DNA from: a virus
Direction: 5' to 3' (one strand)
Length of the DNA: 64,000 nt
IMG/VR virus record: IMGVR_UViG_3300030101_003608
Span: 46,526 to 110,525 of that record
Shown here: one piece after another, positions 1-64,000 of the stretch
Numbering within the stretch: position 1 is the stretch's first letter
Layout of the letters: each line of letters opens with the position of its first letter
Program-made: the position numbers and the translations under genes
Notes under the pieces: model-generated
Seen by the model: the letters and a program-made list of their open reading frames with translations, nothing else
Told to the model about the DNA's origin: nothing
The model's database searches: none

Positions 1-2393
1 TTAAGATATGCATCTATATCTTCTTTTGGAGTATTACCTGGAAAAGCATAATCATATATAAATCCTTTCTTACCTATATAATCAGGTGGATCTTCAAGAT
101 TAAAAGGGACTTTATTAGAATAAGTTTCATCCATGCTTTTCATTCTCGCCTTAAACATACCCTCATCCATATTTCCAAGACCAAAGGGAAATCCAGTACT
201 AGCATAAATACTAAGACCATGATTATATGCATCTAAACTATCTTGATAAGCTTGCATTGCTTTTCCATCTTGAGCTTTAGGAAGTTCTATAGTATTATGA
301 GGACGCTCACCTTTCTTATATCTTACTTTCTTTGTTGAAGCATTTTCAATAAGTTTTCCATTTTTACGTCTAATATTTTTATATGATTTAATACTTCCAT
401 CTTTATATCTACGTGTAACTTCTCTTTCAGTAAATTTAACTCTAGGTGTATCTTCTGTTTTATAAGTAATATCTTTAGTTAAGGTTTTACTTACTCCTCT
501 ATTTGGTCTATATACATCAACTACTTTTCTTTCTCCAAACTCTGTAGATCCTGAATCTTCTTCATAAACTCTTCTATAACCTTTTTTCTTACGTTCACCT
601 TCTTCCATCTCTTCTAGTATATATCCACCTTTTGCGTATTCTGCAGCTTCATCTTTTGTAAGTTCTATATCTAGAAACATTCCTTCTTTTGCCATTTGCA
701 TATCATCCCCTTCTACTTGTGGAGCTTCATTTTTAGATATATTATTTAACATCCACATTATCTCTTCATCACTGTATGATTTTTTAAGTTGATCCATAGG
801 ATCAAGCCGTTCTCCGTCATAAGGATTTTTTAATCTTTTTAGTTTTTTATAAGCTTTCTTATCTACTTTTTGTGTAAAAGGATCATATATGCCTGCCTTT
901 TGAGCTACTTGTCTAATCTCCATTAATCTTGCTCTAGTCTCAGTGGGTCTTTCAACATAATTCATTGTCCTTTCCTTACGTTTTACATAATCAGGATACT
1001 TTTTTTTATACCATTGCCATTGTTTTCTAGGAGTATCTACACCTTCAGGAAACCATCCTTCATCTTCAAACTGTTTTCTTCTTTTATACCAAGCAGGACT
1101 TCTATAATATTTCTTAGCCGCAGCTTTATCCATATAAGCTATATCAGAATCAGGAATTAACCTACCAGAATTTTCTAAAGATATATCTGTAGAATGACTA
1201 ATCTCATGTATATTGGAATGACCATAATGTTCTAAGTTTTCAGGATTATGACCAACTTGTCCAGAATGTTCAATCCAAGCAATTGGCTGGTCGGGATCAG
1301 GAATTTCTTCATGAGTATCTTGATCATGTATCATTTTCTGTCTATACTTAGGAGCTGGCATATTTGATAAATTAAACATTCTTTGTTCAGCTATAGATTG
1401 AGCACCCCGCTGAGGAGATACTCTTGGTTTACCATCAGCAACATCTTTTTCAAAATCAGCTTCCATTGATTGCATAAGCATTTGCTTATACATAGGAGAA
1501 TTCATATAATCTCTAAACCATTGTACATCTTTAGGAAAACTTTCATTAGCTTCTTTAATAGCTTTATTGATTTTTTCTGTTCTTGGATATTTTTCAAAAT
1601 ATTCTTCCTCACTAATGCAGTTTTTAGTTTGATGATCATATATCATACCTTCGTTACATGGTGATGACACTCCTTTTTTTGTAGCTTCTTTAAAAATACG
1701 TTTTCTTCTTTTCTCATCTTCTCTCTTATTATAATCTTCTACATCAAAATATATTTTATTATATTTTGAATGTGGATACCAACCTGTCCACTCTCCAAGT
1801 CCTCTAAGTATATCCTTACGGTTTTCATCAGCCCAATTTGTTAAACTCTCATTAGCTCCATCCAGCAAATTCTTATCAGGCTTAGGCTCTTCAGGTTTTG
1901 GAATAGATTGCATATCTATTACACCTGGTATACCAAATTGAGCTTTAGGAAGTTCTCCACCTTCATTTAGCTCTTCTAAAATATAACCTCCTTTTGCATA
2001 TTCATCAGCTTCCTTTTCAGTGAGTTCCACGTCTATAAATTCTAAAGATCCTCCAAGATTTCTTTTAGGTAATGTCTTTATATTACCATTATGAGTTCTA
2101 GCATATCTAGCCTTATCAGTTTCCATACTAGGTATTAAAGTTCCTGAATATGTTTTACCCTTAAAGTTCCAAGATACATTCCCACCATTATCATACATTG
2201 GTATTTCATAAACAGAATTTCCCGGAAATTGATAATCATAACCAGGCATCATCATTTGTTGATTACCTTCATCATCAATACCTAATACAGGATAGTTTAC
2301 TCCTTTCATAGTTATGCTTCCCCCTACATTTGGAATTAATGTATTCTCTCCAGGAAACTCCCACTGTCCGTATTTACTTTTCTTAAATTTCAT
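1..2393 (-). CDS. Partial (runs off left edge) crAss-like virion cargo-like protein with zincin (HExxH) module and repeated GG-motif linkers
   Basis: ATG at 2391-2393 overlaps the muzzle stop (TAATG). Not in the ORF track, consistent with an open frame to the window edge. Reads MKFKKSKYGQWEFPGENTLIP..ITMKGVNYPVLGIDDEGNQQMMMPG; HEISH at ~1194-1208 followed by YVERPTETRARL. Confidence 0.75.
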   Translation of the reverse strand, partial: MKFKKSKYGQWEFPGENTLIPNVGGSITMKGVNYPVLGIDDEGNQQMMMPGYDYQFPGNSVYEIPMYDNGGNVSWNFKGKTYSGTLIPSMETDKARYARTHNGNIKTLPKRNLGGSLEFIDVELTEKEADEYAKGGYILEELNEGGELPKAQFGIPGVIDMQSIPKPEEPKPDKNLLDGANESLTNWADENRKDILRGLGEWTGWYPHSKYNKIYFDVEDYNKREDEKRRKRIFKEATKKGVSSPCNEGMIYDHQTKNCISEEEYFEKYPRTEKINKAIKEANESFPKDVQWFRDYMNSPMYKQMLMQSMEADFEKDVADGKPRVSPQRGAQSIAEQRMFNLSNMPAPKYRQKMIHDQDTHEEIPDPDQPIAWIEHSGQVGHNPENLEHYGHSNIHEISHSTDISLENSGRLIPDSDIAYMDKAAAKKYYRSPAWYKRRKQFEDEGWFPEGVDTPRKQWQWYKKKYPDYVKRKERTMNYVERPTETRARLMEIRQVAQKAGIYDPFTQKVDKKAYKKLKRLKNPYDGERLDPMDQLKKSYSDEEIMWMLNNISKNEAPQVEGDDMQMAKEGMFLDIELTKDEAAEYAKGGYILEEMEEGERKKKGYRRVYEEDSGSTEFGERKVVDVYRPNRGVSKTLTKDITYKTEDTPRVKFTEREVTRRYKDGSIKSYKNIRRKNGKLIENASTKKVRYKKGERPHNTIELPKAQDGKAMQAYQDSLDAYNHGLSIYASTGFPFGLGNMDEGMFKARMKSMDETYSNKVPFNLEDPPDYIGKKGFIYDYAFPGNTPKEDIDAYL

Positions 2394-5300
2394 TATCTCT
2401 GACTTAATTGGGATTTAGTATTTACAATCTTTAGGATCATGTTTGTATTTCGTGAATCATCTCTAATTAACTTAACAAAGTTTAAGTAATGTCTAAACTT
2501 CTTTCTTTGTAGTAATGGTTTACTATAGTTAAGATTAAAGTCATTTAGATTTTTTACATAACCATTAGGTTCAGTAATCCATATATTATTTTGAGGATAA
2601 CTTCCTAAAAGTTCAGTTGTACCTGGAATTAATGGTCCTGTAGGAGGATAATCAGATCCTTGAGGAAACTCTCCTCTATCTTTAGTAATATCCCAGAACT
2701 GATTAAATCTATATTTGTTTTCTTCTTTTGAAAATAATATATCAAATGAAGCAAGGTTAGATCCTAGTTTAGGATATGTTTGAGATAAAGCTACATTATT
2801 CTTTGGGAATATATTTAAGTTAAGAATTCCTGAAGCCTGTTCTGAGTTACTAATTATAGCTTTATTAAAATTATAATCTAATACATGGAACTGATCGCTA
2901 CATAGTTGAATATCTTTTCTATAACATTCAAGAACATATTCAATACTTCTCATAGTGGTAACTGTTTGTCCCGTTGGTACAGGTATCTCTATTTCAAAAG
3001 GATATTGCACACCGTAAAAATTACAGTAATCATTACAAGCACTATTATGTTTCCATATACCATCTTTTTTAGTAGTAAGGAAATGTCCTTTACTTGGTAT
3101 GTATAAACCAGGGTTCCAATCATGGAATGAAATCCATAATTTATTTTTAGGATCATAACTTACTGTCCAAGACGCATCTTTAAAAAATCTAGAATCTCCT
3201 AATGTTATAGTATAATTAACTTGATCTTTTAATTTAAATCTATTTGTACTTGGGTCAAAATCAAGAATTCCTACAAATTCTTTTTTAACCATGAAGTCTC
3301 TTTTAGAAAAGTACAAAACAGAATTTGAGTTATCATAAGTTGCAGAACAGCCTATACCCGCTACAGGATTATTTGTATGAGGATAATTTGGAAACTCTTC
3401 TAAAAGCTTAAATGGTAAAAATTTATCAAACCACCACTTCATTCCAGTTTGAGATATCTCTTCTAGTTTTCCTGTATAAGCAAAGATTTTACCTTGCTCT
3501 TGTGATATAAAGTATATACCTGCTGGAGTAGATATTACAGAATATATATCTTGGCAAGAACCATATTGATAAGGTTGATCTGATACTACTACATTTTGAG
3601 GCGTAGTAGCAAATAATCCACCATCACCTATAGTAGCTTTAACTCCTAAATAAGTTTCTCTTTGATCTACACCTTGGAATACCAGAGGACTGTTATTTTT
3701 AAATGTAACTAACAAACCTGTTTTACCAAATGTCTTAACGGTATTTAATTCACTTTTAAAATCTACTTTATTCAAAGCCAAGAACATTAACCATGAATCA
3801 TAAGCTTCATGCTCTTGTAAAGGTTTTGAATATTGAATTCTATTTGGAAAACTTGTATAACACAGTTCAGCTGTTTCTGGATCATAATTAGTTCCTTGTA
3901 AAGCTCCATTATTGTAGTACTGACTAAATAAGAATCTTGACGCACTTAAAGAATAATCATATCTAAAAAAATTACCTTTGGTAAATATAGCAGGGTTCTG
4001 ACTAAACAATTGTTGCAGATCTGTAAACAACCATTTGTTATAAGACTTTTCTTCAGCACTTCTACCTGCAAATCTCCAGTCTGTAATTACTTCACTTTCT
4101 ACAAAGAAGTCTTTTATACCACTTACTGATGTATAGAAATATGAATTCTTTACACCTATTAAACCAGGATATCTAGTAACAAAATTAAATGCTTCATCAT
4201 AACCAAAAGGTGGAGGAGCGTCTAAGTTGTAATAAGATCTTGGAAATAATCCTTCACCTACACCAGAAGAACCCGCTTGAAATATATTTAGTAAGTTATC
4301 AAAATTTAGATCACTTATATCCCATCTATTGCTGTTAACCATAAATCTAGGTTCAGGAATCATTTGTCTTCTAAAATAATTAAACCTAGTATTATCTGGT
4401 TTATCATAAAGCCATTCATAGAAGAAAGGCATCATAGTTTTTTCAGTATGTCTTGTGACATAAGTATCTCCTCCAAAAAATGCAGGAGTGGTTTTTATTT
4501 TAGTATGTTCAAAACTTAAACTACCACAAACATTAGGAAGAGAGGATATTTGTATAGTATTAGGATCTGGCAAGTTTTCTCTAAAATCTATTCTTTGTTC
4601 ATGAGGAGTTGTCATAACTTGAATGATAGATCCTAGTTGTCTATATAAATTTCTAAATGTATATTTTAAACCTACATAATGACTTGCAATTATTGTTTCA
4701 AACTCATTTGATTTATTGTTTTCTCTAAAAGCTTCTCCATCTAAAAATAAATCTTTCCAACCTAAACCTATATCTTTTTGAACTAAACCTAAAGTCATAG
4801 AGGATTGGTCAACACTTTTAATAAACTGAAAGTTTATACCAGCAACACCGGTAGTAAGAAAGTTTGGACCATCTGGATTTTCATCATCATCTGTAGTTCT
4901 AAGTACAACTAATTCAGGTCTTAATAAATTATTTATTCTATAATTTACCTCACCATTATATGTTGAATAAGGAAAACTATAATTATAATTTTGAGCTTGA
5001 TATGTAGGAAACTGAAATACCTGATCTTTTACATATGATCCCACAGGTAATCTAAATCTATTTACATTATCCCAGTTTTCATTACTGTTTGAAGGGCGAA
5101 ATTTAGTATACTCACCATGACCAATTCCTTGAAGAGCATACTGCCTAGTTCTAACTATTGAATATAATACATCTACAGTATCTTTAGCTCCTTCTGCAAA
5201 ATAATATACAGACTGACCTAACATAGTGAACCCAGGAATAAGGTTACCTATAGCATTTGCGTTTGTAAAAATTGCAGGTAATAACTGGTATGCTGTGTAA

Positions 5301-7960
5301 GTTTTATCATATCCTGGTAATGTTAGTTGACCTGTTGCGCCACTAATTGCATTTGATGCTGCCGTTTGTGCAGTTACTAAACCGTTTCCACCAGCTATAA
5401 CATCAGTAAAAAATCCACCACCGTTAATATATCCAGGTAATGCCGTATTCATATATGTTCCTAATGATACATTACCTGCTACTAAACCTGTCAAACCACC
5501 AGGAAGAGCTGGAGGTCCAGGGGGAGGCCCTCCAGGATCTGGAAATGATAGACCTGTTGTACTACTTCCTGCCATTACAGGATATCTAGGAACAGTATAA
5601 TTTACTTCTGGATAGTTTATATTAAGCTCTCCCGTTACATTTAGAATTACATTAATTAAACCGCCTAATATAGTAATAAGCAATATTTCATTTCCAAGCA
5701 ATTTAAACTCTGGATGTTTTTCTGGTTCAATAAACTGTTGAACAGCTTTACCTTTTAAAAACCCATAAACTTTTAATTCAGATGCGGTAAGAGCGGGATT
5801 ATTATAACTTGTATCTGGTGAATGAAATGATTGTATGTCTATAGGAATATTTTGAGCTATTCTTTTACCATCCTTTGCAGCATCTGAGGGTACAGCTCTT
5901 CTAAGCATGAAAGGATCATTATATAAATAATCAGCACGACCTGTAAACACACCTTGATTAGCTCTAGGTATTAAACAGTTATATGGATAGTTTGCATAAA
6001 GACCTAGTGTAGGCGTATTATCAATACTTTCTGGGCTTCCCTTTATGCTATAGTTTCTAAAGTTATTTATCATACCTTTAGCTAGAATAGTTTTATTACC
6101 ATTTCTAGAACCTCTTAAAATTTCATATCCAACTACATTAGGAATATCATTACCATCATTATCTTTTGGCATAATGATATTCTTAAATCTTACTCCCATA
6201 AGTCTAATCTTAAACTGCCCGTCACTATTCTTTTTAAAGTGATAAGTAGATTCTGTTAAATCATTATCTGGAAACCTATGATGTCTTATAGGTTTTCCAC
6301 ATAAATCAAATCTACGACTAGGAGCATTAGGAGGATCATTAGTGGGTGGTAGAGGTACACCTGTCCAACACTGAGAACTAGAGTTCCATATTTCAGGTTG
6401 GTTATCAGGATAGAATTCACTTGACTGCCAGTAACCCATTTTACCAGCTGCAATTATTTGACCACCATCCTCTAATGGTTCTATAGCTGATGAAGTTTGT
6501 GTGGCTGTATTTAGTACATGAAAGATTTGATTGTCTTCATATAATGGAGTTGTACCTACACTGTTCTGATCATCAAGAGTAGCTATGTCTGTTGTTGATA
6601 CACCTGCCGGAGTTACATAATCTCCCGGAGGTCTACCCGGAATATGATATGATGCAGACTTATCCCCTGTATCATATACCCATCTTATGAAGAATGCATA
6701 TATCTCATCTCTTAAATAACCTGCATTCTTTCCTCCATCTGTATAATACTTTTCATCATATTCTACAGATACCCATTCTGCCTCAATTAAATTTGCTAAA
6801 GGTTGATAATTAAAATTAAATTTAGAAGTAGGTCCGATTCTTAATAGATAGTTGTTTGCAGAAAGCATTTGCTCTGATTTTTCAAACACATAATCTCTAT
6901 TTAAAATGGTTAATTTATCTACGGGTTCAAACTGATCATTAAATAAATCTACTATAACTCTTTTTGTTTTAGTTGAGTAAAAACCTATAATTTTGTTATC
7001 TTCATTTTGATTAGTAAACCTTACAACAACTAATTCAAATTCATCAAAAGCTTCTTCATCTACATCAATTTCTATATCTAAAGATCCTCTTAAATCTGGA
7101 TCATAATAAATAGGTTGAGGATGACCCACAGAAAAATAATTAGTTACCCTTACTTGATCTATAGTATATGCAATTGCTACTGCATAAGATCCATTAGGTA
7201 AGGATCCGGGTTGTTCTCCACGTTTAATATTAGTAGAAGGAGTTTTAAGCAATCTTGCTAATCTTAATTTATCACAATCTACTTTATTTGAATCTGGGTA
7301 AGTTTCACATGGATCTGGAGTTAATGGATTTTGTAAATCTTTCTCCCAAATCACTCCTGGCCATAATACTTGAGTAGCTCCATTTGTGTAGTAATTTACT
7401 GTAGCTGAACCTGGTTGACCATTCATGTATGTAAAAGGTTCGTCAATCCAAAGTTTTGGATCTCCAATATTCATATATCTATCAGGGTTAAAATTGTCAG
7501 CCCAATATACTTGCCATGAACAATTATCTAATAATCTAGATGCTCCTGTAATTAAATATAACTTATCAAAGTTTAAACATTTATCATTTACTATAACTCT
7601 ATATCTACAAGGATCTTCTTCAAATAATCCTATTTCAGATGCTATTACATTTGAACCTAGGGCATCATACTGTACACTGTATATTACCCACTTATCGCTA
7701 TATAAATGTATTGTACCAATAATATCTTTATTAGTACCTGTAGATGCAAACATTGCTTTAGCACATAAAGCATTTGACTCTTCATTAGAAACAGTTCCTA
7801 AATCTCCACTAGATGTATTATTGCTAGCATTTCTAGCATGTGTCCACATTCCAGCTTTTACAAAAGAAGGATCAGAATCTTTATTTAACCCTTTAATAAA
7901 AGTATTAGTTTGGACATTTCCTGTATTAGGAGTTTTTCCTTGTTTCCTTTGTTTAGCCAT
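2393..7960 (-). CDS. Tail muzzle / stabilization protein (crAss-like, P22 gp10-like)
   Basis: 1855 aa; N-terminal NTFIKGLNKD..WTHARNA and C-terminal SYDPKNKLWISFHDW typical of crAss-like muzzle proteins; follows ring genes. Confidence 0.8.
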   Translation of the reverse strand: MAKQRKQGKTPNTGNVQTNTFIKGLNKDSDPSFVKAGMWTHARNASNNTSSGDLGTVSNEESNALCAKAMFASTGTNKDIIGTIHLYSDKWVIYSVQYDALGSNVIASEIGLFEEDPCRYRVIVNDKCLNFDKLYLITGASRLLDNCSWQVYWADNFNPDRYMNIGDPKLWIDEPFTYMNGQPGSATVNYYTNGATQVLWPGVIWEKDLQNPLTPDPCETYPDSNKVDCDKLRLARLLKTPSTNIKRGEQPGSLPNGSYAVAIAYTIDQVRVTNYFSVGHPQPIYYDPDLRGSLDIEIDVDEEAFDEFELVVVRFTNQNEDNKIIGFYSTKTKRVIVDLFNDQFEPVDKLTILNRDYVFEKSEQMLSANNYLLRIGPTSKFNFNYQPLANLIEAEWVSVEYDEKYYTDGGKNAGYLRDEIYAFFIRWVYDTGDKSASYHIPGRPPGDYVTPAGVSTTDIATLDDQNSVGTTPLYEDNQIFHVLNTATQTSSAIEPLEDGGQIIAAGKMGYWQSSEFYPDNQPEIWNSSSQCWTGVPLPPTNDPPNAPSRRFDLCGKPIRHHRFPDNDLTESTYHFKKNSDGQFKIRLMGVRFKNIIMPKDNDGNDIPNVVGYEILRGSRNGNKTILAKGMINNFRNYSIKGSPESIDNTPTLGLYANYPYNCLIPRANQGVFTGRADYLYNDPFMLRRAVPSDAAKDGKRIAQNIPIDIQSFHSPDTSYNNPALTASELKVYGFLKGKAVQQFIEPEKHPEFKLLGNEILLITILGGLINVILNVTGELNINYPEVNYTVPRYPVMAGSSTTGLSFPDPGGPPPGPPALPGGLTGLVAGNVSLGTYMNTALPGYINGGGFFTDVIAGGNGLVTAQTAASNAISGATGQLTLPGYDKTYTAYQLLPAIFTNANAIGNLIPGFTMLGQSVYYFAEGAKDTVDVLYSIVRTRQYALQGIGHGEYTKFRPSNSNENWDNVNRFRLPVGSYVKDQVFQFPTYQAQNYNYSFPYSTYNGEVNYRINNLLRPELVVLRTTDDDENPDGPNFLTTGVAGINFQFIKSVDQSSMTLGLVQKDIGLGWKDLFLDGEAFRENNKSNEFETIIASHYVGLKYTFRNLYRQLGSIIQVMTTPHEQRIDFRENLPDPNTIQISSLPNVCGSLSFEHTKIKTTPAFFGGDTYVTRHTEKTMMPFFYEWLYDKPDNTRFNYFRRQMIPEPRFMVNSNRWDISDLNFDNLLNIFQAGSSGVGEGLFPRSYYNLDAPPPFGYDEAFNFVTRYPGLIGVKNSYFYTSVSGIKDFFVESEVITDWRFAGRSAEEKSYNKWLFTDLQQLFSQNPAIFTKGNFFRYDYSLSASRFLFSQYYNNGALQGTNYDPETAELCYTSFPNRIQYSKPLQEHEAYDSWLMFLALNKVDFKSELNTVKTFGKTGLLVTFKNNSPLVFQGVDQRETYLGVKATIGDGGLFATTPQNVVVSDQPYQYGSCQDIYSVISTPAGIYFISQEQGKIFAYTGKLEEISQTGMKWWFDKFLPFKLLEEFPNYPHTNNPVAGIGCSATYDNSNSVLYFSKRDFMVKKEFVGILDFDPSTNRFKLKDQVNYTITLGDSRFFKDASWTVSYDPKNKLWISFHDWNPGLYIPSKGHFLTTKKDGIWKHNSACNDYCNFYGVQYPFEIEIPVPTGQTVTTMRSIEYVLECYRKDIQLCSDQFHVLDYNFNKAIISNSEQASGILNLNIFPKNNVALSQTYPKLGSNLASFDILFSKEENKYRFNQFWDITKDRGEFPQGSDYPPTGPLIPGTTELLGSYPQNNIWITEPNGYVKNLNDFNLNYSKPLLQRKKFRHYLNFVKLIRDDSRNTNMILKIVNTKSQLSQR

Positions 7961-8987
7961 TGCTGTGAATATTATGTCTTACACGTCTATTAATTAAATT
8001 TGGAGAATGAGAACTAAACATGTTGTAATACCTAGCATACATTGCTTTTCTATTAGCATTTGTTATTTCTTTTAACTCTCTAAAGTTAGGTGTATTAACT
8101 ACGCTTAATGCATTATTTCTAGCGCCTCTCAATCTTTGTTCAACAAGTTGCATTCTTTGAGCAACATCTTCACCATTCATATAAAGATTTTCAAGAATTC
8201 TAGATTTAAATGCATATTCATAATATTCATTTATTAGATCATGATCAGGTACTAGCAAGTTACCTTCTTCATCTTCCATCTGACCTTGGTAGTTTAAATA
8301 TACTTTACCTGTTTTAAAGTTTGTAAAAAGAAATCCATGTTTAATCCAACCTTCATTTTCAGTATTATGATATAAGTTGGGACACTCACAATCAATATTC
8401 TGACTAGCCTTCATTTTCAAAGGAAGCAGTTGTTTATATAGTAAAGTTTCTGAAGCATTAATTACTTGAATTAATTCATAAGATTCTCCCTTACAGTTCA
8501 TAAAAACTCTAGGTTTTACATTAGCATCTCCATAAGGTTTATTAGGATTATTAACCAAACACGTGCCTTCATTACCTTTATCATCGCAACAAGGTGTTGG
8601 TTCATTTGTATCACAAGGATCAGGAACATCTTTTGGAAAGTCATCATATGTTACAGGAAGAGTGCCTGTTGTAATTGGTACTTCTATCATAGTAGTTCCC
8701 CCAGCTATACCATCATAACCAATTTTTCTTTCATAGTCTCCGCAAATTAATGCATAGTTGAATGTATAAAAGTCATCAGGTAGTTTTACTTTACCATGAC
8801 AAACATCAAGTATAACCTCTTTTTGTTGATTAATTCTAAGCCCTAAATCATAATTAAGTTTTTTAGCAAGCTTAATTAGCTGCTGCGGCTCAATCATATT
8901 TTCTAAAGCTAATGAACTTAAATCTACAGTTACATCTTCTAAAAGTTGATCAAAGGTTCTATATTTTAAAGTATAGTTATAATCCAT
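7953..8987 (-). CDS. Tail ring / tubular protein
   Basis: 344 aa, directly upstream of muzzle; GKVYLNYQG...LLVPD motif typical of crAss ring proteins; Cys-rich insertion. Confidence 0.6.
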   Translation of the reverse strand: MDYNYTLKYRTFDQLLEDVTVDLSSLALENMIEPQQLIKLAKKLNYDLGLRINQQKEVILDVCHGKVKLPDDFYTFNYALICGDYERKIGYDGIAGGTTMIEVPITTGTLPVTYDDFPKDVPDPCDTNEPTPCCDDKGNEGTCLVNNPNKPYGDANVKPRVFMNCKGESYELIQVINASETLLYKQLLPLKMKASQNIDCECPNLYHNTENEGWIKHGFLFTNFKTGKVYLNYQGQMEDEEGNLLVPDHDLINEYYEYAFKSRILENLYMNGEDVAQRMQLVEQRLRGARNNALSVVNTPNFRELKEITNANRKAMYARYYNMFSSHSPNLINRRVRHNIHSNG

Positions 8988-9652
8988 TATCTAAGTGTAT
9001 TTTGTCCATCATCCTGTCCATCTGTAGGAACTTGCATGGTCATGGTTAATTCTTTTACTACGTATTGTTCTATTTCAGAAAATAAATAGTCTGGTATATT
9101 TAATGATTGGTCTTGACGTATAATGCACTTATCAGAGTCACATGTTTCAACATCATTCTCAAATATTGCTTCAATTTTAACTGCATCCCATTCTAAGTTA
9201 GGAAAGTATAGATAGCCGTCAAGAAACCAAAAGTATTGTCTTTTATTATATTTAAAAGTTGTAGTTTTAGTCATAGAAACAAAAGTACCGGGATCAGTTC
9301 TAAATAATTCTTTAGAACCGTCAATTGAAGATACTGTTCTAAATATAGGTCCCTGTATACCAGTTAAAAGATTTGGAAGCTTTTCTTTTGTTCTTTTAAA
9401 ATAACATCCTGAGTATACCCCATAACAAGCAGCATCTACCTTATCTACTTCAATAAGTTCAACATAAGGCATTGTTTTAAAAATATTGCTAATCTTCATT
9501 AACCTAAGTTGGTTATCTTCTCTCTTCATAAGAGACTGACCGTATTTAAGAATAGAATAGTAAATAGTTCTATCAGTTAAGAAAGGATCTTCCTTAACAG
9601 CTTTAAGAGTATTTCTTACTCTAGATATTGCTTCTCCAACTGTTGTGCTCAT
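8987..9652 (-). CDS. Tail ring protein
   Basis: 221 aa; YFWFLDGYLY..N....VKIEAIFE and C-terminal P-D-x2-DD pattern; position in crAss tail module. Confidence 0.6.
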   Translation of the reverse strand: MSTTVGEAISRVRNTLKAVKEDPFLTDRTIYYSILKYGQSLMKREDNQLRLMKISNIFKTMPYVELIEVDKVDAACYGVYSGCYFKRTKEKLPNLLTGIQGPIFRTVSSIDGSKELFRTDPGTFVSMTKTTTFKYNKRQYFWFLDGYLYFPNLEWDAVKIEAIFENDVETCDSDKCIIRQDQSLNIPDYLFSEIEQYVVKELTMTMQVPTDGQDDGQNTLR

Positions 9653-10230
9653 AAGTCAAATTCATTATAGTCCTTTAAAGCATGTTCTTGCTTTTTTAAT
9701 CTTATTTCATTAGCTACTTTTTTACCAAAAGCAAATTTTAATTTTTGTCTTGGATCAACTACTATATAGTTGTTCCAGTTTTCTGGATATGTTTTAGCAA
9801 CTGCTCTTTTAAATTCTCTACAAGCTATGAATCCCCAAAACTCTCTATTTCTAAATTTATGTTTTATTTCACGGTTTGTAAAAAAAATCTTAGCTAGCTT
9901 ACCATCACTGTCCCAATTTTTATTTGAAACCTTAACACCGTATTTTCTAGATTTAGCGTAATCAACATTTTTCTTTTTACTAGCTTGACAAGTTCCTATA
10001 AAAAGCCAACCTAATGACTCAGGTAGTTCTACACCATTTCTATTATCAATCACTGTTTCAAAAGCCAATTTATTAAAAGATTTAATAATTGATCTTATTT
10101 CTTTATCCTTTAATTTATTATACCTAGGATATTTTTCTCTAAATCTGTCAAAGAACTCTTTATTTAGAACTTCATAAGTGTCTGCTCTAAATCTAGGAGC
10201 CTGTAAGTTTGGTGTTTTAAATGGTTCCAT
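9649..10230 (-). CDS. IHF/HU-like DNA-binding protein of the crAss tail module
   Basis: Basic 193 aa; helix followed by GVELPESLGWLFI resembles the HU/IHF beta-arm start; conserved position in crAss-like phages. Confidence 0.55.
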   Translation of the reverse strand: MEPFKTPNLQAPRFRADTYEVLNKEFFDRFREKYPRYNKLKDKEIRSIIKSFNKLAFETVIDNRNGVELPESLGWLFIGTCQASKKKNVDYAKSRKYGVKVSNKNWDSDGKLAKIFFTNREIKHKFRNREFWGFIACREFKRAVAKTYPENWNNYIVVDPRQKLKFAFGKKVANEIRLKKQEHALKDYNEFDL

Positions 10231-10240
10231 ACTATGTAAA

Positions 10241-10252
10241 TAATATACTAAA
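10241..10252 (-). promoter_or_regulatory. Putative late promoter element (TAGTATATT type)
   Basis: Minus strand TTTAGTATATTA just upstream of the 10230 start. Similar WWGTATATT elements lie upstream of starts at 13575, 18666, 19722, 25702, 33665, 35534, 41837 and on plus at 53856; resembles the Bacteroidota -7 TAnnTTTG element. Confidence 0.5.
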
Positions 10253-10286
10253 AATTAATGAGATTAGCAAGTATAACAAATATAGT

Positions 10287-10323
10287 AAAAAAAGAAAACC
10301 CCCACTAGTGTGAGGGCTTTCTT
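10287..10323 (-). terminator. Probable intrinsic terminator
   Basis: Imperfect GC hairpin followed on the minus strand by a U-tract, downstream of 10364..11863. Confidence 0.45.
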
Positions 10324-10363
10324 GTTGTTAGCCACAGAAACCAACAAACCTGCGACAGTTTTA

Positions 10364-11863
10364 TTATCCTATAACTAATAAGTCAGTTACATTTCTAGTA
10401 GGATGATCTATTGTAAAAGTTGTAGAATTTACCAAAGCTATAAGTAAACCTTCTGTTACATCATTTAAACCATCAAAGGCTCTTATTTGAACATAAGTCT
10501 CACCAACACCGTGAGTAATAGAAAGTGGAGTAACGGTTCCAGCAGTCCAACCAACACCAGATAGCAGTTGTCTTTGTACATCAGCAACTATAGTAACAGA
10601 AACTGCATCACTACTAAGACTAATACCATCACCAGCAGTAAGACCTTTATTTGCCAACGCAGGTCCTGTACCATCATTTACTAAAGTTTCAGTACCTCCA
10701 GCTGAAGTTAATGCTACACTTGTTGCTGGAGAAGTATTTTCAATTTCCAAAGTATCCGTTGCAGGATCTATTGTAGTTGTAATACCACCTGCCCCAATAA
10801 CATTTAAAATATCAGTGTCAGTATCAGCATCTACAGCACCAACATCACCAACAAACCTTGTCCATACATTTTGATCAACATTTGGAAGCGTGTTTTCAAT
10901 TTTTAAAGTATCTGTTAGTGGGTCTATTGTAGTTTGAATACCACCTCCATTTCCAACAACAGCTAAGACATCATTAGTAGTATCAGCATTTACTAAAGTA
11001 CCATCATCAGCAGTAAATCTTGTCCATACATTTTTACTATTTACCAATGGACTAGCTGCAGTACCATCACCGCTAAGACCAGAAGCAGAATCTATTGATA
11101 AACCTGCAAATGAAATTCTAATCGCATCTGTACTAGGAACGGTGCTTCCATTTAAATAGATTGCTTCACCTGCTACAAAGTTTAATGTATCTCCAGGAGC
11201 CTCTGCAGTTTGAAGATCTGTAGGATTATTATTTGGTCCCCATGTAAATCCTGCATCTGGATTAATTTTAGCAGTTACAAAATTATTTTGGTGAGTAACT
11301 GTACCAGTTGTAAATGCTGCACCCGTTACATGACCAAATGTATCAAAACTAAAACTAGCAGCTTGTAAAAAGGTATTACCTGTACCAGTAACAGCTAGTG
11401 GAGAAACCACAGTAGATGTATCTTGATGAGATATAGTTACTGTTCCTGCTCCAGTATCTACTGCTACATCAATTGCAGGTCCAGCTAATATTTTTGCTAA
11501 AATTTGATTAGTAATGATGGGAGCAAAGTATACTTCAAATTGAGCCATATCAGCAGATACAGTATAAGTTGTTACATCTGTAACAGGATCTGTTGTAGGA
11601 ACTACATCAATAAACGTGCTACCCGCTACTACACTAGCAGGTGGTGCCACTTTACTACATACATAGTTTACTAATTTTGTGATAGCCTCATCTAAATAAT
11701 CATTTCTAGAAATTACAGTATCTCCATCACACGTTAAATCTACTCCTGTATAAACAATGCATTGCATGTTAAACACTTCAGAGCAGGCTGGTGGACACGT
11801 TACTGAAACCACATGAGTTCCAGAGCATCCACAACTAGGGGTATTACAATTTGTACAAGCCAT
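10364..11863 (-). CDS. Tail fibre-like structural protein with internal tandem repeat
   Basis: Cys-rich N-terminus (CIVYTG), T/G/A/D-rich; two copies of NVWTRFxxDxG..ADTxxDxLxVxGxGGIxTTIDPxTDTLxIENT. Confidence 0.55.
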   Translation of the reverse strand: MACTNCNTPSCGCSGTHVVSVTCPPACSEVFNMQCIVYTGVDLTCDGDTVISRNDYLDEAITKLVNYVCSKVAPPASVVAGSTFIDVVPTTDPVTDVTTYTVSADMAQFEVYFAPIITNQILAKILAGPAIDVAVDTGAGTVTISHQDTSTVVSPLAVTGTGNTFLQAASFSFDTFGHVTGAAFTTGTVTHQNNFVTAKINPDAGFTWGPNNNPTDLQTAEAPGDTLNFVAGEAIYLNGSTVPSTDAIRISFAGLSIDSASGLSGDGTAASPLVNSKNVWTRFTADDGTLVNADTTNDVLAVVGNGGGIQTTIDPLTDTLKIENTLPNVDQNVWTRFVGDVGAVDADTDTDILNVIGAGGITTTIDPATDTLEIENTSPATSVALTSAGGTETLVNDGTGPALANKGLTAGDGISLSSDAVSVTIVADVQRQLLSGVGWTAGTVTPLSITHGVGETYVQIRAFDGLNDVTEGLLIALVNSTTFTIDHPTRNVTDLLVIG

Positions 11864-11910
11864 TTTATTTTTATTTTAATTTATATATATAATTTTTAAT
11901 TTTTTACTTT

Positions 11911-13575
11911 TTAATAACATGTAGTCTCTACAATGTCTGCATCACAAGCTAAAAATGCAGTTAAACCTTCTATAGTTGCAAAAAATCCTCCTAAGTTACC
12001 AGAGTCTCCTGCATCACATGTAAAAGGCCATGTATAATCTGATCCATCAAAGTCAGTTTCTCCAACAAGGTTATTTGCACCTGCTGCTGGGAAGTTATGA
12101 ATATCAGTATCAGTATTAATATAATTAGGAATACTTTCTCCTGATCTAACATTACTTGTTATAAATCTTAGATGAGAGCCTCCTATAACTCCTGTAGCAG
12201 AAGAAATTTGTTCTTGATCTCTTAGAGATGCAATATACAATACACCTGCTTCTGTTATTGCTATTCTAGATGCAGCTGTTAAAGAAGTACCTACTGTTCC
12301 TGTAATTATAATAGGTCTATTTAATACAGCAGGATAAGGCATTCTATAATCAGCATCTAAATTATTTGTTGTTACTGCTGTAGGTATTACACTTAATCCA
12401 CCATTAAACGAAATTACTCCACCAGTACTAATTGATACTGCACCTGCTCCACTAGTTCCTGGAATACAAGTTGGTATATTATTATAATCAGAATAACTAG
12501 ATAATCCATGAATACCTCCTGCACCATTATCAAGTGGCACAAAAACATACCCTCTAAAGTGAAGAACATTTCCTATTCTTCTTACTTGAGGTTTAGTAGC
12601 TGTTCCAGAATAAAAATCAAACCCATTAAGATCTACCCAACCCGTATCCTTAACTTTTGCTGATATTTCTAAATCTGCTGTTATACTTAATTGTACAGTA
12701 TTTGTCTCTTGAACAGTTACCGCTGTAGGTGGTAAACTTGCATAAATATCATAAATAGCTAACCATATGTTTGTTATAGTATCTGATACTGTTCCTGGAG
12801 TTGTGACCCATGTTGGATATTGAGTTTGATAATTTGCAGCAGGATTAGTTAATGTAAGATCTGTATTTGCAATTGATTGACTACCAATAGCAGTTGTTAA
12901 TGAAGCTATAGTACCTGTTACTGTATAAAAATCACACCATAATGCATCAAAAAACTGTTCTAAAATCACCTGAACCTCGCTATCTGTTGAAGCAGGTACT
13001 GTTCCAATATCACATTTTGACTGAAGTGTTAATGCGGGAAATGTAGGATCTGGTTTATTTTCTAAATTTGTTACTCTGATAGTTATGTCAGTAATTTGAT
13101 CATTCATCAAACTTATTTCTGAAACAATGCTAGCAATTTTTTCACCCATTGTTACAGCATAATCTACTAACTGCATTGTTTTTTGAGTACCTACCACAAA
13201 TTCTTCAGGCACTGTTACTACACAATCTGGACAAGTTTCACTAGCACGAGCTATACTAAAAGTAGCTCCTTTAGAAGATGCAGTTGAAGAAGCAGTTGTT
13301 CCACTTTGAACTGCACAAAGCTGATCAATTATAAACTGAACTAAAGCTTGAAAGTCTTGGGGACCACAAGCTATTGTACTAAAACATGTTAAATCATAGT
13401 TAGAAACTTTTAATGTATCTAATACTGCGCAAAGCTCTGTAGCTAGTTTATGTACTACCTCAGAAACACTATCTCCAGTACATAAATTAATGCATGGAAT
13501 GTCAGGTCCCTGCCAAACTATACAGTTTGAAGAGATAGGGCTACAAGGTTTATTATCTAAATTTAAAGGTTTCAT
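11911..13575 (-). CDS. Tail fibre / hub-associated structural protein
   Basis: N-terminal CSPISSNCIVWQGPDIPC, coiled-coil middle, DTGWVDL..VRRIGNVLHFRG typical of fibre C-terminal domains. Confidence 0.55.
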   Translation of the reverse strand: MKPLNLDNKPCSPISSNCIVWQGPDIPCINLCTGDSVSEVVHKLATELCAVLDTLKVSNYDLTCFSTIACGPQDFQALVQFIIDQLCAVQSGTTASSTASSKGATFSIARASETCPDCVVTVPEEFVVGTQKTMQLVDYAVTMGEKIASIVSEISLMNDQITDITIRVTNLENKPDPTFPALTLQSKCDIGTVPASTDSEVQVILEQFFDALWCDFYTVTGTIASLTTAIGSQSIANTDLTLTNPAANYQTQYPTWVTTPGTVSDTITNIWLAIYDIYASLPPTAVTVQETNTVQLSITADLEISAKVKDTGWVDLNGFDFYSGTATKPQVRRIGNVLHFRGYVFVPLDNGAGGIHGLSSYSDYNNIPTCIPGTSGAGAVSISTGGVISFNGGLSVIPTAVTTNNLDADYRMPYPAVLNRPIIITGTVGTSLTAASRIAITEAGVLYIASLRDQEQISSATGVIGGSHLRFITSNVRSGESIPNYINTDTDIHNFPAAGANNLVGETDFDGSDYTWPFTCDAGDSGNLGGFFATIEGLTAFLACDADIVETTCY

Positions 13576-13607
13576 ATTTCTTGTTATTTATAATATACAA
13601 ATTATTA

Positions 13608-16475
13608 TTAAGAATTGCAAGAAGAATTAGACCCAGTCTTAACACAACTATCAGTTGTTTTAGGACATGGGAACTGAGGATCATTTAAAGCTTGTAATTC
13701 TATTAGTTCTTTACTTATTAACCATTTTTCATTTAATTCAGGACAGCAATTAGATATACCGTATCTTAATGCTAATGCTTCTTTATAAGCTATTTCTGCA
13801 AAGTTACATGTAATTTTATCATACTTTTCTGAAGAGCATATAGGTGTATTATATCCAGGTTTTACTTTTCTGTTATTTGGAAAATACTGCGGACACTCTC
13901 CTATTTTAGTTTTTTGTTTAACACACTCTTCACTCTCTATAGTTTCTAACAATATAAGAGCTTGACCATCAGGCCAAACACCTTTTACCCACTGTGCATC
14001 TGTAAATATTGGACAATCCTCTGTTGATTCAAAACTACCTATGTCACTAGGAGCAACTGTACCTATAGTTTGACCTATAAACCATCCATTAAGAGCTTGA
14101 GAATACCATATATAATAAGTGATGTTTACACCTAATACAGTAATTTCAAAAGAATAAACATTTTTACCATCATTAGTTGTACCATTCCAGTTTGCATCAC
14201 CTATAAAAGATGCTCCTTCTTCTCCTTCAATTGAGATAGTAACACAGTCACAACCATTAGCAGCACCAATTACTTCAAATACATTACAATCTCCATAGTA
14301 ATTAAATATACCAGGAATTGATTCATCCCATTTTTGTACACAATGTCTTAAAGAAGACTTTCCTGAAGGAACTGTTTCTGTAGATGCAGTATCTCCATTA
14401 ATATCTATGTATGAATATACTTGTTCTTTTGTAGTTGTATTAAAAACAGTTGAACATCTTGTTACTAAAGTTTCACAATCTGTACATGTTTCAAAAGCAA
14501 CTGTTACTTCTACAGGCTGTTGACTAGGAGGTTGTCCTACACCTGCATAAAGTTCAACAGTATAGCAACCTATACAACCTTCTACTTGAACAACTTGATT
14601 TAAATAAGGTGATAAATTTGAAGGAGTAATTATTATTGCATCTGCATGTGCTGGATCACAAGGCGTTAATGTATAAAATGTAGCTAGACATGATGGGCAA
14701 TCTGTAAACTCTATAATGTTACTTATAGTAACACTGCTTGGTGGTTCATGCGTAATCTGTTCTACAAACCAGCAATTACAATCATCTTTTATAACTTTAC
14801 CTATATATGCAGATAAATCTTGAATGCTGTATGTAACTTCTCCACTTTCACAATCCGTTAATTTATATGCTATAGGACCTATACATTCTATACAGCTAGT
14901 ATATTCTTGTAATACTGTTACATCTACAGGACATTTGCAAGCATTATCATCAGAACATGGTGAAGTTATTATTGCTGTTACAGGATTACCATCAGGAAGA
15001 ACTCCTACTACCCAAACGGTTTCATCTGCTATTGGGCAACTTGTAATACCTCCTTTTATTTCTCCTATTACTTGTGCGGGTATAGTACTACCTACATTTT
15101 GACTAATTATCCAACTACCTGCAGCAGCATTTGCCCAAATATAATAAGTAACTCCAAGTACTTCTAAAATAAATACTTTTTCATTATTATGCGTACTTCC
15201 TGAATAATTAGCTAAATATGATATTCCGTTTATACTAACAGATACACATAAGCAGGTTGCTTCTGTAACAGTCCAACATCCTTCATATCCTGCTAATTCA
15301 ACTACAGAACTTGGATTTATATATTTAAATAAACTTTGGAGCGTTGAGGTTAGTATTGCATTTTGATTTGGATACTTTTCAGGTTCACAATTAATTAATT
15401 GAAAACATCTTTCAACACAAACTCCATCCTCACAAAGACCTCTTTCAACAATAACAGCTGAAGGTTCACCAGGAACTTCTTTTACTAAAGGAGGTGACTG
15501 AGCACAAAACTTATCTGGAGCATATGTAGACTGAGGATCACCATTACAATCAATATATGTAACTAATCCTGGAGCACTAATTATTTCATAACAGTTGCAA
15601 GGACAAGGTTCTGCTTCAAAACTAGTTATTTCTAAAGTTAGCACAGGATCTGTACAAACACCTTCATTTACTTCAACAAACCAAGATTCTGTAGAACCTG
15701 CTAGTGTAACGTAAGTTCCTACAGCAGCTGCAAAGTCTTCTATAGTAGTTTGTATTTGTGTTCCATCACAAGCAGTTAATAGATAACATATAGGATCACA
15801 AACTGGACATCCTACATCTGAATCAGAATAAGTACAATCATCAGCATGTATAAACTGTATATCTGCGCTAGCATCTGGAGGATAAAATAAAAGATTATAT
15901 TCTGCTATATCAGCAGGTGCTCCAGGTAAACCATCACCAACTGTACCAACTGACCAAGTATAACATTCTCCTGGAAATAAAGGATACCCTTGTACAGGAG
16001 GTGCAACAATATTATATTGCTGTACACCCGTGTATTGTAAAAGACTAAATGAAGGCATTGAACCTCCTTGACTCCCCCCTATATAAGGCTCACCTCTAAA
16101 AAATATAGCAGGACCTCCACAACAAGGGTCTGCTTTTATATAATTTTGGTCTTTTGGACCACAATCTGGGCACAAGGCTCCAGCTGAAGTACAGTCTGAA
16201 AACTTTCCTAAAGATACCGCTGTTATTGAGCTATCACTAATAAATGGATATAAAAGACCTGTTAAAGCTCTAAATTCAAAAAGATAACAGTTTCCATTAA
16301 TAAATTCAAATATTCCACCAGCTCCTGCTACTATAGTATCAGCAATATCCCAAGTATAAACACCACTTAATGCTGTAGGATCGGGTGTTGTTGGATCAAC
16401 TGTTAACCTAATATCTATAACGTTACTACCATTGCAACAATCAGTTACTCTATAGTGATAATATATAAGTGACAT
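13608..16475 (-). CDS. Large Cys-rich repeat structural protein
   Basis: 955 aa with dozens of Cys; repeated YxLTxC..DLSxYxG..CWxVE units; located in the structural module. Confidence 0.5.
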   Translation of the reverse strand: MSLIYYHYRVTDCCNGSNVIDIRLTVDPTTPDPTALSGVYTWDIADTIVAGAGGIFEFINGNCYLFEFRALTGLLYPFISDSSITAVSLGKFSDCTSAGALCPDCGPKDQNYIKADPCCGGPAIFFRGEPYIGGSQGGSMPSFSLLQYTGVQQYNIVAPPVQGYPLFPGECYTWSVGTVGDGLPGAPADIAEYNLLFYPPDASADIQFIHADDCTYSDSDVGCPVCDPICYLLTACDGTQIQTTIEDFAAAVGTYVTLAGSTESWFVEVNEGVCTDPVLTLEITSFEAEPCPCNCYEIISAPGLVTYIDCNGDPQSTYAPDKFCAQSPPLVKEVPGEPSAVIVERGLCEDGVCVERCFQLINCEPEKYPNQNAILTSTLQSLFKYINPSSVVELAGYEGCWTVTEATCLCVSVSINGISYLANYSGSTHNNEKVFILEVLGVTYYIWANAAAGSWIISQNVGSTIPAQVIGEIKGGITSCPIADETVWVVGVLPDGNPVTAIITSPCSDDNACKCPVDVTVLQEYTSCIECIGPIAYKLTDCESGEVTYSIQDLSAYIGKVIKDDCNCWFVEQITHEPPSSVTISNIIEFTDCPSCLATFYTLTPCDPAHADAIIITPSNLSPYLNQVVQVEGCIGCYTVELYAGVGQPPSQQPVEVTVAFETCTDCETLVTRCSTVFNTTTKEQVYSYIDINGDTASTETVPSGKSSLRHCVQKWDESIPGIFNYYGDCNVFEVIGAANGCDCVTISIEGEEGASFIGDANWNGTTNDGKNVYSFEITVLGVNITYYIWYSQALNGWFIGQTIGTVAPSDIGSFESTEDCPIFTDAQWVKGVWPDGQALILLETIESEECVKQKTKIGECPQYFPNNRKVKPGYNTPICSSEKYDKITCNFAEIAYKEALALRYGISNCCPELNEKWLISKELIELQALNDPQFPCPKTTDSCVKTGSNSSCNS

Positions 16476-16476
16476 T

Positions 16477-16632
16477 TTATTTTACAAATTTGTTTAAGTT
16501 ACCTTGTTTTATTTTAGCTTCATAAGCTGCTATACATGTTGAACAAACTTGTCTTCCATCTGATGCCGTTCTTTTTTGACATCCGCATGATAATTGTTTT
16601 CCACAGTTTGAACATCTTGATCCTGCTGCCAT
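16477..16632 (-). CDS. Small Cys-rich (zinc-binding-like) protein, 51 aa
   Basis: Below the ORF-track cutoff: MAAGSRCSNCGKQLSCGCQKRTASDGRQVCSTCIAAYEAKIKQGNLNKFVK; AACCAACAAA leader; fills the intergenic gap. Confidence 0.75.
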   Translation of the reverse strand: MAAGSRCSNCGKQLSCGCQKRTASDGRQVCSTCIAAYEAKIKQGNLNKFVK

Positions 16633-16655
16633 AATTTGTTGGTTTTAATTTTGGT

Positions 16656-17198
16656 TTAACAATGTCTACAATCTAATTTATTTAAAAGTTTTAGTGCATA
16701 ATTATAAAGTGTCATACCTTCTTGTTGTTCATGACAAGTTTCTACTTTAGCTTTTGCTGCATCTAAATACATTCTAATTAATCTAAGATGATTTAATTTA
16801 TCTTTTACAGCTTTAGGTGGATCACAATCTGCCACATCTATATCACATAAAATCTTTTGATATAAATCCATAGCCTGAGTCATTCTTAAATGGTTATACT
16901 CTACATAGACCACATGATTTGGATCTACTACATATTTTATTACATAAATTCCATCAGGTAAATTCACATATGATTGACCGCAGTGTTCTGTTTGCAATCC
17001 TAAATCACAAGCTGTTAAATTGCAAGATGACTCAGGTTGAAAATGAACTTCTGTAGCATAAGTATACCCAGGAACTGTAATTTGAAGTTTTGGTTCAAAA
17101 ATAGCAACCTGTGCAGAATATACACTTGTATCAAAAATCTTCATGACACAGGCATTTCCTACAGGAGGTATTTCTAAACTTAATACATGATTTGCCAT
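16656..17198 (-). CDS. Tail hub-like structural protein
   Basis: 180 aa; LPDGIYVIKY motif followed by a helical C-terminus, as in crAss hub proteins. Confidence 0.5.
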   Translation of the reverse strand: MANHVLSLEIPPVGNACVMKIFDTSVYSAQVAIFEPKLQITVPGYTYATEVHFQPESSCNLTACDLGLQTEHCGQSYVNLPDGIYVIKYVVDPNHVVYVEYNHLRMTQAMDLYQKILCDIDVADCDPPKAVKDKLNHLRLIRMYLDAAKAKVETCHEQQEGMTLYNYALKLLNKLDCRHC

Positions 17199-17210
17199 AT
17201 TAGATGAAAT

Positions 17211-17249
17211 AAAAAAAGGGAGAGGAGAAATTAGATCTCACTCTCCCTT
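17211..17249 (-). terminator. Intrinsic terminator
   Basis: AAGGGAGAG/CTCTCCCTT stem plus 7-U tract on the minus strand after 17269..18666. Confidence 0.75.
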
Positions 17250-17268
17250 ATATGAGTAATTAATTATA

Positions 17269-18666
17269 TTATACTGCTACAATAATACTTGCAGCGGCAC
17301 ATGCAACACCTGCCTCAGCAGCTTGTGCAACACAGTCATTACCAACAGCATCTGTTACAACTTTAATATCATCTGCAAGATTAACAAGCTGAGTATTTAA
17401 TGCAGCACCTGCACCTGTTTCAGCAGCAATCTCAAGTAAGTATTGATCATTATCAAATGTACCTGTTGGATTGTTGTATCTTGGAATGCTATGTAAGATA
17501 AATAATCTGTCATATAATGCAGTTCTATTTACTTGACCAGCAGCAGTACCTAACATATCATTTCCTTGAGTAATCTCACGGATTCTTAAGTCAGTTGCAA
17601 AAGGAACTTGTCTGTAAGATTCAGATAAGATAAAATCTCTTGCTACAGTCTCACCAAGTCCTTGTGGTTTTCTACCTTTACACTCATGCTCAATACATAT
17701 TCCCGTAAACTCACATGGATCACCATTTAAATCTACTTCAGAAGCAAATAACCTTAGAGGCTCAGTTCCGTAGAAATCTGAAGGTTGGAAAGTACAATCT
17801 CCAAACTTAGTTTCTTCGTAAGCACCAACTAGTGTTAAACCTGCACAATCTCCAACAGCAAATGCTGATGTATATGCATCTACAGTACTAATAGTTGGAC
17901 CAGCACCTTGACCAGTTACAGCTTGAACTGCAGCTTGAGCAGCAGCTACAAATCCAGCAGCAGCTATATCAAAACCTTCTGGATATAAAAGTGTAGTTAT
18001 ATGACCAGCAGCAACATCAGCTGCAGAAGCTACACTAACTACAGGAATGATAAATGGAGCTGGATTAGAGTTACCATTAGGACCAGCACCTGTAAGAATG
18101 ACACTTTCACTAATTCCTTTTGCCCACTGAATCATTACAAGCGCTGGATCTACAGCAACAGGAGCAACAGCTCCATCTGGACAACATCCAGTGTAAGCAG
18201 TAATTTCTTGATATGCTTGATGATTTAACATTCTTAATGCAGCAGATCCTTTTACATCTACTCTTAAGTGATAGTTCTCACCACATAAGAAAGTTGGACA
18301 ACAACCAGCATTACCTACAGTACTTGGTGTAGTACCAATATTTAAAATAGACTGTTGAGCAGGATTTGCTTTGTTAGTCCATACTTTGGTAATAAATTTA
18401 GGATTAATACCTTTTGATTTAATTGATTCTGTATATCCACCGTGAAAAGGTCCAACTTTGTCATCTGCATAAGGAGCACCTGATGCAATAACAAATTGAC
18501 ATTTTGATGGGGTAGCCACATCTAGTGGAGCCCAAGTCTTTGCATCATACAAAGATAATTGTCCTGAAGTTAGTGCACCACTGGCAGTAGAAGCTGGAGC
18601 TACTACAGGATCAACATACGCATCCATAATGAATGTCTTTCTAAAAGCGTGATTAAAATAAGCCAT
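17269..18666 (-). CDS. Probable auxiliary capsid protein (abundant structural protein)
   Basis: 465 aa, Ala-rich, own promoter-like element and terminator; position between ring and hub genes as in crAss-like phages. Confidence 0.5.
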   Translation of the reverse strand: MAYFNHAFRKTFIMDAYVDPVVAPASTASGALTSGQLSLYDAKTWAPLDVATPSKCQFVIASGAPYADDKVGPFHGGYTESIKSKGINPKFITKVWTNKANPAQQSILNIGTTPSTVGNAGCCPTFLCGENYHLRVDVKGSAALRMLNHQAYQEITAYTGCCPDGAVAPVAVDPALVMIQWAKGISESVILTGAGPNGNSNPAPFIIPVVSVASAADVAAGHITTLLYPEGFDIAAAGFVAAAQAAVQAVTGQGAGPTISTVDAYTSAFAVGDCAGLTLVGAYEETKFGDCTFQPSDFYGTEPLRLFASEVDLNGDPCEFTGICIEHECKGRKPQGLGETVARDFILSESYRQVPFATDLRIREITQGNDMLGTAAGQVNRTALYDRLFILHSIPRYNNPTGTFDNDQYLLEIAAETGAGAALNTQLVNLADDIKVVTDAVGNDCVAQAAEAGVACAAASIIVAV

Positions 18667-18746
18667 TGTTTTTTGTTTTTAATTTTATAAATAAATAAAT
18701 AATATACTATAATATACTAAAAGTTTTTTAATTAATCAAATTAAGA

Positions 18747-19445
18747 TTAATTATTTCTTTCAGCAGTTTGCGAACCTCTTGGATATTGTACTGGTGATTC
18801 TATATCTCCAGCTAATATACTAACAGCTTCATCAATAATTACTTCAATAATATCATCCTTAAATTCAGATTCTACTTCTACCAAAGTTTCTTGATTAGTA
18901 TAAGGATCTACACAACCTTGTATTTGAATTTTTCTAGGTTGTCTATAATAGACTAAGTCTGCTTGTGATATTTCAAATTCATCATTAGTGTAAATATGAA
19001 TTTGATTATCAATTAATGTAATAAAAGTTTCTCCCCATTCAAATGAAGGTTGCTTAGATTTATCTCTTAACAATTGATTTAAATTACCTTCCTCTGCAAG
19101 ATATACCGTCATTCTTCTATCTTTACAACAATCCTGACATGCAAATACATCTACTCTTTTAAACTGTAAATAGTTTTCAGGAATAGATCCTCGGAAATGA
19201 TCTTTCTTATCAGTCAATGAAAGTTGATTATCAGAAAGTAATACCTGAAGATCATCTTTTCTTCTAGTAGATTGTTCATCACCTTCTTTAACAATATTAA
19301 GACCATGCAATTGTCTTCTGCACCATTCTACTTGTGCTTTATTAAAAGCCTCAACAGCTTGCCAACATTCTATATTATCATAGTCTTGACTATCAAGCTT
19401 GTTAACTCTTTGTTTTAATTTTATGACTATTGCGCTATTTAACAT
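18747..19445 (-). CDS. Tail ring protein
   Basis: 232 aa; NKLDSQDY..FNKAQ..DDLQVL..YYRQPRKI..EVIIDEAV pattern of crAss ring 3/4/5 type. Confidence 0.6.
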   Translation of the reverse strand: MLNSAIVIKLKQRVNKLDSQDYDNIECWQAVEAFNKAQVEWCRRQLHGLNIVKEGDEQSTRRKDDLQVLLSDNQLSLTDKKDHFRGSIPENYLQFKRVDVFACQDCCKDRRMTVYLAEEGNLNQLLRDKSKQPSFEWGETFITLIDNQIHIYTNDEFEISQADLVYYRQPRKIQIQGCVDPYTNQETLVEVESEFKDDIIEVIIDEAVSILAGDIESPVQYPRGSQTAERNN

Positions 19446-19654
19446 TATTTCTTTTTCTTTCTTAGTTTACCTAATGTAATTGCAAATCTAGCACGTTGAG
19501 CAGTCTTACCTTTACCCTTAGCTTTTTCTCTAAGCCAAGATTTTTTAATTCTCTTATTCTTTTTATCATAACCACCTTGTCTTTTAGCAGTAGCTGTAAG
19601 AGAACCTGGCTTTTTGATTGCCTTCTTGATATTTAACTTCTTCTTTTGTGCCAT
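19445..19654 (-). CDS. Small Lys/Arg-rich protein
   Basis: IKKAIKKPGSL..RARFAITLGKL; very basic. Confidence 0.7.
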   Translation of the reverse strand: MAQKKKLNIKKAIKKPGSLTATAKRQGGYDKKNKRIKKSWLREKAKGKGKTAQRARFAITLGKLRKKKK

Positions 19655-19656
19655 TT

Positions 19657-19722
19657 TTAATATTCCCAGTAGATAAAAATTTGATCATTTTCTTCTTCTG
19701 GTTCTTTAAAAGTTTTATTCAT
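19657..19722 (-). CDS. Possible 21-aa micro-ORF
   Basis: MNKTFKEPEEENDQIFIYWEY; directly after a TTTGTATATT element; stop lies 2 nt before the next ATG. Confidence 0.4.
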   Translation of the reverse strand: MNKTFKEPEEENDQIFIYWEY

Positions 19723-19744
19723 ATAGTAATATACAAAAAAATGA

Positions 19745-20017
19745 TCAGCATTTCCATCTTCTCCTAGCTTTTCTCAAACGGCTGTTTGGATCTTTAGCAG
19801 CTTTAGGAAACTTTTTCATTTGACCAAGAGATCTTGCACAATAACTTTTCTTTCTAGCTCCACCACCTGGTTGAGGTGCTTTAAGATTAGAGCCAGTCTT
19901 TCTATTAATCATTTTACGGCCTTTAGCAGTAAGACCACCTTTCTTAGACTTACAACCATTCTTGATTGTACAGCCTTTCATAGCTCCTTTTTTCTTACTA
20001 CTTTTTTTAGTTGCCAT
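19745..20017 (-). CDS. Small basic protein (family common in aquatic phages)
   Basis: GGLTAKGR..GSNLKAPQ..RKKSYCARS..KDPNSRLRKARRRWKC. Confidence 0.7.
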   Translation of the reverse strand: MATKKSSKKKGAMKGCTIKNGCKSKKGGLTAKGRKMINRKTGSNLKAPQPGGGARKKSYCARSLGQMKKFPKAAKDPNSRLRKARRRWKC

Positions 20018-20232
20018 TACTTTTTCTTTTTAAGTCTACGCTTATCGTGATTATATCCTTTAGCTTTTAATTCAAGATGCTTTTTCATTGTACCAGCCCT
20101 AACAGCTTTACCTGATTTTGAATACATCATGTGAGCTTTAAACTTCTTCTTAGCAGTGCTTTTCTTAGCTCCACCTTTTTTCATTTTAGCCATTTTAGTA
20201 GCATCTTTAGTCATTACTTTTGCATATGCCAT
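20017..20232 (-). CDS. Small basic protein
   Basis: Lys-rich; MKKGG motif; FKAHMMY..HLELKAKGYNH. Confidence 0.7.
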   Translation of the reverse strand: MAYAKVMTKDATKMAKMKKGGAKKSTAKKKFKAHMMYSKSGKAVRAGTMKKHLELKAKGYNHDKRRLKKKK

Positions 20233-20504
20233 TATTTCTTTTTTTTAGTTGTTTTTCTTTTTCTTATAGCACTGGTTCTTCTACCCATGCCAACTCTTTT
20301 CTTTTCTGCAACAGCTTTTGTCTTTTGTGACTTAGACATAGAACCCCAGGTTCTAGGAGTCTTTTTAGAAATTTTTTTACTAGGTCTACACTTCTTAGTT
20401 TTCTTATTCTTAGAAGAGCCGCAAGGATTTCCTTTCTCATCCTTCCACTTTTCTTTAAACCACCTTTTCAGTGCAAGACCCTTAGCTGTTTTTCTTACTG
20501 CCAT
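20232..20504 (-). CDS. Small basic protein
   Basis: LKRWFKEKW..CG..CRPSKKIS..TP; Lys-rich. Confidence 0.7.
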   Translation of the reverse strand: MAVRKTAKGLALKRWFKEKWKDEKGNPCGSSKNKKTKKCRPSKKISKKTPRTWGSMSKSQKTKAVAEKKRVGMGRRTSAIRKRKTTKKKK

Positions 20505-20695
20505 TATCCTATCTTACCTCTACGTTTTCTACATTTAGCAATATATCCACTTGCATAAGCAGATGGAAATACTCTATACTTAGCCTTAGCTTTATGATAG
20601 CAAGCATCTTTCTTAGACTTTTTTTTCTTAGATCCTCCTTTTCTGAAATATTCTAAAATTTCACCATCAGTATTAATTCTTCCGTAACCAGGCAT
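20504..20695 (-). CDS. Small basic protein
   Basis: FRKGG; KDACYHKAKAKYRVFPSAYASG..KCRK. Confidence 0.7.
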   Translation of the reverse strand: MPGYGRINTDGEILEYFRKGGSKKKKSKKDACYHKAKAKYRVFPSAYASGYIAKCRKRRGKIG

Positions 20696-20696
20696 C

Positions 20697-20927
20697 TTAT
20701 TTTCTTTTAAGGGTTTTCTTTCTAGGTAAAGTTTTCTTAGGTGCAGCAGATGATTTACCAGCTATAGTCTGTAGTTTTTTAACTTCAGCCATAGCAGCTT
20801 TTCTAATATCAGCCATTAATTTAGTATCCTTTTGGATATCTTGAGCTCTTTGTAAAGTACTCATTGCTGAAGCTACTTCAAACTCACGCATTTCTTTTTT
20901 AGTCATAGTGTTAGTAAATTTAATCAT
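20697..20927 (-). CDS. Small basic protein
   Basis: 76 aa, helical, basic C-terminus; tightly packed in operon. Confidence 0.65.
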   Translation of the reverse strand: MIKFTNTMTKKEMREFEVASAMSTLQRAQDIQKDTKLMADIRKAAMAEVKKLQTIAGKSSAAPKKTLPRKKTLKRK

Positions 20928-21139
20928 TTTACTCTATACTGTTTCATAGGTGTAGCTACTCCACCAGTTCTAAGCGTTCTTCCTTGAATAGTTCTGGGAT
21001 TATTAGAATACTTAGGCATTGTTTTACCACAACCGCAGCCTCCACCATATTTCATTTTTTTCATCATTTTGAAATCTTGAGCATCAATCTTTCCATTTTT
21101 GTTTTTGTCCAGTTTATACTGGTTTCCTTTTAGTGCCAT
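20924..21139 (-). CDS. Small basic protein with EF-hand-like loop
   Basis: DKNKNGKIDAQD matches the 12-residue EF-hand loop; MKYGG and LRTGG motifs. Confidence 0.65.
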   Translation of the reverse strand: MALKGNQYKLDKNKNGKIDAQDFKMMKKMKYGGGCGCGKTMPKYSNNPRTIQGRTLRTGGVATPMKQYRVK

Positions 21140-21150
21140 ATCTTATAATT

Positions 21151-21621
21151 TTACATACATCTTCTACTACCTTTTGGGTTTCTTGTCCATTGACCACCAT
21201 GTCCATATTTACCACCCTTTTTCATATTTGTATAGTACTCTGGTTCCGGGCTTGGTTCCTGTGGCCCAAGAGGAATTGGTGGAGGATTAAACGGTTGGTC
21301 TTTTGGTTCTAGATCTTTAAACTTTCTATTATAGAATTTTTGCATTCTAGCATCTACTCTACCTTTCTTTCTGTCTAATCTAGCAGCTTGTCTATAAGCT
21401 TTTGCTTCTCCTCTCATGTCTTGTCTTGCTTGACGGCCTGGAAACATATTATCTAAGAATGCATCAGCTTTGCTATAAAAATTTTGAATAGCTTTTCCTG
21501 TTTGTCTTCCTGGTTGAGCTTTAGGTAGCTTTTTTTTCATTTTCTTTACTCCACCTTTTTTATAAGCTTTCATACTAGCACCACCTGTTCCATACATCAT
21601 TTTTTTTCTATATCCTGGCAT
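21151..21621 (-). CDS. Basic protein with multiple xxxGG motifs
   Basis: YGTGG, YKKGG, LPKAQPG, MKKGG, YGHGG. Confidence 0.7.
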   Translation of the reverse strand: MPGYRKKMMYGTGGASMKAYKKGGVKKMKKKLPKAQPGRQTGKAIQNFYSKADAFLDNMFPGRQARQDMRGEAKAYRQAARLDRKKGRVDARMQKFYNRKFKDLEPKDQPFNPPPIPLGPQEPSPEPEYYTNMKKGGKYGHGGQWTRNPKGSRRCM

Positions 21622-21639
21622 AACTTTTATTTTTTAAAT

Positions 21640-22659
21640 TTAACTTTTCCAATAATTTTCACACTCTTTAGTTAAATCATCTAAGACATCTTCATTAAGA
21701 GGATTCTTTAAGAATTCAACTGTATCAGAAACATTTCTTCCCAACATGACATTCTTCTTGTTGTGATAGATATGTCCATCGCTCTTAGTAATAATATACT
21801 TAAAAAAGCTGGAATCTTTAACAATACTTCTAATTTTTAATGATTCCATGTCTGAATTTACTACATCTAAGAAAGTATTAACCGCTCTTTCCATATTGCT
21901 TTCAGCTCCATCTCCGTGAATATATGTATCCATATTTTCATATAAAATATCCAGTGGAGTAGACTTTTTATATTGTGTACTACTTGCATCTACAACTTTT
22001 GCTACATAGAATAATTTAGTACTATTCTTATCAAACAACTTTTGTAGCTCAGATAGTGCTTTATTTCTAAGCTTCTTATATTCAGTTCTACTAGATACAG
22101 TTTCTGCATCTTTATCTAAATAAAACTTAGGTGGTCTAGGTTTTGCTTTTGCATCTTCATAACTTTTTGCAATTAAAGAAAACCCACCTGCCTCAATAGC
22201 ATGCAATTTAATTCTATCATAAGGATCAGACATATTTAAAAACAAAGGTTCATTTCCTACACTTATGTCTATCTTATTCCAGAATTCATTGTTATCTGGT
22301 TTTAATAATTTTACTTTATTCCAAAAATCTTTGTCTTCTGGATCAAGTATGTTAGAAGCTAATTCTGCTTCTAGATCTGCAACAGATTCTCTAATCTGTC
22401 TTACCTTAGCTTCTCTAGCTTCTTTGGAAAGTTTTTTGACTTCTGGAGCAAACTCATTAAGACCTGTTAGATATCTATTAATTCCATTAATCTCTAGACA
22501 TGCTAATTGTTCTTGATGTTTTATTCCATCAAATAAACTTAATCCATAATTTTCTAATCCCATATTTTCTGATCTTGCATCAAAATAGGGTCTAATAGTA
22601 ATCTTTGATTCTCTACTAGCTGATGGTGTTTCCACCATTGTAAATTGTTCTTTTGCCAT
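21640..22659 (-). CDS. Conserved crAss-like protein downstream of the major capsid gene
   Basis: 339 aa; RYLTGLNE..FW...GNEPLFL...P; synteny with the crAss capsid module. Confidence 0.6.
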   Translation of the reverse strand: MAKEQFTMVETPSASRESKITIRPYFDARSENMGLENYGLSLFDGIKHQEQLACLEINGINRYLTGLNEFAPEVKKLSKEAREAKVRQIRESVADLEAELASNILDPEDKDFWNKVKLLKPDNNEFWNKIDISVGNEPLFLNMSDPYDRIKLHAIEAGGFSLIAKSYEDAKAKPRPPKFYLDKDAETVSSRTEYKKLRNKALSELQKLFDKNSTKLFYVAKVVDASSTQYKKSTPLDILYENMDTYIHGDGAESNMERAVNTFLDVVNSDMESLKIRSIVKDSSFFKYIITKSDGHIYHNKKNVMLGRNVSDTVEFLKNPLNEDVLDDLTKECENYWKS

Positions 22660-22698
22660 TGGTTTTTATTTTTGTTGGTTATTATTTTGTTGGTTATT

Positions 22699-22733
22699 AA
22701 AAAAAAAGGGAGAGGAATAGCCCTCCCCCTTTT
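22699..22733 (-). terminator. Intrinsic terminator after major capsid gene
   Basis: GC-rich hairpin with a 9-U tract on the minus strand. Confidence 0.75.
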
Positions 22734-22752
22734 ATAAGAATCTATTGTTAGA

Positions 22753-24372
22753 TTAGAATGATCCTCCAGTAACTGGGTTTCTCATAACAATCTTCAATAC
22801 CTTAGTTGGGTCTTTTACCCATACAGCTGGCATTGTTTGAGACATCATTACTCTGTATCCATTGAATTGACCAGAAGACTGGAATCCTTGGCTACGTCCC
22901 ATGTAGTCCATTGTACCATTTTGATACCACCACTTAAGTTGATTATCCCAAGATAACTTCAATAAGAAGATGTTATCGTTAGTATTATCAGTGATGTCAA
23001 AGATAATGAATGAATAAGAAGATAATGGGAATCCATCAATAATTGGGTTCTCAATATCATTAGTATTAACATTATCAAATGCTGGGTTAAGTACAAACTT
23101 AACGTTAGCTAAGAAAGGAATCACATAAGAAGTGTAAGCAAAACCAAAGTTAAGATCCATTCCTTGACCAGTGATTGCACCTATATCAGCAGCTTGAATT
23201 ACAAGACCTGATGCTACAGCTTCACGTTTGATAGCTTCATTAACCATTCTCATTCCACCCATACCAGTTTGTACAATCAATTGTCTACTTGGATCTGGAC
23301 CTTGGAATTCAACTTTTCCATTAAAGAAGTTATAAATCTCAGAACGGAATAAGTCAAGGTTAAAGTTATTCTTATTGTATACTCTTTTGAAAGAGTTATC
23401 AAGTTGTTGCCAAAGACCTACAGATAATCTTAAATCATCTGGTCCGTCTTGTCTAACTCTACCACCTTGTCCCCACATTAGGTAAGACTCAATATCATTT
23501 GATACCTTAGTTAAGTGAGCAGCTTCCATGTTAGTAAGGAAAGATCTAGAAAGATCACCATTATCAAATGCTTTCTTTACACCATCTTTACCCATTTTTG
23601 ATACCATATCTTCTAATGAAGTTATAGAACTATCCATGCTATCTCCTGAAGATCTCCAGATCTCAGTTACAGGAATAGTACCATCAGCATTCATTCCACC
23701 TTTGATCATAAGATCAGCTCTAGAAGAAACTGAGTAGTGAACGTGAGCTTCTGCTCCTCCTACATAGTTGTAGAATTCACGGAAACCTGTTCCTGTTGTG
23801 ATGTCAGAAAATCTTTCACCATACTCACCTCTAGCAGAACCTTTTCTAAAGTATTTAGTTCCATTTGCTAAAAATGCAGAATCAAAAGTTGCAGAGTTAT
23901 TATTATTAACCATCTGAACTGTGTAGATAAACCCATCACCTGTAGGAAGAATATCCTCATCAGTAATGTAAAGTTCAGCTCCATTGTATTTGTCATAAGT
24001 GATGATATCACCATGTCCAAATTCTCTGCAGCTCATCTTGATACGGAAAGTAGTACCATCAGCACCTCTAGTATTTGCCAAAGTTGGATCAATATCCTCA
24101 ATTATATAAGGAAGATCTCTTGACACAGGTGTTTGCCACTTATACTCTCCACGAGCATTATCTACTTCAATTACATTTTTGCCACCAAAGCTAGACATTT
24201 GATAAAGAGGCATTTCAACTTTCTGAGACATTGCCCATAAGTCCACTGGACCTAAATCCATTGGTTCTGCATCCTTCAACATGTTAACCAGGTGGTAAGA
24301 GTCTACGTGTGAACTTGCGCTGTACGCTGTATCCCGTAGAAAGATACCATTGTTTAAAACTGGAGTTGCCAT
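22753..24372 (-). CDS. Major capsid protein (crAss-like HK97 fold)
   Basis: 539 aa; DSYHL, EYKW, GLWQQL, TGMGG..NEAI motifs; follows portal/scaffold and is followed by a strong terminator. Confidence 0.85.
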   Translation of the reverse strand: MATPVLNNGIFLRDTAYSASSHVDSYHLVNMLKDAEPMDLGPVDLWAMSQKVEMPLYQMSSFGGKNVIEVDNARGEYKWQTPVSRDLPYIIEDIDPTLANTRGADGTTFRIKMSCREFGHGDIITYDKYNGAELYITDEDILPTGDGFIYTVQMVNNNNSATFDSAFLANGTKYFRKGSARGEYGERFSDITTGTGFREFYNYVGGAEAHVHYSVSSRADLMIKGGMNADGTIPVTEIWRSSGDSMDSSITSLEDMVSKMGKDGVKKAFDNGDLSRSFLTNMEAAHLTKVSNDIESYLMWGQGGRVRQDGPDDLRLSVGLWQQLDNSFKRVYNKNNFNLDLFRSEIYNFFNGKVEFQGPDPSRQLIVQTGMGGMRMVNEAIKREAVASGLVIQAADIGAITGQGMDLNFGFAYTSYVIPFLANVKFVLNPAFDNVNTNDIENPIIDGFPLSSYSFIIFDITDNTNDNIFLLKLSWDNQLKWWYQNGTMDYMGRSQGFQSSGQFNGYRVMMSQTMPAVWVKDPTKVLKIVMRNPVTGGSF

Positions 24373-24400
24373 TTATTATTTGTTTTTATTGTTTACTAAT

Positions 24401-25702
24401 TTAAAATCTTTTGAACATATTGTTCTTTCTTTGTACTGTTGGTTGTTTTCTTGTTGTCCCTTTTCTCTTAGCATTGCCAGAAGCTTGTGCTTGAGATGAA
24501 GAACTAATTTTCTTAGACTGTGCAGTTTTCAGTTTTCTTACTGTATCTGCAACAGCTTCTTGACTACCAAGACTTTTAACTTTGTTTTTATATCCGTCTG
24601 GATCTGAAAGTAACCAAAGTGCTTCTGCAATAAGGTCATGTCTTGGTTCTACAAACTGATATTTTTCAAGAAGATGCCCTAATAAATTTGTAGGCTTTCC
24701 TGATATAGAAGGATAATTAGGTTGTACTAATCCAGAGTATAAATGATTTTGTAGCTTTCTATCTAATTTAATGTCTCCTAATTTGCCTTGTGAAAGTGTA
24801 GTATATACATTATCCATATACTGTGCAGCAGCTTGTTCTTGTTGAACTTTCTTTTGCTCTTGTTCAGCTAACTTATTAGCAACCATCTTCTCTTGCATTT
24901 TATCAAGCTTTGGTTTAAACTGTTTAGCTTTTTTCTCTAGCCTCTCAATATCTGCCCAATCTTGTATTTCTGCTTCTATTTCTTCTGCTGTACCAAAATT
25001 AGTTGCTGTAAGATATTGTCTTGCAATCTCTGCTTGATGATTTTCATTTTCTGGATCTAGTTGTATAACTTCTTCAACATGTGATAAAGTTCTAAACAAT
25101 CCTTTCATGTCTGTACCACCATCTGCAACATATTTAGCAGCTACTTGAAGTTCAGAAGGCAATGAATTAAAAAATTCTTTTGGAGTATTTTCTCTAATTT
25201 GAGCTTCTCTTTCTTGAAAGTTAGCTTCAAACAGTTCTCTAAAATCTTTAGTAGTGTATTCTTCAATAGGCTTATCATCATCAAAGCCAAAAAGAGTACC
25301 CTCTTCAATCATTTTATGAGCTAAATCAACTAGACCACTTTTATCAGTTTTACGTCTACCTGGTTTAGTTTCTCCTACTTCCTCTTCAGTAATTGCATCA
25401 TCTAGTTCAGCTAGTGCTTCATCAACCAGTTCCTTTTTTTGTTCAGGCGTTGCTGGTTGCTCTGTCTCTGCACCTACTTCTTCAGTTGTAGTTTCAGTCT
25501 TGTCAATGAACGTTGTGTCAAGTTCTTCTGGTTTAGAGAAGATGTTTGACTTTTTTTCTTGTGGTTCCGGTTCAACTTCTTCTGCTGGTAACATTATACT
25601 CTCAGCGCCTGGTTGACCAAAAATCTCATCAAGGTTTACATCTACTTCCTCTACCGTTGTAGAGTCTTGTACTTGAGTTTCCTCATTTAATTCTTCTGCC
25701 AT
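24401..25702 (-). CDS. Acidic scaffold-like protein upstream of major capsid
   Basis: Glu/Asp-rich N-terminus, coiled coil, basic tail; canonical position. Confidence 0.6.
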   Translation of the reverse strand: MAEELNEETQVQDSTTVEEVDVNLDEIFGQPGAESIMLPAEEVEPEPQEKKSNIFSKPEELDTTFIDKTETTTEEVGAETEQPATPEQKKELVDEALAELDDAITEEEVGETKPGRRKTDKSGLVDLAHKMIEEGTLFGFDDDKPIEEYTTKDFRELFEANFQEREAQIRENTPKEFFNSLPSELQVAAKYVADGGTDMKGLFRTLSHVEEVIQLDPENENHQAEIARQYLTATNFGTAEEIEAEIQDWADIERLEKKAKQFKPKLDKMQEKMVANKLAEQEQKKVQQEQAAAQYMDNVYTTLSQGKLGDIKLDRKLQNHLYSGLVQPNYPSISGKPTNLLGHLLEKYQFVEPRHDLIAEALWLLSDPDGYKNKVKSLGSQEAVADTVRKLKTAQSKKISSSSQAQASGNAKRKGTTRKQPTVQRKNNMFKRF

Positions 25703-25800
25703 TTGTTAGTTTTTGTTGGTTATTACTTTAATATACTAAAATAAATCTTAAAAATTTAAAATTACGGTAAAAATTTATACATTTTTTTCCCATTATATAG

Positions 25801-26073
25801 CTATTTTAGTTTTTTAAATATTTTTTCAAGCTGTTTTATGTAAAATTCTCTTTCTTCAGATCTTACTAATGAAACCTCTTTTATAAAGTTTTCTCTTTCA
25901 GCATGACATTGTGTTAAAAATTGTTCTCTTTCCTTATGCCATGTCTCTCTTTCTCTTGTAGATCTTTCGGATATTTCTTCAATTTTTCTAAGAAGCCATC
26001 TTTCTCTAGTAATAGCATATAAAACCCAGATACCAAGTACCCCATATTGTGTTAATATTTCAAAGGCATCCAT
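25801..26073 (-). CDS. Small membrane protein, BhlA/UviB-like holin candidate
   Basis: N-terminal TM (TQYGVLGIWVLYAI) followed by RE-rich coiled coil. Confidence 0.4.
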   Translation of the reverse strand: MDAFEILTQYGVLGIWVLYAITRERWLLRKIEEISERSTRERETWHKEREQFLTQCHAERENFIKEVSLVRSEEREFYIKQLEKIFKKLK

Positions 26074-28832
26074 TACTTCTTATTCTTTTTAGGAGTTTTG
26101 ACATCATACTTGTTTTTATTCTCTCTAGCTATTTGCAATTGTTTATCAGCTACTTCTCTTTGAGCTTGAATTCTTTGTTCTTCAATGCTCATTTTTTGAG
26201 AATGCTTAACCATATCATCACTAAGCTTTTGTCTTTGTATATTAGTTTGTTGAGTATATTGTTCACTTTTTCTAATCTCTGACATAGCATCTCTATAGTC
26301 ATTCATTTGATTTTTGTCTATATCTACCATAGAACCATAACCAGCAGCTCTAATTTCTGCAATAAGAATATCTTTTTGTCTTTCTTTTTCTGCCTCTGCT
26401 GCTTCAGCATCAAGCTTAGTTTGTTGCATCTGTTGTTGAGCTTGAGTTTGCTGTTGCTGCATTTGCTGCGCCTGTTGCATTTCCTCTTGTTTTTGTTTCT
26501 CTTGTTTATCCTGACTATCTTTTAATACATGAGATAGTTCAGCTACGGAATCAGATTGAATGATTTGACCTAAGTCATAAATGCTAGCACCTGTAGTATT
26601 ATTATTCATAGCTAACTGTTTTAATTGTTCTAATACAGCTCTGTGATTAGCGGTAGTTGTGCAAAAGATATTTAGCTCTCTTAATAACATTTCTGTACCT
26701 TCTATTTCAAAGTTTACTTTTTCTTCTTTATTTGTAAGATATGTAAGTCTTTTTGAAGGATTATTGCTATGATAATACTGGGCAAGATCTGTTCTCATTT
26801 GATGTACTCTTGGCATTAAGTAATCAGAATGTTGAATAAAATACATTTCAGTTTGCGCATATGATGCATTAGCGGCTTGCTCTACTCCTGTTGCAGTCAT
26901 TTGAGATAACTGTTGTCCCATTCTTTGCGGGTTAACTCCAATTGTTTCATAAGCTTGTTGCTTAAAGTAATTAGATAACTGAATTCTAGACATAAGTCTA
27001 TTAGTCTGTTCTAAGTCAAGCTTTTGAAAATGCTGGAAGTTTAATGCATTCTCCGTATTTGTAATAGAAGTATCTAAAGGTAACATTTGGAAATCCTTCA
27101 TAGCTACATAAGCTTTTGCTAGATTACCTTTACCCCAATCTTCTCCTAATGAATGTTTAGGAAGTGTGTTTTGATCAAGCATTATGACTGTACCTAATTC
27201 ATCTACCAGTATATCTGCTATTTGATTATTTACTAAGTTATATCCAATTTGAAAAGGTTTCATTAAGTCAATTAATGATGTTGACTTAGTATTTCTATCT
27301 GAGAATACAGCTCCTTCTACAGGGAGCTTACAACCGTATAAATTATCATCACCTTTAAATTGAAACTTAAGTGGGCCAGGAGTCTTTTTATCTATTCCTA
27401 CATAAATAGGAGTAAAGCCATTATTAATATCCATACCATAATAACTTGGAATATTTGGTCCTATTTTTACACCACCCCAAACTTGATTAATCCATATCCA
27501 CTCAATATGTTCACCAAAAAGTAAATTGTCTTTATTTTTATTTTTAAACAATCTATTATCATAAAGAGGTTTATCCATTACTTTGTAATCCTCTGTTACT
27601 ATATCTGTAAACACATTTCCTACTTCATCTATCTTTGTAAGATGACCAAGTTTTCTTTGAGACTTCCAGTAAGCAGTTGTAACTCTAATTAAATTATTTT
27701 GATTATAGATATTATTATTGTAACCTTCTCCTTCTGATAAGATTTGATTTACTATATCTCCGTTAGTTGTTTGATCATTAGCTAAAGCTGTAGTATACTG
27801 TCTCATTGCTAATGAAGGCATTTCTGTATTCCACTTATGCGATCTGCTTGCATCATAAAAAGTTCCATCATTCTGGTAACCTCCCATTGCATAAGTTGCT
27901 GATTGAATAGGATAAGCTGCTTCTAAAGATGCTAATTGCTTTTCTGACATTAAATACCCATACTGATCTATTACATCAGATGGAGTTAACATATCAGTTT
28001 TACCAACCCAGTTAGATTGAGAAATATATCTTGCTTGAGGCGATTTATGATAAAATGTTAATACAGGATTCCAAAGTTCTACATCATAGTCATCCTCCAT
28101 CATTCTCATATGCCAGAACTCTCTATCTGTAATAAGCATATCTCTGAAAGCTCTTTCTTCTAACTCATCCATTCTATATCTTTCTGCGTCCACACTATGC
28201 TGATGTGTTGCCCACTGTTCTAACATAGATCTATAATCTTTCTTAAAAAAAGATTCTATCTCAGGTAAAGTTTTAATATTTTCAGGATTAAGTTGTTTTT
28301 GAGCTTCTTCAGATTGTGGGTCTAAACCTTGTTCAATTAACGCAGCAATAATTTTTTCTTCTGCATCAGACATCAAAGTTTCTTCTACCATCTTTCTTTT
28401 TTCTTCCATGAGCTCATTATAAGAATGCTCATCAACAGCTCTATAGGTAAGTTTAGTAGATCTTTTTGCAAACTCTGCAGTCAATACATTTATTACATTG
28501 GGTATAATAGGATAGAATTTAAGTTCTAATGCAGCATCTTCATCTCTGTTTGCTATCATATCTACTATGTCTGCATACTCATTATCTTCTTCTACAATAT
28601 AATCCGATTTATCAATTATACCTTTTGCAAGTTTATAATTTTTCATTAGTCTTCTAGAGTTTCTTCGGATTTGTTTAAGACCTTCCCACTCTAACCAATC
28701 TAAATTCCAAGCAGCCCATTCTTCATTTTTTTTCTTATTGGGTAAGAACTGAAGAGGTTGAGTAATAGCACCCATTCTATTTCTTTCAACCTTTGCTCCT
28801 TTTTTTAATTGAAGTGCATTATATACCTGCAT
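26073..28832 (-). CDS. Portal protein
   Basis: 919 aa; YPIIPNVINVL, SLIDLMKPFQ, Q-rich C-terminal coiled coil; immediately after terminase. Confidence 0.85.
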   Translation of the reverse strand: MQVYNALQLKKGAKVERNRMGAITQPLQFLPNKKKNEEWAAWNLDWLEWEGLKQIRRNSRRLMKNYKLAKGIIDKSDYIVEEDNEYADIVDMIANRDEDAALELKFYPIIPNVINVLTAEFAKRSTKLTYRAVDEHSYNELMEEKRKMVEETLMSDAEEKIIAALIEQGLDPQSEEAQKQLNPENIKTLPEIESFFKKDYRSMLEQWATHQHSVDAERYRMDELEERAFRDMLITDREFWHMRMMEDDYDVELWNPVLTFYHKSPQARYISQSNWVGKTDMLTPSDVIDQYGYLMSEKQLASLEAAYPIQSATYAMGGYQNDGTFYDASRSHKWNTEMPSLAMRQYTTALANDQTTNGDIVNQILSEGEGYNNNIYNQNNLIRVTTAYWKSQRKLGHLTKIDEVGNVFTDIVTEDYKVMDKPLYDNRLFKNKNKDNLLFGEHIEWIWINQVWGGVKIGPNIPSYYGMDINNGFTPIYVGIDKKTPGPLKFQFKGDDNLYGCKLPVEGAVFSDRNTKSTSLIDLMKPFQIGYNLVNNQIADILVDELGTVIMLDQNTLPKHSLGEDWGKGNLAKAYVAMKDFQMLPLDTSITNTENALNFQHFQKLDLEQTNRLMSRIQLSNYFKQQAYETIGVNPQRMGQQLSQMTATGVEQAANASYAQTEMYFIQHSDYLMPRVHQMRTDLAQYYHSNNPSKRLTYLTNKEEKVNFEIEGTEMLLRELNIFCTTTANHRAVLEQLKQLAMNNNTTGASIYDLGQIIQSDSVAELSHVLKDSQDKQEKQKQEEMQQAQQMQQQQTQAQQQMQQTKLDAEAAEAEKERQKDILIAEIRAAGYGSMVDIDKNQMNDYRDAMSEIRKSEQYTQQTNIQRQKLSDDMVKHSQKMSIEEQRIQAQREVADKQLQIARENKNKYDVKTPKKNKK

Positions 28833-28837
28833 AGTTT

Positions 28838-31054
28838 TTATTTAATATTTTTAAAGGCAGATCTTTTTATAGATTTGCCATTTATTTTCTTTCTTTTTCT
28901 ACCCATATGTCTGAACGGACTACTATTTAATTTAAACAAATTTTCTGACTTTTGCAACTTTTTGGCTGCATCATCTCTTATGATTTGCTTAGTGTAACCT
29001 CTATTAGATTCTTGTATTCTCATAAAAGATACAAGTGCTACAAATGATACTAATCTATCCACATTGACTCCGTCTGCATATTCTTGCATTTCTTTTATAA
29101 GCATTGGATCTGGAATTCTTTCTATTCCATAAGTTGTTTTGAGAACAGTTCCATCTTCTGCTGTTTCTTGATCAAGCTCTTCTCTTACAAACTCTATCCC
29201 ATAACTTAACAAGTGTGACTTAAATAATGTTCCTGTATTTTTCCATCCATATTCTTGGAATACATTCTTATTAGCACCTAAGTCTTTTAAAAACATTATT
29301 TGACTTTTAGGTACAAGATACTTTTGCTTCTTTCTGCTTATCATGTAGTTAATAAATAATGATATGTTATTCTCTATTACTGTCCACGCATTATACCATT
29401 CTATTATAAGCTCTAATCTTTGGTGTGTTTGCTTTATGTCATCAAACCTTCCGCACCAAGCAGCTACAATCTTACTTTGTTCAATATAAGTTTCTGTTTC
29501 AGTACCGGTTACTTTAGTAACCTCTATAGAGTTTTTCATTACATATATAGAACATAGTGAATCAGATGTTGTAGTTTTACCTTCAGCTACAGGGTCAATA
29601 GAAGCATAGTAGGTTCCAAAGTCTGGTTTTTCTTTATTTGGTCTTTCCCATACCACCAAACAGCCTGTTTTGTCTTCAGTCTTTTTATTTACAGGAAAAT
29701 CTTTTATAGGTTGTTTGTTACTTTTTACAACGCTAGGTTTACCATTAGCATCTGCAGATATATCTAGAAACTCATAGCCATATTCTTTTTCTTCTATTCT
29801 TCTTGCTTGTGCAGAAAGAAGATGTGTAGGAAATACAGAAACAGATCTATTATCAAACGCTTCTTTAATATTTCTTGGATGCTGAGATATTCTCAATTGA
29901 TAATCTTCTGGAGCTAGATCTCTTTTCCAATCATCAAATTGTTTTTGTAAAGCTGCAGTAGCTTCTTCTACTTTAGAATTACCATACTCATCTATGTGCG
30001 GAGGCATTGACCATTGTTCAGGAATAAATAAACCTGACATACCTTCAGTACCTTTATGATCAATCAAATTAGTTTCTACAGCATAAACATCTTTAGAAGT
30101 TGGATTAAGTATCATATCCTTAAGTGGATTACATTGTGACAAATCACCCACAGATCCTGCTGCTATAAATAATCCAGTAGTAGTAAGCCCTGATCTCATT
30201 GCTGGTCTCATATACTCATATGTCTTATCCATCTTAGGTGCAATTCCTGCCTCCTCATGAAAGAAGTATTTAACTGGACCCCCTACACCATTTGTTGGAT
30301 CTTTCTCAAATGACATGCCTTGTATAGTTCCTTTAAGCCCTACTTCTGTTTTTCTGTTACCTTTCCTAACTTCAATCTTTTGTTGCCACATCATTACCTT
30401 ACTAGGATTCATTGGTCTATACCATGCAGTATGTTCATTTAAGAATGCAGCATACTCATCTAAGAACTTCCAAGATCCTTTCTCATTGATGTAATCTTTA
30501 AGACTAGCGCCTATTTTTAATGTTACCCCCGATTCAAACCATTGCTGATTTATAAGCTTTGCCATATGATAATAAGAAGAAGCTATCTGACGTTTCTTTA
30601 ATATAGCAACATGTTTATAATTTAACTCTGCTAGTACTTCATATAATGCCATGTGATATTGAGCATCTCTAATATCAGCAAATCCAAATCTTTGTATTTC
30701 TTTATTAAAGATTGGTAAAAAGTTTAGCCACATATAATAGTCTCTAGCTATGTACCAAGTTTTATCTTTTGTTTTAAATATTACTCCTTTTCTACATTTC
30801 TTTTTTTCACTTTCCCAGTAATTAATAAAATCTCTTGATTTAAATGGAGCTGCACAATAAAATCCTTGTTTGTTAAATCTACTAGCTTCTGCATTAAATT
30901 CTGCAGAAGTTTTATCAAAGTCATACTGACCAGGTTCTTTAAATAAATCTCTTACATAAGTAGCAAAGTCTTCTCTACTGTCAAAGTCTGTACTGGTCCA
31001 TGTACCATTGTCCCATGTAGGAATATCCTGATATATCTCTGTATCATTGGTCAT
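28838..31054 (-). CDS. Terminase large subunit
   Basis: LKKRQIASSY (Walker A-like), FFHEEAG (Walker B), ASIDPV nuclease Asp, NVDRLV. Confidence 0.9.
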   Translation of the reverse strand: MTNDTEIYQDIPTWDNGTWTSTDFDSREDFATYVRDLFKEPGQYDFDKTSAEFNAEASRFNKQGFYCAAPFKSRDFINYWESEKKKCRKGVIFKTKDKTWYIARDYYMWLNFLPIFNKEIQRFGFADIRDAQYHMALYEVLAELNYKHVAILKKRQIASSYYHMAKLINQQWFESGVTLKIGASLKDYINEKGSWKFLDEYAAFLNEHTAWYRPMNPSKVMMWQQKIEVRKGNRKTEVGLKGTIQGMSFEKDPTNGVGGPVKYFFHEEAGIAPKMDKTYEYMRPAMRSGLTTTGLFIAAGSVGDLSQCNPLKDMILNPTSKDVYAVETNLIDHKGTEGMSGLFIPEQWSMPPHIDEYGNSKVEEATAALQKQFDDWKRDLAPEDYQLRISQHPRNIKEAFDNRSVSVFPTHLLSAQARRIEEKEYGYEFLDISADANGKPSVVKSNKQPIKDFPVNKKTEDKTGCLVVWERPNKEKPDFGTYYASIDPVAEGKTTTSDSLCSIYVMKNSIEVTKVTGTETETYIEQSKIVAAWCGRFDDIKQTHQRLELIIEWYNAWTVIENNISLFINYMISRKKQKYLVPKSQIMFLKDLGANKNVFQEYGWKNTGTLFKSHLLSYGIEFVREELDQETAEDGTVLKTTYGIERIPDPMLIKEMQEYADGVNVDRLVSFVALVSFMRIQESNRGYTKQIIRDDAAKKLQKSENLFKLNSSPFRHMGRKRKKINGKSIKRSAFKNIK

Positions 31055-31559
31055 ATCCTAGTCCTATTCCTCCCCTTACATTACTTTGCTGTTCTTCTTG
31101 AAGATCCTTATATGCACCTTTAAACGATTCTCTAATTTGTTGATATTTAGCTGCAGCATTAACTAAAGAATTTATATTACCATCTCTACCATGTTCAATT
31201 GGTGTAGTTTGCATGTACCTGCCTAATCTATCTAACATAGCGGCAATACCTTTATATGCTCTAGATGTTGGCGTTTCATACATCTTTTCACAAAATTTTA
31301 ATGCTAAGTATATATCATCATCTTCTGTAGAAAACTCACCATCCACTTCCTTCATTATAACTTCTTCTTTTTCATGCTCAGGAGTATGAAAGAATGGATT
31401 CATGTCAGGATTAGGACAAGTCATATAAAAAAGATACTGATAAATTTTAAGGTGGTCATCGGGATAGTTATTCATTATATCTTTAAGAGACTTTAATGTA
31501 TAACAGTGTTCTGTTGGCACAACTTTGCCATTTTGTATATCAAACAGTTTTGCAATCAT
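31044..31559 (-). CDS. Conserved crAss-like protein upstream of terminase (small-subunit candidate)
   Basis: 171 aa helical; C-terminal VRGG; overlaps the terL start. Confidence 0.45.
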   Translation of the reverse strand: MIAKLFDIQNGKVVPTEHCYTLKSLKDIMNNYPDDHLKIYQYLFYMTCPNPDMNPFFHTPEHEKEEVIMKEVDGEFSTEDDDIYLALKFCEKMYETPTSRAYKGIAAMLDRLGRYMQTTPIEHGRDGNINSLVNAAAKYQQIRESFKGAYKDLQEEQQSNVRGGIGLGYDQ

Positions 31560-32392
31560 TTCTTTTTAAATTTAGACGTATTATCTTTTAAATAGTGTAT
31601 TATAGAGATAACCTCATCTTTTAAATATGGCACAGGTATTTGTACTACTTCTTTTACAACAGGGTCACCTTTATCTGTATATTTATGAATAGGATAACCA
31701 TACTCATCTTTTCCTTCTTCCTCAAATTGAACATGATAAATAAACATATTACCAGGTCTAAGTTTAGGATTGTGTTTTAATATAATATACATATAAATGC
31801 TGAGTTGTAAAGCATAATGATTAAAATTACAATCATCTAAATGAGATACAGGAAACTTCATTTTTTGTGAAATACCCTCCCAATCTTTCCAGGATTGCAT
31901 TTTAATTTCTTTATTTGTTTTATAGTCTATTATAGAAACCTTTCCGTTTACAACTTCTACTAAATCTGATTGACCACATATACCCGCTGACTTTAAATAA
32001 ACCATGTGTTCTGGATAAACACCTGGATCTAGTTTTTGATTTGGCGCAAGTTTAACACCTTCAGATTTTATTATAGGTGCAAATACAGGAACTGTTAAAC
32101 CTTCTCGTTCAATTGAAGCCAAAGAGCACAAATCATCTTCTCTTTGATTATGATAAAACGTTCCTAAACTCATAGCTCTTTCAGATTCTTTTTTCCAAAC
32201 CTCTTGTATCTGCTTTGGTTTCATACCAAACCATTTTGAGTTTTTTCTTTTACAAACTTTTTGTGCTACTTTTTTTGCATCAAAAGGTTCTTTAAAATAA
32301 GATGTTAATGTTGTTACACTAATCCAATCAATAAAACCATCTTTATTTGTAGACTTATAGCTATGGTCTTTTTCTGTAAATACTATACTCAT
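31556..32392 (-). CDS. PD-(D/E)xK nuclease
   Basis: SVTT, GTFYH, GQSDLV..IIDYKT, YALQLSIY. Confidence 0.8.
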   Translation of the reverse strand: MSIVFTEKDHSYKSTNKDGFIDWISVTTLTSYFKEPFDAKKVAQKVCKRKNSKWFGMKPKQIQEVWKKESERAMSLGTFYHNQREDDLCSLASIEREGLTVPVFAPIIKSEGVKLAPNQKLDPGVYPEHMVYLKSAGICGQSDLVEVVNGKVSIIDYKTNKEIKMQSWKDWEGISQKMKFPVSHLDDCNFNHYALQLSIYMYIILKHNPKLRPGNMFIYHVQFEEEGKDEYGYPIHKYTDKGDPVVKEVVQIPVPYLKDEVISIIHYLKDNTSKFKKK

Positions 32393-32685
32393 AATTCTCC
32401 TAATTTATCTTCTTCTTCTAATGTCATTAATGCAGGCCACTCTCCTATTGGACAGTGCGATGATAAAGCTCTTGTTTTAAATGCAAGCGAGCATCCGCAA
32501 TTACCACAGCAAGGTTGTGTACCAGGAACTTCACACTTAGAACCTTTTAAATCTATTTCTAAACACTCTTTGCAGATAGCCATTCTTTTCATAGATACTT
32601 TTTCTACAAAGTCATCTCTCATTACTGAGTTTTTAATTCCTTCATAAATCTGTTTTCTATTTTTCCATATTTTTTTTAGATTCAT
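32389..32685 (-). CDS. Cys-rich zinc-binding protein
   Basis: RMAICKEC..C..CCGNCGC..KTR..CPIGEW. Confidence 0.65.
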   Translation of the reverse strand: MNLKKIWKNRKQIYEGIKNSVMRDDFVEKVSMKRMAICKECLEIDLKGSKCEVPGTQPCCGNCGCSLAFKTRALSSHCPIGEWPALMTLEEEDKLGEL

Positions 32686-33040
32686 TTTTTCTTTTTAAAA
32701 ATTCTTCTTTTCTTTTCTTTTCAGTTTCAATCTGTTCTTTTATTGAACATAGATACTCTAGTTTTTCTTCTAGCATTTTTTTATTATAATAAGCTGAGTA
32801 AGTAGATGTATCATGATTTTTTAAATACTTTTTGCATCTCGGTATAGCTCTGTTTACTGATCTTTTTTTAGCTGTAAAAATACCAAGTCCTGTTACATTT
32901 ATTCTAGGATGGTAAAGTTCACTCAATAATGTTCTAACATTTCTATAGTAAAACTCTACTGCTGTTTCCACTAAAGCTTTTGATATATCTTTAGTTTCTG
33001 CTATTTCTTGATATAAATCTTTTGATTTTTTAGGTTTCAT
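32657..33040 (-). CDS. IHF/HU-like protein
   Basis: KDLYQEIAE..ISKALVE..INVTGLGIF resembles the HU/IHF N-terminus. Confidence 0.55.
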   Translation of the reverse strand: MKPKKSKDLYQEIAETKDISKALVETAVEFYYRNVRTLLSELYHPRINVTGLGIFTAKKRSVNRAIPRCKKYLKNHDTSTYSAYYNKKMLEEKLEYLCSIKEQIETEKKRKEEFLKRKNESKKNMEK

Positions 33041-33396
33041 TTAGCAAGAAATTTAAAATCTAACATTACTGTACCTAAAGTTTCTATATTTAACTTTTCA
33101 TTAAGTTTAATCAATTTCTTATTTTTAGAATCTTTAAGAATAAGGTTAGATTTAATGCATTTATTAATACAATTTCTTACAGTTTGTTGAGATTTAAAAA
33201 TCTTATGCTCTTCAGCAGCATCATAACAAAAATGAGTTAACTCTAATGGACCTAAAAGACTAAGTAATGTTAAACATTCAAGATCTGAGTTACTCACCGT
33301 TATTTTGTTAAGATAACAGTGAGTAATCAATTGAAACTTAATAATGTCTTTTTTTGACATTACTACTTTTTTTTGAACTTGTTTAACAACAGCCAT
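33037..33396 (-). CDS. Hypothetical protein (possible winged helix)
   Basis: SQQTVRNCINKCIKSNLI suggests an HTH recognition helix. Confidence 0.45.
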   Translation of the reverse strand: MAVVKQVQKKVVMSKKDIIKFQLITHCYLNKITVSNSDLECLTLLSLLGPLELTHFCYDAAEEHKIFKSQQTVRNCINKCIKSNLILKDSKNKKLIKLNEKLNIETLGTVMLDFKFLAK

Positions 33397-33665
33397 TATA
33401 CTTCTTGTTTTTTCAAAGTTCTCTTTTTACTCGTTTTTGGTTTAGCCTCTGGTTCAGGCATTGAGTCTTCTTCTGATGGATTCATCATCATAGCATATTG
33501 CATTTGAATTTGAGTTCTTTTAAATCTCATTTCATCAATTTCAGCAAGCTTTGTTTCATAATTTAATTGTGCATCAAGATAAGGCATTGATTCCTTATAA
33601 AAAGTTAGCATTTCTTCTTTTCTTTGCGCAAGTTCTTCAGGTGATAAATTTTCTGGATTTTCCAT
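33396..33665 (-). CDS. Hypothetical coiled-coil protein
   Basis: Likely start MENPENL (33665), after TTTGTATATTTG and an A-rich leader. Confidence 0.6.
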   Translation of the reverse strand: MENPENLSPEELAQRKEEMLTFYKESMPYLDAQLNYETKLAEIDEMRFKRTQIQMQYAMMMNPSEEDSMPEPEAKPKTSKKRTLKKQEV

Positions 33666-33725
33666 TGGTTTGTTTTTAAATTTACCCAAATATACAAATA
33701 AAGTTTAAACTACAGAAGTTTAAAT

Positions 33726-33753
33726 AAAAAACCTAGATAATTAAATCTAGGTT
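33726..33753 (-). terminator. Intrinsic terminator after amidase
   Basis: AACCTAGAT/ATCTAGGTT stem plus U-tract. Confidence 0.6.
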
Positions 33754-33782
33754 CTTTCATTTATTATGAACAAGAAATATTT

Positions 33783-34487
33783 TTACACTGTACCTTCAGC
33801 TTCTACTTGTTGAATCATTTCAAAGTGTATTTTAGCTACTCTATCTCTACCTTCTTCAGGTAAAAGGTATTTATGACAGTTATCATAGTTAGTCATAAAA
33901 AAGTTTTCACTTAATATAGCTGGCATAGATGTATTTACTAATACATAAAAGTTTGATTCTTTATCAGGATCTCCATCAGTAGTATCTTTTCTCATATACT
34001 CACCTTTAAATTCTCTCATAGATTTTTCAAATAATATTGTAGCAATATCATCTGATTTAGTTTTACCTGGAGAAGTATATACTGACCATCCATTAGCAGA
34101 CTCTTTATCAAAACCATTAGCGTGTATGCTTACATATATACACTTTTTATCTGAGGATTTGGCTATACTGTTAGCTGATCTTACTCTGTCTCCCAAACTT
34201 ACATCCTCTTGAGTATCTACAAGGTTAACGTAATCAATATTATTCTCTTTACAAAGCTTTACTAATCTATTTACTATAGCTCTATTAAATTCTCCTTCAT
34301 ATAAAATAGATCCATCATCCCATACTGGAGATCTTTTACCAGAAGTTTGATAAACACCATCTATAATACCTCCGTGACCATTATCAAATAACCAAAGATA
34401 TTTTGATTCTTGAGATCCGGAAGATTTGATTGATAAGTCAAATTGTGCATTACAATTTGGACAAGTTATAATTTTCTCCATAACCAT
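33783..34487 (-). CDS. Endolysin, N-acetylmuramoyl-L-alanine amidase (Amidase_3)
   Basis: DNGHGG, EGEFN, SIHAN, FYVL..MPAILSENFFM zinc amidase motifs; short N-terminal CPNC segment. Confidence 0.9.
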   Translation of the reverse strand: MVMEKIITCPNCNAQFDLSIKSSGSQESKYLWLFDNGHGGIIDGVYQTSGKRSPVWDDGSILYEGEFNRAIVNRLVKLCKENNIDYVNLVDTQEDVSLGDRVRSANSIAKSSDKKCIYVSIHANGFDKESANGWSVYTSPGKTKSDDIATILFEKSMREFKGEYMRKDTTDGDPDKESNFYVLVNTSMPAILSENFFMTNYDNCHKYLLPEEGRDRVAKIHFEMIQQVEAEGTV

Positions 34488-34558
34488 CTAATTAATGTAG
34501 GTAAAATGTACATTAGTAAAAATACAAAGCATATTGTTCCTAATGATATTACCCCATG

Positions 34559-34792
34559 TTATTTTCTTTTTCTAATTTTAGTTAATTTGTCAATAGATGT
34601 TAAACCTAAAGAGCCAAATGCAAATAATGCTACTGCATCTACCAAATACTCGGCTGGTTTAATATCACCATGAGTAAATGTATTTGCTATTAGAGATGTT
34701 ACTAGTGCTAGTACACATAATAATCCTCCTAATCTTTTAGATGAATAATGTCCTGTTTCATCACTTAATAATTCTTTAAAAAATGTTTTCAT
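34559..34792 (-). CDS. Holin candidate (2 TM)
   Basis: SSKRL followed by two hydrophobic helices and a basic tail; upstream of amidase. Confidence 0.6.
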   Translation of the reverse strand: MKTFFKELLSDETGHYSSKRLGGLLCVLALVTSLIANTFTHGDIKPAEYLVDAVALFAFGSLGLTSIDKLTKIRKRK

Positions 34793-35244
34793 AATTTAGT
34801 TTTTAAAAATCTACATAGTCTATATATACCATATAGAATTATTAATATTAATGATAAATAAATTCCTTTATTTATAAGTTGTTTCCATTTAGGTGTCTTT
34901 TCATAATACTTTACAGGAATTTTCTTTTCTATTATTTTTTCTACTGTTATGGTATCGCATTTACCACTAACATATACAGAATCATGTATAGTATCATGAA
35001 ATATTTCAATTCTTAATCTTTCTTTTTCAATTATTAAAGTATCCTTTCTAATCTCAGTCCAAAAATGTTGAGTAAATACTGTATCATGCTCTACTTTTTC
35101 TATAGTAAATTTTACAGTATCTATTACTTCTACACTATCTATAGTAAGTAAATAAGGGTGCTTTTCTACCAATCTGGTAAATCTAGCTTTTGGACTGCAA
35201 GCAACTAATACTAGCAGTAATACTACAAAGAACTTTTTTATCAT
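34789..35244 (-). CDS. Unimolecular spanin candidate
   Basis: Lipoprotein signal (LVAC), DTV/DTL beta-rich middle, C-terminal TM helix; within the lysis cluster. Confidence 0.6.
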   Translation of the reverse strand: MIKKFFVVLLLVLVACSPKARFTRLVEKHPYLLTIDSVEVIDTVKFTIEKVEHDTVFTQHFWTEIRKDTLIIEKERLRIEIFHDTIHDSVYVSGKCDTITVEKIIEKKIPVKYYEKTPKWKQLINKGIYLSLILIILYGIYRLCRFLKTKL

Positions 35245-35534
35245 TTAGTTTTAATTGCATGAATAGCCTCAATAATTTCTATCTTCATTTTAGCCATATC
35301 ATCTCTTAAGTCAGCTATAGATTTTTCTTGCTTTTCTCTGTTTACTTCAACCTTATCTTTTACATCATCTATTCTTTTATGAACCACACCAACATCTTTA
35401 CTTAAATTATTTAAAACCATTTGTTGTATTGCTACTTTATTTTTTAATGTAAACCAAACTGTTAATGCTCCCACTAAGGCTGATAGGATTGATAGCAGAG
35501 CATCAAAACCCACCTGCATACTTGAAATTTCCAT
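35241..35534 (-). CDS. Membrane protein with coiled coil (lysis-associated)
   Basis: N-terminal TM and coiled coil. Confidence 0.5.
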   Translation of the reverse strand: MEISSMQVGFDALLSILSALVGALTVWFTLKNKVAIQQMVLNNLSKDVGVVHKRIDDVKDKVEVNREKQEKSIADLRDDMAKMKIEIIEAIHAIKTK

Positions 35535-35600
35535 TCTTTAATATTTTATACATAAATAACACTTATTATAATATACGAAAATTATTTAAATTATGAAAAT

Positions 35601-36494
35601 TTACACAGGGAACTTATGTGAGTCAATACCTCTATGATAGATATCATTGCCTCCTTTTGTAGATCTTCTATATCTAATATTTAAGATTCTTCCTCCTACA
35701 GGTTTAATTGGGGCACCTCTTTCAACATGCCAACCTTTAGATCCATCACCATATTCTTCTTTATATGTACCTGTAAGCATCATATGAATTTGTCTTTGCT
35801 CTTGTCTATAACTATCTCTGCCTTGTAGCAGTTTATCCCTTACATCATTTCTAGCTGCATTCTCATGTATATGACCCATAGTAAACACATCAAAGTCTTC
35901 ATACATTTCTAAAGCTCTAGTAAGATTCAAGGCCCCTTTAGTTACAATACCTCCTCCACCAGATCCGTGAAAGTATCTTATCTTCATAGTTCTTATTACA
36001 CCACCTTTTTCTTTTGTGGTACCTCTAAGAATTTGATTCACAAGTATCCAACCTCCATAGCCACCTACTTGTACATTAGTATTATTTTCATGATTTAGCA
36101 TTTTAACAAATCTAGTAAGTATATCCGTTTCTTGCCATTTAATAATAGCTGTTTCATGATTACCATATCCTATTACTGTAAGTAAATGAGAGTATGGTGA
36201 CCACCATTCAACAGCAGTTTCCACAATACTATCTAAATATTTTGCATTATTATGTTCTGGTCTTATATCAGATTTGTTTTTTCTATTATCTCCTCTTCCC
36301 TGCATCAAGCAAAACATATCACCATTTATCATAATAGGAATAGACTCCTTTACACAGTAATCTAAATCTCTTTTTAATGTCTCCCAGTCACACTTTGGGT
36401 TATCCCAATGTATATCTGACAACATGGCAATCCTTGCATGTGTACCCTCAAGTTTAATCTCATGGATATTAGCAGCATGTGCTTTTATTTTCAT
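35601..36494 (-). CDS. Calcineurin-like metallophosphoesterase
   Basis: SDIH, NGD, GNHE, FHG, GHIH motifs. Confidence 0.85.
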   Translation of the reverse strand: MKIKAHAANIHEIKLEGTHARIAMLSDIHWDNPKCDWETLKRDLDYCVKESIPIMINGDMFCLMQGRGDNRKNKSDIRPEHNNAKYLDSIVETAVEWWSPYSHLLTVIGYGNHETAIIKWQETDILTRFVKMLNHENNTNVQVGGYGGWILVNQILRGTTKEKGGVIRTMKIRYFHGSGGGGIVTKGALNLTRALEMYEDFDVFTMGHIHENAARNDVRDKLLQGRDSYRQEQRQIHMMLTGTYKEEYGDGSKGWHVERGAPIKPVGGRILNIRYRRSTKGGNDIYHRGIDSHKFPV

Positions 36495-36514
36495 ATTTCT
36501 TTTTTTAATTTCTT

Positions 36515-36808
36515 CTACTCAGGTGGAGTAGGATCATACTTTTCAGAAGGACCTTGGAATTTACTATTTTCAGATTCTACTGCATCTTTATAGTAATCTG
36601 CAATACCTACATCTTCATTTACAAATAATTCTAACTCATCTTCAGTTAAAAAAGCACTTATAGTAGGTTGACCAGTTACAACTTGTGTAATTCCTTGATC
36701 ACCAGCATATCCAAATACTACAAGACCGGCTTCTCCTTGACCATTCATTACATAGAACCATCTATTAGGATTATTTTTTGTTATTTCATTTATACTAAAC
36801 TGTGCCAT
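36515..36808 (-). CDS. Hypothetical protein (possible fibre-associated)
   Basis: 97 aa, follows the BspA-like gene. Confidence 0.55.
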   Translation of the reverse strand: MAQFSINEITKNNPNRWFYVMNGQGEAGLVVFGYAGDQGITQVVTGQPTISAFLTEDELELFVNEDVGIADYYKDAVESENSKFQGPSEKYDPTPPE

Positions 36809-36819
36809 ATCTTTTTATG

Positions 36820-38583
36820 TTATACTGATCCTCCATCTGATATTGTCCAACTATGATCTGCTATTAATGCTGTTCTTGCAGTATCTGCTGCACTTCCTGC
36901 AGTATATTGAGAAGCATTAACATTTAAAGTAACAGTATTACTATTTGTTGCCTCAAGCCTAACTAAAAGAGCATCATAACTTGCTGTTGTCATTTTTCTT
37001 GTTGATCCACTTCCTACTAAACTTCCTATAGTTGTTAATGCTCCAAAGTCTGCAGATGCATCAAAAGTAAGAGTAGTAGGAGTAGTAGATATTTGGAAGA
37101 ATGCACTTGACATATCAGTAACTCCACTAAAATCCATGTTGGAACCAAAAATAATACTTGATAAGCTAGATGCCTGTTTAAATGAATCTTTAAGACTAGT
37201 TAATGCATTTGTAGTAGTCATGTTAATATTTATTGCACTAACACCTTTTGTTATAAAGAAAGCAAGAAGAAAACTTGTACAAGCAGGATAGTTCCAGTTT
37301 AAAGTAATAGTACTTCCTGAAGCATATTGTGCTTCCCTAAATAATTCCTGTATGTTTCCTGTAGCACTAGGCATAGACCAAGCTGATACTGTAGGAGGAG
37401 GTCCTGCATCTACAGCTGCAAGACTGTATCCATTCCTATAAAAGAATTTGGCAAAAGTAGTTGTACATGCTGCCCAATTATTCCAACTTGGACCAAAATT
37501 ATGGTTATCAAATTTAAGTTTTCTTGTATTAAAGAACATTTCCCTTGCATCAGTAACACTTGAAATATCTATTGTGCTTAATCCTGCTATTTCTTGAATA
37601 TGTAGACAACCATAAAATGCTCTATACATGTCAGTAACATTAGATGTATCCCAATTTGTTACATTAATATTTTTTAAAGCACTAGAGTTGTATGCATAAT
37701 ATTGCATGTTATTAATTCCTGAAGTATTATTCCAAGTAGACATATCTAACTCAGTTACTCCAGCAAATGTTGGTGAACTAAATGCACCTGATTCATAGAA
37801 GAATCTTGCCAAACTAACTCCTGAAGCGTTTAATGTCCAATTACTTACATCTGAATTAGCTTTAACACAAGCTCTATAAAACATTCTATAAAGAGTATTA
37901 GTCCCACTAAAATCTAAATTAGGTGCTGTTACTGTGCATCCACCCGCAGTTCTACCACAATGAGCCATAAAATCTTGGGTATTAGTCATATTACTAGTAT
38001 CCCATCCTGTAAGGTTAATATTAGTACAGTCAAGAAAACCGTAAAGCATGCCTAAAGCATCCCCTGAAAAGTTTCCTGTATTTTGCCAATTAGATAAATC
38101 ACAGCTAGTAAGGGCTGGTAAATTATAAAACATTTTCCTAGCTCTTGTATCTGTTAAACCTGATATATCAGGATAATCTGTAGGCAAAGAATTTAAATTA
38201 TCAAACCCAGTAAAAGCTTGATAAAAAGATTTCCATTGTATATTACCCCACTGAACTATTTTAGTTAGATAATCTTTCCAACCTCCTGATATTGTTCCAT
38301 ACTCAAATCCAGAAAAATCACCACTTATTTTAACTAGATAGGTTCCTGTAGAAGAGTAAGTGTGAGAACCTCCATTATAAGTAGTTACTGTATCTATAGT
38401 ACCATCTCCCCAATCTACATCATAATTATAAGTACCTATAGCTCTTCCTCTTAGCTGAAAAGCAGATGTTCCTGTAACAGTAAGCTCCATTATAAATCCA
38501 TCAAAAGAAGAAGTTGCTGGAGGTACAATATGAGTATGTATACCTACCCCTAGACTACCATGAGTGTTAATTGAAACAGGCAT
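36820..38583 (-). CDS. PKD + BspA/DUF285-type LRR surface or receptor-binding protein
   Basis: VDWGDG..HTYSSTGTY (PKD); repeated WDTSNVTDMYRAF-type units; YDALL..W.ISDGG C-terminus. Confidence 0.75.
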   Translation of the reverse strand: MPVSINTHGSLGVGIHTHIVPPATSSFDGFIMELTVTGTSAFQLRGRAIGTYNYDVDWGDGTIDTVTTYNGGSHTYSSTGTYLVKISGDFSGFEYGTISGGWKDYLTKIVQWGNIQWKSFYQAFTGFDNLNSLPTDYPDISGLTDTRARKMFYNLPALTSCDLSNWQNTGNFSGDALGMLYGFLDCTNINLTGWDTSNMTNTQDFMAHCGRTAGGCTVTAPNLDFSGTNTLYRMFYRACVKANSDVSNWTLNASGVSLARFFYESGAFSSPTFAGVTELDMSTWNNTSGINNMQYYAYNSSALKNINVTNWDTSNVTDMYRAFYGCLHIQEIAGLSTIDISSVTDAREMFFNTRKLKFDNHNFGPSWNNWAACTTTFAKFFYRNGYSLAAVDAGPPPTVSAWSMPSATGNIQELFREAQYASGSTITLNWNYPACTSFLLAFFITKGVSAININMTTTNALTSLKDSFKQASSLSSIIFGSNMDFSGVTDMSSAFFQISTTPTTLTFDASADFGALTTIGSLVGSGSTRKMTTASYDALLVRLEATNSNTVTLNVNASQYTAGSAADTARTALIADHSWTISDGGSV

Positions 38584-38586
38584 GGC

Positions 38587-39312
38587 TTATGCTACATATA
38601 TTATCAAAAGATCTCCTGCATTTCCACCTGATATATCAGCATCATAATCAAAGGTGTTTCCAGCAAATTTATTCATATTGCCACCTGCATCAAAATTTAC
38701 AGTTTCTCCTTGTTTAAGAACTACTCCTAAAACATTTGCATCTCCTGCAGCTGCATTATAAAAAGATACAGACTTCATGGGAGCAGCAATTGTTACTAGA
38801 CCTGAAGCAGTTGCTCTTAACATTGCAGGCATTGCTGAAGTATCATTAAGAGAACTAGTATCATCCTCTATAGCTGTAGTATTAGTAGCTGTAGTTGCAG
38901 CCGATGTAGCAATAGCAGTTGTATCAACTTCTATTTCAGTATTTTTTGTTAAGATCTCTGCTAATGTAGCCTCTGTAGCATCACCTGCTTCTAGATAAGT
39001 AACTGTACAGCCTGCAAAATCTACAGCTGGATACGCAGTATTACTTCCTGGAAGATAGTAGCTTACATTAGTAAAGCCTCCAGTTACAGTATCCCAAGTT
39101 CTAACCTCTAAATAAAGTTTTACTCCTGCATGAGGTGCTGGAGGTACAATTGGGTCTGGACAATCAATATTAACCAACTGAGCTTCATACTCTGATCCAT
39201 TAGCTGTACTATTAATTACATCAATGATGCCTTGCAAGCCTTTAAGCATTTTATATTGCCAAGGCCAATTAGTACCTTTACCTCCATCTGTTTTTAAATT
39301 TCCTATTGACAT
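38587..39312 (-). CDS. Structural (fibre-like) protein
   Basis: GNLKTDGGKGTNWPWQYKMLKGL, ATEATL, jelly-roll-like C-terminus. Confidence 0.5.
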   Translation of the reverse strand: MSIGNLKTDGGKGTNWPWQYKMLKGLQGIIDVINSTANGSEYEAQLVNIDCPDPIVPPAPHAGVKLYLEVRTWDTVTGGFTNVSYYLPGSNTAYPAVDFAGCTVTYLEAGDATEATLAEILTKNTEIEVDTTAIATSAATTATNTTAIEDDTSSLNDTSAMPAMLRATASGLVTIAAPMKSVSFYNAAAGDANVLGVVLKQGETVNFDAGGNMNKFAGNTFDYDADISGGNAGDLLIIYVA

Positions 39313-39323
39313 ATTTTTATTTT

Positions 39324-40256
39324 TTAATAAATTTTAGCACCTACGTTGAATGCTTCTTGAGCTGCTCCACCAGCATTTACAGCTGTTATGACTAAGTATT
39401 GATCTATTGTCCAATCAATTGCAAAAGTATCAATAGAATCTGATGTTTGAAAAGAAGAACCATTTTGAGTTTGAGAATCTGAATCTTGATAAGATGTAAA
39501 TGTAGGTTCAACATAAAAATCTCTACTTACCGTCATTCCTCTAGAAGTTGCATTCATTTTATGAGTAGCAATTCTCTCATAGTTGACTCCAATTACACCT
39601 GATAAAGTTGTTGAATCTGAAATATACATTTTTACAGAACATACAGCTCCTGGAAAAATTACACCTTTATAAAAAAATGCTTTATAACTCCAAACATCAC
39701 CTGCAGAAAACGTATTAGCTGGAATAAGTATGTAATTTAAAATAACTTGTGTTATACTAGCGCCTGTACCTGCTCTGTTAACTACAGAAGCACTAAAACC
39801 TGATCCAGGAACTCCTTGTATTCCCTGTAAACCTTGTAATGCTAAAAAATTCCAGTTAGCAGTATCTACAGATGGATCAGAACCACCTGAGCCAACAGCA
39901 TTAATGCACACATAACTAGATCCACTAAAAAATGCTACGTCATCTTGAGCATAAGCATTGGTTGTATCCCAGTTACCTGTAAAGTTTAATCCTGCTGCAC
40001 CTACTGCACCTGGTACACCTTGAATACCTTGAGGTCCTTGTGCACCTGCAGGTCCTGTAGCACCAGGAGGTCCTTGAGGAGCATTTAAAGCAATCTGCGT
40101 TTCAAGATCTTTAAATGTAATAGCAGTATCTTGATATTCAGACTTATTAACAGCATCTCTTGTACCAACAGGTATCATATCATTATCCTCAAGAGTGCTC
40201 TTCACCCTCCCATTTTTAATGATGTTAAAAAAGTTACTTATGTTTCTTAATGACAT
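39324..40256 (-). CDS. Collagen-repeat fibre protein with CBM5/12-like module
   Basis: Gly-X-Y repeats; W....YAQDDVAFFSGSSYVC....PS...NW. Confidence 0.7.
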   Translation of the reverse strand: MSLRNISNFFNIIKNGRVKSTLEDNDMIPVGTRDAVNKSEYQDTAITFKDLETQIALNAPQGPPGATGPAGAQGPQGIQGVPGAVGAAGLNFTGNWDTTNAYAQDDVAFFSGSSYVCINAVGSGGSDPSVDTANWNFLALQGLQGIQGVPGSGFSASVVNRAGTGASITQVILNYILIPANTFSAGDVWSYKAFFYKGVIFPGAVCSVKMYISDSTTLSGVIGVNYERIATHKMNATSRGMTVSRDFYVEPTFTSYQDSDSQTQNGSSFQTSDSIDTFAIDWTIDQYLVITAVNAGGAAQEAFNVGAKIY

Positions 40257-40266
40257 TTTTTAAATA

Positions 40267-40479
40267 TTAATCATGCACAATATGCAATTCACTAGTACCA
40301 GTCTTTCTAAAAAAGTCTCCTTTTTTAAGACCAGCAGCTTTAGCTGCCGCATTATTAGCATATTCATTATTGTTCATTTGGTGTAACATATGATTAATGT
40401 GTCCAAATTTAGTTTGACCCATATCATTATTTTCAGTTAAGTATGGATCTGGTGATTCTATTATAAATTTTTCTGGCAT
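40267..40479 (-). CDS. Hypothetical protein
   Basis: YANNAAAKAAGLKKGDFFR motif common at phage fibre ends. Confidence 0.6.
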   Translation of the reverse strand: MPEKFIIESPDPYLTENNDMGQTKFGHINHMLHQMNNNEYANNAAAKAAGLKKGDFFRKTGTSELHIVHD

Positions 40480-40499
40480 AATTCTTATTTTAAATTAGT

Positions 40500-41207
40500 T
40501 TATCCTTCTACTTTATTTTGAGCACTAGTTGCAAGTGCGGCATCTATAGCCAGTCTTCTTTCTTCTTCTTGTGCTCTATCACGAGTAATTTGATTAAGTT
40601 TGATCTCTATATCGCTTGGGATATCTCCTATTAGATATGTTTCAGGTTCTTCTCCTGGTTTAGAAGTTACAGGAAGTACAAGTATTGTTTCTGTATAAAA
40701 AGCAGGAGGAGGAGCATCTATACTAGGAGATGCTACTATTTTTAATGTAGTTGCCTCAAGATTAGCAGCAGGCCAATCTTCTCCCTCAAAAAGATCTCTT
40801 GTATCAAGTACACCATTACCAATAGCTGCACTTGTAATTACATTTTGACTATTCTCATCTTCTGCACACTCTGCAGGAATTTCTACACCCACTACTTCAT
40901 CAAGAAATTGTGCAGCTGAAGGCTCTTCAAAACCTGCAGCAAGTATAGCATCTTTCCACTGACATGCTGTATTAGCAGAATCATTCTCTTGCCATGTTGG
41001 ATATGCTGTATCCATTGGTGCAAGTATAACTGATGTCTCTGGTGGCTCTTCTACATTCCACAAGTTAAAACTTTCTATAAGAGTTACTGGATCAAATTCT
41101 TGATAGGTTGTTCCAGGCTTTTGGTAAAACGCAGATACTTCCATGTATCCAGTAGCTAAACCACTAAGTAATGTACCTGCTTTATTAAATATTTTTATTT
41201 TTGACAT
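40500..41207 (-). CDS. Acidic hypothetical protein
   Basis: 235-aa ORF in the late operon. Confidence 0.6.
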   Translation of the reverse strand: MSKIKIFNKAGTLLSGLATGYMEVSAFYQKPGTTYQEFDPVTLIESFNLWNVEEPPETSVILAPMDTAYPTWQENDSANTACQWKDAILAAGFEEPSAAQFLDEVVGVEIPAECAEDENSQNVITSAAIGNGVLDTRDLFEGEDWPAANLEATTLKIVASPSIDAPPPAFYTETILVLPVTSKPGEEPETYLIGDIPSDIEIKLNQITRDRAQEEERRLAIDAALATSAQNKVEG

Positions 41208-41231
41208 GATATTTTATTTAAACTTTTAATT

Positions 41232-41837
41232 TTAATTTACTTCTAATTCAACAGTTGCTCCTTTTACTACAGCAAACTTAAAGTCAAGATGTACTGTTGC
41301 TTCCCACTGAGCTGCATGTAAACCGACAACCTTTACAAGATTTTCTGTAACAGGTAAAGAATTGTTAAATACTGTAAGATACATTAGTGTTCCTACAGCA
41401 GTTGCATTTGTACCAACATCTGTAATTAATGTGCCTGCATTAGCTAGTGGTGTACGATCTACTGTAACTCCTTGATCTAAAGCAGATATTAAACTAGAAT
41501 CTTCAATAAGTTTTATTGCTTGACCTTCTGAAACATTTATTGTCCCCATTCCTTGAACAATCTCATAATTTCCTGCTCCATTTAATGTAGGGATTAATAA
41601 CTTTTCTCCTTGATATTTCCAAACATCATGTTCAACTCCATCTACAACATATGATTCATTCTCACACTTTTGAATGAAGCAAGCTCCATCGGTAGTTCCT
41701 GAAACAAGTTTTGAAGTAGTTCTTAAACCAAGATCTCTAAGAAAAAAGTCTATGCTTGTATTTAAATATTGCCAAAGTTGCGTTCTTTTAGAAGCAAACT
41801 CTTTTAAAATTTTTGCTCTGTATTCTGATAATGCCAT
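41232..41837 (-). CDS. Hypothetical structural protein
   Basis: Likely start MALSEY (41837), after a TGTATATTT element and A-rich leader. Confidence 0.6.
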   Translation of the reverse strand: MALSEYRAKILKEFASKRTQLWQYLNTSIDFFLRDLGLRTTSKLVSGTTDGACFIQKCENESYVVDGVEHDVWKYQGEKLLIPTLNGAGNYEIVQGMGTINVSEGQAIKLIEDSSLISALDQGVTVDRTPLANAGTLITDVGTNATAVGTLMYLTVFNNSLPVTENLVKVVGLHAAQWEATVHLDFKFAVVKGATVELEVN

Positions 41838-41904
41838 TTTTTTGTTTTTGATAAATATACATTTATAATATAATAAAAAATTATGTAATATAAAAGTATA
41901 GATC

Positions 41905-41939
41905 AAAAAAAGACCCTTTAGCAGATAAACTTAAGGGTC
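41905..41939 (-). terminator. Intrinsic terminator
   Basis: GACCCTT/AAGGGTC stem plus 7-U tract. Confidence 0.6.
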
Positions 41940-41975
41940 ATAAACAATATCTTGGGAGGTGGTTAAGATATTGTT

Positions 41976-42347
41976 TTAGTATAAACTTTTATAAAATATA
42001 GTAAAGCTGATTCCGTAAATTACTCTTGCAATTATTACATGTAGTAGTACAGGCCAAAAACCGCAATAGTTATATGCTAAGAAAAATATAGCAATAAATA
42101 AAAATAGATTTCTTAACAGTTTAAATAAATGCCATGCATCAGTTATTCCTACAAAGAAGGTAGTGCTTCCCCAAAACTTTGGACCTGCACCAGGTTCACC
42201 ACCCTTATACTTATTCTTCCAAGATATTGATGGATCCCAAAATTCTGAATCAAACTTGCTAAATATACTACTTGAATAGTGAAATTGTATTGTGTCCATT
42301 ACTGCTTCAGCAAGACCCGCAAGTGCCATAAATATAATATACATCAT
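41976..42347 (-). CDS. Membrane protein
   Basis: AVMDTIQFHY..SWKNKY..TDAWHLFK plus hydrophobic helices. Confidence 0.65.
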   Translation of the reverse strand: MMYIIFMALAGLAEAVMDTIQFHYSSSIFSKFDSEFWDPSISWKNKYKGGEPGAGPKFWGSTTFFVGITDAWHLFKLLRNLFLFIAIFFLAYNYCGFWPVLLHVIIARVIYGISFTIFYKSLY

Positions 42348-42550
42348 TTGTTACTTTTTTTCCAATGAAGGATTCCACCAATTAAAGCTCCTATAGATGC
42401 AATACCTACAACTATCTTTAAATACCAACTATCTAAATAATTTGTACATGTAATAAAATACACATACGCTATTGTCATACATAGTGCAAAAAGTATTTGT
42501 AAAATATCTAAAACTTTAAATGCTTTTGGTTTTTTATTATTTAAACTCAT
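42344..42550 (-). CDS. Small 2-TM membrane protein
   Basis: Two hydrophobic helices. Confidence 0.55.
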   Translation of the reverse strand: MSLNNKKPKAFKVLDILQILFALCMTIAYVYFITCTNYLDSWYLKIVVGIASIGALIGGILHWKKSNK

Positions 42551-42555
42551 AATAT

Positions 42556-42759
42556 TTAACTTTTAAAAATGTAATTATAAAGACCATATAAAATTAAAAG
42601 ACAACCAAAATACCCTATATAACCCATTAACCTACCCTCTTTATCTACATGACGCTCCTGAGTAACAGGGTCAATAAAATCTTTTGTCAATGCCATAGAT
42701 AGTATTGCTAAAATAAATGCAGCTACAATAGTAAATGTAGTTATTAGTACTTTAATCAT
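42556..42759 (-). CDS. Small 2-TM membrane protein
   Basis: Two hydrophobic helices. Confidence 0.55.
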   Translation of the reverse strand: MIKVLITTFTIVAAFILAILSMALTKDFIDPVTQERHVDKEGRLMGYIGYFGCLLILYGLYNYIFKS

Positions 42760-43091
42760 AACGTTTCTATTCTTTTTTGTAAATACAATAATGCTTTTTG
42801 TAATTCCTTTTTTTGTTTGGCCTTATCTCCTCTTCTAGATTTTACCACATACTTAATTACATTACCTAAATAAAAATCCTTATCAAGATTCCAAGATTCT
42901 AATGCCTTAAATACTTCATAAGGATTATCTTTACTTACAGACATGCATTCAGTTTTAAAATTTATATTGTAATCTGTCAATGAAGGTTTTCTTATTTCAT
43001 CGTTAATTATACCCTTACACATACTATCATATGGAGTTGTATTATGATGCATATTATTATACCAGTCATTTGATGATTCTTTTATTCCCAT
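42756..43091 (-). CDS. DUF3310-like protein
   Basis: FYLGNVIKYV..G.K..ELQKALLYL. Confidence 0.65.
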   Translation of the reverse strand: MGIKESSNDWYNNMHHNTTPYDSMCKGIINDEIRKPSLTDYNINFKTECMSVSKDNPYEVFKALESWNLDKDFYLGNVIKYVVKSRRGDKAKQKKELQKALLYLQKRIETL

Positions 43092-43381
43092 ACCATTATA
43101 ATATCATGAATTAACACCATCATCTTTAACTTACCGTCCATATCTATAATCTCAGCATTGTGAAGAGCACCAGTGCGGACATATACTTTATCCCCCTCCT
43201 TAAGATCATTAACTTCTGTTCCCACTGCAAAGACATTAAGATGAGTCCACTCTTTCATTAACTCCTTCTCTTGTTCTTTCTCCATGTCATCAGTAAGTAT
43301 AAGATCTAACTTACCTTCTTCTTTCTTTTTCTCAGGCTTATCTAACATAACCCTGTTTCCTCTCAATATAAATTTATTCAT
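43082..43381 (-). CDS. groES: GroES-like co-chaperonin
   Basis: LRGNRVML..mobile loop..VFAVGTEVNDLKEGDKV..HDII; likely start MNKF at 43381 after TATATTTG and an AACCAACAAA leader. Confidence 0.7.
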   Translation of the reverse strand: MNKFILRGNRVMLDKPEKKKEEGKLDLILTDDMEKEQEKELMKEWTHLNVFAVGTEVNDLKEGDKVYVRTGALHNAEIIDMDGKLKMMVLIHDIIMVWE

Positions 43382-43413
43382 TTCTTTGTTGGTTTTGAAC
43401 AAATATAGTAAAA

Positions 43414-44136
43414 TTAATTTAAAAGATTTATATGACCTATGATTTGCTTTTTATTACCCATTACATCACTATATACTACGACATATACATATGCTCCGCT
43501 TAAACTATTACCCGACCAGCCCTCTTCTAAGCTGTATGTTTCAAAAACTATATTGTTCCATCTATCATAAATAACCCAATGAAAATCTACTATTCCGTTT
43601 CCTATAGCTTTAATTACATCATTAGAGTTATCATCATTTGGTGTAAAAGCATTAGGTATGTACAGAGACACATCACATTCTATACCCATCTTAATATACC
43701 CACTATAAACTTTGTAAGGTACATTACCCCCGCATACACTAGATGAAAGAACAGACATGTCTAGATCTAACTCATCACAACTTTCTTTTGTAACAGCTTG
43801 TACACAAAATGAACGTATGCAAGATCCAGTAAAATCCCAATCACCAGGAAAGAAACTAAAATACCACCCATTATCTAACCAGACCCAGTCACCCTCTGTA
43901 GTAACAGAACAATTAGTAGGAGTATCTATAGGCATGATAGTATCCCATCCAGATCCTGGGATAACCACCATAGACTGAAGCATGCACTCATGACCCCCGA
44001 ACCAATCAGCTATCTCATAACACAAAGTAACAGTATCCCCAGAGTAATAATACTCAGAATAAGGATCTACAGAACTACTCTCTGTTTGACCAAAGCAAGT
44101 TAAAGGCACAATAAGCAGTAAGAGTCTTAGCAACAT
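43414..44136 (-). CDS. Secreted protein with T9SS type B (gliding motility-associated) C-terminal domain
   Basis: N-terminal signal peptide; C-terminal LYIPNAFTPNDDNSND..IYDRW..VFE..GW.G..GAYVY..GHINLL. Confidence 0.85.
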   Translation of the reverse strand: MLLRLLLLIVPLTCFGQTESSSVDPYSEYYYSGDTVTLCYEIADWFGGHECMLQSMVVIPGSGWDTIMPIDTPTNCSVTTEGDWVWLDNGWYFSFFPGDWDFTGSCIRSFCVQAVTKESCDELDLDMSVLSSSVCGGNVPYKVYSGYIKMGIECDVSLYIPNAFTPNDDNSNDVIKAIGNGIVDFHWVIYDRWNNIVFETYSLEEGWSGNSLSGAYVYVVVYSDVMGNKKQIIGHINLLN

Positions 44137-44329
44137 ACCTAAATATAAGAATTTTCCCCTTAAGGAAAAAATACCATGTTAGAGGTTGTAGTGGATCCTA
44201 TGCTGCAGCACCCCACCCCTCAACAGCTTTGGTGCACACCCCCTATGTTTTTAAAACAAAAAACATTTTTTTGCAAAAAGAATTCCTAATTTTTTTGACT
44301 GCTGAATGTTTGCTATGCCTACTACCTAT

Positions 44330-44354
44330 CCTAGCCTATAACTTGAATTGAATT
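44330..44354 (+). promoter_or_regulatory. Early promoter-like motif copy 1 (CTAGCC-N11-TTGAAT)
   Basis: CCTAGCC TATAACTTGAA TTGAATT, 16 nt before ATG 44371. Confidence 0.7.
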
Positions 44355-44370
44355 AATAAATTAAAGTACT

Positions 44371-44553
44371 ATGAAATATAATTGGAAGAAACATGTCAGA
44401 GATTCATCAAAGAAGAATTCTAACAAAAGATTGTGTAAGATGATTAATCAAAGATTAAGTCATTTAAGATGTTATGAGAATCAATTCTTAACTCAACAAA
44501 ATGCTGAGTTGAAGGAATTGCTTAGTGATGTTGAACTAAAACTGAGGGAGTAA
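44371..44553 (+). CDS. Early hypothetical protein
   Basis: 60 aa, flanked by promoter motif and terminator. Confidence 0.65.
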   Translation: MKYNWKKHVRDSSKKNSNKRLCKMINQRLSHLRCYENQFLTQQNAELKELLSDVELKLRE

Positions 44554-44570
44554 ATCCCTCTTTTTTATTT
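44544..44570 (+). terminator. Intrinsic terminator
   Basis: GAGGGA/TCCCTC stem plus U-tract. Confidence 0.7.
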
Positions 44571-44571
44571 C

Positions 44572-44596
44572 CCTAGCCTTTAACTTATATTGAATT
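44572..44596 (+). promoter_or_regulatory. Early promoter-like motif copy 2
   Basis: CCTAGCC TTTAACTTATA TTGAATT. Confidence 0.7.
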
Positions 44597-44611
44597 ATAA
44601 ATAATTACAAT

Positions 44612-44815
44612 ATGAAAGTTATACCACATAATGCTTTATACTTTATTATAAATAAAAGAACTATAAAGCTATTATCTCTATGCCAAGTATCTTGGTTCTA
44701 TGCTTACCGCAATTATGAAGAGTTTAAATATGGCTACAAACATATATGTGTTGTAGACCAACCCTTCATTAACACGTTTAACATTGTTAAACAGAAATAT
44801 CTTAAAGAACAATAA
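44612..44815 (+). CDS. Early hypothetical protein
   Basis: 67 aa between motif and terminator. Confidence 0.6.
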   Translation: MKVIPHNALYFIINKRTIKLLSLCQVSWFYAYRNYEEFKYGYKHICVVDQPFINTFNIVKQKYLKEQ

Positions 44816-44838
44816 AGAGGTTTACACCTCTTTTTTTT
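44814..44838 (+). terminator. Intrinsic terminator
   Basis: AAAGAGGT/ACCTCTTT stem plus U-tract. Confidence 0.7.
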
Positions 44839-44841
44839 CTT

Positions 44842-44866
44842 CCTAGCCCTTAAATTATATTGAATT
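44842..44866 (+). promoter_or_regulatory. Early promoter-like motif copy 3
   Basis: CCTAGCC CTTAAATTATA TTGAATT. Confidence 0.7.
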
Positions 44867-44880
44867 AAAAATTAAATATT

Positions 44881-45246
44881 ATGAAAACAATTACATTACT
44901 TATTTTCAAACTCCTACTAGATGCAGGAGTTGTTGTCCCAATGAATCAAACAAATGATGGTAGAGAACTCTACACATTATTCCCAAATGCAAACTCAGTT
45001 GCCTTTGAAGGCATAGGGCTAACCATCATTGATGCCCAAGAAGAGGGCACATACAATGATGCTGATGAATCATTAGCCTTTCTATACCTTGATGAATCAA
45101 TGCGTCTGCAAGAACTACCTACTGATGATACCAGTAGAGCAGTTATGTTTGACCATTGTTACAAGGGAGAAATACTAAACTGGATTCAAACACTAGAATT
45201 CTCATACAATGAGAAATTCCCTGATGAACCAGTAAAGGCTGAATAA
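44881..45246 (+). CDS. Early hypothetical protein
   Basis: 121 aa, acidic. Confidence 0.65.
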   Translation: MKTITLLIFKLLLDAGVVVPMNQTNDGRELYTLFPNANSVAFEGIGLTIIDAQEEGTYNDADESLAFLYLDESMRLQELPTDDTSRAVMFDHCYKGEILNWIQTLEFSYNEKFPDEPVKAE

Positions 45247-45256
45247 GCCTTTTTTC
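45234..45256 (+). terminator. Intrinsic terminator
   Basis: AAAGGCT/AGCCTTT stem plus U-tract. Confidence 0.65.
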
Positions 45257-45260
45257 TTTC

Positions 45261-45285
45261 CCTAGCCCAAATATTATAATGAATT
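45261..45285 (+). promoter_or_regulatory. Early promoter-like motif copy 4
   Basis: CCTAGCC CAAATATTATA ATGAATT. Confidence 0.65.
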
Positions 45286-45299
45286 TAAATTAATTAATT

Positions 45300-45431
45300 A
45301 TGAAGCATCTACAACAATATGTGCAAGCACTAATTATTGCACATGGAAAGCCTGTTAGATTACCTAACAGACAATTGACCATTGGCCAAGCCAATTTGAC
45401 TAAAGTCAAGAAGAAAAAGAAAAGGGATTAA
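45300..45431 (+). CDS. Early small basic protein, 43 aa
   Basis: Below ORF cutoff: MKHLQQYVQALIIAHGKPVRLPNRQLTIGQANLTKVKKKKKRD; between motif copy 4 and a terminator. Confidence 0.6.
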   Translation: MKHLQQYVQALIIAHGKPVRLPNRQLTIGQANLTKVKKKKKRD

Positions 45432-45443
45432 ACCCTTTTTTTT
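45421..45443 (+). terminator. Intrinsic terminator
   Basis: AAAGGG/CCCTTT stem plus long U-tract. Confidence 0.65.
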
Positions 45444-45482
45444 CTTTACCCTTCTTTGTCTTCGCAGCTAAAGCTGCTCAGA

Positions 45483-45507
45483 CCTAGCCTTAATATTGTA
45501 TTGCAAT
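45483..45507 (+). promoter_or_regulatory. Early promoter-like motif copy 5
   Basis: CCTAGCC TTAATATTGTA TTGCAAT. Confidence 0.6.
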
Positions 45508-45537
45508 ATTGCAATATAACCACTTAAATCTAAAATT

Positions 45538-46083
45538 GTGGAAAATCCAAATTTAACATTTTATGCTACGTTTTACAAAACTACCATAACAGGTAAGCAT
45601 CTCTTCAAAGTTCACGGAACTGATGAAGAAATTAACTCTTATGTTGAACATCTCAAAAAGAGAGGTGCAACAAAGATTTCATATTTAACCCAAAGTGACC
45701 AAAAGACACTTGTGTTAAATGAGAATGGACAAAAAGTTCCTTTGCACTTTTCACAGGATAAACCTGTTTCAAAGTTGCTAAATGAACGTTACCCTATGGT
45801 TACCACCCAAACAGGTGTTAACAAGGGGTCCATTAATCCTGACCTTAGATTAATCAAATTCGTTAATGATGCCATTAAAGAATATGGACCATCTAACTTA
45901 GACTTCTGCATATCAGAAGCAAGAACAAGTCTTGCTCATGCTATTGCACAAGACTATCAGGATACTGAAGAGTCTTCTCCTTCCCAAGAAGAAGAATCTC
46001 CAGTTACTGAAGAATCTACTGTTGATACTAAAAGTATCATCAATAAGATTGCTTCAGGTACAAAGAAGAAGAGCAAGTCTTAA
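45538..46083 (+). CDS. Early hypothetical protein (GTG start)
   Basis: 181 aa with S/E-rich linker and basic tail. Confidence 0.65.
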   Translation: MENPNLTFYATFYKTTITGKHLFKVHGTDEEINSYVEHLKKRGATKISYLTQSDQKTLVLNENGQKVPLHFSQDKPVSKLLNERYPMVTTQTGVNKGSINPDLRLIKFVNDAIKEYGPSNLDFCISEARTSLAHAIAQDYQDTEESSPSQEEESPVTEESTVDTKSIINKIASGTKKKSKS

Positions 46084-46095
46084 TCTTTGTGAATC

Positions 46096-46132
46096 AACAA
46101 GGGATCATAGATCCTTTGTTGTTTCTTTTTTC
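46096..46132 (+). terminator. Intrinsic terminator
   Basis: AACAAGGGATC/GATCCTTTGTT stem plus U-rich tail. Confidence 0.65.
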
Positions 46133-46149
46133 TTTAAAACCCTCTTTTT

Positions 46150-46174
46150 GCTAGCCATCAACTTACGTTGATGT
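46150..46174 (+). promoter_or_regulatory. Early promoter-like motif copy 6 (no ORF downstream)
   Basis: GCTAGCC ATCAACTTACG TTGATGT; same 11-nt spacing. Confidence 0.55.
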
Positions 46175-46258
46175 CATTTTGCAATACCAAAACCACAGCC
46201 AAAAGTGGATTGCAAATTTTATTTGGCTTGCTTTTTAACTAAAAGCAAAGACATCAGC
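46167..46258 (+). ncRNA. Candidate ~92-nt three-way-junction small RNA
   Basis: Closing stem GTTGATGTC/GACATCAGC; arms TTTGCAAT/ATTGCAAA (with CCAC/GTGG) and TTGCTTTT/AAAAGCAA; starts where motif copy 6 would initiate. Confidence 0.5.
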
Positions 46259-46609
46259 ACAAATAGTTGCAAAACTGAAAACTGAAAGCTAGTTATCAAT
46301 GTTTTGTAATTGTTTTGCGGAAATACTTGTGTGTTTTAATCTTTATAAGATAGTACAACATATACCTATATCATTGGTTGTAAGTATAAATTATTATTTC
46401 TCTATAGTATATAGTATATATAATATTTTATATAGCTAACTTTGTTGTAAAACAGATGTTAGTTTACCTTATACAGTATTAGTACTCTCTCTATATAGAG
46501 GAAGAGCATATGAGTTTCCCGATTTAATTAATAAGGTTAATCCATTAAGGGATTATTAAATGATATCCGTATGTGAAGATGCCTTATTATTATATTACTG
46601 CTTAAGTAG

Positions 46610-47015
46610 GCGTTGGTAGGTCTCGCAGGGTTGATCACCTAAATTCTACCACTAAAGACATAGGAAGTTCCTTTATACTATAACAGACAAAAGAATTACT
46701 TCCCGTCTTTATTACACCAAAAAATGGTATCCTAGGGAAAGACCTGGGTTGAGGTAGCGCCTCTGGATGGTGGATTAAAACCAAAGTGTCAGTTCCTGTT
46801 TTAAACCTAAAACAGAGAAGAGATGCTATTGTACAGAGTTTGAAAGTAAATCAGACAATTATACTGACCGTCTTACTGTGGTCTCTGTTGTGATAGTGTG
46901 TCGTGGGAGTTAAATGGCTGAAAATCCCGTTTTAGAGTAGGCCGAGAGTAGAGAAGATATAAAGTGTTCCTTTTACACAACTAAAAGATATTACACTTCA
47001 TCTTCTTTACTCTTA
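46610..47015 (+). ncRNA. Candidate structured RNA / long leader of the 47045 gene
   Basis: ORF-free, GC-enriched, at least seven hairpins, including two covarying copies of one motif (46653-46711, 46945-47013). Confidence 0.5.
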
Positions 47016-47044
47016 TTTTTTCACTTATTAATACTTATTGAATT

Positions 47045-48844
47045 ATGGCAAATTTTGCTGAACTTCGTTTATTTGGTCAAGCACTGAGAAAGACCAATGC
47101 TTCTGACACAGTTAACTCTGTACTTGTTAGAACTTGTGCATCTAAAGGATATGTTATGCGTATTGGATGTGATCCTGAAAGAGTAATGTCTTATATGCAG
47201 TCGTTACCAAACAATTATAATTCTACTTTCTATAAATCATTTAATGATGTTATTAATAGAAGTGAAGAAGCATGGTGGGTAGACCAGTGTATGCATTATG
47301 CATCTACATATGGTACAGGTCATACAGATACACCTTATGTTCCTAATAATAATCCTAGTCTAATTAACTTTTCTGAATGTAAGGTTATTGATCCTATTAC
47401 AATGGAAGAGCTTCATGATAAAATCCAAAATATGGCAGATTCAGGTATTGCTCTTAAGAATGATACTCTGAATGATATCTTCGAGTTAATTGAAGAGTTT
47501 GATATGTCATTTTGGACTGATAATATTAAGAACCGTGAGTTCTTGATTAGATATCATATTGCAAAAGGTATACCTTTTAAGAATGTAATTGAATCATTAC
47601 AAGCTATTAACTTTATCATTACTGGTAGCACTTGTATTGTTAAAAGTCATGATGCAATGAATGCGTATAGTTGTTCTAGTTCTTGGGATAGGTTTTCTAA
47701 TATCAAGGCATGTTTTTATTCACATTCTTTAGAAGAATGGGCAAGTATCTTCAATAGATATAAGCCCTTGTTTCTTGCTTTGAGAAATAGTGAGTTGAGA
47801 CCTATGATTAACAAGATATCTAAGTTATCTAAGAAACATCACGTTCCTACTGTTATGCCTATGAGTACAAAGTTCTTGACTCCTGAATATGTTAACAATG
47901 ATAAGTTAACTTTTCAGTCAAGACTTTGGTTACGTAAGTATGAGGATAGATCTTTATTTGAACTTGTAAAGTATTACAATGCTATACAAAAAAGAAGAAC
48001 AGGAAAGTTTATTGATACAATTAATATCAGAAATGGTAAAAGTTGGGTTAAAAAGAGTTCTTGGGAGCTTAATGAAGATAACTTGGATAAACTTAACAGT
48101 CAGGTTAGACGTTCAATATCTCATAAGATGAGAGAGAAATTACAAGGTAAAACTTTAAATCTCCCTTCTGGCTTAGGCATTACTCTTCCTACATCAGAAA
48201 AGAATTTCATTGGTACATTACCTATTGGTTCTTATATTGATGTTATGCCTCAAGATAATCTCATTGTTGGGATTTATTGGAAAGGTGAGGATGGTGCAAG
48301 CGATCTTGACTTGTCATTTACTGATATAGATGGTAAAACTATCTCTTGGTGTAATTCATACACTGATGCGGGTAATAACATTGTCTATTCAGGTGATATG
48401 ACATCTGCTGATCCTGAAGCTTCAGAGTATTTATTGTTCCGTAATGATATGCCTAATGGTATATTTATGTGTAACAATTATTCTGGTGCATCAGAAGCAA
48501 AGTATACATTTATTGTTGCTAGACTTCCTGAAGGTGAGAGTTTTAATACAAATCATATGGTACATCCAGATGATATTATATTTCAAACTCCTATGGTTAT
48601 GAGAAGTAATCAAATGTCTATGGCTATCCATATTGGTAGTAGATTTATCTTTACTGATAGAGCTATTGGCAATGGTAGAGTTGCTAGAGCAGGTGTTACT
48701 ACTCGTGACCTAATTCAGAGTCAAATTGAGATGGCAGATATGTCATTGACATTGAATGAATTTATAGATCATACTGAACTTGATGGTGAAGTAGTAGATC
48801 TAACTACTGATGACAAGTCAGCTTTAATTAGCTTATTGTCATAA
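47045..48844 (+). CDS. Large protein with helical N-terminal region and TerD-like C-terminal domain
   Basis: NSTFYKSF..QCMHYASTYG N-terminus; C-terminal GIYW..DLDLS..YSGDMTSA...ASEY resembles TerD-fold Ca-binding motifs. Confidence 0.6.
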   Translation: MANFAELRLFGQALRKTNASDTVNSVLVRTCASKGYVMRIGCDPERVMSYMQSLPNNYNSTFYKSFNDVINRSEEAWWVDQCMHYASTYGTGHTDTPYVPNNNPSLINFSECKVIDPITMEELHDKIQNMADSGIALKNDTLNDIFELIEEFDMSFWTDNIKNREFLIRYHIAKGIPFKNVIESLQAINFIITGSTCIVKSHDAMNAYSCSSSWDRFSNIKACFYSHSLEEWASIFNRYKPLFLALRNSELRPMINKISKLSKKHHVPTVMPMSTKFLTPEYVNNDKLTFQSRLWLRKYEDRSLFELVKYYNAIQKRRTGKFIDTINIRNGKSWVKKSSWELNEDNLDKLNSQVRRSISHKMREKLQGKTLNLPSGLGITLPTSEKNFIGTLPIGSYIDVMPQDNLIVGIYWKGEDGASDLDLSFTDIDGKTISWCNSYTDAGNNIVYSGDMTSADPEASEYLLFRNDMPNGIFMCNNYSGASEAKYTFIVARLPEGESFNTNHMVHPDDIIFQTPMVMRSNQMSMAIHIGSRFIFTDRAIGNGRVARAGVTTRDLIQSQIEMADMSLTLNEFIDHTELDGEVVDLTTDDKSALISLLS

Positions 48845-48851
48845 GACTACT

Positions 48852-48879
48852 GAGCAGGATGTAAAAGTCCTGCTCTTTT
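48852..48879 (+). terminator. Intrinsic terminator
   Basis: GAGCAGGAT/GTCCTGCTC stem plus TTTT. Confidence 0.75.
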
Positions 48880-48907
48880 AAACATAAACAATTTAAATTT
48901 TATTTAG

Positions 48908-49042
48908 ATGCAAGAAACAACTGTATATTACATATACATTAAAAATGGAAAGGAGTACTTTACTCCAAATCAAGATGTTGCTCATAAAAGAGCAGATGAA
49001 GGCACAGAAATTAAATTAAAAACAATTAGAAATATTATTTAA
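48908..49042 (+). CDS. Small hypothetical protein, 44 aa
   Basis: MQETTVYYIYIKNGKEYFTPNQDVAHKRADEG...; below ORF cutoff. Confidence 0.55.
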   Translation: MQETTVYYIYIKNGKEYFTPNQDVAHKRADEGTEIKLKTIRNII

Positions 49043-49054
49043 TACTAAAACGTT

Positions 49055-49255
49055 ATGATTGAAAATATGATTGAAGAAATTCAAGATTTACACTTAGCTG
49101 TACATCAAGAAGAATTACAAAAAGAGCAAATAACTGAAAGATATAACTGCAGACTTACTGTACTAAATTTAAAAGCAATTAGAAATAGATTGGTTTTATT
49201 ACATCAGAGAATGATGATTCCACAGTATGGTTTTGCTAATTTTGATGAGTTATGA
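49055..49255 (+). CDS. Hypothetical protein
   Basis: 66-aa ORF in operon. Confidence 0.55.
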   Translation: MIENMIEEIQDLHLAVHQEELQKEQITERYNCRLTVLNLKAIRNRLVLLHQRMMIPQYGFANFDEL

Positions 49256-49425
49256 AAAAGAGAAGTTTAAAAACAGACCTATTTGTAGTAGGATTAGGGT
49301 TTACTTATATACTATGTGTACTAATTTTTTTATTAGTCAGTAGTTGTAAATCCGCATCATCTTGTGAAGCATATGGTCAAAATAATATGAATCATGGGAA
49401 CATATCAGAAAATAAAACAAGCTAA
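49252..49425 (+). CDS. Small lipoprotein candidate, 57 aa
   Basis: MKKRS.. hydrophobic stretch, LVSSC lipobox, then KSASSCEAYG; ATGA overlap with the previous stop. Confidence 0.55.
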   Translation: MKKRSLKTDLFVVGLGFTYILCVLIFLLVSSCKSASSCEAYGQNNMNHGNISENKTS

Positions 49426-49618
49426 AGCAGATATTACAAGACTAGAAGAAGAACTTGATCAGTCCGCATATTGGGCTGATTATGCAGTAAGAAAAGATCA
49501 ATTAGAAAGTGCTAGACGCAAATATAGAACTTTAAATAATGAACTTACTGTTCAAAATATTGTAATTGTATTAGCAATAATCATTGTAGCAGGCGTTGTT
49601 ATAAGCTGCCTGCTTTAA
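49394..49618 (+). CDS. Coiled-coil protein with C-terminal TM
   Basis: 74 aa. Confidence 0.55.
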   Translation: MGTYQKIKQAKADITRLEEELDQSAYWADYAVRKDQLESARRKYRTLNNELTVQNIVIVLAIIIVAGVVISCLL

Positions 49619-49691
49619 GATTTTTTTAAGTGGATAAGAGTTAAGGTTGAAGGCATGGCGTCTTCAGCCTTATACTCGCAATACAAAAGAC

Positions 49692-50126
49692 ATGGATTTA
49701 AAAAAAGTAAGCATTGATCTTTCAGAGGCTGATGTAGCCATAATGGTTAAAGATCTTTGTAAAAAAGCACAATCTGATGAAACAATTGAAGATATATCAA
49801 AATTACTTACAGAACTTTTATTAAAAAGTACAGAAGGTTGTAATCAATTTGTTCAAATTATTCTTGGTAATGGTTTACCAAATGCATTTTATACAGGTGA
49901 TGTAGTTAGATGTAATTGGGATAGACTTAAGATGGGTCTTTCTGGTGATGAAGAGATACATCAAAAACTTGTTGAAAATGATTTAATAGATAATGCTAAT
50001 CAAGTTATCTGTAAAGTAAAATCATTTAGAGGTTACACAGAGTATTTTCCTTATACTATAGAGTTTAAATATGGAGAAGATCTATATGCATCTTGTAGTA
50101 TGGGATTTGAAGATGTGCATCCTTAA
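49692..50126 (+). CDS. Hypothetical protein
   Basis: Likely start MDLKK (49692). Confidence 0.6.
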   Translation: MDLKKVSIDLSEADVAIMVKDLCKKAQSDETIEDISKLLTELLLKSTEGCNQFVQIILGNGLPNAFYTGDVVRCNWDRLKMGLSGDEEIHQKLVENDLIDNANQVICKVKSFRGYTEYFPYTIEFKYGEDLYASCSMGFEDVHP

Positions 50127-50164
50127 AAATATTATATTTTAGTCGAATATATGCTGATAGCAGA

Positions 50165-50202
50165 TAACAAGGGAGAAATTAAAAAATATTTTTCCCTTGT
50201 TA
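50165..50202. other. Long intergenic inverted repeat (terminator or operator)
   Basis: TAACAAGGGAGAAAT / ATTTTTCCCTTGTTA. Confidence 0.5.
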
Positions 50203-50268
50203 GCTATATAATGTGATTTTTTTATCATTAGATAGTTAACTTTTAAAAATTTATTACGTACTTAGTAT

Positions 50269-50505
50269 ATGAATTATCAGTTACCTAATGGAAAAGTCAT
50301 CTATATCTCTATAGAAGAGTACTTATCTTTAACTGATGAAGACATCCAACATCTTATAGCTTTAGACTATGGTGATGTAGTCCAAAATCCCTTTAGTGGA
50401 TCAGCAGTAGACACTAGAAAGAAACCAGAAGAGCCCAGAGAATTTTTAGATTTGAGCGAAGATGGTGAAGAATTTCCAGACATAAATCTATCAGATTTAT
50501 CTTAA
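50269..50505 (+). CDS. Acidic hypothetical protein
   Basis: YQLPNGKVIYISIEEYLSLTDEDIQ. Confidence 0.65.
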   Translation: MNYQLPNGKVIYISIEEYLSLTDEDIQHLIALDYGDVVQNPFSGSAVDTRKKPEEPREFLDLSEDGEEFPDINLSDLS

Positions 50506-50532
50506 TGTAAAATAGACTTAATAAAGTCAACT

Positions 50533-50573
50533 TACCTGTATTTTGAGCAAGTACAGGTATAGTATCGTGCTCA
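50533..50573 (+). promoter_or_regulatory. Predicted H-type pseudoknot in the leader of the 50609 gene
   Basis: S1 TACCTGTATT/AGTACAGGTA; loop TGAGCA pairs with downstream TGCTCA. Confidence 0.55.
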
Positions 50574-50608
50574 CAAAATCAATTTATTTATTTATTAAAA
50601 ATTAAATT

Positions 50609-51085
50609 ATGAATTCAAAAGTAGTAGTATTAGCAAATGAAAAAACAAAAGCAGTTGTTAACGTTAATGAAAACAAACCAGATTATGGTTATATTATGGT
50701 TGCACAATCAAAGATTGTAACAGGGTCTAATGGCTGGCTTGATGTTAAAAGAGTCACTGCTGTAGTACCAGGTAATATGGAAAAATTAACAGGAGCAGGT
50801 TTCTATGAAGGACAAGAGCTTCCTGGTAAGATTCGTACACAAGAATCTTTAGAGCCATTTTCAGATGTAAATATTGAAAAGCAAATGAAGAGAGCAGGTG
50901 GTGAAAATGCACCAGTATGTACTCTTATGGGTAAGCCAATTTATCAGCAAAGAACTTGGACTGTAGATGCAAGTCTAGAGGATGAGTTAATTGCACATGA
51001 TAATAAGGATGAAATCCGTGCATATAATGCAAGTAAAGCAGATGCTGTTACACAGCAGAATGAAGATTTTTCTATCGGAGGATAG
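50609..51085 (+). CDS. Putative ssDNA-binding (OB-fold-like) protein
   Basis: Beta-rich 158 aa with acidic/aromatic tail (NEDFSIGG); own terminator. Confidence 0.45.
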   Translation: MNSKVVVLANEKTKAVVNVNENKPDYGYIMVAQSKIVTGSNGWLDVKRVTAVVPGNMEKLTGAGFYEGQELPGKIRTQESLEPFSDVNIEKQMKRAGGENAPVCTLMGKPIYQQRTWTVDASLEDELIAHDNKDEIRAYNASKADAVTQQNEDFSIGG

Positions 51086-51106
51086 TAAATTTTAAAGGTT
51101 ACAGAT

Positions 51107-51131
51107 AAAGGGTCAGCAATGGCCCTTTTTC
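51107..51131 (+). terminator. Intrinsic terminator
   Basis: AAAGGGTCA/TGGCCCTTT stem, GCAA loop, U-tract. Confidence 0.75.
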
Positions 51132-51160
51132 TATTTATGAATTAGTTAAAAATGTAAAAG

Positions 51161-51655
51161 ATGACTTCGACTAAAAAACACAAATTTGAATACTCTGGTA
51201 AATTAGAAGAGTATCAGCTGTATAAGAAAAATACTTATACAAAATATGAGACAGATAAATATTCTCAATATCAAAACTTTTTATATAAGAGAGCTTTGTA
51301 TGGTCTCAGGTCTTTACCTATTGAAGAGGTAGAAAAGATGAGTAAACAAAAGAAAATCAGGATTAACAAAGTGCACAGAAGAGCACAACGTGTTATAAAT
51401 GAAGCTAAACAAAGAAAAGTAATAAGAATTACTAATAAAATGTTTAGCAAATGGTTTCCGGATACAACATTTACAAAGTTTATGTTGAATAGTACTGAAA
51501 CGGATTATAAATTTAAGAATACTTTAAATTTTAAAGATTTAAATATGAATAAAGATGAAATAATTCGTATATTTATGGAGGAAGGAATCTTAAGTTCAAA
51601 CTTTTTAAGTTTAACTAGAGATCCTAATCAATTACCAAGACTAAAAAATGTATAA
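51161..51655 (+). CDS. Basic hypothetical protein
   Basis: 164 aa. Confidence 0.6.
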   Translation: MTSTKKHKFEYSGKLEEYQLYKKNTYTKYETDKYSQYQNFLYKRALYGLRSLPIEEVEKMSKQKKIRINKVHRRAQRVINEAKQRKVIRITNKMFSKWFPDTTFTKFMLNSTETDYKFKNTLNFKDLNMNKDEIIRIFMEEGILSSNFLSLTRDPNQLPRLKNV

Positions 51656-51848
51656 GAATCAAGAATTATCAAAAATTGACCAAGAGTTTTTTGATTTGAC
51701 TAAAAACTTTGATCTAGAAGATTGGAGAACAGTTAGAACAGAAGATTATTGGTGGGTTAAAACCCCTATAGGTACTAAAAGACCTAGAACAAAATATGAA
51801 AAGTTAGATCTTCTTACACATTATGTCAATAAAGGTGTTCCAAAATGA
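51648..51848 (+). CDS. Hypothetical protein
   Basis: 66 aa, overlapping start/stop. Confidence 0.55.
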   Translation: MYKNQELSKIDQEFFDLTKNFDLEDWRTVRTEDYWWVKTPIGTKRPRTKYEKLDLLTHYVNKGVPK

Positions 51849-52249
51849 AACCAAAGTTAAAAGAATGTGACAGTTGTGGTAAAATGACTGTCATATGGAA
51901 GAATCATGAGGGTAATAGATATTGTAAATATTGCTGGAGTTGCCACAAAAGCAGTACAAACAAGCCACAGAAACCAAACGTATCTATCCCTCGTGTTTCT
52001 GCCAAAAGAAAGAAGAAAGATGCTGAATATCTTAAATTAAGAGAAAGGTATCTTACTCACAATTCCTTATGTAAGGTTAAAGTTCATGGATGTAGCCAAC
52101 AAGCTACTGATATCCATCATACATATGCAGGCAGTAACCGTGATACTTATTATTTAATACAAAGTACATGGATTCCTGTCTGTAGGAATTGTCATAACTG
52201 GATACATGATCATCCAGAAGAAGCAAGAATTATGAATTATTTAAACTAA
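51845..52249 (+). CDS. HNH-type endonuclease with N-terminal zinc finger
   Basis: CDSC..CKYC; C..C..ATDIHH..VCRNCHNWIH. Confidence 0.7.
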   Translation: MKPKLKECDSCGKMTVIWKNHEGNRYCKYCWSCHKSSTNKPQKPNVSIPRVSAKRKKKDAEYLKLRERYLTHNSLCKVKVHGCSQQATDIHHTYAGSNRDTYYLIQSTWIPVCRNCHNWIHDHPEEARIMNYLN

Positions 52250-52253
52250 TTTT

Positions 52254-52475
52254 ATGAGACAATTTAGAGCTGATAATAGAACTACTGTTTTTTTCAATTA
52301 TACTAAATTATATAATTCTACAGCTGGTGCTCATTTTATTGAGGTAAGACCTGGTGTAAAATTTTGGATACCAAGAGCGTGGATAACTAAGTTTAATAGA
52401 AAGAAAAAAAGAATAGAGGTTAAAGGTTATTGGGCCGATGAACTAAAATTAAAATTAAAAGGTACAGTAAAATGA
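52254..52475 (+). CDS. Hypothetical protein
   Basis: 73 aa; FWIPRAWI. Confidence 0.55.
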   Translation: MRQFRADNRTTVFFNYTKLYNSTAGAHFIEVRPGVKFWIPRAWITKFNRKKKRIEVKGYWADELKLKLKGTVK

Positions 52476-52732
52476 TAGATAAAAATAAAAATTTAGATGA
52501 GCCTTCTTATGTATTAGTAAGAGCAAAAGGTGATATGTTGTATGATAATCATAGAGGATATTTTAAGTATAAAGATAAAAATGATGTTCATAACATAGTT
52601 AAGTTGGGTAGTAAAGAAGCTTTATCAGCTGCTGTTACTACAGCAAAAGCTCTTGCTCATGAAACAGCAAAGCCTTTATGGTATAGAGTTATGAATTATT
52701 TAGAAGATAAATATAGAATAAAATATGGATAG
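52472..52732 (+). CDS. Hypothetical protein
   Basis: 86 aa. Confidence 0.55.
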   Translation: MIDKNKNLDEPSYVLVRAKGDMLYDNHRGYFKYKDKNDVHNIVKLGSKEALSAAVTTAKALAHETAKPLWYRVMNYLEDKYRIKYG

Positions 52733-53819
52733 AGATAAAGTACAAGCTGAAGCTTTGAAAGCAACTTTAGGTAAAGATAGATGTGGTTTAGCTTTAGCTA
52801 CAGGCGTTGGTAAGACACTTGTTGCATTAAATCACTTAGAGAATCATTATTCTCCTATGTTAGAAATCCTTGTAGTTGCACCAAAACTGTCAATTTTTGA
52901 TAGTTGGAAAGCAGAAGCACAAAAATTTGACAAAGAAAAGTTATTAACAAAAGCAGTGTTTACAACTTACTTAAGCTTAAATAAACATAATCCAAAAGAT
53001 TTTGACATAATATATTTAGATGAGTGTCATAGTCTATTAGATTCTCATAGAACGTTCTTAAATGAATATAAAGGTAAAATTTTAGGTCTTACAGGTACAC
53101 CACCAAAGTATGCTAATTCTGAAAAGGGTAAGCTGGTAAGTCAATTTTGTCCTATGATATATGAATTTGTTACTGACAGTGCAGTAGAGAATAATATTCT
53201 TAATGACTATCAAATAATTGTACATGAGCTTGAATTAAGCACAAAAAATAATTATCTAGTAGAGATGAAGAATAAAAGTTTTAGAACTTCAGAGCAAAAA
53301 AATTATGCATATTGGTGCAATAGAATTGATACCACAACAGGTAACATGCATATTGTTAGAGTTATGAGAATGAAAGCTATGATGGAGTATCCTAGTAAGG
53401 AATTATATGCTAAATTATTATTCGCTAGCATAAAAGAAAAGTGTATTTTATTTGCTAATACACAGGATCAGGCGGATAGATTATGTGAGTATAGTTATCA
53501 TAGCAATAATGTAGACTCAGAAGATAATCTAGAAATGTTTAAGGAAGGTTTAATTACTAAATTATCCTCTGTAATGCAGCTAAATGAAGGTGTAAATATT
53601 CCAGAGTTAAGGCAAGGAATTATTATGCATGCATATGGTAATGAAAGAAAAGCACAACAGAGGATAGGAAGGTTACTGAGACTTAATCCAGATGAAAAAG
53701 CTATAGTACATGTATTATGTTATAAACATACTGTAGATGAAAAATGGGTAAAATCAGCATTAGAAACCCTAGATCAGAGTAAAATTAAATGGGCAAACTA
53801 CCAGGTAAATCTAGGTTAG
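52725..53819 (+). CDS. Superfamily 2 DExH helicase
   Basis: ATGVGKT, DECH, LTGT, NEGVNIP, QRIGRLLR. Confidence 0.9.
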   Translation: MDRDKVQAEALKATLGKDRCGLALATGVGKTLVALNHLENHYSPMLEILVVAPKLSIFDSWKAEAQKFDKEKLLTKAVFTTYLSLNKHNPKDFDIIYLDECHSLLDSHRTFLNEYKGKILGLTGTPPKYANSEKGKLVSQFCPMIYEFVTDSAVENNILNDYQIIVHELELSTKNNYLVEMKNKSFRTSEQKNYAYWCNRIDTTTGNMHIVRVMRMKAMMEYPSKELYAKLLFASIKEKCILFANTQDQADRLCEYSYHSNNVDSEDNLEMFKEGLITKLSSVMQLNEGVNIPELRQGIIMHAYGNERKAQQRIGRLLRLNPDEKAIVHVLCYKHTVDEKWVKSALETLDQSKIKWANYQVNLG

Positions 53820-53855
53820 AAGCCAAATTGTCGTTAAAAATTAGTATATTATTAT

Positions 53856-54113
53856 ATGAGTGAATCTAAAACACATAAGGTTACTTTGTATAATGATGAT
53901 GAATTGAGTTATCAATATGTCATCGCATGCTTAATTGAAATATGTGGTCACACACCTATTCAAGCAGAGCAATGTGCGATTATAGCACACAATAGAGGAA
54001 ATGTAGATGTTGCATCAGGCTCTTTTGATAGAATGTATGAAATTTTAGAAACATTAGATCACGTAAACATTGAAGCAAGTATTGAACAATATGAAAGCAA
54101 TTTGTATAGATAA
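53856..54113 (+). CDS. clpS: ClpS-like ATP-dependent Clp protease adaptor
   Basis: VTLYNDD..YVIACLIEICGHTPIQAEQCAIIAHNRG..V.SG matches Bacteroidota-type ClpS. Confidence 0.8.
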   Translation: MSESKTHKVTLYNDDELSYQYVIACLIEICGHTPIQAEQCAIIAHNRGNVDVASGSFDRMYEILETLDHVNIEASIEQYESNLYR

Positions 54114-54405
54114 CAGTAATAAACCAGAAGGTATTTCAGAAGAGGAATGGCTTGAAGAAGGTATGGTATATACTATTACTGAAGTAGTAGAAATGGCTTT
54201 GCAAGATGGAAACCTGGGTATAGCTCTTGAAGAAGTTAAGCTTACTAAAGCTTCTGCTCCTTATAAGTACTATGCAATTGAAAGGTTTCTTCTTGTACCT
54301 GAAGGTTCTCTTGTTAGTTTAAAAGCTACAGAAGAGGCTGTTAAAAAAGAAATAAAAAATATGGAGATTAATGCAGATGATGCAGATTTATCTTCTTTAG
54401 CTTAA
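54091..54405 (+). CDS. Hypothetical protein
   Basis: Likely start MKAICID. Confidence 0.6.
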   Translation: MKAICIDNSNKPEGISEEEWLEEGMVYTITEVVEMALQDGNLGIALEEVKLTKASAPYKYYAIERFLLVPEGSLVSLKATEEAVKKEIKNMEINADDADLSSLA

Positions 54406-54418
54406 AATCAAATTAATT

Positions 54419-54598
54419 ATGGGAGAACAATTTTTAGAAGCAACTATGTGGTTGCTTGTATTATATTTTATGATATCACAAATCATGTTAATGTACTTTT
54501 GGTACACAATTGCGCAAGCACATGGTTTTTTGTATACAATATTTATTGGGCCTTTTGAAGCAATGTTTAAAGGACTTCTATGGCCTTTTTTTTACTAA
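54419..54598 (+). CDS. Small membrane protein, 59 aa
   Basis: MGEQFLEATMWLLVLYFMISQ...LLWPFFY; below ORF cutoff. Confidence 0.55.
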   Translation: MGEQFLEATMWLLVLYFMISQIMLMYFWYTIAQAHGFLYTIFIGPFEAMFKGLLWPFFY

Positions 54599-54614
54599 AT
54601 TAAAAATTAGAACA

Positions 54615-54866
54615 ATGGGCAGAATGAAAGAAATATTTATGGACATCCGTAGGCATAACAATGGAGATTTACCTAAAGAAATGACTATAGCAGATGTTGC
54701 AAGAATGAAAGAATTAGAAATTTATAATTGGAGATTATATGAACAAGAACTTGAAAAGATTGAGAAAAAGAATAATCCTCTTCAAGCAGAGGAAAGGCAA
54801 TTTATCATTCAAGATAAACCGAATTGTAATAAACCAGCAGACTGGAGCCCAAATTGCCCCTTCTAA
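54615..54866 (+). CDS. Hypothetical protein
   Basis: Likely start MGRMKEIFM. Confidence 0.6.
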   Translation: MGRMKEIFMDIRRHNNGDLPKEMTIADVARMKELEIYNWRLYEQELEKIEKKNNPLQAEERQFIIQDKPNCNKPADWSPNCPF

Positions 54867-54877
54867 ATATATAAATA

Positions 54878-55720
54878 ATGAGTGGGGTAATTAAGCGTCA
54901 AGTTACAAAGACCTTAGTTACAAAAGACAATAACAATAGTGCTAACTGTATAGCGCCAAATCTTATCTATGGATGTTTTGGTGGTTGTGTAGATACCTAT
55001 TGTTATATGTCTAGGTATAATGGTAAGAGAGTTTTTGTAAATGAAAATGTAGATGATATCTTTAACTCTGTTGTAGAATGGGAAAAAGGTTTTACTAAGG
55101 TTCCTGATCAGCAGGATCCAGTATACACTATGGTAGATATTGCATGTAACACAGATTTAGTACTAATGCAGCGTTATTTACCTGAGCCATTGATAGATTA
55201 TCTTAAAAGATATGATAATCATCCTACCTTAAATTCAACTATGGCAACTAAGTATCCTAGTTTGTTGAAACTTAATGTCAAAAAGTTCAACAAAAAACCA
55301 AGGGTAAGAGTTAGTCTTATGCCGCAAAGATTTGCAGATGTATTAGAACCTAAGATGCAAAAGGTTGCAAGAAGGATCCCTGAGATTAATAGACTTAAGG
55401 ACCTTGGGTGGGAAGTGCATGTTAACTATAGCCCTCTTGTTTTCTACAAAAAATGGAAACAAGACTACAGTGAGTTGTTTAAGATGGTAAAAGATATAGC
55501 AGGAGTAAATAAATGTGAGGTAATTGCATTAACTAATCATGCTAATCAAATGAAAAGATCTTCTCATGAGGCTAGGGAATTAATGAGCCTTAGTTATGAA
55601 GTTAAAAATAAATCAGGTGTAATGAGGTATCCTCTTAAACATAAAACAAGATTACTAGAAGAGTTTAAAGATTTATATTCTGAATATTTTGATTTAGAAA
55701 CAATTAGATATATATTTTAA
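54878..55720 (+). CDS. Spore photoproduct lyase-like radical SAM protein
   Basis: GCFGGCVDTYCYM, DIACNTD, ATKY, RVRVSLMP, GWEVHVNYSP, MRY and terminal IRYIF resemble the SPL family. Confidence 0.7.
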   Translation: MSGVIKRQVTKTLVTKDNNNSANCIAPNLIYGCFGGCVDTYCYMSRYNGKRVFVNENVDDIFNSVVEWEKGFTKVPDQQDPVYTMVDIACNTDLVLMQRYLPEPLIDYLKRYDNHPTLNSTMATKYPSLLKLNVKKFNKKPRVRVSLMPQRFADVLEPKMQKVARRIPEINRLKDLGWEVHVNYSPLVFYKKWKQDYSELFKMVKDIAGVNKCEVIALTNHANQMKRSSHEARELMSLSYEVKNKSGVMRYPLKHKTRLLEEFKDLYSEYFDLETIRYIF

Positions 55721-55721
55721 A

Positions 55722-55910
55722 ATGAAAAATTTCATTAAATTTACATTAATATGGATTAGTCAAAATTTAGCAATACCATTTTGGATAATAGGACATGTGC
55801 ATCTATCAACTAACATATATAAAGATTTACATGAAATATTAGCATCAGTTGGTATGAATTTAATTGTACTAATCGGCTTTATTTTAGATTATAAAAATTT
55901 AAAAAAATGA
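55722..55910 (+). CDS. Small membrane protein
   Basis: WISQNLAIPFW..GHVHL; two hydrophobic segments. Confidence 0.6.
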   Translation: MKNFIKFTLIWISQNLAIPFWIIGHVHLSTNIYKDLHEILASVGMNLIVLIGFILDYKNLKK

Positions 55911-56101
55911 AAAAAAGTGTATTATTTAGTTTACTACTAGTTAGTTGTAATGAAAATGTTAGTGTTAATACTAATGAAGCTAACATGGCTATTATAAAAA
56001 AACAAGATAGTACAATTTTATTATTAGAAGACGCATTAGATTTATGCGAGGAAGAAAATCAGATCTTAGGATCAGCATTAGCAGAAAAAAATGGCAACTA
56101 A
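55907..56101 (+). CDS. Small lipoprotein
   Basis: MKKSVLFSLLLVSC lipobox, coiled coil. Confidence 0.6.
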   Translation: MKKSVLFSLLLVSCNENVSVNTNEANMAIIKKQDSTILLLEDALDLCEEENQILGSALAEKNGN

Positions 56102-56208
56102 TATAGCTGACTGGATAAAATATTGGGATAACTTTGATAGGGATCTTTATATTCAATATCTTATAGAACTCCAAAGGAGAAGTTAATAACAATTTAAAAC
56201 CAACAAAA

Positions 56209-56406
56209 ATGTCAATAGATAATCAAATATTTCAACATTATAGAGATAAAATTAAAAAAGAAATCTTAGATAGATTAGTCTTTGTAGATTGGGATAGCAA
56301 AAACAAAGATGATGAAATTTGGAAAGATCCTTATACAGACAGAAAATATCATGTCAAAGTAGAGAAAAAAAGAGATTTTGACAATATGAAAGAAATAGAA
56401 GTTTGA
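56209..56406 (+). CDS. Hypothetical protein
   Basis: 65 aa, AACCAACAAAA leader. Confidence 0.6.
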   Translation: MSIDNQIFQHYRDKIKKEILDRLVFVDWDSKNKDDEIWKDPYTDRKYHVKVEKKRDFDNMKEIEV

Positions 56407-56555
56407 AAAAACATTACTATAGAATAAAATTTGGTAAACATAAAGGAAAGTCTTTAGATGATATTCCTTTTGACTATTTAAGATGGTTAGCTAAACAGGA
56501 TTGGTGTCCTAAAGCTGTTATAAACTATCTTAAAAAAAATAATAATATAATTTAA
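56403..56555 (+). CDS. Small DUF3820 / ExoX C-terminal-like protein, 50 aa
   Basis: TTG start; FGKHKGKSLDDIPFDYLRWL. Confidence 0.65.
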   Translation: MKKHYYRIKFGKHKGKSLDDIPFDYLRWLAKQDWCPKAVINYLKKNNNII

Positions 56556-56559
56556 TATT

Positions 56560-56787
56560 ATGAAAAAAAAGATAAAGCCAGGATTAAATAAAAATAATTT
56601 AAATAAATTAAGACAAGTAAAAGGTGTAGATAGTAACACCAGTACAGGTATATATAGTATAGATAATCAGTTGATTGCTATGCCAAACATTACTGCCCTA
56701 ATGGTGCATTTTGTAAAAAAGTATCCAAATGATGCTGATTTAGGTAAACATGTTAGAAATACAATTATGTCATGGAAAGAAGAATAG
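56560..56787 (+). CDS. Hypothetical protein
   Basis: KKYPNDADLGKHVR motif. Confidence 0.6.
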   Translation: MKKKIKPGLNKNNLNKLRQVKGVDSNTSTGIYSIDNQLIAMPNITALMVHFVKKYPNDADLGKHVRNTIMSWKEE

Positions 56788-57179
56788 CAAACTTAGCAAA
56801 AAAGATTTGTCTAGAACATTTTGAAATGTCATCAAACTCTGGTACAAATTATTTATGGTTTATGTATATTGATGGAACAAAAAAAGGTACATTTAAACCT
56901 TTTATATTCCTAGCAGAATTACATTTACTATTATATCTTAATCTTATGGAGCAAGGTCAAGTTGATAATTGCATTAGCTTATTAAGATCTCCAGATAAAG
57001 AAAATTTATTTGTAGCATCACAAGTAATTAACTTTTTTAGAAAAGAAAGGATTAAAAACTTAGGAAAGTATAATGGCAAGGATCCAGGCATATATGCTGA
57101 TGCAGTGCGTGATTATGATACTAAAATTGTAAACACATCTTTGTGGAATAATGTACAAAAACTAGAAACAAATGAGTGA
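56772..57179 (+). CDS. Hypothetical protein
   Basis: 135 aa. Confidence 0.55.
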   Translation: MERRIANLAKKICLEHFEMSSNSGTNYLWFMYIDGTKKGTFKPFIFLAELHLLLYLNLMEQGQVDNCISLLRSPDKENLFVASQVINFFRKERIKNLGKYNGKDPGIYADAVRDYDTKIVNTSLWNNVQKLETNE

Positions 57180-57459
57180 AGAAGAAATACTTACATTAGG
57201 TTTTGAGAAAACTTATGTTAATGATAGCGAGAGTCAAAATGGTTATGACTATTATTATTACCAAATAGAATTAATGAAAGGTTTAGTATTATATACATCA
57301 GCAAGTGATGAAGTTGGTACAGATAAAGAATGGGCCGTATATATGTCAGAACCGGATTGTGAAATTTGGAGTTACAAACTAGTAAATCAATTAATAGATG
57401 TTTTCAGCAAAATTAAAAATGCAAAACGGAAAGCTGGTGTATCCAAAGAAAGAGGATAA
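57172..57459 (+). CDS. Hypothetical protein
   Basis: 95 aa; LGFEK..YYYY. Confidence 0.55.
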   Translation: MSEEEILTLGFEKTYVNDSESQNGYDYYYYQIELMKGLVLYTSASDEVGTDKEWAVYMSEPDCEIWSYKLVNQLIDVFSKIKNAKRKAGVSKERG

Positions 57460-57760
57460 GCTTGCTTTTAAATTATTTAATGAAAAACTTTCTGAAGGGC
57501 AAGAGGTAGATATATTTATGTCTATCTCTGAATCTACAGGGAGTGGTGCACAAATATCAAAAGTGCATAAATGTATACGTGAACTAGCCAAAGAAAGCGG
57601 CTATAGTTTTGATGCCATGAAAAGGCTAGTAAAAGATAGAGCAGGATTATTTATAGATAATAAGTATAAATCTTTTGCTGATTGTGATAAAGGTGAATTA
57701 AGTTTGGCTATTCAAGCTTGTATAGAGATAGGTGAATTTTATAATGTTAATCTTCACTAG
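57398..57760 (+). CDS. Hypothetical protein (NinB-like candidate)
   Basis: Q..KVH..IRELAKESGY..MKRLVK..KSFADC. Confidence 0.45.
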   Translation: MFSAKLKMQNGKLVYPKKEDKLAFKLFNEKLSEGQEVDIFMSISESTGSGAQISKVHKCIRELAKESGYSFDAMKRLVKDRAGLFIDNKYKSFADCDKGELSLAIQACIEIGEFYNVNLH

Positions 57761-58091
57761 AGTCTTCAGCATCTTGAACTTTTTTAAGTTCAGCTTTAAG
57801 TTTCTCAACATCAACCTCTTTTTCAATAAAAGCATCGTTTGCAATTGCTTGCTTTTCTATTTCACCTACTAATAAAGTTAAAGTATAAAAAGCTCTTTGC
57901 TTATCATCAAGCTCTCCGTATTCTTTATTTATAAGATCTTCTACAAATTTATCAGGATTACCATCTTCTTTTGTATAAATATCATTTAATAATGTAAACA
58001 GTGCAGCTTTAGACATCATGTAATAAGTTTTATTTACTTTTACATCAAGTATAGCATCTTCTTTTAATTCTTTAACTTTTTTATTTTTCAT
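57747..58091 (-). CDS. Hypothetical protein, sole minus-strand gene in the replication region
   Basis: Likely start MKNKK (58091); natural-looking helical protein filling a gap in plus-strand coding. Confidence 0.65.
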   Translation of the reverse strand: MKNKKVKELKEDAILDVKVNKTYYMMSKAALFTLLNDIYTKEDGNPDKFVEDLINKEYGELDDKQRAFYTLTLLVGEIEKQAIANDAFIEKEVDVEKLKAELKKVQDAEDSSED

Positions 58092-58120
58092 TATTAATTT
58101 TTTATAAATATAAACAAAAT

Positions 58121-58834
58121 ATGACAAAAACTATAGACATAGAAGAAATTAAACAAAAATTATTTAAAAAGCTTGAACCATCAGGTTGGGCTAAACCTCT
58201 TAAATCTTTTATATTTAGCAGTGATTTTGAAAACATTATTATGCAATTAGTAAGGTTATCAAAAGATGGTAAAAGATTTACTCCTAAACTTAGTCAACTG
58301 TTTAGAGCATTTGAAGAATGTCCTTATAATGAACTTAAAGTAATTATGGTAGGGCAAGATCCATATCCTAAATTAGGAGTAGCAGATGGTATTGCGTTTA
58401 GTTGTAAAAATACTATGGAACAACAACCAAGTTTAAGATTTATTTTAAATGAGGTTAACAGAACTGTATATGATGGTGTGGGTCAGTCACATGATCCGGA
58501 TCTTACAAGATGGGCTAATCAAGGTATGTTAATGTTAAATACTGCACTTACAACTACTGTAGGTAAAGTAGGACAACATTATACAATATGGAAACCTTTT
58601 CTAGCCTATTTATTTGATCATTTGACATTTGCGCATACAGGGATGGTATTTGTATATATGGGTAAACAAGCTCATGAATGGAGCGATACTGTAAATGATA
58701 TGAATTATAAATTTTTTGTGAGTCATCCTGCAAGTGCCGTATATAACAAAGGACAAACTTGGGATTGTAAAGATATATTTAATGAAATTAGTAAAATATT
58801 AAAGAATCATTATAATTTTTCAGTAACTTGGTAG
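58121..58834 (+). CDS. ung: Uracil-DNA glycosylase (family 1)
   Basis: GQDPYP, ADGIAFS, QGMLMLNT, SHPA. Confidence 0.9.
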   Translation: MTKTIDIEEIKQKLFKKLEPSGWAKPLKSFIFSSDFENIIMQLVRLSKDGKRFTPKLSQLFRAFEECPYNELKVIMVGQDPYPKLGVADGIAFSCKNTMEQQPSLRFILNEVNRTVYDGVGQSHDPDLTRWANQGMLMLNTALTTTVGKVGQHYTIWKPFLAYLFDHLTFAHTGMVFVYMGKQAHEWSDTVNDMNYKFFVSHPASAVYNKGQTWDCKDIFNEISKILKNHYNFSVTW

Positions 58835-58835
58835 C

Positions 58836-59423
58836 ATGAATGAAATATTTAACAAGCTTATAAAAGAGAAGCTTACCCCTAATTCTTTGTATGTATTACA
58901 TTGTATAAAAGAAAAAATATCTGTAAGTAAAATAGTATCTGATTCTTTAGAAATCAACAAGTTAAAAGCTGATGAATGGTTAACTGAAGACTTGTCTCTT
59001 ACAAGAAAAAGTACTATCTTTATGGAAGAATTAAACTCTTATTTTAGAAAGAGTAAAAAGAAAACTTCTAGTGATTTGATGGGAGATGGTTTTGATAACA
59101 AAATAAAGTTATACAACTCTTTATTTCCCTCTAAAAAACTTGGAAGCGGCAAGTATGCAAGAACTAATGTTAAAACTTTAGAATCAAGTTTTAGATGGTT
59201 TTTTGATACTTTTGATTATGATTGGAAAACAATATTGCAAGCAACATATAAATATATAGAAGAATATAAATTGAAAAATTATGAATATATGAGAACATCT
59301 CAATACTTTATCAGAAAACAAAATACAGACAAATCATTTGAATCTGATTTAGCTACCTACTGCGACATGTTAAATGAAGGTGGTTCTGATGAAGAAAACA
59401 TATTTAAAGAAAAAGTAGTATAA
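58836..59423 (+). CDS. Replication protein upstream of helicase (loader/initiator-like)
   Basis: wHTH-like N-terminus; YNSLFP..ILQAT..Y..YMRTSQYFI; position before DnaB. Confidence 0.45.
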   Translation: MNEIFNKLIKEKLTPNSLYVLHCIKEKISVSKIVSDSLEINKLKADEWLTEDLSLTRKSTIFMEELNSYFRKSKKKTSSDLMGDGFDNKIKLYNSLFPSKKLGSGKYARTNVKTLESSFRWFFDTFDYDWKTILQATYKYIEEYKLKNYEYMRTSQYFIRKQNTDKSFESDLATYCDMLNEGGSDEENIFKEKVV

Positions 59424-59424
59424 T

Positions 59425-60435
59425 TTGGAACAGTTCAATGGTGCAAAGCCTTTAAAGGCTATTAGTAAAGTACGTGCTTATGAAAAAGCCCTCTTAGAAA
59501 TGAGAGGAAGAATGGACGGTAGAATTAAAAGTCTTAAAACTGCTTGGCCAAAGTTTAATGATGCTACATTAAATGGTTTAGAGTGGAATACTCTAACCGT
59601 AGTTGGAGCTAGACCCGGTGTAGGTAAGACTTTGTTTATGGAGCAACTTGTTACAGAAGTTATTGCTCTTAATAAAGATCAAGACTTTCAAGTTTTACAA
59701 TTTCAATTTGAGATGCCTGAGAAAACTCTTGGTATGAGAGCATTCTCTGCTATAACTCAAAAAGACTATGGTATCCTTCATAGTAAGTATGAACCTTTAC
59801 AAGAAGATATTTATGATAAATGCAGACAATATACAAGTACACTTAATAAAAACAATAAAGTTTTTTCAGTTTATAGACCGTGTACTGTCAATGAATTCTG
59901 TGCTAGCATAGATTATCATTTTAGACAAAATGTAAAAGAAGTTAACGGAAATAAAATATATCCTAAACTTTTAGTTACTGTAGATCACTCAGCTTTATTT
60001 AAAAGAGATAAGCATGAGAAAGATAGGTTTGAAATGTTATATAATCTAGGCGAGGCACTAACTTTTATGAAAAGAAGTTATCCACTATCATTTGTTATTT
60101 TAAGTCAATTAAATAGAAACATAGATGATCCTAAACGTGCTATAGAAGGTACTTATGGTAATTATGTTTTAGATTCTGATCTATTTGGCGCTGATGCATT
60201 ATTGCAACATGCTGATATAGTACTTGGTATTAATAAGCCAGCTGCTAGAAAGATTAGATATTACGGACCTGAAAGATTTCAGATTACTGATCCAGAAACT
60301 CTTGTATTTCATTTCTTAAAATGTAGAAATGGAGATACTAGAATGAGTTTCTTTAAGTTAGATAGAGATACTATAAGAATAGTAGAGATGAATACACCTA
60401 GTAATACACAATCAAATACAAACATTCAGATATGA
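59425..60435 (+). CDS. DnaB-like replicative helicase
   Basis: GARPGVGKT, FEM, VDH, LSQLNR, DIVL, KCRNG. Confidence 0.9.
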   Translation: MEQFNGAKPLKAISKVRAYEKALLEMRGRMDGRIKSLKTAWPKFNDATLNGLEWNTLTVVGARPGVGKTLFMEQLVTEVIALNKDQDFQVLQFQFEMPEKTLGMRAFSAITQKDYGILHSKYEPLQEDIYDKCRQYTSTLNKNNKVFSVYRPCTVNEFCASIDYHFRQNVKEVNGNKIYPKLLVTVDHSALFKRDKHEKDRFEMLYNLGEALTFMKRSYPLSFVILSQLNRNIDDPKRAIEGTYGNYVLDSDLFGADALLQHADIVLGINKPAARKIRYYGPERFQITDPETLVFHFLKCRNGDTRMSFFKLDRDTIRIVEMNTPSNTQSNTNIQI

Positions 60436-60992
60436 GTACAAGACAAGAGAACACTAAAATTCTCATGGCAACACATTTGCCTACATTTAAAAAGTTGAAG
60501 ATTACTGATCCGTATTTTATTGCTAAATCTGCATGGGCTCCTCCAGGAGAACCTTTAAAAATGCAATTCTTTCCTAATGAGTTAAAAATAGGTAAAGATA
60601 TTTATACAGAGTTTAGTGATTTTCAAGGAGTATCAGAAGATCCAACACATACATTATATAAACTAAAGTTTAATCCTTTTTATGCAGAAGAATATCCTTT
60701 AGAAAAAAAGACTAGTAAGTCTGGTAATGATTATGAAGTGTACGTTATTCCAATTGAAGAATTAGTAGCTGTTACAAAAGATGGTACAGAAATACCTTAT
60801 AATAAGTATCAAGAACAGCTAAAAAATCCACCTGTAGAAACTAAACCAGCTGATTTTCCAAATTTTGCTGAAGAGTATCTTGATGTGGGATTAAAGAAAT
60901 CTGAAAAATCAATTAAAAATTTTCCAGATTGGCTAAACACTTTAGATAGAATAGCAACAGCATTAGAAAAAATAGAAAAAAAGATAAAATGA
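60432..60992 (+). CDS. Hypothetical protein
   Basis: 186 aa in the replication operon. Confidence 0.6.
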   Translation: MSTRQENTKILMATHLPTFKKLKITDPYFIAKSAWAPPGEPLKMQFFPNELKIGKDIYTEFSDFQGVSEDPTHTLYKLKFNPFYAEEYPLEKKTSKSGNDYEVYVIPIEELVAVTKDGTEIPYNKYQEQLKNPPVETKPADFPNFAEEYLDVGLKKSEKSIKNFPDWLNTLDRIATALEKIEKKIK

Positions 60993-61714
60993 GTATAGTA
61001 CTTCCAACAAAAAAAGTAAAGAAAGAAAGAGTTAATCCTAAAAGATTAATAATTTACAGTAAACCTAAAACAGGTAAAACTACAGCATTTGCAGGCTTAG
61101 AAAACAATTTAATATTGGACTTAGAGAATGGTAGCGGGTATGTAGAAGCTTTAAAAGTTAAAATTGAAAACTTACAAGATCTTCTTGATGCAGGTAAGGC
61201 CATAAAAGAAGCTGATAAACCCTATAAGTATGTCACAGTAGATACAGTAACTGCATTAGAATCTATGGTTATGCCTTTAGCAGTAAAGCTGTATAGAAAA
61301 ACGCCTATGGGTAAAAATTATCAAGGAGATAATGTAATTACTCTTGCAAATGGTGCAGGATATTTATATATTCGTCAGGCATTTTTTCAAGTTTTAGATT
61401 TTATTGATACATTAGCACCTCATATAATTCTGTCTGGACACATCAAAGATAAAGTTGTTGATGATAAAGGAGAGATGGTTATGTCGGCTAATATTGATCT
61501 TACTGGTAAAATAAAATCTTTAATCTGCGCTAATGCAGATGCAATAGGATATATGTATAGAAAAGGTAACAAAACAGTCATCAACTTTAAAAATAATGAT
61601 GGTGTAACATGTGGCGCTAGACCTAATCACTTAAGAAATGAAGAAATAGTAATTTCTGAAATGAATGAAAAAGGTGAGATAAAAACTCACTGGAATAAAA
61701 TATATAAATCATAA
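60989..61714 (+). CDS. AAA_24 / Sak4-like ATPase
   Basis: YSKPKTGKTT, LDLENG, VDTVT, ADAIGY. Confidence 0.8.
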   Translation: MSIVLPTKKVKKERVNPKRLIIYSKPKTGKTTAFAGLENNLILDLENGSGYVEALKVKIENLQDLLDAGKAIKEADKPYKYVTVDTVTALESMVMPLAVKLYRKTPMGKNYQGDNVITLANGAGYLYIRQAFFQVLDFIDTLAPHIILSGHIKDKVVDDKGEMVMSANIDLTGKIKSLICANADAIGYMYRKGNKTVINFKNNDGVTCGARPNHLRNEEIVISEMNEKGEIKTHWNKIYKS

Positions 61715-61741
61715 TTATTAACAACTAAAAAGAAAAATCAA

Positions 61742-62431
61742 ATGGCTTTAAGTACAACAGATTTAACCACAGAAGGTGGTACCGGTAAAGGGATACCTAA
61801 AACAATTGGCCCAGGCAATCATGAATTAAAAATTAATAGTGTAAGGCTAGATTCATTTAGATTTATTGAAGGTGCATATCATTTAATATTAGATATGGAA
61901 ACTAAACCAATTGATGGATTTGAAGGATTTCTCCGAGACAGAGATGATGAAAGTAAAGGTAAATATGAAGGCCAGATCGGAAGAGTAAAGGCAAGTCAAT
62001 ATGCATTTGCTGATGGTGAGACTAAATCAGGAATTAAAATTCAAAGAGATAGATCTATTCTAATGTTTTTAAAGAATCTATCTAATGCTCTTGAAATTAC
62101 AGATTGGTTTACAGAACAAGATAATAAGCATGAAACAATTGAAGAGTTTGTAAAAGCATTCAATGATACTGCACCATATCAAGATAAATATTTACATACT
62201 TGTCTTGCAGGTAAAGAGTATGAAAACAAATCAGGTTATATAGCATATGACTGTTGGTTTGCTAAAGCAAAAAATAAAATGTATGGCTACACACCTAATC
62301 CAGAAGCTGTACAAGTTTATGATGAATCAAAACATTTAAGAAAGATAGAGAACAAGCCGGTAGAATCTTTTGGTAATGATGATGATTTATCAATTCCAAT
62401 GAAGACTAGTGCAGATTTTAATCTAGACTAA
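61742..62431 (+). CDS. Probable ssDNA-binding protein
   Basis: Follows the Sak4-like ATPase; beta-rich with acidic tail DDDL..DFNLD; own terminator. Confidence 0.55.
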   Translation: MALSTTDLTTEGGTGKGIPKTIGPGNHELKINSVRLDSFRFIEGAYHLILDMETKPIDGFEGFLRDRDDESKGKYEGQIGRVKASQYAFADGETKSGIKIQRDRSILMFLKNLSNALEITDWFTEQDNKHETIEEFVKAFNDTAPYQDKYLHTCLAGKEYENKSGYIAYDCWFAKAKNKMYGYTPNPEAVQVYDESKHLRKIENKPVESFGNDDDLSIPMKTSADFNLD

Positions 62432-62454
62432 TTTTCATTTTTATTTTAAGTTCA

Positions 62455-62487
62455 AAAAGGGGAGGCATGTAGTGTTTTCCCTTTTTT
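62455..62487 (+). terminator. Intrinsic terminator
   Basis: GGGGAGGCA / TGTTTTCCC hairpin plus U-tract. Confidence 0.6.
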
Positions 62488-62505
62488 ATTATCAAAAACT
62501 ATTTT

Positions 62506-63489
62506 ATGATTTCAACAAAAAACTTAATTACGGATTTAGATGGTATACCTACAGGTTGGCCTTTTGAATATTACTTAGGGCTATCTGAAAAATTAGATGG
62601 TCAAGATGTAAAAATTAGATCAGTATTTAATACTAAAGATAAAATACCATCTATGTGTATATTTTTTGACCCTGTAGCAAAAAGATATAATTTTAAAGAT
62701 TTTTCATCAGGCATTGGTGGTTGTTGTGTTGAATTAGTAAAAGTTTATTTTAACATAAAAACTCGTGGTGAAGCTGCTTTAAAAATTATAGGAGATTATA
62801 ATGAATATATCTTAAATAATAACCATAACCCTATTCAGGAATATAAAAGTTATAGTAGATATAAAGTAACTGATTATGAAATAAGACATTGGACTACTGT
62901 TGATCAAAAATATTGGACTAAATTTGATATTGGCTCTAGATTATTAGAAAAGTATAACGTAGCTCCACTAGAATATTATGTAATGACCAAAGAAGATGAT
63001 AATGGTAAAGAAAGTTCAATTACTATTAAGGGTCTTAGTATATATGGTTATTTTAAAGATGACGGCAGTTTATATAAAGTTTATCAACCTAAAGTTTCTC
63101 AAAAGAAATTTATTAAGGTTAAAAATTATATTCAAGGATCTGATCAATTAAAATATGATAAAAGATATCTTGTTATTACATCTTCATTAAAAGACTTAAT
63201 GGCTTTTAACAGGCTTAAGTTAAAAGATGCAGAATCAATTGCACCTGACAGTGAGAATACTTTGATACCAGAGAGCATGCTCAAAAGTATAATACCAAAG
63301 TATGAAAAGATATTTGTTTTATTTGATAATGATGAAGCTGGTATCCGGTCTATGAAAAGGTATAAAGAAAAGTATAATTTTAATTATGTAATTCTAGATA
63401 TGGAAAAAGATTTATCTGATTCTATTAAGATGTACGGTCTTGCTAAAACCAGAGAGGTTTTGTTACCTCTATTAAAACAGTTAACATGA
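62506..63489 (+). CDS. DnaG-like primase (crAss type)
   Basis: PSM..FKDFSSG; ITSSLKD; TOPRIM LFDNDEAG; KDLSD. Confidence 0.85.
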   Translation: MISTKNLITDLDGIPTGWPFEYYLGLSEKLDGQDVKIRSVFNTKDKIPSMCIFFDPVAKRYNFKDFSSGIGGCCVELVKVYFNIKTRGEAALKIIGDYNEYILNNNHNPIQEYKSYSRYKVTDYEIRHWTTVDQKYWTKFDIGSRLLEKYNVAPLEYYVMTKEDDNGKESSITIKGLSIYGYFKDDGSLYKVYQPKVSQKKFIKVKNYIQGSDQLKYDKRYLVITSSLKDLMAFNRLKLKDAESIAPDSENTLIPESMLKSIIPKYEKIFVLFDNDEAGIRSMKRYKEKYNFNYVILDMEKDLSDSIKMYGLAKTREVLLPLLKQLT

Positions 63490-63965
63490 ATTTAAAAACT
63501 CGTATAAAAAAATCTATGGAAATATGGTGGATAAAATTTGATGGAAATTCAGAACGTATACCTTTTGAAAATAAAGATATACCAGAAGGAGCTGTAGGTT
63601 TTGTTTATAAAATGAAATTTACACGAGATGGGGAAGAATACTTATATATAGGTAAAAAGAACTTTTATTCAAATAGAAAAAAGAAATTTGGAAAAAAGGC
63701 TTTGGCTAAACTAACTGATAAGAGAAAGAAAAAGTATGAAATAATTAAAAAACTTTCTTATGAAAACTATTTCAGTAGCAATAAAGAAATAAAACAAGCA
63801 CATAAGGATGGTATTTATGTAGATAGATTAATACTTAAAATTTGTTTTAGTAAATCAGAGCTGACTTATGAAGAAACTAAAGCTCAGTTTCAACATGAAG
63901 TTTTAGAAAATGATTGTTATTTAAATGGAAATATCTTAGGAAGATTTTATAAAGGAAAAATATGA
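63486..63965 (+). CDS. GIY-YIG-like nuclease
   Basis: GFVY..YIGKK..YFSSN..LTYEE..YLNGNI. Confidence 0.65.
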   Translation: MNLKTRIKKSMEIWWIKFDGNSERIPFENKDIPEGAVGFVYKMKFTRDGEEYLYIGKKNFYSNRKKKFGKKALAKLTDKRKKKYEIIKKLSYENYFSSNKEIKQAHKDGIYVDRLILKICFSKSELTYEETKAQFQHEVLENDCYLNGNILGRFYKGKI

Positions 63966-64000
63966 ATAAAGAAGTTTTAAAGAACTTACTGACTATGCTG
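63962..64000 (+). CDS. Partial ORF at the right edge
   Basis: ATGA overlap; MNKEVLKNLLTML. Confidence 0.4.
   Translation, partial: MNKEVLKNLLTML

Follow-up and report, generated by a model that had tools for sequence, protein, structure and literature searches.

The window, i.e. the whole 64,000-nt stretch analysed here (bases 46526-110525 of an IMG/VR virus record), belongs to an uncultured, marine, crAss-like phage, identified by the Pfam families of the Crassvirus major capsid and muzzle proteins, with a genome of 110.5 kb and a GC content of ~32%. A blastn search against the INPHARED phages gave no match. Comparisons were made with the IMG/VR phage L009, with L002, L004, L010, L011 and L035, and with marine metagenome loci. 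Two gene arms diverge at ~44136/44371. The first gene of the leftward arm (43414-44136, - strand, 240 aa) possesses a type IX secretion CTD (CHU_C, E 8.5e-10), which points to a Bacteroidota host. At the divergence of the arms lies a GC-rich island (44160-44330), in which runs of C give way to an A/T-rich tract with GAATTCC at its end. The island shares 84% identity with L002 and L004, can also be recognised in L009 and L035, and may represent a terminus of the genome or a site for packaging or regulation. The locus stands at the head of the replication-gene arm, close to the minimum of the cumulative GC skew, and contains five short early ORFs, each behind a copy of a promoter-like motif, a sixth copy followed by an ORF-less spacer 1.7-2.7 kb from the divergence point, and a gene of 599 aa. 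Its features are:

44331, 44573, 44843, 45262 and 45484 (span 44331-45504), + strand: five motif copies, each before a short early ORF
46095-46131, + strand: 12-bp hairpin (46095-46121) with a T-rich run, the intrinsic terminator behind the 181-aa early gene
46151-46171, + strand: motif copy 6, from pattern match and comparison
46167-46258, + strand: three-way junction (Y), from the MFE fold and from covariation at the equivalent position in relatives
46247-46269, + strand: sequence-conserved patch AAAGACAyCAG..CAAATAGTyAG, from alignment and variant listing
46261-46316, + strand: second domain, a long A/U-rich imperfect hairpin (46261-46284 with 46290-46315)
46314-46534, + strand: non-coding block A, conserved, AT-rich, with TATAG repeats
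46647-47044, + strand: non-coding block B, with a stable fold (z -4.9)
47045-48844, + strand: 599-aa gene, the first ORF after copy 6
48852-48879, + strand: putative terminator of the sixth cassette, an 8-bp GC-rich hairpin with TTTT, read from the sequence

The CTAGCC-N11-TTGA motif

Exact matches to CTAGCC-N11-TTGA are found four times in the window (44331, 44573, 44843 and 46151; 0.07 expected), and copies with two mismatches are located at 45262 and 45484. These six are the only copies in the whole genome, all on the + strand and within 1.85 kb (44331-46171); the sole other match with two mismatches, at 29122, lacks the CTAGCC core. Copies 1-5 precede ORF starts by 38-40 nt (four copies) or 54 nt (one copy), and the ORFs that they head encode 60, 67, 121, 43 and 181 aa. 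Upstream of copies 2-4 lies a terminator hairpin with a T-run, upstream of copy 5 a T-run together with a separate conserved hairpin, GCAGCT-AA-AGCTGC. The terminator directly before copy 6 is the strongest and is kept in all metagenome variants. The arrangement described in the original prediction, five copies before early ORFs and a sixth after a terminator, is thus borne out by the pattern scan and by the hairpin at 46095-46121. An inverted repeat, CATCAAC-TTAC-GTTGATG (46156-46173; 7-bp stem, 4-nt loop), overlaps copy 6 and is absent from the other five copies, as well as from the consensus of 60 other unique motif copies.

In relatives the motif is present in 73 unique copies with the consensus T-rich tract, then CTAGCC..TT....TTGAAT, and CTAGCC occurs 101 times on the gene (+) strand versus 6 times on the other (-). 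An ORF-opening ATG follows at 38-40 nt in 37 of the relatives' copies and at 54-58 nt in 10, while 10 are without an ORF. The motif behaves as a phage-specific start signal. The number of copies, the strand bias and the fixed 38-40 nt to the ATG support its proposed role as an early promoter, and the ORF-less copy is itself letter-conserved. From the fixed distance to the ATG, and from a conservation that reaches TTGAAT, we infer a transcription start in the TTGA box or at or just after it, near 46167-46170.

Two further features of the motif copies were observed. Between the box of copy 5 and the 181-aa gene (45484-45537) lies a perfect 14-bp palindrome, TTGCAATATTGCAA (45501-45514), which is kept, as such or as a near-copy, in all relatives and looks like an operator, perhaps an autoregulatory one. 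Other ORF-less cassettes with the same motif occur at L009:1474-1712 and L056:4169-4400; one of them enters an AT-rich tract, the other comprises ~60 nt and ends in a strong 15-bp terminator hairpin (z -3.8).

The fold downstream of copy 6

The MFE fold of 46167-46258 (-27.4 kcal/mol, z -3.74, 0 of 200 shuffles as good, MFE frequency 0.26) is exactly the structure drawn in the original prediction, with a 9-bp closing stem and two arms. The closing stem, P1, pairs 46167-46175 with 46250-46258. Arm 1 pairs 46178-46185 with 46209-46216 and contains an inner 4-bp helix (46193-46196 with 46205-46208), and arm 2 pairs 46228-46235 with 46241-46248. P1 meets competing pairings once upstream DNA enters the fold, and a start a few bases 3' of TTGA would prevent P1 from forming in the RNA. 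The patch at 46247-46269, which gives the 3' strand of P1 in the window, is the sole conserved sequence in the variable 150 nt. The hairpin of the second domain ends in a T-run (46313-46316) directly 5' of block A, and a T-run of 4-9 nucleotides is present at this position in all variants.

No consensus terminator was detected at 46258, at 46316 or anywhere between 46172 and 47044, nor at the equivalent site in L071 and L068. The fold had been predicted to be a discrete RNA of ~92 nt. Since no terminator lies at 46258, and a second hairpin and a T-run continue up to 46316, it is likelier to be the 5'-terminal domain of a long transcript, either a leader or a non-coding RNA; most likely, the Y fold forms the front of a non-coding leader of ~900 bases rather than a free-standing sRNA of 92 bases.

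Searches for known RNA families were negative. The whole window gave no match to Rfam 15 at gathering thresholds, which answers the check proposed with the prediction in the negative; at E <= 5, the region 46000-47100 returned four chance-level matches (best E 0.5, 29 bits versus a cut-off of 60). ARAGORN found no tRNA or tmRNA in the window, the module has no CRISPR-repeat-like match, and a search for antisense targets in the phage's own genome gave chance-level words only. A hammerhead-like reading of the junction was rejected, as the UGAUG is located inside the closing helix and not in the junction and no Rfam match was obtained.

Variation and covariation in relatives

The 23-mer spanning copy 6 is identical in L009, whose homologue of the 599-aa protein is merely 44% identical, and in 17 marine metagenome loci. 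The latter reduce to ~14 distinct versions of at least seven types, in all of which the upstream terminator, the motif of copy 6 (letter-identical) and block A downstream are kept. Between types, the ~140 nt from copy 6 to block A share 23-36% ungapped identity; in the closer types B, C and G, the flanking genes retain 67-86% identity at their four-fold degenerate sites. Within a type (L061, L070), the RNA region changes no faster than the genes. The divergence between types, combined with a gene-like rate at most within a type, argues for replacement of types rather than for steady rapid drift.

The distance from copy 6 to block A is 162-166 nt in 12 of the 14 versions. Most versions fold as two domains, a closing helix around two hairpins and then a long helix. 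The closing helix consists of (GT)TGATGTC and a complement 50-75 nt downstream, and P1 starts at 46167-46169 in most types. Arm 1 begins at the same nucleotide with at least six different stems among the variants. The second helix pairs an A-rich with a U-rich strand and has its T-run at the end, just 5' of block A. When tested against dinucleotide shuffles, the P1 duplex stands out significantly in types A, B and C but not in D, E or F, and arm 1 does so in types A, B and D. The variants share no conserved loop sequence, and their P1 stems show no conserved bulge.

MAFFT with RNAalifold recovered part of arm 2 only, the alignment not being structure-aware, and was replaced by a hand-specified structure and a covariance model. 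The model, seeded on types B and F from 69-nt versions, found type D at the same site; it misses the window's own 92-nt version and types C, E and G. In the model-fitted alignment of six sequences (A8), 93.4% of cells pair, versus 83.3% when shuffled (0/500), and seven pairs are changed on both sides (4/500); slid partners pair at 35-45%. Covariation thus supports the same Y shape in these relatives.

Fold energies and substitutions differ between the strands. Folds of the + strand are more stable than those of the - strand by 6 kcal/mol on average, and in 11 of the 14 versions. Five substitutions separate the window from L061 and L070; four are in stems, and all four keep the pairing on the + strand. 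Three of these four produce G-U pairs on the + strand that would be C-A mismatches on the - strand, which favours an RNA made from the + strand.

In L002 and L004, which are the nearest relatives when judged by the 599-aa gene, another promoter motif stands at the same 38-nt spacing, and the equivalent 143 nt form no stable fold (z +1.3). The module is therefore either dispensable or specific to a lineage. The expected conservation of the fold accordingly holds in part: a Y fold starting from the TTGA box recurs with compensatory changes, but not in L002 and L004. Taken together, we propose that the ~150-nt module is selected for shape and length and not for sequence.

The spacer and the 599-aa gene

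As originally stated, no ORF follows the sixth copy: on the + strand, none exceeds 46 aa between 46084 and 47044 (~960 nt), and 878 nt 3' of copy 6 pass without an ORF before the 599-aa gene begins at 47045. The motif does not recur downstream of copy 6 anywhere in the genome. The transcript probably runs into blocks A and B and into the 599-aa gene.

Block A holds TATATAGCTAAC (46429-46445), common to L002, L004, L009 and L035 and thus including lineages with another early motif. In the window, TATATAGCTAAC continues with TTTG, and the resulting TAACTTTG fits the Bacteroidota -7 box TAnnTTTG; it may be a second, host-type promoter inside the spacer. If present, a promoter of its own in block A would make the downstream RNA independent of copy 6. 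Block B shares 95-97% identity with L002 and L004, has a nearly invariant core and is more conserved than the adjacent gene, which is merely 78-95% identical to the same relatives at the protein level. It contains a hairpin motif twice (46653-46711 and 46945-47013), the stems of which differ yet stay paired. The same is seen in L009 and L035, where the hairpins have compensatory changes.

In several relatives the spacer carries Hatchet ribozymes (RF02678, 81-87 bits). In L009, L064 and L071 they occupy the + strand of the interval from copy 6 to the gene homologue; in L010 and L011 they lie on the gene strand, upstream of the homologue of the 599-aa gene. Their positions, all on the gene strand, are:

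L009:3653-3790, Hatchet (RF02678)
L011:571-708, Hatchet (RF02678)
L010:460-597, Hatchet (RF02678)
L064:3535-3693, Hatchet (RF02678)
L071:4717-4878, Hatchet (RF02678)

At the gathering threshold, Hatchet is absent from the window, L002 and L004, and the spacer of the window yields none even at E <= 5. The ribozymes of the relatives mark the spacer as an RNA locus in this phage group. The Y module is separate from the ribozyme position and upstream of it.

The 599-aa gene is likely the coding payload of the sixth cassette. The C-terminal domain of its product is TerD-like (TerD chains at Z 9.7-10.7), and Foldseek against the PDB returned the TerD domain only. The N-terminal domain is helical; its longest structural alignments are with Ro60 chains (9l5y, 2nvo; 196-223 residues) at Z 6.0-6.4, which is within noise for helical repeats. 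The protein matches no Pfam family. More than 1300 metagenome homologues exist, and hypothetical proteins of the cyanophages S-CRM01 and S-CBWM1 are 25-29% identical. A reading as a TROVE/Ro60 protein finds no support in sequence: Pfam TROVE has no match in the genome, and hhalign against crAss001 Gp96 gives a probability of 1.8%; the structural rows are weak.

Interpretation

The 599-aa gene with a terminator of its own, the Hatchets of the relatives and the structured blocks suggest as the simplest cassette promoter 6, an 878-nt structured leader, the gene and the terminator. We give about an even chance to an account in which the Y module works in cis on a long early leader, forming a structural cap at its 5' end and attenuating it weakly. 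Copy 6 would then open a sixth early cassette composed of the promoter, a non-coding leader of ~880 nt, the TerD-like gene and the terminator. With transcription starting in or at the TTGA box (~46167-46170), the extreme 5' end of the RNA would be sealed into P1 of the three-way junction, and the long A/U-rich hairpin with its U-run (46261-46316) would come next. The resulting module of ~150 nt would cap the 5' end, protecting and insulating the long leader, and the U-run would attenuate weakly: some transcripts would end as an RNA of ~150 nt, and most would continue into block A, block B and the gene. The non-conserved loops fit such a shape-only role. The total length of the module, fixed despite varying helix sizes, is explained neither by a role in RNA stability nor by any other reading at the RNA level alone.

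The same module could instead be a stand-alone early sRNA of ~150 nt (46167 to ~46316) that ends at the U-run and acts in trans, e.g. as a decoy or anti-defence RNA or as a specificity determinant in several allelic types, which amounts to the original idea with a longer 3' end. Its layout of promoter, payload and T-run resembles that of copies 1-5, its payload is constant at ~150 nt, and the T-run of 4-9 stands at the same place in every variant; moreover, relatives possess ORF-less cassettes at L009:1614 (60 nt between the promoter and a strong terminator) and L035:2770 (the promoter, then a hairpin and T7). The low identity between types (23-36%, versus 67-86% at four-fold sites in B, C and G) also speaks for it, being suggestive of a replacement of types as in arms-race loci. 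The T-run is, however, preceded by a long, A/U-rich and imperfect hairpin, and no terminator is called there in the window, L071 or L068. Neither a conserved loop nor a bulge is offered that a protein or a target could read, no antisense target was found in the phage genome, the module is absent from L002 and L004, and Rfam, tRNA and CRISPR-repeat-like matches are lacking; we regard an sRNA acting in trans as unlikely. The ideas of a decoy and of a protein ligand in particular are left unsupported by the non-conserved loops, by L002 and L004 without a stable fold and by the missing Rfam and tRNA matches. In a farther-reading version, which we hold to be rather unlikely, the module would be a free early sRNA in at least seven interchangeable types between invariant flanks, turning over faster than synonymous sites while retaining shape and exact length. 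It would then serve crAss-like phages in an arms race, or in specificity, at the level of RNA, e.g. as a decoy against defence or as a partner, matched by type, of the 181-aa early protein, which is equally variable; its synthesis would fall to the injected virion RNA polymerase, at a promoter now open to definition.

Two further readings place the function in the DNA. One is a transcription-activated replication origin or a start of primer RNA, where copy 6 fires into the hairpins and the AT-rich, TATAG-repeat block A, the duplex opens, and the hairpins matter as single-stranded DNA or primer. It would accommodate the spacing of 162-166 bp between promoter and block A, fixed though helix sizes vary, and the retention of an AT-rich, repeat-containing block A also in lineages whose promoter motif differs. 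In vitro, the crAss virion RNA polymerase accepts single-stranded DNA as a template, and the locus heads the replication-gene arm near the GC-skew minimum; this skew switch, however, coincides with the switch in gene direction and is uninformative alone. Against an origin, G-U pairs give the + strand the advantage both in fold energy and in the substitutions, the Hatchet ribozymes and the covarying hairpins further downstream are signs of functional RNA from the same strand, and no iterons or initiator-binding repeats were identified, which makes it a doubtful and quite unlikely explanation. The other reading takes the hairpins as operator repeats, i.e. protein-binding DNA sites of an early regulator 3' of the promoter. 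The type present in the window has three TTGCAA palindromic half-sites in arm 1 and the second domain, the same TTGCAA forms the conserved palindrome in copy 5, and it occurs five times in 45480-46320 versus 0.58 expected (P ~3e-4, post hoc). Other types, however, build their stems from other sequences (TTTGTC/GACAAA, TTGGCA/TGCCAA, TTGGCT/AGCCAA), the half-sites lie 2 to 23 nt apart, a spread that a dimeric binder would not tolerate, and the substitutions that preserve G-U pairs argue for RNA; binding sites of this kind are improbable.

The start of infection in crAss-like phages is poorly understood: no promoter has been defined for the injected giant RNA polymerase, and no role has been assigned to the early non-coding RNAs of phi14:2. 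The locus supplies a sharply defined candidate promoter, the sixth copy of which is tied to a structured RNA instead of a gene. Its natural variants form a built-in mutational series, in which flanks and length are the same and helices differ. The position of the early start, a control of leader stability or read-through by the Y cap and a regulation of the TerD-like gene by the leader all become testable. If the module is only a structural cap, it would constitute a modest addition to known 5' stabilisers.

Comparison with known systems

Stabilisers at the 5' terminus of mRNAs include the hairpin in the ompA 5' UTR and the 5' stabiliser of Bacillus phage SP82. The proposed cap shares with them a helix on the first nucleotides of the transcript (predicted here), shape over sequence, and a position ahead of a long RNA. 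The known 5' stabilisers are, to our knowledge, single hairpins; in contrast, the window possesses a three-way junction and a second long hairpin with a fixed total length. The put RNAs of phage HK022 consist of two stem-loops just 3' of early promoters and render RNA polymerase terminator-resistant. Two adjoining hairpins directly after an early promoter, an action in cis and a long early transcript that must pass terminator-like signals would be common to both, but put is conserved in sequence and acts on the host RNA polymerase, whereas the hairpin sequences of the module are free to differ between types.

Coliphage N4 has hairpin promoters read by an injected virion RNA polymerase (PMC4496689). 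The window phage likewise belongs to phages that inject a giant RNA polymerase, and copy 6 holds a 7-bp stem with a 4-nt loop in its motif. In contrast to N4, a hairpin does not belong to every early promoter, as the other five copies lack the inverted repeat, and the crAss polymerase is unrelated to the N4 enzyme.

The crAss-like phage crAss001 encodes a TROVE protein, Gp96, in an early operon (PMC8375218). The window resembles Ro60/Y RNA systems (Rsr-YrlA) in a predicted stem that closes the 5' and 3' ends of the putative RNA and in a neighbouring large early protein with a helical-repeat domain, but the C-terminal domain of that protein is TerD-like and not vWA, and no Y RNA or YrlA match is obtained from Rfam. 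As a separate observation, crAss001 (L073, MH675552) contains a tRNA-model match of 144 nt (6454-6597, - strand, 46.6 bits) in an unannotated gap of ~900 nt, ~270 nt downstream of Gp96; this could represent either a tRNA carrying an insert or a Y RNA of tRNA-like form that partners the TROVE protein.

Non-coding phage spacers bearing Hatchet ribozymes have been described (Rfam RF02678; Weinberg et al. 2015; Li et al. 2015, PMC4604424). Relatives with an identical copy 6 (L009, L064, L071) carry a Hatchet on the + strand of the same spacer, in contrast to the window, which has none; the Y module is distinct from the ribozyme.

A precedent is offered by the Cellulophaga crAss-like phage phi14:2, where, at an equivalent position in the genome, the g004-g005 and g005-g006 intergenic regions give rightward non-coding RNA from the earliest time point, persistent and above most genes (10.1101/2020.03.07.982082). 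Both phages are marine and have, on the early-gene strand and a few kb from the start of the rightward early arm, a long stretch devoid of ORFs, which lies at 2904-4602 in phi14:2. The two stretches have no detectable sequence similarity (blastn, word size 7, nothing beyond chance), and transcription is shown for phi14:2 and predicted for the spacer of the window. The gap of phi14:2 also contains a tmRNA gene, which the window lacks: in phi14:2 (L072, NC_021806), ARAGORN places a tmRNA with the tag GSSVQKLAMVA* at 4031-4500, inside the g004-g006 gap, and part of the reported 'long non-coding RNA' may therefore be a phage tmRNA. For the early transcripts of phi14:2, made by the virion RNA polymerase, no common upstream motif was reported (10.1101/2020.03.07.982082), so the CTAGCC-type class is not described there; the lineage of the window, in contrast, has a sharp one. 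The element would belong to the early non-coding RNAs or structured leaders made by crAss-like phages.

What the first reader, a model, noticed from the sequence alone, without database searches (positions are those of the whole stretch)
46653..47013. Two copies of one RNA hairpin motif with compensatory changes upstream of the TerD-like gene
Copy A (46653-46711): TAAAGAC-ATA-GGAAGT-[TCCTTTATAC..AAAAGAATT]-ACTTCC-C-GTCTTTA. Copy B (46945-47013): AGAGTAGAGAAGAT-ATA-AAGTGT-[TCCTTTTACAC..AAAAGATATT]-ACACTT-C-ATCTTCTTTACTCT. Stem sequences differ but pairing is kept, while the AUA/C internal loop and the GU-UCCUUU...AAAAGA..UU-AC loop are conserved. This is the pattern expected of a protein-binding RNA element. 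Copy B ends in a U-rich run ~30 nt before the ATG, suggesting autoregulation or attenuation (inference).
Basis: seen in the sequence. Interest (0 to 1): 0.8.

Follow-up and report, generated by a model that had tools for sequence, protein, structure and literature searches.

The report
Handle RNAs of a TerD-fold protein
The two hairpins are real copies of a widespread, uncatalogued folded-RNA "handle" that occurs almost only beside one uncharacterised ~600-residue protein, in phages (often among tRNA genes) and in flavobacteria beside the RNA ligase RtcB. The pair is probably an undescribed RNA-protein particle that works like Ro60 with its Y RNAs.

Summary
Hairpins A (46653-46711) and B (46945-47013) share one architecture: outer stem, AUA/C internal loop, 6-bp stem ending in GU...AC, then a UC/A-rich internal loop.

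A covariance model built from 45 copies finds only A and B in this 110-kb phage. It finds 67 copies in 35 related sources, all on the gene's strand. In five near-complete phage genomes, 15 of 16 hits sit beside homologues of the 599-aa gene.

The reverse test also holds. Loci fetched by an RNA-only pattern carry the gene when the model validates them (14 of 16 bacterial loci) and never otherwise (0 of 64).

The stems covary strongly. The four free stem positions pair in 88% of cells, against 52% with shuffled partners.

In relatives the loop of the handle carries YrlA-like tRNA mimics. The protein has a helical domain plus a TerD fold, with no Pfam or NCBIfam family and no detectable TROVE homology.

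In Chryseobacterium and Tenacibaculum the pair lies in RtcB RNA-repair operons. In cyanophages S-CRM01 and S-CBWM1 it lies in tRNA arrays.

Best reading: these are Y-RNA-like ncRNAs bound by the neighbouring protein. Binding has not been shown. B may also act as a terminator just before the gene; attenuation is at most a secondary role.

This scan has reported the same system on other DNA, and I found no paper describing it.

The parts
46614..46651 (+). Hairpin just before copy A (UGGUAG ... UUGAUCACC ... CUACCA). It is part of the conserved RNA block.
   Evidence: Conserved by sequence upstream of distant homologues L014, L015 and L017 (nhmmer). A similar UGAUCAC element sits inside a handle loop in L039.
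46653..46711 (+). Handle copy A: outer stem, AUA/C internal loop, 6-bp stem GGAAGU/ACUUCC, UC/AAUU internal loop, short apical hairpin.
   Evidence: Fold. Model R1 scores it 65 bits, E 3e-15. Conserved in L002 and L004.
46779..46890 (+). Module M, a rearranged handle. P2 is GUCAGU 46788-46793 with ACUGAC 46863-46868, and the bulged C is 46869. The GRC strand of the outer stem (AGAC 46853-46856) lies inside the loop and pairs with GUCU 46870-46873, giving a pseudoknot topology. A further pairing joins ACAGAG 46833-46838 to CUCUGU 46883-46888.
   Evidence: The sequence block is conserved in L007/L011, L008/L012, L009, L035, L039 and L014/L015/L017. The stems covary between lineages: P2 is GTCAGT/ACTGAC, ACCAGT/ACTGGT or ACCACT/AGTGGT; P1 is AGAC/GTCT, AGGC/GCCT, TAGC/GCTA or GGAC/GTCC. 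The pseudoknot reading is my inference and was not scored column by column.
46945..47013 (+). Handle copy B: 14-bp outer stem, AUA/C internal loop, 6-bp stem AAGUGU/ACACUU, UC/AUAUU internal loop, apical hairpin CUUUUA/UAAAAG.
   Evidence: Fold (z -6.95). R1 scores it 54 bits, E 3e-12.
47014..47022 (+). U-rich run (UUAUUUUUU) directly after copy B. Together with B it makes a terminator-like element 22 nt before the ATG.
   Evidence: Read from the sequence. The gene-proximal handle is followed by a U run in many relatives. The simple terminator scan did not call it because the loop is too long.
47045..48844 (+). Gene for the 599-aa partner candidate: alpha-helical domain (about 120-378) plus a TerD-fold beta-sandwich (399-560).
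   Evidence: 1339 homologues, none with a Pfam domain. AF2 pLDDT 79. TerD structures 2qz7 and 2kxt match at Z 11.8 and 10.6. No Pfam, PHROG or NCBIfam family.
46314..46344 (+). Conserved promoter-like element TTTG-N19-TAATCTTT, in the form of the Bacteroidota -33/-7 consensus. It could drive the RNA block and the gene.
   Evidence: Invariant in L002 and L004 and conserved in L007. The consensus is from my own knowledge; function was not tested.

Best explanation
A and B are two 'handle' modules of a family of small structured RNAs. The family is encoded next to, and on the same strand as, genes for an uncharacterised helical + TerD-fold protein of about 600 residues.

Each module has four parts:
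- a basal stem (GRC/GYC);
- a 3x1 internal loop (AUA opposite C);
- a freely covarying 6-bp stem closed by G-C and U-A;
- a conserved asymmetric internal loop (UC opposite an A-rich run ending in U), followed by a variable apical 'cargo'.

The cargo is a short hairpin in A and B, a large multi-stem domain in M, and a tRNA-like domain in relatives.

I propose that the neighbouring protein binds the conserved handle, so that RNA and protein form a particle that works like Ro60 with Y RNAs. The handle would dock the protein, and the cargo would act as an adaptor or decoy in tRNA/RNA damage control.

In this phage A, M and B are probably made as one transcript from a conserved upstream promoter-like element. 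B plus its U run ends or limits that transcript 31 nt before the protein's start codon.

Shown here: the motif, its covariation, its strand, and its genetic linkage and gene context.
Inferred: binding, RNA processing, and the biological role.
For: 1. The motif is real and is RNA on the + strand.
- Folds.
- Covariation.
- G-U pairs outnumber A-C pairs 12 to 3 in the stems.
- All 67 model hits in 35 sources are on the gene's strand.

2. Linkage, protein to RNA.
- In this 110-kb genome only A and B score.
- In five 110-174-kb phage genomes, 15 of 16 hits cluster beside the gene.
- In protein-anchored loci, strict copies lie 47 upstream, 12 downstream and 0 elsewhere.
- Cultured cyanophages S-CRM01 (g174, 29% identity) and S-CBWM1 carry the handle beside the homologue.

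3. Linkage, RNA to protein.
- Loci fetched by an RNA-only pattern carry the gene in 14 of 16 model-positive bacterial loci and 22 of 31 model-positive viral loci.
- None of the 64 bacterial or 21 viral model-negative loci carries it.

4. Y-RNA-like anatomy.
- The tRNA-like core of Rfam YrlA matches inside handle loops, below Rfam's threshold: L037 40.8 bits, L018 31.9 and 31.6 bits, S-CRM01 35.9 bits over the full model.
- Known Y RNAs likewise lie near and co-oriented with Ro60 and mimic tRNA (PMC4201824).

5. RNA-repair and tRNA context.
- Chryseobacterium: RtcB, three handles, the homologue, RlaP, an ATP-grasp gene, with a divergent WYL regulator.
- Tenacibaculum: RtcB, an RF-1-domain protein, handles, the homologue, an RNase T-like exonuclease.
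- Phages: the pair sits inside tRNA arrays.

6. Conservation. The 364-nt A-to-B block is 97.2% identical to L004, whose gene DNA is 86.9% identical.
Against: - No experiment or transcript data.
- The protein has no recognised RNA-binding domain.
- Similarity of its helical domain to Ro60 is weak: Z 5.6-6.5 with rmsd 5.5-6.9.
- The Pfam TROVE model finds nothing in this genome.
- A profile comparison with canonical Ro60 from Chryseobacterium gives probability 0.09%.
- The handle lacks the GNCGAA motif of YrlA.
- A and B in this window carry no tRNA-like cargo.
- This phage has no RtcB or RlaP.
- Tight linkage would also arise if the hairpins were cis-regulatory or processing signals for this gene.
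Confidence: 0.6

Rival explanations
1. Cis-acting leader or attenuator. The hairpins are operator sites in the mRNA leader. The protein binds them to control termination at B, or translation of its own gene. No separate small RNA function exists.
For: - In about half of the loci the gene-proximal handle lies 27-68 nt before the start codon, often followed by a U run.
- B plus UUAUUUUUU ends 31 nt before the ATG.
- I saw no separate promoter between B and the ATG.
Against: - Copies also lie downstream of the gene: 12 of 59 overall, and seven downstream in L018.
- In S-CBWM1 one copy is separated from the gene by tRNAs and ORFs.
- Copies come in tandem sets of 2-7.
- Loops carry tRNA-like domains.
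- In Chryseobacterium the handles sit between RtcB and the gene inside an operon.
Confidence: 0.15
2. Processing or punctuation signals. The hairpins are recognition sites or stabilising end-structures for a host RNase or for termination in polycistronic tRNA-type transcripts. The neighbouring protein does not bind them specifically.
For: - They lie between tRNAs and tRNA-like RNAs in arrays.
- Some are followed by U runs.
Against: - A host-RNase signal should appear throughout tRNA arrays and in genomes that lack the gene. Instead, model hits cluster beside the gene and are absent elsewhere in six phage genomes.
- The handle is conserved across phages of Bacteroidota and of Cyanobacteria, which have different host RNases.
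Confidence: 0.1
3. Protein-independent decoys. The handle RNAs and their tRNA-like cargo soak up host tRNA-targeting defence nucleases or tRNA-modifying enzymes on their own. The neighbouring gene is only co-inherited.
For: - tRNA mimicry in relatives.
- Placement in phage tRNA arrays.
Against: - It does not explain why the conserved part is the non-tRNA handle.
- It does not explain why handles without tRNA-like cargo (A and B here) are kept.
- It does not explain the strict two-way linkage with one protein family, including in bacterial RtcB operons.
Confidence: 0.08
4. DNA-level element: origin or iteron hairpins, or a mobile hairpin-ended repeat in the strand-switch region.
For: - The block lies in a 0.9-kb ORF-free region at the GC-skew switch, next to AT-rich palindromes.
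- The edges of conservation coincide with the hairpins.
Against: - Orientation is strictly that of the gene (67 of 67).
- G-U pairs outnumber A-C pairs.
- The motif recurs inside bacterial operons and tRNA arrays that are not origins.
- There are no other copies in the genome, as a mobile repeat would leave.
Confidence: 0.03

Closest known systems
Ro60 (Rsr; TROVE + vWA) with bacterial and phage Y RNAs (YrlA/YrlB, Yrn1; phiLo Yrl1/Yrl2), for example the Salmonella rsr-yrlBA-rtcBA operon (PMC4201824, PMC12135203, PMC7790460)
   Same: - Several small RNAs are encoded within about 1 kb of, and co-oriented with, one protein gene of 500-600 residues.
- Each RNA has a bulged basal stem plus a variable module that in some members mimics tRNA. 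The YrlA core matches at 32-41 bits.
- The pair occurs in both bacteria and phages.
- It is associated with RtcB RNA-repair genes.
- The protein is a helical domain followed by a second globular domain.
   Different: - The protein has a TerD fold where Ro60 has vWA.
- There is no TROVE match by Pfam or by hhalign (probability 0.09%). Fold similarity of the helical part is weak (Z 5.6-6.5).
- The handle carries GU-UCCU...A-rich-U-AC and an AUA/C loop instead of the GNCGAA / GGUCCGA Ro-binding motif.
- No RNA reaches the YrlA gathering score (69 bits).
- Canonical Ro60 co-exists elsewhere in two of the five bacterial genomes checked that carry this system (both Chryseobacterium).
TerD-family proteins of tellurite-resistance (Ter) stress operons (PDB 2qz7, 2kxt)
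   Same: Residues 399-560 adopt the TerD beta-sandwich (Z 11.8 and 10.6, 136 residues aligned, rmsd 3.0). They keep acidic DLDLS / SGD..E-type motifs.
   Different: - No Pfam TerD hit.
- The domain is fused to a 380-residue helical domain.
- The genomic context is RNA repair and tRNA arrays with dedicated RNAs, not Ter operons.
Phage nut/boxB or coat-protein operator hairpins (protein-binding hairpins in phage leaders)
   Same: Repeated hairpins with conserved loop or bulge nucleotides and free stems, near the start of a transcription unit.
   Different: - Handles are much larger and bipartite.
- They occur up- and downstream of one specific gene.
- They carry cargo domains.
- They are shared with bacterial RNA-repair operons.

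Membership tests
Y RNA / YrlA (Rfam RF02553) | Reaches the Rfam gathering score (69 bits) | tested here: not met
   The window has no Rfam hit at the gathering score, or at E<=10 for YrlA. Relatives reach only 31.6-40.8 bits, and only for the tRNA-like core.
Y RNA / YrlA (Rfam RF02553) | Basal stem carries the Ro/Rsr-binding motif GNCGAA (GGUCCGA in animals) | tested here: not met
   The handle consensus is GRC-AUA-NNNNGU-UCCU...U-ACNNNN-C-GYC. In the S-CRM01 alignment to YrlA only the tRNA-like core aligns well. The motif definition is from PMC4201824.
Y RNA / YrlA (Rfam RF02553) | Encoded near, and on the same strand as, a Ro60/TROVE gene | tested here: not met
   The neighbouring gene is not TROVE by Pfam or by hhalign. 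The nearness and shared strand hold for a different protein family.
Y RNA / YrlA (Rfam RF02553) | tRNA-like domain (T arm, D arm, acceptor-like stem) | tested here: not met
   A and B have 25-29-nt loops without T- or D-arm features, and ARAGORN finds nothing. The feature is met in relatives only (L018, L037, S-CRM01).
Ro60 / TROVE protein family | TROVE HEAT-repeat ring detectable by sequence profile | tested here: not met
   Pfam PF05731 has no match in the genome at E<=10, while the control genomes ring. 25 family members show no TROVE hit at E<=1. hhalign against Chryseobacterium Ro60 gives probability 0.09%.
Ro60 / TROVE protein family | Ro60-like fold of the helical domain | tested here: inconclusive
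   9l5y (phiLo Ro60) matches at Z 6.5 and 5.6 over 197-213 residues, and 2nvo at Z 4.9 over 222 residues. These are the only hits spanning the whole domain, but they fall in the range common for helical repeats.
Ro60 / TROVE protein family | C-terminal vWA domain with MIDAS | tested here: not met
   The C-terminal domain is a TerD-fold beta-sandwich.
TerD family | TerD beta-sandwich fold | tested here: met
   2qz7_B Z 11.8 and 2kxt Z 10.6, each with 136 residues aligned at rmsd 3.0. Foldseek top hit 3ibz, probability 1.00.
TerD family | Match to the Pfam TerD sequence model | tested here: not met
   No Pfam family for the protein or for 24 relatives.
Intrinsic terminator (copy B) | Stable hairpin followed directly by a U run | tested here: inconclusive
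   B is stable at -25.2 kcal/mol and is followed by UUAUUUUUU. The stem is A/U-rich and the loop long, so the consensus scan does not call it. No transcript ends are available.
Cis-regulatory 5' leader | Always 5' of the regulated gene in the same transcript | tested here: not met
   12 of 59 strict copies lie downstream of the gene. L018 has all seven downstream. In S-CBWM1 one copy lies 2.5 kb upstream among tRNAs.

The most novel reading that the evidence does not exclude
A second class of 'handle-and-cargo' ribonucleoprotein, evolutionarily independent of Ro60/Y RNA. A helical + TerD-fold protein recognises the three-dimensional shape of a bulged handle. The rearranged, pseudoknotted handle in module M would be recognised in the same way. 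The protein then presents interchangeable RNA cargoes, including tRNA mimics, to RNA-repair enzymes such as RtcB. In phages the particle would protect or mend tRNAs attacked by host anticodon nucleases.
Probability: 0.4. Interest if true: 0.85.

Novelty: new variant of a known kind. Interest (0 to 1): 0.78.

Why it matters
Ro60/Y RNA is so far the one well-known bacterial and phage particle in which a protein is paired with dedicated tRNA-mimicking small RNAs beside RNA-repair genes. A second, unrelated-looking protein with its own handle RNA is spread over Bacteroidota, their phages and cyanophages. That spread would show this design is a general solution for RNA damage control.

It would also give a function to a protein family of more than 1300 members that has no annotation. 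It would explain unannotated gaps in phage tRNA arrays, for example around S-CRM01 g174.

The system can be tested directly in cultured organisms: Chryseobacterium, Tenacibaculum, and cyanophages S-CRM01 and S-CBWM1.

Tried and rejected
**Searches that found nothing**
- tRNA scan of the window: none.
- Rfam at gathering score and at E<=10 over 46000-47200: nothing relevant.
- blastn of the locus against 50,697 phage records: no match.
- Pfam, PHROGs and NCBIfam for the protein: none.
- PDB sequence profile search: none.
- Foldseek against PDB: only TerD near threshold.
- ESM Atlas on the N-terminal part: uninformative.
- TROVE homology: the Pfam search of the genome and hhalign against two Chryseobacterium Ro60 proteins were both negative. 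The Ro60 profile had only two sequences, so this comparison is weak.
- RtcB and RlaP in this phage: absent.

**Approaches that did not work**
- A loose GTTCC-plus-4-bp scan is not specific: 8 hits against 5-17 in shuffles.
- The RNA-only pattern scan of bacterial genomes returns mostly chance hits. About 500 are expected, and 64 of the 80 loci tested were not validated by the model.
- A column-wise pseudoknot count on module M was dropped. The 6-7-nt linker shifts the alignment, so the evidence for M rests.

**Readings rejected**
- K-turn: there is no tandem G-A.
- Mobile hairpin-ended element, and origin hairpins: see rivals.

Complex prediction was not used because it takes no RNA.

Full report
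**Setting**

The window is the right-hand 64 kb of a 110.5-kb, 97%-complete IMG/VR phage record.
- Structural genes lie on the minus strand (major head protein 22753-24372, large terminase 28838-31054).
- Replication genes lie on the plus strand from about 44 kb.
- A CHU_C type IX secretion domain in 43414-44136 points to a Bacteroidota host.
- The finding lies in a 0.87-kb ORF-free stretch (46172-47044) at the strand and GC-skew switch, directly before a 599-aa ORF (47045-48844).

**The observation**

- Copy A: TAAAGAC / AUA / GGAAGU / loop / ACUUCC / C / GUCUUUA.
- Copy B: a 14-bp outer stem / AUA / AAGUGU / loop / ACACUU / C / outer stem.

Both are the minimum-energy folds: A -12.5 kcal/mol with z -3.4, B -25.2 kcal/mol with z -6.95. 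Inside the 6-bp stem both have 5' UC and a 3' A-rich run ending in U around a short inner helix (CUUU/AAAG in A, CUUUUA/UAAAAG in B). No tRNA and no Rfam family matches here.

**Relatives found through the protein**

The 599-aa protein has 1339 homologues, none with a Pfam domain or an informative name. A profile of 25 of them fetched 42 viral loci.

The two closest loci show the A-to-B block conserved. It is 97.2% identical to L004 and 97.8% to L002. The gene DNA is 86.9% and 96.6% identical respectively. The segment upstream of A carries a roughly 230-nt insertion in both.

Iterated nhmmer then found the block next to homologues only 32-44% identical, always on the gene's strand. In L018/L040 it lies downstream of the gene.

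Reading those hits showed one recurring unit: (A)GRC - AUA (or AAA/ACA/UAA) - NNNNGU - UCCU(A/U)U ... A-rich-U - ACNNNN - C - GYC(U). It occurs in 2-7 tandem copies per locus.

**Covariation**

Two tests support the pairing.
- Anchor-only test. I required only the conserved sequence anchors and no pairing. The four free stem positions pair in 87.6% of cells, against 52% (maximum 59% in 1000 trials) when 3' partners are shuffled. They use 43 different stem words, and 67 of 87 instances are fully paired. Most of the imperfect ones are clearly false anchors.
- Alignment test. On a MAFFT alignment of 45 copies (A3), 95.2% of cells pair and 10 of 12 pairs change on both sides. The covariation score is 0.78 against 0.26 shuffled (0 of 500 shuffles reach it). 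Slid controls give 35-48% pairing. These 45 copies were chosen with a pairing filter, so the anchor-only test is the independent one.

Even the 'invariant' G-C closing pair flips to C-G in one lineage (L008/L009: CU...AG). G-U pairs outnumber A-C pairs 12 to 3. Together with the strict orientation, this points to an RNA on the plus strand.

**Linkage tested both ways**

*From protein to RNA, with covariance model R1:*
- Only A and B score in the whole 110-kb genome, at 65 and 54 bits. The next hit has E 0.33.
- There are 67 hits in 35 sources, all on the gene's strand.
- In five other near-complete phage genomes (110-174 kb), 15 of 16 hits cluster beside the gene.
- In protein-anchored loci, strict copies lie 47 upstream, 12 downstream, 0 inside the gene and 0 elsewhere in the 3-kb flanks.
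- Two cultured cyanophages carry the pair. S-CRM01 g174 (29% identity) has handles just upstream and one just downstream. S-CBWM1 gp22 has one 12 nt upstream and one among tRNAs.

*From RNA to protein:*
- An RNA-only pattern (one stem variant) fetched 60 viral and more than 120 bacterial loci. Many are expected by chance.
- R1 validated 31 of 52 new viral loci and 16 of the 80 bacterial loci I tested.
- tblastn finds the protein directly beside the hairpins in 22 of the 31 viral loci and 14 of the 16 bacterial loci. Most of the rest sit at locus edges.
- tblastn finds the protein in none of the model-negative loci.

**What the RNAs look like in relatives**

In L018, seven modules follow the gene. 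Two of them carry, inside the handle, a T arm, an acceptor-like hairpin and a D arm that match the core of Rfam YrlA at 31.9 and 31.6 bits. A third carries a T-arm-like hairpin.
- L037 has one such module at 40.8 bits.
- S-CRM01 has a handle whose cargo matches the full YrlA model at 35.9 bits.

All are below Rfam's threshold of 69 bits. In the alignments only the tRNA-like core fits. The basal stem differs from the GNCGAA Ro-binding motif described for YrlA (PMC4201824).

So the family shares the design of Y RNAs, a protein-docking stem plus a variable and often tRNA-like module. It has its own handle.

**The third module in this window**

Between A and B, module M keeps the GU-UCCU start and the AC...C-GYC end (GUCAGU 46788-46793 with ACUGAC 46863-46868, C 46869, GUCU 46870-46873). 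The partner of GUCU (AGAC 46853-46856) lies inside the loop, 6 nt before ACUGAC. The same two helices would therefore form with a permuted, pseudoknot-like connectivity.

Both helices covary among eight lineages. So does a further pairing, ACAGAG 46833-46838 with CUCUGU 46883-46888, which is AUAGAG/CUCUAU in L035, AUAAAG/CUUUAU in L007 and ACAGAU/AUCUGU in L014.

This reading is my inference from these short motifs. A column-wise count was not possible.

**The protein**

AlphaFold2 with 25 sequences gives mean pLDDT 79.
- Residues 399-560 are a TerD-fold sandwich: 2qz7 at Z 11.8 and 2kxt at Z 10.6.
- For the helical domain (about 122-378), the only structures aligning across its whole length are Ro60 proteins. 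Phage phiLo 9l5y gives Z 6.5 and 5.6 over 197-213 residues. Deinococcus 2nvo gives Z 4.9 over 222 residues. Xenopus 1yvp also appears. These scores are in the range that helical repeats reach by chance.
- By sequence there is no link to Ro60. The Pfam TROVE model finds nothing in the genome, 25 family members give no hit, and hhalign against canonical Ro60 from Chryseobacterium gives probability 0.09%.
- Of five bacterial genomes carrying this system, two (both Chryseobacterium) also encode a canonical Ro60 elsewhere. The two systems can therefore co-exist.

**Gene context**

- Chryseobacterium: RtcB, three handles, the homologue, RlaP (an RNA-ligase-associated nucleotidyltransferase; bioRxiv 10.64898/2025.12.29.696909), a 213-aa protein and an R2K ATP-grasp gene. 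A WYL regulator is divergent. RtcB is adjacent in at least ten Chryseobacterium loci.
- Tenacibaculum: RtcB, an RF-1-domain protein, handles, the homologue and an RNase T-like exonuclease.
- One Bacteroidales MAG carries the pair alone.
- Phages: the pair often sits inside tRNA arrays.
- This phage has no RtcB, RlaP or TROVE gene. Like phage phiLo's Ro60 (PMC12135203), the particle would have to work with host enzymes.

**Interpretation**

The conserved nucleotides sit in two internal loops of an otherwise free-sequence helix. The handle is exclusive to one gene family across very distant phages and bacteria. The cargo is interchangeable. The best fit is a set of small RNAs docked by the neighbouring protein, working like Ro60/Y RNA in RNA or tRNA damage control (confidence about 0.6).

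Within a genome the 5' loop words tend to be alike: UCCUAUUAA in L014, UCCUUUGAAAAAC in L018, UCCUUU in this phage. This fits either co-evolution with a cognate protein or recent duplication.

In this phage A, M and B probably belong to one transcript. It would start either from the conserved TTTG-N19-TAATCTTT element (46314-46344) or from the early-type motif at 46151-46171. B and its U run would close it 31 nt before the ATG.

**Novelty**

Rfam, Pfam, PHROGs and NCBIfam have nothing for either partner. Full-text searches found no paper describing them.

After reaching this reading I looked up the scan's earlier notes. Several earlier follow-ups on other genomes describe the same handle RNA and TerD-fold protein pair and reach the same comparison with Ro60/Y RNA. 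Within this scan it is a repeat discovery. Against the literature it appears undescribed.

Noticed in passing
window 46310-46525: A second conserved non-coding block upstream of the RNAs. It holds a promoter-like TTTG-N19-TAATCTTT, AT-rich overlapping palindromes (TATAGTATATAGTATATATAATATTTTATATAG) and CTCTCTATATAGAGG. It is conserved in L002, L004 and L007, where it lies about 1.2 kb before the gene. It sits at the GC-skew switch, so it could be a promoter region or an origin.
   Followed up: partly
window 44331, 44573, 44843, 46151 (+): Four exact copies of CTAGCC-N11-TTGA (0.5 expected by chance). Three precede small early ORFs. The fourth follows the terminator at 46095-46121 and precedes no ORF.
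   Followed up: partly
window 46510-46650 vs L002:2300-2600 and L004: The relatives carry an insertion of about 230 nt of structured-looking sequence between the upstream conserved block and copy A. This phage lacks it.
   Followed up: no
L049 (Synechococcus phage S-CRM01) 3794-3940, minus strand: The annotated 48-aa ORF g173c lies antisense over two or three handle hairpins. It is probably not a gene. The unannotated gaps around g174 hold five or six handle RNAs, one with a full tRNA-like cargo (3620-3740).
   Followed up: partly
L029 80-260, L035 2880-2990, L039 2885-2990: After the last handle these phages share another conserved hairpin (CCAACUUCCCAAGGGUUGG) and a UACUGAGUACUGAGGGGCA element just before the gene. 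A small ORF of about 90 aa separates module M from the handles in L035 and L039.
   Followed up: no
L032 3530-3806: A tmRNA match above Rfam's threshold (52 bits against 47) lies just downstream of the homologue in a phage contig, amid tRNA-like handle cargoes.
   Followed up: no
window 43414-44136 (-): A phage-encoded 240-aa protein with a CHU_C type IX secretion C-terminal domain (E 8.5e-10). It is the first gene of the minus-strand arm.
   Followed up: no
window 54878-55720 (+): A 280-aa protein with a spore-photoproduct-lyase-like domain (PF20903, E 8e-16) in the replication module.
   Followed up: no
G006 and G010 (Chryseobacterium), L231-L234: These genomes carry both a canonical TROVE/Ro60 gene and, elsewhere, the TerD-fold protein with its handles in an RtcB operon. 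I did not check whether the Ro60 gene has its own Y RNAs.
   Followed up: partly
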